A DNA stretch of 29,228 nucleotides. Source: Thermoleophilaceae bacterium. Lineage in GTDB: Bacteria > Actinomycetota > Thermoleophilia > Solirubrobacterales > Thermoleophilaceae. The stretch is taken from contig JACCUE010000051.1 of assembly GCA_013812005.1 (NCBI GenBank), forward strand, positions 1 to 29,228, read 5' to 3'. Both the position numbers and the translations under genes were made by a program. How positions within the stretch are numbered: position 1 is the stretch's first letter; every line of letters starts with the position of its first letter. A model generated the notes under the pieces. The model made no database searches. It saw nothing but the letters and a program-made list of their open reading frames with translations, and was not told the DNA's origin. Shown here piece after piece: positions 1 through 29,228 of this stretch.

Positions 1-1854
1 CAGAGCCCCGCTGCCACCTGCGAGGCGCCGCTCGAGCTGACGAGCGACGGGCGGGCTGCATCGCTGCCGCTCGAGGAGGGCATCTACACGATCAGCCTGG
101 CCGACAGCTCGCGGTTGAGCTGCGACACGGCACGCGAACGGCTGCGCAGCTTCCTCGCCGAGGGTGACGCGTCGCTGCCCGAGCCGTGGACCGTGGATCG
201 CGCCACGGCCACCTTCACCCGTGGTGAGACCGGTGCGCCCGGCAAGGCCAGCTTCACCGTGCGTCCCCAGACGCCCGCCGCGGACGCCGCGGCCGGCGGC
301 GGGAGCTTCCTGGACGATCTCGAGAACTTCGCCGTGATCTGGCTCCCGGTGATCTTCATGGGCCTGATCGCGGTGGTGCTGCTCCTGACCCTGCGCTACA
401 TGCCGCGCACCAAGCCGCAGGAGATCACGCCTGAGAGCTCCGAGTCGATCGGCTGGGACGACGTGGCCGGAGTTGAGGAGGCCAAGGACGAGCTGCGCGA
501 AGTCGTCGAGTTCCTGCGTGACCCGGAGCGGTTCCGTTCGCTCGGGGCCAAGGTGCCCAAGGGGATCCTCCTCCACGGTCCGCCTGGCACCGGCAAGACG
601 CTTCTGGCCAAGGCCGTGGCCCACGAGTCCAACGCCAAGTTCTTCGCCCAGTCGGCCTCGTCGTTCGTGGAGATGTTCGCCGGGCTCGGCGCCGCCCGGA
701 TCCGGCGCCTGTTTCGCATGGCCCGCAAGCACGCGCCCGCGATCGTCTTCATCGACGAGCTGGACGCGGTCGGCGCCACCCGCGGCAACGACATCTCGGG
801 CGAGAAGGACCAGACGCTCAACCAGCTGCTGGTGGAGCTCGACGGCTTCGGTGGCGGCGACAACCTGGTGGTGATCGCCGCCTCCAATCTGATCGACAAG
901 CTCGACCCCGCGCTGCTGCGACCCGGCCGATTCGACCGGCAGATCTTCGTGACGCCGCCCGACCTCAAGGGCCGCAAGCAGATCCTCACCGTGCACACCG
1001 CCAACAAGCCGCTGGCCGACGACGTGGACCTGGAGCTGGTGGCCCGCCAGACCAGCGGCCTCACCGGAGCCGACCTGGCCAACATCTGCAACGAGGCGGC
1101 GATCTTCGCCGGGCGCGACCACCGCGGGAACATCCTCACCCGCGACTTCGAGGCCGCGCTGGAGAGAGTGGTGGCGGGCATGCAGTCGCGCCGCGTGATC
1201 ACCGATCATGAGAAGCGCCTGGTGGCCTACCACGAGGCGGGACACGCGCTGTGCTCGGAGTTGCTGCCCTCGGTGGAGAAGGTGCACAGGATCTCGATCA
1301 TCCCGCGGGGACAGGCTTTGGGCTACACGCTCAACCTGCCCGAGGAGGATCGCTACCTGAAGACCAGGGAAGAGCTGATGGACCTCCTCGTGGTCCTGCT
1401 GGGCGGACGGGTCACCGAGCACCTGATCTTCGGTCAGATCACGACCGGCGCCTCGGACGACCTCAGGAGGGTCCACGAGATCAGCCGGGCGATGATCACC
1501 GACTACGGCATGGGCACCAACCTGCAGTCCAAGCAGCTGCCGGCGGGGGACTACTCGATGTCGGACGCCACCCGCCGCATGATCGACGAGGAGCAGCAGT
1601 TCATCGCCGACCAGGCCCACCGCCGTGCACAGCAGATGGTGGCCGCCCACCGGCCGTTGCTCGAGCACTTCGCGCGCACGCTGCTCGACAACGAGGTGCT
1701 CGAACGCGACGACATCGAGCGGCTGGTGGCCGAGCACGAGGGCGCCCAGCCCCCCGCGCTTCGGCTCGAGCCCCTGCTCGACGGCAACGCGGGCGGCTCG
1801 AGCTCCGCGCCGCGCGTGGCGGCCAGCGAGCGGCTGGAGCCCGGCGCGAGCTGA
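1..1854 (+). CDS. ftsH: FtsH-like AAA+ zinc metalloprotease, 5'-truncated (frame 1 is open from base 1), with atypical N-terminal region and one visible TM helix
   Basis: Walker A GPPGTGKT, pore loop FVEMF, Walker B IVFIDELD, SRH ALLRPGRFDR, Zn motif HEAGH and downstream GASDD. TM segment FAVIWLPVIFMGLIAVVLLLTL. No stop in frame 1 upstream of the ORF-track TTG at 115. Confidence 0.92.
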   Translation, partial: QSPAATCEAPLELTSDGRAASLPLEEGIYTISLADSSRLSCDTARERLRSFLAEGDASLPEPWTVDRATATFTRGETGAPGKASFTVRPQTPAADAAAGGGSFLDDLENFAVIWLPVIFMGLIAVVLLLTLRYMPRTKPQEITPESSESIGWDDVAGVEEAKDELREVVEFLRDPERFRSLGAKVPKGILLHGPPGTGKTLLAKAVAHESNAKFFAQSASSFVEMFAGLGAARIRRLFRMARKHAPAIVFIDELDAVGATRGNDISGEKDQTLNQLLVELDGFGGGDNLVVIAASNLIDKLDPALLRPGRFDRQIFVTPPDLKGRKQILTVHTANKPLADDVDLELVARQTSGLTGADLANICNEAAIFAGRDHRGNILTRDFEAALERVVAGMQSRRVITDHEKRLVAYHEAGHALCSELLPSVEKVHRISIIPRGQALGYTLNLPEEDRYLKTREELMDLLVVLLGGRVTEHLIFGQITTGASDDLRRVHEISRAMITDYGMGTNLQSKQLPAGDYSMSDATRRMIDEEQQFIADQAHRRAQQMVAAHRPLLEHFARTLLDNEVLERDDIERLVAEHEGAQPPALRLEPLLDGNAGGSSSAPRVAASERLEPGAS

Positions 1855-2071
1855 GCGTCGCGGACCGCCATCCTCGAACTTACAGGTGTGCGACCCTTAG
1901 GAGCAGCGGCCAGCGCAGGGTCAGCCCGCGGCGGCCGAGTCTGAGCACTCTGGACATCGCTCCGTCGTGCCGACCGACATCTGAGCGTCCCGCAAGCCGA
2001 ACGCCAACCAGGACAGCGGCTTCGAACTCACTTTTACCCGGCGCGCACCCGGGTCCCGTAAGTCCGGGCGT

Positions 2072-3220
2072 CTAGAGGACGGTGAGTTGTAGGGCGGCGC
2101 CGGTCAGCCCGCAGCCGAGGACTACGAAGAGCACGGTCAGCTTGGCCTGGTAGCGGTACAGGAGGACGAACGCCGCCGTTGCGAGGATGCCCGTGGGCAC
2201 GTCGACGACGCTCTCGTTGAGGATTTCGATGGTCACGGCCGCGATGAGCCCGATGACGCCGGCGGCGACGCCGAGCAGGAACGGCCGGATGCGCGGGTTT
2301 TCGGCCACCGCCACGAGCTGGCGGTGGAAGAAGATCGGGAACACGAACGCGGGTAGGAAGATCCCGGCGGTGATCGCGAGGCTGCCGGTCAGCCCGCCGG
2401 CCAGGTAGCCGACAAAGGTCGAGAAGATGATCATCGGGGCGGGGAGGATCCCGCCGAGCGCGATCCCGTCGAGGAACTGTGCGTCGGTCAGCCAGCCCTG
2501 GGAGTCAACGGCTGTTTCTTGGAGGAAGGGCACGACGGTGTACGCGCCGCCGAAGGTGAGCAGTCCTGCCTTCAGGCCCTCGAGGAAGATCTCCACGCTC
2601 AGCGCGAGCGTGACTGTCCCCGCCACGAACGAGGCCGCCGACAGGGGCATCAGCGATAGCGATCGGACCGGGTTCGTGCCGGTTCCTGCTGTGGTCCAGA
2701 GCTCGTAGGCGAGCCCGGCGACCAGCAGCACGAGTACGAAGCTGAGGCCAAGTCCGAGCGTCAGCCCGAAGCTGGCGGCGGCGATGATCGCGAGCGGGAC
2801 GTCGTTGATGAACTTTCGCCCGAGGCGGACGATCGCCATCGCGACGAGCGCGCCGACCGCTGCCTTGAGTCCGTAGAAGAGCTCCTCGAAGCGCTCGTCG
2901 AGGCCGGCCTCGACGTAGAGGATCGAGAGGCCGAGCATCAGCACAAGGCCGGGGAGCATGAATCCGAGCCCCGCGACGAAGGCGCCGAGCTTGCCGCCCC
3001 TGATCCGCCCGAAGTAGACGCACAGCTCGTGCGCCTCGGGGCCCGGCAGCACCTGATAGACGGCAAGCGTCTTCTTGAAGGTCTCCTCGGAGACCCACTG
3101 CTCCTCGTCCACGCACTCCTTCGAGATCATCGCGATCTGCGCCGCGGGCCCGCCCCACGCGAGCAGCCCGAACTTCAGGAACCGGACGAACAGCGACCAG
3201 GGCGAATCGTGGCCGTCCAT
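2072..3220 (-). CDS. chrA: Chromate ion transporter (CHR family, long two-repeat form)
   Basis: Two repeats, WGGPAAQIAM...LPGP and FGGAY...LPAP, with many TM helices; 382 aa. Confidence 0.9.
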   Translation of the reverse strand: MDGHDSPWSLFVRFLKFGLLAWGGPAAQIAMISKECVDEEQWVSEETFKKTLAVYQVLPGPEAHELCVYFGRIRGGKLGAFVAGLGFMLPGLVLMLGLSILYVEAGLDERFEELFYGLKAAVGALVAMAIVRLGRKFINDVPLAIIAAASFGLTLGLGLSFVLVLLVAGLAYELWTTAGTGTNPVRSLSLMPLSAASFVAGTVTLALSVEIFLEGLKAGLLTFGGAYTVVPFLQETAVDSQGWLTDAQFLDGIALGGILPAPMIIFSTFVGYLAGGLTGSLAITAGIFLPAFVFPIFFHRQLVAVAENPRIRPFLLGVAAGVIGLIAAVTIEILNESVVDVPTGILATAAFVLLYRYQAKLTVLFVVLGCGLTGAALQLTVL

Positions 3221-3529
3221 GAGCGCGGCAGTCTGACGCCCTGCCGAGGACGACGCTTCGTACGCTCGGAGCGCGCGGAAGCCGCAGCGACAGCCGCGCC
3301 CGTACCCGCGCCTGGCTCGATCCCGCCGTCGCGTTGCTCATCGTCTACGTCGCCGTACGGGTCACGGGCTCGTGACTGCTCCCGGCGCCAAGCCATAAGT
3401 GGCGTTCGGTCACCAGGCCGACCTACGGAGTGCCGGCTTCCATGGCACGCGGCTCGTGCAAGACCGCGGGCTTCGTGGAAGCGCCCGGTTTGCACGGGAG
3501 GGCGAGGCCACCATCTAGACTCCCCGGCC

Positions 3530-3946
3530 GTGTTCGGGGCGATCGACCATATCGGTGTGGCCGTCGAGGATCTCGACGAGGGGATCGCCCTCTACCGGGA
3601 CCGCCTCGGCATGCGCGAGCAGCACCGCGAGACCGTCGAGGCGTTCGGGGTGGAGGCCGTGCTGCTGGAGATCGGTGGCTCGCACATCGAGCTGCTCACG
3701 CCGATCTCGCCGGATAGCGCCGTGGCCCGCTACCTCGACCGCAACGGGCCCGGCATGCACCACGTGGCCTATCGCACCGACGACATAGATGCCGCCCTCG
3801 AGCGGCTGCGCGAGTCGAGCGTGCGCCTGCTCGATGAGGAGCCCCGCGCCGGAATCCGTGATAGCCGTGTGGCGTTCGTGCATCCCAAGTCCACCGGCGG
3901 CGTGCTGACCGAGATCGTCCAACCAAGCGAGGACACACATGGCTGA
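3530..3946 (+). CDS. mce: Methylmalonyl-CoA epimerase (VOC fold)
   Basis: IDHIGVAV, IELL, GPGMHHVAY, AFVHPKSTGGVLTEIVQ motifs. GTG at 3530 lies 8 nt after TAGACT (3516-3521); the ORF-track start at 3029 is too far upstream. Confidence 0.9.
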   Translation: MFGAIDHIGVAVEDLDEGIALYRDRLGMREQHRETVEAFGVEAVLLEIGGSHIELLTPISPDSAVARYLDRNGPGMHHVAYRTDDIDAALERLRESSVRLLDEEPRAGIRDSRVAFVHPKSTGGVLTEIVQPSEDTHG

Positions 3947-4157
3947 TCTGAGGCGTATGGACGTCGGCTTCCAGGCGGGGGCGATACTGGCCGTCCGCGC
4001 GGAGGCAGAGGCCTACGACGCGCTGGTGGCCGCACTCACAGACGAGCGGGCAGACCGCTGGCACACCCTCGACACCGATGACTCGCAGATCCTGATCGAC
4101 CTCTCTCAGGTGATCTACATCCGCCGCGAGCGCGGAGACCAGCGCGTCGGGTTCTGA
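3939..4157 (+). CDS. Small hypothetical protein (72 aa)
   Basis: Overlaps the mce stop, SD-like GAGGA upstream, balanced non-shadow composition, and its stop abuts the next gene. Confidence 0.75.
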   Translation: MADLRRMDVGFQAGAILAVRAEAEAYDALVAALTDERADRWHTLDTDDSQILIDLSQVIYIRRERGDQRVGF

Positions 4158-4186
4158 TCCGGGCGCTGGACCTCGGCCTGCTGCGG

Positions 4187-4639
4187 GTGCTGCGGACCCG
4201 GGGTCACGCCCCGGTGCTCGAGCGCCTCGTACTGCCCTTCACCCGCGTCGGCGAGCACGGGGCTCTGTGGCTGGCCGGCTCTGCGCTGGGAGCGGTTCTC
4301 GACCGGCCCCGGCGCGCGGTCTACCTGCGAGCGATCCGGGTCGTGTGCATCGGATACCTCATCAATATCGCCATGAAGCACTTGGTGCGCCGCCCCCGCC
4401 CGGTGCTGGAAGACCTGCCGGCCCTCTCGTCCACGGTCTCGGGCCTGTCATATCCCTCGGCGCACTCCACCACGTCGTTCGCCGCGGCCCGGGTGCTCTC
4501 GGGCGGCCTGCCGGCTCCACCGCTGTATGCGTGCGCGGCGGCCATGGCCCTCTCGCGCGTCTACGCCGGCGTGCACTACCCGAGCGACATCGTGGCGGGC
4601 GCCCTGCTCGGTACCTCGCTCGCGGAGGTGCTCCCGTGA
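4187..4639 (+). CDS. PAP2-family membrane phosphatase (true start may be CTG at 4154)
   Basis: C1 KHLVRRPRP, C2 PSAH, C3 SRVYAGVHYPSD. Stop overlaps the ychF start (GTGA). Confidence 0.85.
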   Translation: MLRTRGHAPVLERLVLPFTRVGEHGALWLAGSALGAVLDRPRRAVYLRAIRVVCIGYLINIAMKHLVRRPRPVLEDLPALSSTVSGLSYPSAHSTTSFAAARVLSGGLPAPPLYACAAAMALSRVYAGVHYPSDIVAGALLGTSLAEVLP

Positions 4640-5718
4640 AGGTGGGGATCCTCGGGCTGCCCAACGCGGGCAAGTCTTCGCTGTTCAACGCGCTCACGCG
4701 TGCGGGGGCCCAGGCCGCCAACTACCCATTCACCACCGTGGAGCCCAACGTGGCGATTGTGAGCGTGCCCGACGAGCGGCTCGACCGGGTGGTCGAGACC
4801 GTGAGGGCTACACCCACCGTGTACGAGACAATGGAGTTCCACGACATCGCGGGGCTCGTCCGCGGCGCGCACAAGGGCGAGGGCCTGGGAAACCGCTTCC
4901 TGGCGAACATCCGCGAGACCGACGCCCTCGTGCACGTGGTGCGAGCGCATTCGGACGCCCAGGTCGTGCATCCCGAGGGCCGGGTCGACCCCCTGGCCGA
5001 CGTGGACACGGTGGAGACCGAGCTGCTCTACGCCGACCTCGAGCAGGCCGAGCGGCGCCTGGAGAAGGTCAGGCGCGAGGCCAAGTCTCTCGACAGGGCC
5101 AAGATGGCCGAGGAGGCGTGGCTGCGCGAACTGGTGGCCGCCCTCGGCGAGGGCCGGCCCGCGCGCTCTGTCGGAGTGCCCGAGGCCGCCGCCGGCGCGC
5201 TTGGCAACCTGCAGCCGCTCACCGCCAAGCCCGTGCTGTATCTGGCCAACGTGGGCGAGGGCGATCCGCTGGAGGTCCCACCGGCCCTGGCGCAGCACGC
5301 AGAGGCGGCGGGAGCGAGGTCTGCGGCGGTGTCGGCACGGATCGAGGCCGAGCTGTCCGAGCTCGACGCCGAGGAGGCCACCGGGATGCGCGCCGAGCTG
5401 GGCGCCGGGGAGTCCGGGCTGGCCACCGTGATCCGCGAGGCGTGGCAGCTGCTTGGCCTGATCTCCTTCTTCACCGCCGGCGAGGGCAAGGAGGGCCGCG
5501 CGTGGGCGATCCCCCGCGGCACGCCCGCCCGCCGCGCGGCCGGTGAGATCCACACCGACATCGAGCGCGGCTTCGTGGCCGCGGAGGTGGTCGGCTGGGA
5601 GGACCTGGTGGCCGCCGGCGGCTATACCGAGGCCCGCGAGCGCGCGAAGCTGAGGGTGGAGGGCCGCGGCTACGAGGTGCGCGACGGCGACGTGATCACG
5701 GTGCGCTTCACGCCCTGA
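4636..5718 (+). CDS. ychF: Redox-regulated ATPase YchF (Obg family)
   Basis: GILGLPNAGKS, NYPFTT, DIAGLV, G4 variant NVGE and TGS-domain IHTDIERGF. Start GTG at 4636 overlaps the PAP2 stop. Confidence 0.95.
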   Translation: MKVGILGLPNAGKSSLFNALTRAGAQAANYPFTTVEPNVAIVSVPDERLDRVVETVRATPTVYETMEFHDIAGLVRGAHKGEGLGNRFLANIRETDALVHVVRAHSDAQVVHPEGRVDPLADVDTVETELLYADLEQAERRLEKVRREAKSLDRAKMAEEAWLRELVAALGEGRPARSVGVPEAAAGALGNLQPLTAKPVLYLANVGEGDPLEVPPALAQHAEAAGARSAAVSARIEAELSELDAEEATGMRAELGAGESGLATVIREAWQLLGLISFFTAGEGKEGRAWAIPRGTPARRAAGEIHTDIERGFVAAEVVGWEDLVAAGGYTEARERAKLRVEGRGYEVRDGDVITVRFTP

Positions 5719-5723
5719 GGTCG

Positions 5724-7070
5724 CTAGCGCACGCGCACGGCGGGGCCGGCCACCGAGCCCACTCGCACGCGGTAGACCCCGGTGATTCCGACGGTGGTCC
5801 GGTAGCGCCCCTTGCGCGAGGTCCGGATCCGGCTCACACGCGCCCAGGTGTTCCCGCTGCGACGTTCGACCAGCACCCGCCTCGAGCGCGGCGCGGGCGC
5901 GAAGACCCCGGCGATCTCGGGGAAGCTTCCGCGGGCGTCACGAGCGCCGCGGGCGCGCTGGGCGACCTGAGAGGTCGAGACCTTCCGGAAGAATGCCCAG
6001 CTGTCGTACAGGTCCAGCCGCGCTCGGATGTCCGCGCCGCTCAGCATGCGCGAGCCACGCGAGCCGACGACCCGCGCGCGCACGATGCGTGGTGAGTTGC
6101 CGCGCCGCAGCACGTCGACGCGCCGGAGGGTGCCGGGCGCGCCCAGGCGAGCGCCCAGCTCGGAGCGCGAGAATCGAAACTGCCAGCGGTGGCGGGGGGA
6201 GATGTCGTCGTAGGGGTCGCGCACGCTCTCGAGGTAGGGCTGTGGCTGCGCGCCCAGAAAGGACAGCTCCACGTTCTCCGTGCGCCCGCCCGAGGTCGAG
6301 AAGTAGAAGGTCGTGACGGGGTCGCCGTCGTAGGTGAGCACTTGGCGGGCGGTGTCGGCCACGGCCTTGTTGGTGCGCGATGTCTCCGCCGAGACGCCGG
6401 CGTAGACCTGCGATCGGGTGTCCGGGTAGAGGTCGAACACCTGCCCGCGCTGGCGAGTGGCCAGCGCGTAGGTGCGCGCCGCCACGGCTTGGGCGCGCAG
6501 GGCGTCGTAGTCCCAGCTCGAGGGCATCTCACCGGGTACCACGCCCCCGAGGTAGGTGTCGATCGGCAGCGAGTTGATCGCCGTGACCCCTCCGATGGCG
6601 CCGGGGCGCAGCACCATCGCGCCGCGGTAGGTGCCCGAGTCGATCCCGTTGATCGCCGGGCCCATCAGCCTGATCGGCCGGTTCCCGGTCACCGAGATCG
6701 GGCCGCTGAAGGTGCCGGCGCCGGAGACCCGCAGGCGCCCACCGCCGGCCGGTCGAACGATGTGCAGACCGCGGCTGATCCTCTTGCCCCCCACGCGGGT
6801 GGCTCCGCTGAAGCGCACGTAGGGATCGCTGGCCTGCAGCAGCACCCGCACGGGGCGACTCGGCGCGCGGCCGATCTGGGTGCCCTTGTAGTAGTGCTTG
6901 AGGATCCGCACGTAGCCCACGCCGTTCTGGGCGAAGCCGTAGGCGCCGTACTGGCTCATGCCGATGCCGTGGCCGAAGCCCGCGCCACTGACCACGTGAC
7001 GGGTGGCGGCGCCGGCCGGAGGGGCGGCGAGCAGGGCGAGCAGTGCTGTGAGCAGGACGACGCGGCGCAT
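5724..7070 (-). CDS. Secreted SpoIID/LytB-domain lytic transglycosylase-like protein
   Basis: Signal peptide MRRVVLLTALLALLAAPPAGA, GFGHGIGMSQYGA, YLGGVVPGEMPSSW, ALRAQAVAARTYA, DTRSQVY, FYFSTSGGRT. Confidence 0.88.
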   Translation of the reverse strand: MRRVVLLTALLALLAAPPAGAATRHVVSGAGFGHGIGMSQYGAYGFAQNGVGYVRILKHYYKGTQIGRAPSRPVRVLLQASDPYVRFSGATRVGGKRISRGLHIVRPAGGGRLRVSGAGTFSGPISVTGNRPIRLMGPAINGIDSGTYRGAMVLRPGAIGGVTAINSLPIDTYLGGVVPGEMPSSWDYDALRAQAVAARTYALATRQRGQVFDLYPDTRSQVYAGVSAETSRTNKAVADTARQVLTYDGDPVTTFYFSTSGGRTENVELSFLGAQPQPYLESVRDPYDDISPRHRWQFRFSRSELGARLGAPGTLRRVDVLRRGNSPRIVRARVVGSRGSRMLSGADIRARLDLYDSWAFFRKVSTSQVAQRARGARDARGSFPEIAGVFAPAPRSRRVLVERRSGNTWARVSRIRTSRKGRYRTTVGITGVYRVRVGSVAGPAVRVR

Positions 7071-7161
7071 GGCGGGATTGGCGCGGTTACGGTGACAACA
7101 AACCGGCGCCGGCCCCCAAGGTAGCGGTCGGTCCCCCAGGGCGTGCCTGACTGGGCGTCAG

Positions 7162-7256
7162 GGGGAGGAGCGCAGGCCGATCGTCGCCGGAGGAGCGCAG
7201 GCCCATCGTTGATCGGCCGAGCACCGCACGGATGAATCTCCGGCGAGCACCGCACC
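7162..7256 (-). repeat. Copy A of a ~95-nt structured intergenic repeat element
   Basis: Its reverse complement aligns without gaps to 20969-21063 at about 79/95 identities (manual count). Begins 2 nt after the cyclase stop codon. Confidence 0.9.
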
Positions 7257-7258
7257 CA

Positions 7259-8581
7259 TTACTCCACCGCGTACAGCCGCCATTCGCCGGGCACGCCCCT
7301 GAGCTCATGGGTGCCGCGCTCCTCGAAGTCGATGCCCGAGCCCACCACGAGGTCCTTCACCGTGCTCGACACGAGCACCTCGCCCGGGCCGGCGCAGCCC
7401 ATCACCCGGGCGCCGATGTGCACCGCCATGCCGCCCACGTCGTCGCCGATCACCTCGCACTCCCCGGTGTGCAGGCCGGCCCGGATGTCGATCCCCAGCC
7501 GCCGCACCTGCTCGCCGATCGTGGTGGCGGCGCGGATGGCCCGAGCGGGCCCGTCGAAGGTGGCCAGCACGCCGTCGCCGGTGGACTTGATCGCGCGCCC
7601 TCGGTGACGGGCCACCTCGCGCTCGACGACGCGGTCGTGGCGCTTCAGGACCTCGCGCCAGGCGCTGTCGCCCAGCGATGCGGCGCGCTCGGTGGAGCCG
7701 CAGATGTCGGTGAACAGAACGGTGGCAAGCACACGGTCGGGCTCGGGCTCGTGGCGCGCTCCGGTCAGGAACTCCTCGACCTCGCCGAGCACGGACTCCG
7801 AGTCGCCGGCCGAGAAGAGGCTGTCGGTGCCCTCCAGCTCCACGTACCGCGCGCCGGGAATGTGCTCGGCCAGATAGCGCGAGTGCTCGACCCTCATGAA
7901 CGAGTCCTCGCGGCGGTGCAGGATCAGGGTGGGTACCCGGATCGAGGACAGCACGTGGCGCACGTCGGTCTCCCCGACCGACTCCATCATCGTGCGGATG
8001 GTGCCGGGGCTGGCCGAGTAGCGCTCCATCCGCCCCGCCCACTCGGCGAAGGCGGGATCACCGGCTTTGCCGGGCGCAAGGGCGAGCGCCACCCCACCCT
8101 GGCCCCACTGTGCGACGAGGGCCTCGATGCGCGCATCGCGGTCCTCGTCGACCGGTGCCCAGTCGTAGTCGGGCGCCCAGCGCGAGCGCGAGAAGGTGGA
8201 GTACAGGATCAGGGAGCTCACCCGGTCGGGATGGGTGGCGGCGAACAGCATCGCAAGCGGACCTCCCTCCAGCGACGCCATCACCGCGGCCCGCTCGGTG
8301 TGAGTGGCGTCCATCACCGCCAGCACGTCGTCCATCTGCTCCTCCAGGGTGGGCACGCCCAGCCATGGGTCCGACAGCCCGGCTCCGCGCCTGTCGAAGG
8401 AGATCAACCTCGCGTAGGCGCAGACGCGCTGAAGGAAGGCCTCCACGGACGGCTCCTCGACCATCACCTCGATCTGTCCGATCCACGAGGGGATGTACAC
8501 GAGGCTGGTGTCGCCCTCACCCACCGCCTGGTAGGCGATGTGGAGGTCACCGCTCTTCGTGTACCGGGTCGGCGCGCCCAC
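7259..8581 (-). CDS. Alpha/beta-hydrolase fold + class III adenylate/guanylate cyclase fusion (LipJ/Rv1900c-like architecture)
   Basis: N-terminal HIAYQ...FDRRGAGLSD hydrolase fold; C-terminal LFTDICGST, IKSTGDG, GLHTGECE, GMAVHIGARV. Start GTG at 8581 lies 7 nt after minus-strand TAGCCT. Confidence 0.9.
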   Translation of the reverse strand: MGAPTRYTKSGDLHIAYQAVGEGDTSLVYIPSWIGQIEVMVEEPSVEAFLQRVCAYARLISFDRRGAGLSDPWLGVPTLEEQMDDVLAVMDATHTERAAVMASLEGGPLAMLFAATHPDRVSSLILYSTFSRSRWAPDYDWAPVDEDRDARIEALVAQWGQGGVALALAPGKAGDPAFAEWAGRMERYSASPGTIRTMMESVGETDVRHVLSSIRVPTLILHRREDSFMRVEHSRYLAEHIPGARYVELEGTDSLFSAGDSESVLGEVEEFLTGARHEPEPDRVLATVLFTDICGSTERAASLGDSAWREVLKRHDRVVEREVARHRGRAIKSTGDGVLATFDGPARAIRAATTIGEQVRRLGIDIRAGLHTGECEVIGDDVGGMAVHIGARVMGCAGPGEVLVSSTVKDLVVGSGIDFEERGTHELRGVPGEWRLYAVE

Positions 8582-8588
8582 GAAAAAG

Positions 8589-8614
8589 AGGCTACTCGGC
8601 ACCCCCGGTAGCCT
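8589..8614. promoter_or_regulatory. Back-to-back leaderless promoters: TAGCCT on each strand, 7 nt before each start codon
   Basis: Plus TAGCCT at 8609-8614, ATG 8622. Minus TAGCCT (plus AGGCTA 8589-8594), GTG 8581. The intergenic gap is 40 bp. Confidence 0.7.
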
Positions 8615-8621
8615 CCGGTCG

Positions 8622-10265
8622 ATGCCCAAGCGCCGCGCGTCCGACGTGTTCGTGGAGTGCCTCGAGGCCGAGGGCGTCAGTCACGTGTTCGGGATCCCGG
8701 GAGAGGAGACCCTAGACCTCAACGAGTCCCTCGCCGAGTCCTCGATCGACTTCGTGCCCGTGCGCCAGGAGCAGGGCGGCGCTTACATGGCCGACACCTA
8801 CGGGCGGCTCACCGGCCACGCGGGGGTCTGCCTCGGCACCCTGGGTCCCGGAGCGCTCAACCTCGTGACCGCCGTAGCCGACGCCTACCTCGACCGGTCG
8901 CCGCTGGTGGCCCTCACGGGCCAGGGCGACCTCGAGCGGATGCACAAGGAGTCGCATCAGTACATCGACGTCGTGCGCGTGATGCGCCCGATCACCAAGT
9001 GGAACGCCCGCGTCAACGACCCGCACATCATCCCCGAGGTGGTGCGCAAGGCCTTCAAGGTGGCGGAGGCCGAGAAGCCGGGCGCCACCCACATCGAGCT
9101 GCCCGAGGACGTGATGGCCCAGGAGCTCGACGCGTCACCGCTGCCGCGACGCAAGACCGCGCCCTCCGAGCCTCAGGCGCGTGAGCTGCTCAAAGCCGCC
9201 GACGTGATCCGGGGCGCGCTGAACCCGGTCGCCCTGGCCGGCAACGGCGTGATCCGAGGCGGCGCCACCCCGGCGCTGCGCGAGTTCGTGCGCGCCACCG
9301 GCATCCCCGTGGCGGAGACCTTCATGGGCAAGGGCCTGCTCGGACCTGACAACCCGAAGGCGCTGGGCAACGTCGGCCTGCAGGCGGGCGACTACTCGAT
9401 GGCGGGCTTCGAGGACGCCGACGTGGTGCTGGCCATCGGCTACGACCTGGTCGAGCAGTCGCCACAGATGTGGAACCCCGGCCGCGACAAGACGATCGTC
9501 TGCATCGACTCGCTGCCCGCCGAGACCGACGAGCACTTCATCCCCGAGGTCGAGCTGGTCGGCGACATCTACCACACGCTCACCCGCCTGGCGGAGGAGT
9601 GCCGGCACGTGCCCCACGGGGGCGGATCGCAGCGCCTGCGCGACGTCGTGCTGGGGCGATTCGAGGCCGCCAAGGACGACGACCACTTCCCCGTCCAGCC
9701 CCCTCGCGCACTTTGGGAGATTCGCAAGGCGCTCGGGCGCGAGGACATCCTCGTGTCAGACGTGGGGCTGCACAAGCTGTGGATCGGGCGGATGTTTCCC
9801 GCGTATGAGCCCAACACCGTGCTGATCGCCAACGGCCTGGCGGGGATGGGGTTCGCGCTGCCCGCGGGCATCGCCGCCAAGCTGGTGCACCCCGACCGCA
9901 ACGTGGTCACGGTGAGCGGCGACGGCGGCTTCTTGATGAATGCACAGGAGCTCGAGACCGCGATGCGGCTGCGGACCCCGGTCGTGAACGTGATCTGGGA
10001 GAACGGCCAGTACGGGTCGATCGTATGGAAGCAAGACAAGAAGTTCGGCCGCCATTTCGGAACCGACTTCACCAACCCGGACTTCGTCAAGCTCGCCGAG
10101 AGCTTCGGCATGCCGGCCTGGCGCTGCGACTCGGCCGGCGACTTCGGCGCGCGGCTGCGCCACGCCTTCGGACTCGACGTGCCGTCGGTGATCGTGCTGC
10201 CGATCGACTACTCGATCGACGTCGCGATCTCCGAGGAGCTGGGCGCCGAGACGGTCGCCACCTAA
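8622..10265 (+). CDS. ThDP-dependent acetolactate-synthase-like enzyme, probably of the 2-oxoglutarate decarboxylase (OgdA-like) clade
   Basis: FGIPGEE, RQEQ, TLGPG, RMHKESHQY, EKPGATHIELPE, GYDLVE, SDVGLHKLW, ThDP motif GDGGF...ENGQYG, WKQ, NPDFV. Start ATG 8622. Confidence 0.85.
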   Translation: MPKRRASDVFVECLEAEGVSHVFGIPGEETLDLNESLAESSIDFVPVRQEQGGAYMADTYGRLTGHAGVCLGTLGPGALNLVTAVADAYLDRSPLVALTGQGDLERMHKESHQYIDVVRVMRPITKWNARVNDPHIIPEVVRKAFKVAEAEKPGATHIELPEDVMAQELDASPLPRRKTAPSEPQARELLKAADVIRGALNPVALAGNGVIRGGATPALREFVRATGIPVAETFMGKGLLGPDNPKALGNVGLQAGDYSMAGFEDADVVLAIGYDLVEQSPQMWNPGRDKTIVCIDSLPAETDEHFIPEVELVGDIYHTLTRLAEECRHVPHGGGSQRLRDVVLGRFEAAKDDDHFPVQPPRALWEIRKALGREDILVSDVGLHKLWIGRMFPAYEPNTVLIANGLAGMGFALPAGIAAKLVHPDRNVVTVSGDGGFLMNAQELETAMRLRTPVVNVIWENGQYGSIVWKQDKKFGRHFGTDFTNPDFVKLAESFGMPAWRCDSAGDFGARLRHAFGLDVPSVIVLPIDYSIDVAISEELGAETVAT

Positions 10266-10277
10266 CGAGAGGAAGTC

Positions 10278-11747
10278 ATGGCGTTGGCAACCGAGGAGCA
10301 GCAGATCGTCGACGAGGTCCCCAAGGGCCTCCTGATCGGGGGAGAGTGGCGAGACGCGGCCGAGGGCGCGACGCTCGCCGTGCTCGACCCGGCCACCGGC
10401 GAGGCCATCTGCGAGGTGGCGGACGGCACCCCCGGCGACGCCATGGCAGCGCTGGGCGCAGCGCACTCCAAGCAGGCCGAATGGGCCGCCACGCCCCCCA
10501 ACGAGCGCGGCGAGATCCTCTGGCGCGCCTTCGAAAAGCTCACCGAGCGTGCAGACGACCTGGCCCTGCTGATGACGCTCGAGATGGGCAAGCCGGTGGC
10601 CGAGTCGAAGGCCGAGATCTCCTACGCGGCGGAGTTCTTTCGCTGGTTCTCCGGCGAAGCCCTCCGCATCGACGGCCAGTACAAGGTCGCGGGCAACGGC
10701 GCGAGCCGGGTCATGACCCTGCGCCAGCCGGTCGGGCCGAGCCTGATGATCACGCCGTGGAACTTCCCGACGGCGATGGGCACCCGCAAGATCGGGCCGG
10801 CGGTCGCGGCCGGATGCACCATGGTGATCAAGCCCGCGCAGCAGACGCCGCTCTCGATGCTGATGCTGGCCAAGCTGCTGGAGGAATGTGGGCTTCCCGG
10901 CGGGGTGCTCAACGTGATCACCGCTTCCTCGTCGGGCTCCACCATGGGGCCGCTGATCGAGGACCCGCGGGCCCGCAAGCTGTCCTTCACCGGCTCCACG
11001 GAGGTGGGACGGAAGCTGATCGCCCAGTCCGCCGAGCAGGTGCTCAAGGTGTCGATGGAGCTGGGCGGCAACGCGCCCTTCGTGGTGTTCGACGACGCGG
11101 ACCTCGACGAAGCGGTCGAGGGCGCCCTGATGGCGAAGATGCGCAACATCGGCGAGGCGTGCACGTCGGCCAACCGCTTCCACGTCGCCGCCTCGGTGGC
11201 CGACAAGTTCGCGCAGAAGCTGGCCGCGCGAATGGGGGCGATGAAGATCGGGCGCGGCACCGAGGACGGCGTGGAGGTGGGGCCGCTGATCAACGCAGAC
11301 CAGCGCTCGATGGTCGCCGAGTTGGTGGATGACGCCGTCGAGAGAGGGGCGAAGGCGCTCTGCGGCGGCAAGAGCATCGACGGCCCCGGCTTCTTCTACG
11401 AGCCCACGGTGCTTGGCGGTGTGACCCCCGACGCCCGGGTCCTCAAGGAGGAGATCTTCGGCCCCGTGGCCCCCGTGATCGGCTTCGACTCCGAGGAGGA
11501 CGCGATCGCCGCCGCCAACGACACCGAGTACGGCCTGGTCGCGTACCTCTACACCCGCGACCTCAAGCGTGCCCTGCGGGTGATCGAGGGCCTTCAGACC
11601 GGCATGGTCGGCCTCAACCAGGGGATGGTCTCCAATGCGGGAGCCCCGTTCGGCGGCGTCAAGCAGTCGGGCGTGGGTCGCGAGGGTGGCGACGAGGGCA
11701 TCGACGAGTACCTCGAGACGAAGTACGTGGCGATCAACCTCGGATAG
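10278..11747 (+). CDS. gabD: NAD(P)-dependent succinate-semialdehyde dehydrogenase
   Basis: ITPWNFP, KPAQQTP, FTGSTEVG, catalytic MELGGNAP and GEACTSAN, EEIFGP, PFGGVKQSG.GREG. SD-like GAGAGGA upstream; 12 bp after the ThDP gene. Confidence 0.88.
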   Translation: MALATEEQQIVDEVPKGLLIGGEWRDAAEGATLAVLDPATGEAICEVADGTPGDAMAALGAAHSKQAEWAATPPNERGEILWRAFEKLTERADDLALLMTLEMGKPVAESKAEISYAAEFFRWFSGEALRIDGQYKVAGNGASRVMTLRQPVGPSLMITPWNFPTAMGTRKIGPAVAAGCTMVIKPAQQTPLSMLMLAKLLEECGLPGGVLNVITASSSGSTMGPLIEDPRARKLSFTGSTEVGRKLIAQSAEQVLKVSMELGGNAPFVVFDDADLDEAVEGALMAKMRNIGEACTSANRFHVAASVADKFAQKLAARMGAMKIGRGTEDGVEVGPLINADQRSMVAELVDDAVERGAKALCGGKSIDGPGFFYEPTVLGGVTPDARVLKEEIFGPVAPVIGFDSEEDAIAAANDTEYGLVAYLYTRDLKRALRVIEGLQTGMVGLNQGMVSNAGAPFGGVKQSGVGREGGDEGIDEYLETKYVAINLG

Positions 11748-11758
11748 CGCAGGCGCGA

Positions 11759-12013
11759 CTAGCCCACTCGCAGCCGCCGTGCGAGCCCGGACCGCCGCCG
11801 GCGGTCGCGGTGGCGCACGGTGTCGCCGATCAGCCAGAACATGGGTGGCCACAGGCCCACGAAGAGGGCGCGGCGCTCGGCGTTCGCCCGCTCGTCCTCC
11901 CCGATCGTCTTCGCCCGGATCCATAGCCCGATGCAGAGCGCGATCGTGCTCAGCGACGTCGCGTACAGGTAGCGGTGAGGTGGGCCGGGGACGGCGTGCA
12001 GCAGGTCGGGCAC
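11759..12013 (-). CDS. Small two-TM membrane protein (84 aa)
   Basis: Hydrophobic segments YLYATSLSTIALCIGLWI and ALFVGLWPPMFWLIG. GTG at 12013 lies 6 nt after CAAGCT; the ORF-track start at 12139 overlaps the divergent gene. Confidence 0.7.
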   Translation of the reverse strand: MPDLLHAVPGPPHRYLYATSLSTIALCIGLWIRAKTIGEDERANAERRALFVGLWPPMFWLIGDTVRHRDRRRRSGLARRLRVG

Positions 12014-12065
12014 AGCCTCAGCTTGACGGATTCGTTTCGCCGCGGTCTGGCGGTGGTAAGACTGC

Positions 12066-13448
12066 GTGGTGCCGCGCAGACAGACCACCGGGTTACGGTT
12101 GCGCACCGCCGCGCGCTTTCCGCTCGGCCTCGGGCTCACGGCCTGGCGCTACATGTGGCGCACGACGCCCGTGCATCGCTGGGAGCTCGCCGGCTCCCCG
12201 GACACCGACCGGCCGCCGGATCTACCTGACGACTTCGAGCTCGACGAGCTCCAGCGCACGGACGACGGCGTCGGCCCCCTGATCCACCGGATCTACCGGA
12301 CGCGGATCGCAGGTTCCTCGCTCACGCCCGAGCAGCTCGTCGAGCGCATCGCCGCCGACCTCGACGGCGTGGCGCCCTCGGAGTTCGCAACCTTCCAGAA
12401 GCTGGGCGGCGGCGAAGGGCTGGCGCCGAATGACGAATACGTGGTCCGCATGCCGGGGCCCTATGACGGCCCGGTACGGGTGGTTTCGGTGAGCCCGACG
12501 TCTTTTCGGCTCGCCACCCTCGAGGGCCACCTCGAGGCGGGGCAGATCGAGTTCCGCGCCGACGCCGATCACCGCTCGCTCGGTTTCACGATCGAGTCGT
12601 GGGCGCGCAGCGGCGACCGGTTCAGCGACCTCCTGTATTCGCGCCTGCGCCTGGCGAAGGAGGTCCAATTGCACATGTGGACGTCGGTGCTCGCGCGCGT
12701 GGTGGAGCTCGCCGGAGGGCGCATGGACGGCGGCATCGTGATCACGACGCGGCGAGTCGACGTCGACCGGCTCGGCGACGCGCCGCCACCCCGGCGCACG
12801 CGAAGCGACGACCGCAGGCTCGCCGCGCTGGCGCGACTGCCGGTCAACTTCGACGCCGACCGGGCGGGCACCTACACGCCGGAGAACGGCTGGCACGTCG
12901 ACGACATGGTCGAGGCCCTGCCGAACGAGGCCTCAGGCCCACCGGTAGACGGCGGAAGCTGGCAGGTCGCCCGCCGGCTGATGCTCGACTACCAGCTCGC
13001 CGACCCGGCGGTCGTCCGCGCCGTGTACCGCGGGGACGTGCCGCTGCCCGGTCGCGACATGCTGTTGAAGATCAGCTTCCTGGGGCTGCGGATCCACGTG
13101 GGCGTCCGGGTCGGCGAAGTGTACGAGGACACCTGCGAAGTCGACGGGCGCCCCGTGCAGATCTTCGGATGGAGCTATCAGACGCTCGAGGGGCACTTCG
13201 AACAGGGCCAGATGAGCTATGAGGTGTGGAAGTGGACCGACACGGGCGATGTCGCCTTCCGGACGCACGCATATTCCAGACGCGCGGAGCACGGTCCGCG
13301 TCTGCTGCTTCTGGGGTTTCGCGTCTTCGGCCGCATCGAGCAGCTGCGCTTCTACCGCGCGGCCTGCCGGCGCGCCCGCCGGTTGACCGAGACCGAGCTC
13401 GAGAGCGCGCGGGTGATGACGCTCACGGAACCGGCGGGGGGTGATTAG
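12066..13448 (+). CDS. Protein with two tandem DUF1990-like domains
   Basis: Repeated motif ATLEGHLEAGQIEF (first half) and QTLEGHFEQGQMSY (second half), typical of DUF1990/UPF0548 proteins as recalled. Confidence 0.7.
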   Translation: MVPRRQTTGLRLRTAARFPLGLGLTAWRYMWRTTPVHRWELAGSPDTDRPPDLPDDFELDELQRTDDGVGPLIHRIYRTRIAGSSLTPEQLVERIAADLDGVAPSEFATFQKLGGGEGLAPNDEYVVRMPGPYDGPVRVVSVSPTSFRLATLEGHLEAGQIEFRADADHRSLGFTIESWARSGDRFSDLLYSRLRLAKEVQLHMWTSVLARVVELAGGRMDGGIVITTRRVDVDRLGDAPPPRRTRSDDRRLAALARLPVNFDADRAGTYTPENGWHVDDMVEALPNEASGPPVDGGSWQVARRLMLDYQLADPAVVRAVYRGDVPLPGRDMLLKISFLGLRIHVGVRVGEVYEDTCEVDGRPVQIFGWSYQTLEGHFEQGQMSYEVWKWTDTGDVAFRTHAYSRRAEHGPRLLLLGFRVFGRIEQLRFYRAACRRARRLTETELESARVMTLTEPAGGD

Positions 13449-13452
13449 GCAG

Positions 13453-14775
13453 TCAGGCCTGAGAGCCCCGCGCCATCTTGTGTAGGTCCAGCGCCTCGTC
13501 GAGGGTCGCCTCGGCCACGCCCTTCTCGATGGCCACCTCCCTGATGGTGCGCCGTGAGGCCACCGCCTCCTTCACGATCTCCGTGGCGCGGTCGTATCCG
13601 ATGTGGGGGTTGAGCGCGGTGGCGATCGCGGGGGTCGACTCGGCGTGGCGGCGCAGCTCGGCCTCGTTGGCCTGCAGTCCGTCCACGCACTTCTCCGCGA
13701 GCAGGGTGGAAGCGCTCGAGAGGATCGTGATCGAGTCGAGCAGGTTGCGGGCGATCACAGGAACCCGCACGTTGAGCTCGAAGTTGCCCTGCGTACCGGC
13801 GATGGTGATCGCGGCGTCGTTGCCGATCACCTGGGCGGCCACCTGAAGCACCACCTCGGGGATCACCGGGTTCACCTTGCCGGGCATGATCGAGGAGCCC
13901 TTCTGAAGCTCGGGCAGCGACACCTCGCCAAGCCCCGTGCGCGGGCCCGAGCCCATCAGCACCAGGTCGTTGGCGATCTTGGTGAGTGACACCGCCACAA
14001 CCTTCAGCGCCCCCGACAGCTCCACGAGCGCGTCGCGGTTGCCCTGGGCCTCGAACGGGTCGGCCGGCCCTTCGACCGCGATGGCGGCGCTCTCGGCCAG
14101 GCGCGAGCGCACCCCGGCGGCGAAGTCGGGATGAGTGTTGAGACCGGTGCCGGTGGCCGTGCCTCCCAGTGGGATCTGAGACGCGCGCGCAAGTGCGTCG
14201 CTCACCCGCGCATGCGCGAGGCGCGACTGCGCGGCGTAGCCGGCGAACTCCTGCCCGAGCGTGACGGGCACAGCGTCCATCATGTGGGTGCGGCCCGCCT
14301 TGACCACGTCGACGAACTCGCCGGCCTTGGCCTCGAACGAAGCTGCGAGCCTCTCGAGTGCCGGGAGCAGCCGCTCGGTGGCCTCCGACACGGCGGCCAG
14401 GTGCACCGCCGACGGGAACACGTCGTTGGAGGACTGGCCCATGTTCACGTGGTCGTTGGGATGGGCGCCTTCTCCGGCCAGGTTGGCGATCACCTCGTTG
14501 GCGTTCATGTTCGACGAGGTGCCGGATCCGGTCTGGAAGACATCGATGGGGAACTGGCCGTCGTGTAAGCCCTCGGCCACCTCGTCGCCCGCGATCGCGA
14601 TCCGTTCGGCCAGCTCGGCGTCGAGCAGTCCGAGCGCGGCGTTGGTCCGCGCCGCGGCGGCCTTCACGGCGCCGAGCATCCGCACCACGGCGACAGGCAC
14701 GCGCTCGCCCGAGACGGGGAAGTTGTCCACCGCCTTGCCGGTCTCCGATCCCCACAGCTGCTGCTCGGCCGCCAT
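13453..14775 (-). CDS. fumC: Class II fumarate hydratase (fumarase/aspartase superfamily)
   Basis: FQTGSGTSSNMNANEV, HPNDHVNMGQSSND, GRTHMMDAVP, signature GSSIMPGKVNP. SD AAGGAG upstream of ATG 14775. Confidence 0.9.
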   Translation of the reverse strand: MAAEQQLWGSETGKAVDNFPVSGERVPVAVVRMLGAVKAAAARTNAALGLLDAELAERIAIAGDEVAEGLHDGQFPIDVFQTGSGTSSNMNANEVIANLAGEGAHPNDHVNMGQSSNDVFPSAVHLAAVSEATERLLPALERLAASFEAKAGEFVDVVKAGRTHMMDAVPVTLGQEFAGYAAQSRLAHARVSDALARASQIPLGGTATGTGLNTHPDFAAGVRSRLAESAAIAVEGPADPFEAQGNRDALVELSGALKVVAVSLTKIANDLVLMGSGPRTGLGEVSLPELQKGSSIMPGKVNPVIPEVVLQVAAQVIGNDAAITIAGTQGNFELNVRVPVIARNLLDSITILSSASTLLAEKCVDGLQANEAELRRHAESTPAIATALNPHIGYDRATEIVKEAVASRRTIREVAIEKGVAEATLDEALDLHKMARGSQA

Positions 14776-14814
14776 CTGTCTCCTTTGCGCGTCTGGGCCA
14801 GGCAAGCTACCGGC

Positions 14815-15282
14815 TCAGCCGCCGCGCAGCCCGGCCCGCTCTCCGCGCCTGAAGGCCTGCGAGCGGCGGCGCACGATCAGCGTCTCCTGCTCGAGCCGGC
14901 GCACCAGCTCCGCGTTCACACCCTGGTACTCCCTCACCCCCCGCTGCGTCGCGCCCATGAGGTAGCCGAGCTGGGTGGCCTCGTCGCCGCCCGGGTCCTG
15001 TGCCGCCGTCTCGGCCAGCTCCGCCGCCGCGTTCACGAAGGCCGTTCCGACGTCGGCCAGCTCAGCCGCGTCGCTCTCGTCGGCCAGGCATGCGGACAGG
15101 GGCGTGCCGTCGAGGCGGACGTCGCCCGGTGCGGCGCGCAGCGCGTCCCGCACCGCCCGTTCGCCCTGCCGGCAGGCGGGCGGAACGCCGCTTCGCTCCT
15201 CCTTCGCGCACCCCGGCAGGGCCAGCGCCGCAAGGCAGCCGAATAGGAGCAGGCCCGCAACGTGCAGGAATGTGTCCGTCAT
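14815..15282 (-). CDS. Putative lipoprotein
   Basis: Hydrophobic N-terminus ending in lipobox-like LPGC. ATG lies 7 nt after minus-strand GATACT. Confidence 0.7.
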   Translation of the reverse strand: MTDTFLHVAGLLLFGCLAALALPGCAKEERSGVPPACRQGERAVRDALRAAPGDVRLDGTPLSACLADESDAAELADVGTAFVNAAAELAETAAQDPGGDEATQLGYLMGATQRGVREYQGVNAELVRRLEQETLIVRRRSQAFRRGERAGLRGG

Positions 15283-15288
15283 CGCACC

Positions 15289-15295
15289 TAGTATC
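15289..15295. promoter_or_regulatory. Overlapping bidirectional -10 element (top TAGTAT, bottom GATACT) in a 22-bp gap
   Basis: Gap 15283-15304 between divergent lipoprotein and MarR start codons. Confidence 0.55.
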
Positions 15296-15304
15296 GCGCC
15301 GGCA

Positions 15305-15739
15305 ATGACGTTGCTCGAACTCGGCGATCCGCTCGCTCACCGCGCGCTTCAGGCGCTCCTGCGAGCGGAGACCTCGGTGCGGCGGGCCCTCGCTGCCGAT
15401 CTTGCGCGGGAGGGAGTGTCCCCGGCGGGCTTCTCAGCCCTCGTGGTGCTCACCACCGCGGGCGGCTCGGCCGAGCTGCGCGCGCTGCGCAGGCGGCTCG
15501 GGTGGTCGAAGGCCAACGCCACCGAGGTCACGCTCACCCTGGAGTCCCGAGGCTTGGTGGTGCGCCGCCGCCTGGCAACCGACCGCCGGGCAACGGCCGT
15601 CGATCTCACGCCTGCCGGCCATGAGCTGGTCGAGCGGCTGTTCCCGGGTCATGCGGACCGGGTGAGCACCGCCTTCTCGGCCCTCGATGAGGACGAGAAG
15701 CGATCCTTCGCGGACCTCTGCCGCAAGCTCGCCGCCTGA
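15305..15739 (+). CDS. MarR-family transcriptional regulator
   Basis: Winged-helix pattern LGWSKANATEVTLTLESRGLVVR...DRRATAVDLTPAG. Start ATG 15305, not the ORF-track 14975. Confidence 0.88.
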   Translation: MTLLELGDPLAHRALQALLRAETSVRRALAADLAREGVSPAGFSALVVLTTAGGSAELRALRRRLGWSKANATEVTLTLESRGLVVRRRLATDRRATAVDLTPAGHELVERLFPGHADRVSTAFSALDEDEKRSFADLCRKLAA

Positions 15740-15780
15740 GCCGGGATTCTGCAGGGACGTGCCGAATCCCTCGCGCGCGG

Positions 15781-16278
15781 CTACTGGCCGGCGCCACCGG
15801 GTCGGCGGTCTTCGACGGCCGTCAGGCGGTCCGAGATGCTGTCGATCCGGTCGCCGAGGCGCGACAGCGCTCGTCCGCTGTCGGCTGTCGCATCGAGGGC
15901 GTCGACCACGTCCCTCTCGACGCCCCGCAGGCGGCGGTCGATCTTTGTGACGTCCGACTCCTCGCTGGTGCTGCGCAGCCGGCGGTCCAGCTCGCGCCGC
16001 TCTAGGTCACGCTCTCGGTTGGCACGCTCGAGCTGGGCGTTGGCCTCACGCAGACTGCGCCCCAGCGAGTTCACGCGCTCCTGATCGGCCGACTCGTCGG
16101 TCTGGATCAGCGCGTAGGCGGCGACGGCCGAGGCCGCGACGGCCAGCACGCCGAGCAGCACCAGCCAGCGGCGCACAGAGCGAAAGTCCTCGACGATCAG
16201 AGCCGGGCGTCGAGCCCGGCGAGGGGGCGGCTCCCCGGCGGGAGGCCGGTCCGTCGGCGGTGGCGGGCTCGTCGACAT
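15781..16278 (-). CDS. Single-pass membrane protein with Pro-rich N-terminus and C-terminal coiled coil
   Basis: TM WLVLLGVLAVAASAVAAYALI followed by heptad-rich helical region. Minus-strand TAGACT 11 nt upstream. Confidence 0.7.
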   Translation of the reverse strand: MSTSPPPPTDRPPAGEPPPRRARRPALIVEDFRSVRRWLVLLGVLAVAASAVAAYALIQTDESADQERVNSLGRSLREANAQLERANRERDLERRELDRRLRSTSEESDVTKIDRRLRGVERDVVDALDATADSGRALSRLGDRIDSISDRLTAVEDRRPGGAGQ

Positions 16279-16360
16279 GACCGTGCGCGAGTCTAGCGCT
16301 GACCCCGAGACGCCAGACTGCCCCGGTCGCCCGGCTTGAGGGGCCGCCGGCGCCCGCTCG

Positions 16361-16366
16361 TAGGAT
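16361..16366 (+). promoter_or_regulatory. -10 element TAGGAT for a leaderless ileS transcript
   Basis: 7 nt before in-frame GTG 16374. The ORF-track ATG at 16365 lies inside this hexamer. Confidence 0.55.
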
Positions 16367-16373
16367 GAAGCGC

Positions 16374-19460
<3,087 letters not shown>

Positions 19461-19504
19461 GCCGGCGGGGCCACCCAGCGTCAGGCTGAGACGGATCGGA
19501 TCGG

Positions 19505-19538
19505 GGAGCTTTTGCTCCGTAGGGAGGGCAAAGGCTCC
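19505..19538. terminator. Hairpin between convergent ileS and tautomerase genes (possible bidirectional terminator or REP-like element)
   Basis: GGAGCTTTTG pairs with CAAAGGCTCC, with an inner CTCC/GGAG stem. Confidence 0.4.
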
Positions 19539-19594
19539 ACGATTGGCGGCAAAGAGGGCTACCGCACCCCGACGAGGGCCACGCGCGGTGCGGC

Positions 19595-19783
19595 TCAGTC
19601 AGGCGGACCCTGGATCTCGCCGCCAATCGCCCAATCGGCCTTGGGCACGTCCACGAAGCGGATCCACACCTGGTCCGCCGGCATCTTTCCCACCTCGGCC
19701 AGCACGTCTGTGACCCCTCTTGCGACCTCTGCCTTCTGGGCGTCTGAGCGGCCCTCGAACCACTCGATGGTGACGAAGGGCAC
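19595..19783 (-). CDS. 4-oxalocrotonate tautomerase family protein
   Basis: (M)PFVTIEWFEGRSDAQK...DWAIGG with Pro-1 and Arg-11; 62 codons from GTG 19783. Confidence 0.88.
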   Translation of the reverse strand: MPFVTIEWFEGRSDAQKAEVARGVTDVLAEVGKMPADQVWIRFVDVPKADWAIGGEIQGPPD

Positions 19784-19793
19784 GGCAGCCCTA

Positions 19794-19836
19794 AGTGGTC
19801 TCCGCCGCAACGACGGTACTTTTGGCGGAGACCACT
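19794..19836. repeat. Perfect 13-bp inverted repeat with 17-nt loop directly after the trxA stop
   Basis: AGTGGTCTCCGCC (19794-19806) and GGCGGAGACCACT (19824-19836). Confidence 0.8.
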
Positions 19837-20161
19837 AAGCCACCAGCACCGGCTCGATCTCCTGGATCAGCCTGTTCTTCGGCAGCGCTCCCACGATCTG
19901 GTGCGCCACCTCGCCGTTCTTGAACAGGAGCAAGGTGGGAATCGACATCACGTTGTAGCTTGCCGCCGTCTGCGGATTGTCGTCCACGTTGATCTTCACG
20001 ACCTTGACGTCGTCGCGCTCGCCCGCCAGCTCCTCGAGGTGGGGGCCGACGACACGGCACGGACCACACCACGGCGCCCAGAAGTCCACCAGGACGGGCT
20101 CGGTGGACTCGATCACCTCGGCCTGAAAGTTGGTGTCGGAGACTTCATTGACTGCGGCCAC
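19835..20161 (-). CDS. trxA: Thioredoxin
   Basis: VLVDFWAPWCGPC, MSIPTL. SD AAGGAG 7 nt upstream of GTG 20161. Confidence 0.96.
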   Translation of the reverse strand: MAAVNEVSDTNFQAEVIESTEPVLVDFWAPWCGPCRVVGPHLEELAGERDDVKVVKINVDDNPQTAASYNVMSIPTLLLFKNGEVAHQIVGALPKNRLIQEIEPVLVA

Positions 20162-20193
20162 GTGGACTCTCCTTCGTAGAGATTCGCTGGGTG

Positions 20194-20210
20194 ATACTTC
20201 AGAAAGTATA
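20194..20210 (-). promoter_or_regulatory. trxA promoter -10 TATACT overlapped by palindrome ATACTT-N4-AAGTAT (candidate operator)
   Basis: Plus AGTATA at 20205-20210. Inverted repeat arms at 20194-20199 and 20204-20209, an AT-rich island in very GC-rich DNA. Confidence 0.6.
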
Positions 20211-20219
20211 GCGTCGGCC

Positions 20220-20948
20220 TCATCCCCTGCGTGTAGCGGTGCGAATGCGCAGCGCGGGCACCTTCCAGAAGGCTTCGAGGGCGATGCGGGCCGACATCTT
20301 GGACGCTCCCACACGGCGCTCGCGAAAGAGGATAGGCACCTCGGTCACTCGATATCCCGCCTGGATCGCGCGGTAGGTCATCTCGATCTGGAAGCCGTAG
20401 CCGTCCGTGCCGACCGAGGTCAGGTCGAGGCGCTCCAGCACCGCGCGCCGGAAGCACTTGAAGCCGCCTGTCAGGTCATTGACGTGCACGCCGAGAAGGA
20501 GCTTGGCGTAGAGCGAGCCGCCGCGGCTGATCGCGCGCCGGCCGAGACCCCAGTCGGCCACTCCGCCGCCGGGCACGTAGCGCGAGCCGAGGACCAGGTC
20601 GGCCCCCGCGGCTGCCGCCACCAGCCGCGGCAGGTCGGCGGGATCGTGTGAGAAGTCGGAGTCCATCTCCAGGACGAGATCGGCGCCGCCGCGCAGCGCG
20701 CGGTCGAAGCCGGCGAGGTAGGCGGGGCCGATGCCCTCCTTGGCGCTGCGGTGCAGCACCTCGACCTCGGCCACCTCCGTCGCGAGGCGGTCCGCGATCT
20801 CGCCGGTCCCGTCGGGGGAGCCGTCGTCCACCACGAGCACGCGGTGGTCCATGCCCGTCGCCGCGAGGTTTGGCATGGCAGCGCGCACGATGGCTTCGAT
20901 GTTCTCGGCTTCGTTGTAGGTGGGCAGCACGAGCCAGGCTCCGGACAT
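20220..20948 (-). CDS. ppm1: Polyprenol-monophosphomannose synthase (GT2)
   Basis: LPTYNEAENI, VDDGSPDGT, MDSDFSHDP, GSRYVPGG, DLTGGFKCFRR, GYGFQIEM. Confidence 0.88.
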   Translation of the reverse strand: MSGAWLVLPTYNEAENIEAIVRAAMPNLAATGMDHRVLVVDDGSPDGTGEIADRLATEVAEVEVLHRSAKEGIGPAYLAGFDRALRGGADLVLEMDSDFSHDPADLPRLVAAAAGADLVLGSRYVPGGGVADWGLGRRAISRGGSLYAKLLLGVHVNDLTGGFKCFRRAVLERLDLTSVGTDGYGFQIEMTYRAIQAGYRVTEVPILFRERRVGASKMSARIALEAFWKVPALRIRTATRRG

Positions 20949-20955
20949 GGGCGCG

Positions 20956-20962
20956 TACCCTA
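20956..20962. promoter_or_regulatory. Overlapping bidirectional -10 element (top TACCCT, bottom TAGGGT)
   Basis: Bottom hexamer lies 8 nt before the ppm1 ATG. Top hexamer lies 7 nt before the first base of repeat copy B, upstream of polX. Confidence 0.5.
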
Positions 20963-20968
20963 GGGAAA

Positions 20969-21063
20969 GGTGCGGTGCTCACCGGAGAGCCTCGGGTGCG
21001 GTGCTCGGCCGATCGGCGATCGGCCTGCGCTCCTCCCCTGACGTTCCGGCTGCGCTCCTCCCC
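20969..21063 (+). repeat. Copy B of the ~95-nt structured intergenic repeat element
   Basis: Colinear with copy A. Contains the perfect palindrome GGCCGATC-GGC-GATCGGCC and ends 7 nt before the polX GTG. Confidence 0.9.
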
Positions 21064-21070
21064 TGCTCCT

Positions 21071-22807
21071 GTGGCCCGGACACTCAAGAACTCCGAGATC
21101 GCCGCCGCCTTCGAGGAGCTCGCGACCCTCTACGAGCTGGACGGCGCAGTTGTCTACCGGGTGGTGGCCTACCGCACCGCGGCCAAGTCGATCCGCGAGT
21201 CCGGTGTCTCGGTCGCGGACATGGCCGCAAAGGGCGCAGCGCAGGAGCTGAGCGGGATCGGGAAGACGATCGCGGAGAAGATCACGGCCCTGGTGGAGAG
21301 CGGCTCGATACCCGCTGCCGACAAGCTCAAGGCCAGGATCCCGGCAGGGCTGGTGCAGATCACGAACATCCCCGGCCTGGGTCCCAAGCGCACACGCCTG
21401 CTGCACGCGCAGCTGGGGATCGAGTCCCTCGAGGATCTGCGCCAGGCCGTCGAGGATCAGCGGCTGCGCACGGTGCCGGGCTTCGGCGCCAAGGCCGAGG
21501 AGAAGGTGCTTGCCGCCCTGGCGGGCGGCGCCGACGGCCTGCCGCGGACCCGCACGCTGCTCTCCTCCGCACTCACCCTCGGAGAGGACCTGGTCGAGGG
21601 GCTGCGAGCACACGAGGCCTCTTTGCGGGTGGAGCTGGCGGGCAGCGCGCGGCGCTGGGGCGAGACCTGCAAGGACCTCGACATCGTGGCCGCGGCCGCG
21701 GACCCCGCGGCCCTTGTCGAGGCGTTCACGCGCCTGCCGGGCATCGACGAGGTCACGACGTCCGGCGAGGCCGGGGCCAGGGCGCTCACCCACCAGGGGC
21801 TGGTGGTGGACTTGAGGATCGTTGGTGAGGAGAGCTTCGGCAACCTGCTGCAGCACTTCACGGGCTCGGCAAGCCACAACGAAGCCCTGCGCACGAAGGC
21901 GGTCAAGCGGGGGCTGCACGTGAGCGAGTACGCGGTGACCGACGATGCGACCGGCGACGTCCATCGCTGCGCCACCGAGGAGGAGGTCTATGAGCTGCTC
22001 GGCATGGCCTACGTCGAGCCCGAGCTGCGCGAGAACCGCGGGGAGCTGGAGGCGGCGCGCAAGGGCGAGCTTCCCGAGCTGCTGAGGTTGGCCGACATCC
22101 GGGGCGACCTGCACTCCCACACCACGGCCTCCGACGGCCGCAACTCGATCGAGCAGATGGCCCGGGCCGCTCAGGAGCGTGGCTACGAGTACCTGGCAAT
22201 CACCGACCACTCGGCCACGCATGGCTTTGGCAACCACGTGACCCCCGACGAGCTCATGCGTCAGATCGAGCGGATCAGGGAGGTGGACGCCGGGATGGAG
22301 GGCTTCCGCGTGCTGGCCGGGACGGAGACCAATGTGCTGCCGGACGGGTCGGTGGACTACGAGGACGACCTTCTGGGCGAGCTCGACTGGGTCGTGGCCA
22401 GCGTGCACACGTCCTTCGGGATTACGGAGGAGGAGATGACCGACCGGATGGTGGCGGCGATCGAGCATCCGCTGGTCGACGTGATCGGGCATCCCACCGG
22501 CCGCCTGATCGGCCGGCGTGAGCCCTACGCCGTGGACCTCGGGAGGGTGATCGAGGCGGCGGCGCGCACTCACACGTTCCTCGAGATCAACGCGAACCCC
22601 AACCGCCGCGATCTCGACGACGTGCACGCGCGGGTGGCCGCGCGTGCCGGGGTCAGGATCCTGATCGACTCCGATGCCCACGGGACCGAGACGCTCGGCA
22701 ACATGGGTTACGGCGTGGCCACCGCCCGCCGCGCCTGGCTGAGCGCTGCCGACGTGGCCAACACCAGGTCCTGGGACGAGCTGCGGGCGCTACGTCCCCG
22801 CGGCTAG
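21071..22807 (+). CDS. polX: DNA polymerase X with C-terminal PHP domain
   Basis: N-terminal KNSEIAAAFEELA...AYRTAA, HhH GIGKTIA and GLGPKR, GSARR...KDLDI, VDLR, HFTGS, and PHP motifs HSHT..SDG, DHS, HPTGR, DSDAH. Start GTG 21071. Confidence 0.93.
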   Translation: MARTLKNSEIAAAFEELATLYELDGAVVYRVVAYRTAAKSIRESGVSVADMAAKGAAQELSGIGKTIAEKITALVESGSIPAADKLKARIPAGLVQITNIPGLGPKRTRLLHAQLGIESLEDLRQAVEDQRLRTVPGFGAKAEEKVLAALAGGADGLPRTRTLLSSALTLGEDLVEGLRAHEASLRVELAGSARRWGETCKDLDIVAAAADPAALVEAFTRLPGIDEVTTSGEAGARALTHQGLVVDLRIVGEESFGNLLQHFTGSASHNEALRTKAVKRGLHVSEYAVTDDATGDVHRCATEEEVYELLGMAYVEPELRENRGELEAARKGELPELLRLADIRGDLHSHTTASDGRNSIEQMARAAQERGYEYLAITDHSATHGFGNHVTPDELMRQIERIREVDAGMEGFRVLAGTETNVLPDGSVDYEDDLLGELDWVVASVHTSFGITEEEMTDRMVAAIEHPLVDVIGHPTGRLIGRREPYAVDLGRVIEAAARTHTFLEINANPNRRDLDDVHARVAARAGVRILIDSDAHGTETLGNMGYGVATARRAWLSAADVANTRSWDELRALRPRG

Positions 22808-23337
22808 GGAGCGGTCTCGACCCCGACGGGCACCGGCTCGACCTTGCGCATGCCCGGGGTGCGCAGCAGCTTCGGGGCCCCGAACGGCGAGCTCTTGTCG
22901 AAGTAGAAGCGCACCCCGTCGCGGTCCTCGATCGCCTGAACGGCAGCCGACTGGCGCCGCCACGTGAGCGCCACCGCGATCGCGTAGCCGGCGGCGATCG
23001 CCGGCACCTGAGGGATCAGGAAGGCCACCGCACCCGAGGCCAGGGTGAACACGCCGAGTGGCCACAGGCGGTTGAAGATGATGGCCCCCGGCTCGATGTC
23101 GGGCAGCTGGTTGGTGGCCCGCGCGCCTGCCAGCAGCCGCCCGATCCCCGATGTGGGGGCGAGCCGGCGTCCCAGCCACAGCCCTGCGGCCACGGCGAGC
23201 GCCCACCAGGACACGGCTACGATCAGCGCGACGGTGTCGTCGTCGCCCGTTGCGCCGGCGAGGGCCACCGCCGCCAGCGCGGTGCTCGCTGCGCCGAAGA
23301 GCAGGACTGCGGTCCGGAGAAAGTCGGCGAACCGCAC
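22804..23337 (-). CDS. Hypothetical four-TM membrane protein
   Basis: Four hydrophobic segments. Follows otsB in the same direction (5-bp gap); its stop overlaps the polX stop (CTAG). Confidence 0.72.
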   Translation of the reverse strand: MRFADFLRTAVLLFGAASTALAAVALAGATGDDDTVALIVAVSWWALAVAAGLWLGRRLAPTSGIGRLLAGARATNQLPDIEPGAIIFNRLWPLGVFTLASGAVAFLIPQVPAIAAGYAIAVALTWRRQSAAVQAIEDRDGVRFYFDKSSPFGAPKLLRTPGMRKVEPVPVGVETAP

Positions 23338-23342
23338 CGCGC

Positions 23343-24164
23343 CTAATCCGATTCGGCGAGGGCGATGAGAACGTCGGTGAAGCCGGGCACGCCCTCCACC
23401 ACCACGTCGGCCCGCCTGACGATCGCCTCGGGTCCCTCGGGCGAGCGCACCCCCACGCGGACAGCGGCGTCCAGCACGCCCTCGGCTGTGAGCTCGTCGA
23501 GGGCGTCGAAGGCGTCCAGGTCCGTCACGTCATCGCCGCCGTACAGGGCGGCTCGCACCGGCGAGCTCTCCACGAGCGTGCGTATGCCCTGGCCCTTGTC
23601 CACGTGCACGGGGGGGCGCACCTCGAGCACCTTGCGTCCCCAGTGGATGTCCAGCCCTGCCGCTTCGGCCTCCCGGGCCACGCCCCGAAGGATGTCCTCG
23701 GCAGCGGCTTCATCCGGCGAGCCGCGCCAATGGAAGGCCTTGATCGGCCCTTTGTCCTCCAGGCGGATGCGCAGCAGCTTGAAGTCGCGCTTGTTCTCGC
23801 GTCCGCTCACGAAGTCGCGTACGCGGCCCTCCCAGCCGGCGAAGGCGTCGACCAGCTCTGGATGCTTGGCGCCGGCGCGCAGAACCTCGGCACCATGGGA
23901 GCCCACGTAGGCGATCGCGCCGACGCCCACCAGCCGGCGCGCCTCGGCCACGGATCGCCCGGACACGCACGCCACCCTCGCGTAGCGGCGCCCGAGCCGC
24001 CCCAGGAGCACCGAGACCTCCTTGCGCACCTGGGAGTCCTCCGGCCGGCTGACGATCGGGGAGAGGGTGCCGTCGATGTCGCAGAAGATCGCCGCCCGCG
24101 ACGGATCCTGCGTGAGCGGACGGAGGCTTTCGGCGAGCGCGTTGGCCGAGGGAGCGGACACCAT
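23343..24164 (-). CDS. otsB: Trehalose-6-phosphate phosphatase (HAD superfamily); start ATG 24164 or GTG 24161
   Basis: FCDIDGTL, VSGRS, YVGSHG, EDKG..AFHWR, GRKVLEVRP, DKG, YGGDDVTDLDAF. Confidence 0.9.
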   Translation of the reverse strand: MVSAPSANALAESLRPLTQDPSRAAIFCDIDGTLSPIVSRPEDSQVRKEVSVLLGRLGRRYARVACVSGRSVAEARRLVGVGAIAYVGSHGAEVLRAGAKHPELVDAFAGWEGRVRDFVSGRENKRDFKLLRIRLEDKGPIKAFHWRGSPDEAAAEDILRGVAREAEAAGLDIHWGRKVLEVRPPVHVDKGQGIRTLVESSPVRAALYGGDDVTDLDAFDALDELTAEGVLDAAVRVGVRSPEGPEAIVRRADVVVEGVPGFTDVLIALAESD

Positions 24165-24167
24165 CCG

Positions 24168-24174
24168 TAGTATG
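24168..24174. promoter_or_regulatory. Overlapping bidirectional -10 element (top TAGTAT, bottom CATACT) in a ~17-20-bp gap
   Basis: Top hexamer lies 8 nt before ATG 24182. Bottom hexamer lies 7 nt before GTG 24161. Confidence 0.6.
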
Positions 24175-24181
24175 CCTCGCG

Positions 24182-24538
24182 ATGTCATCGAGGCTCGCTC
24201 GGCTCGCCGCTGTCGCGACCGCGGCGGGCGCCTTCAGCGGCCTGTTCGGCGTGGGAGGCGGCACCATCATCGTGCCCCTGCTGATCCTCTGGTTCGGCTA
24301 CGGGGAGCGGGAGGCCACCGGCACCTCCCTGGCCGCCATCGGGATCATCGCGGGCCTCGCCGCCGCTGCTCACGGGCTCTACGGCAACGTCGACCCGGTG
24401 AATGCGCTGCTGATCGGCCTACCCGCGGTGGGCGGCGTGCTCGCAGGCACCGCGCTCCAGCAGCGAATCCCCGAGCGGGCGGTGGCCGGGGCCTTTGCCG
24501 TGCTGCTCGTGGCGTCGGCGCTGGTACTGGTCTTCTGA
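24182..24538 (+). CDS. Half-size TauE/SafE (TSUP) family membrane protein, A
   Basis: GAFSGLFGVGGGTIIVP, ATGTSL; about 4 TM; 118 aa. Confidence 0.82.
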   Translation: MSSRLARLAAVATAAGAFSGLFGVGGGTIIVPLLILWFGYGEREATGTSLAAIGIIAGLAAAAHGLYGNVDPVNALLIGLPAVGGVLAGTALQQRIPERAVAGAFAVLLVASALVLVF

Positions 24539-24939
24539 TGGAGCTGTCCGACCTCGTGGGGGCGCTCGCGATCGGGTTCGCCGCCGGCATGGCCGGCGGT
24601 CTCGTCGGGGTCGGCGGCGGCGTGCTGATGGTGCCCGGGCTGGTGATCTTCCTGGGCGAATCGCAACTCGGGGCCCAGGCCACCTCCCTGCTCGCGATCG
24701 TCGGCGTGGCGGCTGTGGGCGCCTGGCGCCAGAACGGCTACGGCAACCTGCGCCTGCGCGACGCGGTGGTGATCGGCGCGCTCTCGCCACTCGGCGTGCT
24801 GGTGGGCACCGTTCTCGCCAACGCGCTCAGCGAACGGGTATTGGAGCTCTCGTTCGCCGCCGTCCAGACGTACTTCGCCTACCGTCTGGTGCGGCGCGCG
24901 ACCGCCTCCGCTGCGCCGCCTCAGGCGGCGAAGGGGTAG
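24538..24939 (+). CDS. Half-size TauE/SafE (TSUP) family membrane protein, B
   Basis: GMAGGLVGVGGGVLMVP, AQATSL. ATG overlaps the upstream TGA (TGATG); 133 aa. Confidence 0.82.
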   Translation: MELSDLVGALAIGFAAGMAGGLVGVGGGVLMVPGLVIFLGESQLGAQATSLLAIVGVAAVGAWRQNGYGNLRLRDAVVIGALSPLGVLVGTVLANALSERVLELSFAAVQTYFAYRLVRRATASAAPPQAAKG

Positions 24940-24949
24940 CCTCGGCTCC

Positions 24950-25279
24950 GTGACCATTCTCGAGTTCGAGACACGGGAGCAGGCCGACCGTGCGTGCGTT
25001 GCCCTCCGAGGGGAGCTGGACCTCTCGACGGCGGAGAAGGTGGAACGCGAGCTGCACCGCATCGAGAAGACCGGCACGAAGCTCGTGGTGCTTGATCTCT
25101 CCGCGCTCACCTTCCTCGACTCGACCGGGCTCAGGCTGATCGTCGGCGCCGACCAGCGCGCCCGCCGGTCGGACCGCCGCCTGGCCGTGGTGAGGGGCCC
25201 TGCGACCATTCAGCGCGTATTCACCATCACCAAGCTGGACGAGCGCCTCGAGATGGTGGACAGCGCGGGTCAGGTCTAG
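24950..25279 (+). CDS. STAS-domain anti-sigma-factor antagonist
   Basis: LRGELDLSTA, LDLSALTFLDSTGL with the phosphorylatable Ser. TAGCCT lies 7 nt before the GTG. Confidence 0.9.
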   Translation: MTILEFETREQADRACVALRGELDLSTAEKVERELHRIEKTGTKLVVLDLSALTFLDSTGLRLIVGADQRARRSDRRLAVVRGPATIQRVFTITKLDERLEMVDSAGQV

Positions 25280-25334
25280 CCATGCCCGCCGACGTGAACA
25301 GCCGCCCGGAGATCGCCGCCCTGAGGAAGGCCTT

Positions 25335-25736
25335 GTGAGGATCCTGATGCTGGTCTCCGAGGCCGCCTCCGGCGACGTGCTCAAGAGCGCGATCAGCGAG
25401 GGGGCGGCGGAGGACGCCGAGGTGCTGGTGGTGGCCCCCGCGCTGAACAGCCGGGTGCGCTTCTTCGCCTCCGATCCCGACCCCGCCATCCGACGCGCCG
25501 AGGGGGTGGCGCAGGAAACGGCCGAGCGCCTGGGCGAAGCGGGCATAGACGCCGCGGCCGACACCGGCGAGTCCGATCCGCTCCAGGCCATCGAGGACGC
25601 GCTGGTCACCTTCGATGCCGACGAAATCGTGCTCTGCACACACCACGGCGGCAAGCGAAACTGGCTCGAGGATGGAGTGGTGGACGACGCCAAGAAGCGG
25701 TTCGACCTGCCGGTCCGCCACTTCCAGTTCGACTGA
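25335..25736 (+). CDS. Universal-stress-protein-like (adenine nucleotide alpha-hydrolase fold) protein
   Basis: MRILMLV...VLVVAPA...GESDPLQAIEDAL...DEIVLCT...LPV pattern. SD-like AGGAAGG upstream. Confidence 0.65.
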   Translation: MRILMLVSEAASGDVLKSAISEGAAEDAEVLVVAPALNSRVRFFASDPDPAIRRAEGVAQETAERLGEAGIDAAADTGESDPLQAIEDALVTFDADEIVLCTHHGGKRNWLEDGVVDDAKKRFDLPVRHFQFD

Positions 25737-25740
25737 GAAG

Positions 25741-26907
25741 CTAGGCCTCTCGCGCTCCTACACCCGTGGCCGGCCGGCCGACGGGCGGGACAGGCACCCC
25801 CGGTGTGCGCGCGACGCCGGCCGCGGCCACGATCGTCCACACGCCGGGCGCGAAGCGGGGCGGGCCGCCGTCGTGGCCCCGAGACTCGACCAGCTGCCGG
25901 CGCAGCTCGAGCAGCCGTAGCACGGTCGCGCAGGTCTCGGCCTGCGGCGCGTCGTCTCCCACCTCGCAGGCGAGGGCGGCCAGCGCCAGCGTCTCCGCCG
26001 GGTCGACACCTTGGAACATCTGCCCGATCGAGGCGGCCAGGAACGTGTAGACGCGATCGAGCAACGGGTCGCGGTCGAGCCGCGCGGGCCCCGGAGCGGG
26101 TCCGGCGTCCAGCGGCGGCTCGCCGGCGACGATCCGGGCCATCTGGCCGCCGAACACCGACCGCAGCCCATCGGCGTCGAGCCCCGCCTGCATCGCGTAG
26201 CGCAGGTTCATGGCGGCTGCAAACGAAGGGGTGGCATACGGCGCGTCGCTGGCGAAGACGATGTGCCGGGGCGCCACCAGCGTATACAGCGCCAGCAGGT
26301 CGCTTGGCGACCACCAGGAGGTGTCGAAGAAGAGGTTGGGATGGTCGTCCACCGCCCGCCAGATCCAGGCCAGGTCGCTGATCCCGGCATGGGCCAGGAT
26401 CAGCCGCACGCCCGGATGGCGCTCGCAGATGGCCACCGCGTGACGGCCCAGCGCCGGGATCCCGCGCCCGGCGTGCACCAGCACGGCCAGCCCGCGCTCC
26501 GAGGCCAGGGCGAAGACGCCCTCCAGCTCGGGCGTGTCGAGGGGGAAGTCCTCCGCGCGGGGGTGGAGCTTGATGCCGACCGCGCCGGTCGCCAGTGAGC
26601 GCTCCGCCTCGGCCAGGGGGCCGGCTCGGGGGTCGAGCCGGCAGAACGCGACGAGCCGCCCGTCCGAGTCGGCGGCCGCCTCGACGGCGGCGTCGTTGGC
26701 GCGGGGGTACCCGTCCGGCTCGTGCATTGCGAACACCGCGGCGCGGGCGCCCGCGACCTCGAGCAGGCCGGTCAGCTCGCCGGGGGTGCACGCGAAGCCG
26801 TCGGGGTCGTTCTGGCCGATGTGGGTGTGGGCGTCGAACAGCTCCAGTCCCGGTACCTGGCCCGCCATCTCCGCCAGCCAGGTCTGGGTGAACTCCTCGT
26901 CGTGCAC
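25741..26907 (-). CDS. Amidohydrolase-family (TIM-barrel metal-dependent) protein
   Basis: DAHTH, GIKLHP, LVHAG, AHAG, FASDAPY. GTG at 26907 lies 7 nt after minus-strand TAGTGT. Confidence 0.85.
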   Translation of the reverse strand: MHDEEFTQTWLAEMAGQVPGLELFDAHTHIGQNDPDGFACTPGELTGLLEVAGARAAVFAMHEPDGYPRANDAAVEAAADSDGRLVAFCRLDPRAGPLAEAERSLATGAVGIKLHPRAEDFPLDTPELEGVFALASERGLAVLVHAGRGIPALGRHAVAICERHPGVRLILAHAGISDLAWIWRAVDDHPNLFFDTSWWSPSDLLALYTLVAPRHIVFASDAPYATPSFAAAMNLRYAMQAGLDADGLRSVFGGQMARIVAGEPPLDAGPAPGPARLDRDPLLDRVYTFLAASIGQMFQGVDPAETLALAALACEVGDDAPQAETCATVLRLLELRRQLVESRGHDGGPPRFAPGVWTIVAAAGVARTPGVPVPPVGRPATGVGAREA

Positions 26908-26930
26908 GGCGAGGACACTACCCGCGGGGT

Positions 26931-28127
26931 TCAGGCGGCCATCGGCACCGCGGAGCGCCCCACGCGGCGGCCCCCCAGAAACGAGAGCGTGGCCCTGTGG
27001 GTCTCCTCCGGCAGCTCCAGCTGAGGCACGTGCCCGCAGTCGAGCACGAGATGACGCGCCTGCGGCAGAACGTCGTGCACGTGGCGGGCGAAGCCGACAG
27101 GCACGATCTCGTCGCGGCTTCCCCACACGAAGAGGCTCTCCGCCTCGAGTCCCCCCAAGCGGGTCCAGAAGCCGTTCTCTCCCCGCGGGGCCTCGAGGTA
27201 GATGTTCCTGGCGGCCGCGTAGAAGGCGGCCCGGCCACTGGGGGAGAGATACGAGCGCAGGAACTCGTCGACGCCGGCCGCGGTCCACTCCGAGCCACGC
27301 GCCGGAACGAGGCGGCGCACCAGGCCCTCCACGATCGCGCGGGGCGCCGGCTGGATCAGACCGAGTTGGGGAGCCACGAGGCGAAGCGGAGCAGCCCAGG
27401 GGCGTGACCGCAGCCAGGCCAGCGACGGAGTCAGCAGCACCAGCCGCCCCACGCGGTCGGGAGCCGAGAGGCCCATCTCCAGCGCGGCCCGTCCACCCAT
27501 GCTGTTGCCGACCACGTCGGCACGGTCGATGCCGAGCGCGTCGAGCAGGGCGACGCCGCTGCGGGCGAAGAAGGCGGGGTCGTAGGCGGCGCGCAGCGGT
27601 TTGTCGGAGTCGCCGAAGCCGGGGAGATCGATAGCGATCGTGCGGTGCGAGCCGGCCAGCGCGGCCAAGGTCGGAAGGAAGGATGCCTTCGTGGCGCCCA
27701 GTCCGTGCAGCGCCAGCACCGGCGGACCCTCTCCCGCCTCCATTACGGAGATCTCCGCACCGGGGGTCTGCACCTGGCGAAAGCGTAGGCGCCCGGGGCC
27801 CTGCTCCGCCGCGGTGGAGGCCAGGAAGCCGACGCCAAGATGCAGGTCGCGGCGCACGGTCAGCCGACCGCTCCGGAAGGCGGCCAGGCCGCCGGTCAGG
27901 TCGTCGGCCAAGGCCCTCCACGTCTCGTCGTCCGCGGTGAGCACGGCGTCCGCTCGTCGGTCGGAGTCCGAGGGTCCGAGGCGGGCACCGTCGCCGTCGA
28001 AGGCAACATCCCAGGACTGCGGACCGCAGCCCTGTAGGCGTACGCAGGCCCTTGCTCGCGCGGGTTCGAAGACGGTGCTGTCGTAGCGCTGGACGAGCGC
28101 CTCCAGCGCGGCGGGGGGCGGGACCAT
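26931..28127 (-). CDS. Alpha/beta hydrolase with N-terminal SCP2-like lipid-binding domain
   Basis: N-terminal ADAVLTADDETW...AFRSGRLTVRRD (SCP2-like); LHGLG, DLPGFGDS, nucleophile GNSMGG, His in CGHVPQ. Start ATG 28127. Confidence 0.82.
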   Translation of the reverse strand: MVPPPAALEALVQRYDSTVFEPARARACVRLQGCGPQSWDVAFDGDGARLGPSDSDRRADAVLTADDETWRALADDLTGGLAAFRSGRLTVRRDLHLGVGFLASTAAEQGPGRLRFRQVQTPGAEISVMEAGEGPPVLALHGLGATKASFLPTLAALAGSHRTIAIDLPGFGDSDKPLRAAYDPAFFARSGVALLDALGIDRADVVGNSMGGRAALEMGLSAPDRVGRLVLLTPSLAWLRSRPWAAPLRLVAPQLGLIQPAPRAIVEGLVRRLVPARGSEWTAAGVDEFLRSYLSPSGRAAFYAAARNIYLEAPRGENGFWTRLGGLEAESLFVWGSRDEIVPVGFARHVHDVLPQARHLVLDCGHVPQLELPEETHRATLSFLGGRRVGRSAVPMAA

Positions 28128-28186
28128 CGCGCCACGAACTCTACCGGCCGGTCCGGCCGGCGGACCGTTATAGGGCCCAGAGCCCT

Positions 28187-29089
28187 CTACGACAGGCCGT
28201 GCTCCAGTGCGCCCTTGACCGCTGCGTCCAGCGCGTTGCACCGGTAGAGCGCCAACGCCTCGGGTGAGCGGAAGCGCTTCCCGGGCAGGCCGTCCGGACC
28301 GTGATGGCCGAGTACGCAGTGCAGCAGGGCCAGCAGCTTGTGGGGCGGGAAGGACCCCAGGGCCGTTGCCCGCTCGGAGATCATCTGCTGTCCGAGCGTA
28401 AGGTGCCCCAGTAGCGCCCCCTCGCTGCTGAGCGTGATCTCGGCCCCGAGGTCGAACTCCCCGATCTTGCCGATGTCGTGGAGGATCGCCGCGGTCACGA
28501 GCAGGTCGGAGTCCAGTCGCGGATGCAGGGCGCAGGTCTCGAGGGCCAGGGTGGCCACGGCCACGGTGTGCTCGATCAGACCGCCCAGGTAGGCGTGGTG
28601 GCCGCCGCGGGTACACGGAGCCCGGCGCAGCTCCTCGCGGAGCTCGGGGTCGGAGAGCACCGCTTCGAGCAGGCGCCGGTGGTCGGCGTCGTATACCTCC
28701 CGGGACAGGTGTTCGAGGAAGCCGTCGAGCTCCTCCATGTCGCGGTAGGCCACCGGTAGGAAGTCGCCCGGGTCGAGACCCTCGGCTTCGACGCGCGCTA
28801 TGGAGCGCACCTCGATCTGCAGCTCGTCTCGGAACCGCTCCACGCTGCCGGCCACGCGAACCAGGTCCCCGCGGTCGAACTTTCCGGCCATGAAGTCGGC
28901 GTCGCGGAAGATCCGGGCGGGTATGGCGCCGGTCCTGTCGCGCAGTTCGAGCGCGAGGTAGGAAGCGCCGCTGCGCGCCGTGAGGCGGTCCTTGCGAGAG
29001 CAGGCGAAGGGCCCGTCGACCTCACCGCCCGCGCGCAGCTCGGCCACGGTGGTCCTGTCTGTGGTCATGGCCGCGGTCATGGTCTTCAT
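28187..29089 (-). CDS. YhaM/Cbf1-like 3'-5' exoribonuclease (OB fold + HD domain)
   Basis: N-terminal OB fold YLALELRDRTG, HHAYLGGLIEHT, LHDIGK, GHL, HHG. The start could be ATG 29089, 29080 or 29068. Confidence 0.82.
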   Translation of the reverse strand: MKTMTAAMTTDRTTVAELRAGGEVDGPFACSRKDRLTARSGASYLALELRDRTGAIPARIFRDADFMAGKFDRGDLVRVAGSVERFRDELQIEVRSIARVEAEGLDPGDFLPVAYRDMEELDGFLEHLSREVYDADHRRLLEAVLSDPELREELRRAPCTRGGHHAYLGGLIEHTVAVATLALETCALHPRLDSDLLVTAAILHDIGKIGEFDLGAEITLSSEGALLGHLTLGQQMISERATALGSFPPHKLLALLHCVLGHHGPDGLPGKRFRSPEALALYRCNALDAAVKGALEHGLS

Positions 29090-29143
29090 GGTGGAAGATC
29101 GGTCGGACCGACCGCTCCGGACGCTGCTATACGGTGAACCCTG

Positions 29144-29228
29144 ATGTCCGACGTGATCTGGAGCGAGCGACCGTCGCTGCGCCGGCCGGTGCTGGTGGCG
29201 GCCTTCGGCGGCTGGAACGACGCGGGCG
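29144..29228 (+). CDS. PAC2 (proteasome assembly chaperone) family protein, 3'-truncated
   Basis: MSDVIWSERPSLRRPVLVAAFGGWNDAG matches the family N-terminal motif as recalled. TACGGT lies 8 nt before the ATG. Confidence 0.75.
   Translation, partial: MSDVIWSERPSLRRPVLVAAFGGWNDAG

Follow-up and report, generated by a model that had tools for sequence, protein, structure and literature searches.

Arrangement of the ThDP gene and gabD

The window, meaning the whole 29,228-nucleotide stretch of Thermoleophilaceae DNA analysed here, carries a gene for an OgdA-like ThDP-dependent enzyme that is followed by a gabD-type gene (Table 1). The ThDP open reading frame spans 8538-10265, and translation from the ATG at 8622 gives a product of 547 aa, the length of almost all of its relatives. 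The stop codon, TAA, occupies 10263-10265, and the gabD start codon, ATG, lies on the same strand at 10278, which confirmed the 12-bp gap described in an earlier note on this DNA. No terminator-like site was found between the ThDP gene and gabD, and the two genes are probably co-transcribed. A scan of positions 8200-13600 gave no match to the sigma-70 promoter consensus and a single terminator-like site, at chance level only. The sequencing runs listed with the locus included no RNA run; the DNA runs that contain it came from 13 studies of soil and sand metagenomes.

The fumC gene is convergent to the ThDP/gabD pair, with a DUF1990 gene in between, and lies outside the ThDP/gabD transcript. 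The distance of 1.7 kb given in the earlier note was correct; fumC is on the opposite strand, and its proximity is a matter of synteny conserved across the order and not of an operon.

Table 1 Features of the ThDP/gabD locus and its neighbours, in positions of the window
Feature	Position	Strand	Domains or basis
OgdA-like ThDP-dependent 2-oxoacid decarboxylase (putative), 547 aa	8622..10265	+	TPP_enzyme_N, M, C (Pfam); annotated 'acetolactate synthase large subunit'
Intergenic spacer, 12 nt, Shine-Dalgarno-like GAGAGGAAG	10266..10277	+	read from sequence
GabD-type succinate-semialdehyde dehydrogenase (predicted), 489 aa	10278..11747	+	Aldedh (Pfam)
fumC, class II fumarase (context only)	13453..14805	-	Lyase_1 + FumaraseC_C (Pfam)
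Alpha/beta-hydrolase + adenylate/guanylate cyclase domain protein, divergent neighbour (context only)	7259..8629	-	Abhydrolase_1 + Guanylate_cyc (Pfam)

Family assignment of the ThDP enzyme

The ThDP enzyme scored 683 bits against NF006187/PRK08322 (cut-off 509). Scores against the AlsS models, 473 and 429 bits, were both under cut-off (510 for the 473-bit model), and the score against the IlvB model TIGR00118 (360 bits) was below its cut-off of 538. B. subtilis also exceeded the NF006187 cut-off, presumably by way of AlsS, which we take to be the sole close homologue known in that organism, and the NF006187 score alone is therefore non-discriminating. Full-length comparison of the enzyme with 20 cyanobacterial proteins gave 47-50% identity; in six of these 20, the 17 residues singled out in Microcystis KGD (MaKGD) are all present in the same numbering (PMC10418658). 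The motifs that the earlier note had read as an OgdA pattern (GIPGEE, RMHKESHQY, EKPGATHIELPE, GYDLVE, SDVGLHKLW, NTVLIANG, WKQ and NPDFV) were all found in the translation and agreed with the family consensus in an alignment of relatives.

Trees were generated from 58 rows under LG+G4 (quick) and from 46 rows under LG+C20 PMSF (careful). With IlvB as the outgroup, AlsS formed a separate clade (100/100) on a long branch, and the ThDP enzyme fell inside a Solirubrobacterales clade (100/100) within the OgdA-like group. An OgdA-like group without AlsS or IlvB received an SH-aLRT of 98-99 under LG+G4 and only 89/40 under LG+C20 PMSF. In the PMSF tree, AlsS and the OgdA-like group were sister groups with weakly resolved branching, and the Solirubrobacterales clade was not sister to the cyanobacterial clade. 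The closest solved structures were AlsS enzymes (9ZGL, 382 bits; 4RJJ, 357 bits). The phylogeny suggested in the earlier note placed the enzyme with cyanobacterial OgdA/KGD, outside the AlsS and IlvB clades. The family score and the residues predicted to bind substrate agreed with the tree in grouping it with OgdA/KGD rather than with IlvB or AlsS.

Candidate ThDP-dehydrogenase fusions in two genomes (G322 and G226), suggested by long open frames, were rejected, as only the upstream frame was open. A search of the literature on mycobacterial IlvG (Rv1820), which might have served as a characterised relative, gave nothing usable; on an OgdA-type enzyme in actinobacteria, only Kgd-type work in Frankia was found.

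Conservation of the active site and substrate pocket

Residues are numbered as in MaKGD, and clade counts are over 28 Solirubrobacterales-clade sequences. Docking into an AlphaFold model, and not a solved complex, predicted 2-oxoglutarate contacts at Q254, K386, K471, V382, A408 and L467 (PMC10418658). Five of these six contacts were kept in the ThDP enzyme, and the sixth, L467, was Ser. Across the clade, Q254 was present in 26/28 sequences, and K386 and K471 were each present in 28/28. AlsS has F/W/K, Y/Q/H and Q/E at positions 254, 386 and 471, respectively, and IlvB differs as well; position 408 was Gln in 7/7 AlsS sequences and Ala in the ThDP enzyme. Also kept were the cofactor and catalytic features E50, the GDG...N/D motif, M410, Y465 and H385.

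Compared with the cyanobacterial pocket, L467S and, at a neighbouring position, A384L were fixed in 28/28 clade sequences, and D462N and E469V were also fixed in the clade. The D462N variant of MaKGD has 19% of wild-type activity left, and two cyanobacterial KGDs that are >80% identical nevertheless differ ~500-fold in activity (PMC10418658). The ThDP enzyme is <50% identical to the characterised-type (cyanobacterial) enzymes. The sole characterised family members, which are cyanobacterial, are reported to be specific for 2-oxoglutarate (PMC10418658).

The partner dehydrogenase

The best NCBIfam models of the dehydrogenase were TIGR01780 (560 bits; cut-off 646) and PRK11241 (553 bits; cut-off 828). 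Although SSADH families scored best, the protein thus fell under both SSADH equivalog cut-offs. Its best solved relative was E. coli GabD (3JZ4, 513 bits), and its top nine PDB matches were all SSADHs. E. coli GabD residues N156, E254, C288, R164, R282 and S445 were aligned and identical in the dehydrogenase; from the GabD/ALDH5A1 structure literature, we take these to be the catalytic Cys, Glu and Asn and the carboxylate-binding Arg, Arg and Ser. Identity to the cyanobacterial partner, whose best match was PRK09406 (SsaD type), was 33-35%. These matches indicate that the partner is an SSADH of the E. coli GabD type and not of the cyanobacterial SsaD type. The cyanobacterial OgdA-SSADH arrangement proposed in the earlier note therefore held for the presence of an SSADH-like partner, but not for the type of that partner, its level of identity or the gene order, which is reversed.

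Distribution and synteny in relatives

The order ychF, spoIID, ThDP gene, [ALDH], fumC, marR, ileS was conserved across the order, and the hydrolase/cyclase neighbour occupied the same position in two further genomes (G014 and G019). The ThDP gene was present in 12/25 genomes of the genus. Two families (f3 and f5) had the ThDP gene without an adjoining gabD, and the ThDP-only genomes had a GabD-like gene elsewhere; three genomes (G010, G015 and G019) had gabD at the locus without the ThDP gene. The two genes are separable, and GabD must therefore have another source of substrate. In G029, from a sister family, the slot between the ThDP gene and fumC held a different ALDH that was 37% identical and best matched a lactaldehyde dehydrogenase model. 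Beyond the order, an NF006187-family ThDP gene lay beside an ALDH gene in 36/80 loci from many phyla, among which the ALDH subfamily and the gene order varied. In one relative, at 52% identity, a cNMP-binding domain is fused on. At locus L031, an upstream 1262-aa ORF considered as Kgd was rejected, as it encodes a PAS-GGDEF-EAL signalling protein.

TCA and acetolactate genes elsewhere in the genome

The assembly is ~65% complete. The search for sucA/kgd proposed in the earlier note recovered a SucA/Kgd fragment on contig C88 of the same genome, and SucA and SucC matches were found in 23/24 and 24/24 congeners, respectively. The suggestion that the pair closes the TCA cycle was not supported, given these matches and the presence of the ThDP gene in only about half of the genus. 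Because SucA/Kgd and SucC are present and the ThDP gene is so patchily distributed, the pair would be an accessory bypass and not a means of closing an open cycle.

A true IlvB (814 bits) and an adjacent IlvN are encoded on contig C70. At ~65% completeness, the assembly yielded no other ilvN and no ilvC, in agreement with the earlier note, which had reported neither gene near the locus. Acetolactate decarboxylase (alsD) was present in 4/41 relatives, 3/4 of which lacked the ThDP gene. GabT above cut-off was not found in the 65%-complete assembly, and the locus contained no 4-hydroxybutyrate dehydrogenase gene. No lysine or aromatic catabolic genes were found in the neighbourhood, where the flanks are housekeeping genes.

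Proposed function of the gene pair

The substrate, product and physiological role proposed here are inferred from the observed family of the enzyme, its conserved residues, the linkage of the two genes and their distribution. The gene pair probably encodes an optional, CoA-independent bypass from 2-oxoglutarate to succinate. The ThDP enzyme would carry out the non-oxidative decarboxylation of 2-oxoglutarate to succinic semialdehyde, and oxidation of this aldehyde to succinate, with NAD(P)+ as acceptor, would fall to the GabD-type dehydrogenase. The bypass would run alongside the ordinary SucA/Kgd and SucCD route without replacing it, and would be a dispensable trait inherited vertically, in Solirubrobacterales, at a conserved site next to fumC.

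An unlikely alternative is that the pair forms a catabolic module for another 2-oxoacid that carries an acidic or polar group at its far end, such as 2-oxoadipate, which would yield glutarate semialdehyde for oxidation by a GabD/DavD-like dehydrogenase. GabD-type enzymes accept glutarate semialdehyde too, the partner ALDH varies by lineage, as in G029, and 2-oxoglutarate conversion is already covered by SucA and SucCD. The four fixed pocket changes point the same way, and one of them alters L467, a reported 2-oxoglutarate contact in MaKGD (PMC10418658). Yet the predicted carboxylate-holding Gln and both Lys are kept, catabolic genes for lysine or aromatic compounds are missing from the neighbourhood, and the characterised family members are reported to be specific for 2-oxoglutarate (PMC10418658). 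A bolder proposal, which we consider doubtful, is that the Solirubrobacterales-clade enzyme is a 2-oxoacid decarboxylase with a new substrate in place of 2-oxoglutarate and is also under cyclic-nucleotide control. The former is suggested because the pocket is remodelled (A384L, L467S, D462N) and the slot is filled by different ALDHs, and the latter because the divergent upstream neighbour encodes a cyclase domain and the 52%-identical relative has a fused cNMP domain.

It is very unlikely that succinic semialdehyde is made from 2-oxoglutarate for some end besides succinate, such as the formation of GABA or 4-hydroxybutyrate, with GabD mainly detoxifying surplus aldehyde. The independent occurrence of the ThDP gene and gabD in relatives, and the GabD-like gene elsewhere in ThDP-only genomes, would fit such a role, but neither GabT nor 4-hydroxybutyrate dehydrogenase was recovered in the searches above, and the tight 12-nt coupling to gabD points to aldehyde oxidation as the chief fate. 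Hardly any weight falls on an FAD-independent, catabolic-type acetolactate synthase or other carboligase that lies beside gabD by coincidence. The nearest solved structures, the weakly resolved sister position of AlsS and the label in public annotations are consistent with this function, whereas the scores under the AlsS cut-offs, Ala at position 408 where AlsS has Gln, Lys at 386 and 471, and the well-separated AlsS clade argue against it. In addition, alsD does not co-occur with the ThDP gene, biosynthetic IlvB and IlvN are encoded elsewhere in the genome, and pairing with an ALDH recurs across phyla.

The 2-oxoglutarate bypass is an already known pathway in a new host lineage, and the ThDP/gabD pair reveals no new pathway. 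In these soil actinobacteria, which are a common group, the label 'acetolactate synthase large subunit' is a systematic mis-annotation that the assignment corrects. The assignment also suggests that Thermoleophilia are able to make succinate from 2-oxoglutarate with neither CoA nor lipoate, in parallel with the Kgd route, and such a CoA-free route is relevant to metabolic models of uncultured soil Thermoleophilia. It touches, too, on a long-standing question, namely whether succinic semialdehyde is formed from 2-oxoglutarate in actinobacteria.

Comparison with known systems

The closest known system is cyanobacterial OgdA/KGD with SsaD (Synechococcus sp. PCC 7002 A2770/A2771; Synechocystis Sll1981; Microcystis MAE_06010), which shares the ThDP family NF006187 at 47-50% identity, the cofactor residues, the predicted 2-oxoglutarate-binding Gln, Lys and Lys, and an adjacent ALDH gene on the same strand. 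In contrast to the cyanobacterial enzymes, the Thermoleophilaceae enzyme belongs to a separate, non-sister clade and has the pocket substitutions A384L, L467S and D462N. Its partner is of the GabD type (PRK11241/TIGR01780) rather than the SsaD type (PRK09406), and the ALDH gene lies downstream, whereas it lies upstream in cyanobacteria. The Thermoleophilaceae host, unlike cyanobacteria, also has SucA/Kgd and SucCD, and the route is therefore unnecessary for cycle closure.

AlsS (B. subtilis 4RJJ, K. pneumoniae 1OZF) has the same three-domain fold and length and likewise no small subunit, but the ThDP enzyme differs in scoring below the AlsS cut-offs, in its active-site positions, in its distinct clade and in lacking an alsD partner. 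SucA-like Kgd/OdhA (M. tuberculosis Rv1248c type) acts on the substrate proposed here, but is an unrelated and much larger E1o-type enzyme. An earlier proposal, discussed in PMC10418658, had Kgd supplying GabD1/GabD2 by way of succinic semialdehyde. Because the Kgd fragment on C88 is from the same genome, the Kgd type and the OgdA-like enzyme coexist in this host.

Locus of the ThDP enzyme and gabD

Contig C331, from a 1.6 Mb assembly of 350 contigs that is ~65% complete, makes up the window; the closest named proteins are from Thermoleophilaceae MAGs. The earlier note read the pair as a candidate cyanobacterial-type 2-oxoglutarate decarboxylase (OgdA/KGD) with a succinate-semialdehyde dehydrogenase (SSADH); all the ThDP motifs it quoted were found in the translation and agree with the family consensus. 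In the stretch 8609-8622 a TANNNT-like hexamer, TAGCCT, ends 7 nt upstream of the ThDP-gene ATG, where a Shine-Dalgarno sequence is absent, and the transcript may be leaderless.

Features of the locus
Feature	Position	Strand	Remarks
ThDP enzyme gene	8622-10265	+	ATG at 8622 gives 547 aa, form common to almost all relatives
Spacer after TAA of ThDP gene	12 nt		GAGAGGAAG ribosome-binding site before gabD
Aldehyde dehydrogenase (gabD)	10278-11747	+	489 aa
Hydrolase-adenylate/guanylate cyclase gene	7259-8629	-	divergent, upstream of ThDP gene
DUF1990 ORF	12066-13448	+	460 aa; DUF1990 domain in C-terminal part only; between gabD and fumC
fumC	13453-14805	-	convergent, downstream of DUF1990 gene

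Family and active site of the ThDP enzyme

The ThDP enzyme scored 683 bits against NF006187/PRK08322 (cut-off 509) and fell under the cut-off for both catabolic acetolactate synthase (AlsS) models and for IlvB TIGR00118. Its best solved structural relatives are AlsS enzymes (~340-380 bits); the solved-structure matches included none from its own group. A homologue scan with one genome per species yielded 80 loci, 20 of them cyanobacterial (47-50% full-length identity to the window enzyme). Six of the cyanobacterial proteins carry, with identical numbering, all 17 residues named for the characterised Microcystis KGD (MaKGD; PMC10418658) and are therefore its orthologues.

In IlvB-rooted trees, AlsS split off as a long-branched clade (100/100), and the non-AlsS sequences, including cyanobacterial OgdA and the window enzyme, formed one group with SH-aLRT 98-99 under LG+G4 and only 89/40 under a site-heterogeneous model. 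The window enzyme thus grouped with OgdA, so that clustering with IlvB or AlsS, which the earlier note had named as contrary to its reading, was not observed, with deep branching only moderately resolved. It lies inside a Solirubrobacterales clade (100/100) whose sister group is not the cyanobacterial clade; the latter joins gammaproteobacterial, Poribacteria and spirochaete sequences. Outside cyanobacteria, homologues have already been mentioned, e.g. in Sphaerochaeta (PMC3372971), and our literature search found no report from Thermoleophilia.

Active-site residues (MaKGD numbering)
Residue	Window clade	AlsS	IlvB
K386	K 28/28	Y/Q/H	Q/H
K471	K 28/28	Q/E	F/W
Q254	Q 26/28	F/W/K	varies
A408	A	Q 7/7	G/A

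Docking into a predicted model of MaKGD, with no solved complex, predicted K386, K471 and Q254 as polar 2-oxoglutarate contacts and L467 as a hydrophobic substrate contact (PMC10418658). Relative to MaKGD, the window clade has the fixed differences A384L, L467S, D462N and E469V.

Gene neighbourhood

The order ychF, spoIID(-), ThDP(+), [ALDH(+)], fumC(-), marR, ileS is kept across several families of the order. The ThDP gene is therefore ancient here and passed on by vertical descent. The position of fumC given in the earlier note stands; its nearness reflects synteny, not an operon, and it is on the minus strand. In most relatives gabD or the ThDP gene is directly convergent with fumC, whereas the DUF1990 ORF intervenes in the window.

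Among the genus genomes examined, that of the window and seven more have the ThDP gene and gabD together, adjacent or 0.8-3.7 kb apart. Several Solirubrobacterales and families f3 and f5 have the ThDP gene by itself, with a GabD-like gene elsewhere in those genomes; gabD stands alone in G010, G015 and G019, and a different aldehyde dehydrogenase occupies the same slot in G029. One extra gene separates the pair in several relatives: locus L031, where it is AbiEi-antitoxin-like and on the opposite strand (5687-6628, -), plus 0.8-1.1 kb gaps in G002, G003, G011, G014, L074 and L085. The gabD of G019, a genome without the ThDP gene, is matched as two segments (L112, 5452-6895) and may be broken.

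The divergent hydrolase-cyclase gene is also found upstream of the locus in G014 and G019, and a 677-aa metagenomic relative of the ThDP enzyme (P0124, 52% identical) carries a C-terminal cyclic-nucleotide-binding domain (residues 540-677). The two observations may point to regulation by cNMP, or may be coincidental.

Substrate of the ThDP enzyme

An aldehyde dehydrogenase gene adjoins the ThDP gene in 36 of the 80 loci, with varying subfamily and in either order, a recurrence that speaks for a decarboxylase releasing an aldehyde. A role as acetolactate synthase is countered by true IlvB and IlvN on contig C70 and by the distribution of acetolactate decarboxylase (alsD), present in 4/41 relatives, three of which lack the ThDP gene. 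Two congeners without an OgdA-like gene have, within ~1 kb of sucA/kgd, an acetolactate decarboxylase-like gene that passes the TIGR01252 cut-off (G008:C30:29605-30228 and G010:C21:34412-35035). The pocket of the window clade is somewhat altered, so another 2-oxoacid could be the substrate. Judged from sequence, the window pair is probably an accessory 2-oxoglutarate-to-succinate bypass with a GabD-type partner.

The pair is not needed to close the TCA cycle

The earlier note proposed that the lineage may close its TCA cycle, or catabolise a 2-oxoacid, by this route, and that the genome be searched for sucA/kgd or KorAB. In this genome the C-terminal half of SucA was found at the edge of contig C88, SucA matches in 23/24 congeners and SucC in 24/24. 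The ThDP gene exceeded the cut-off in only 12/25 genus genomes and was absent from five of 90-98% completeness. These results do not support closure of the cycle by this route: the ThDP gene and gabD are not needed for it. In G014, G016, G017 and G023 (few-contig assemblies) the SucA match is broken up across two to four neighbouring frames; the cause is either frameshifts introduced by long-read assembly or genuine pseudogenes. Families f5 and f6 lack SucA and have KorA-type oxidoreductases and SucC. Among 301 genomes sampled across the phylum (G000 included), 24 have a member of the ThDP-enzyme family, and those examined from other families fall in other subclades.

Comparison with the cyanobacterial module

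The best families for the window dehydrogenase are SSADH TIGR01780 and PRK11241, with a score under the cut-off on both. Its top nine PDB matches are all SSADHs, E. coli GabD first (513 bits), and GabD residues N156, E254, C288, R164, R282 and S445 are kept. The dehydrogenase adjoining cyanobacterial OgdA is only 33-35% identical to it, best matches PRK09406 and is encoded upstream of OgdA, whereas the window gabD lies downstream of the ThDP gene. The ThDP enzyme and GabD pair of the window is probably a known type of pathway in a new host.
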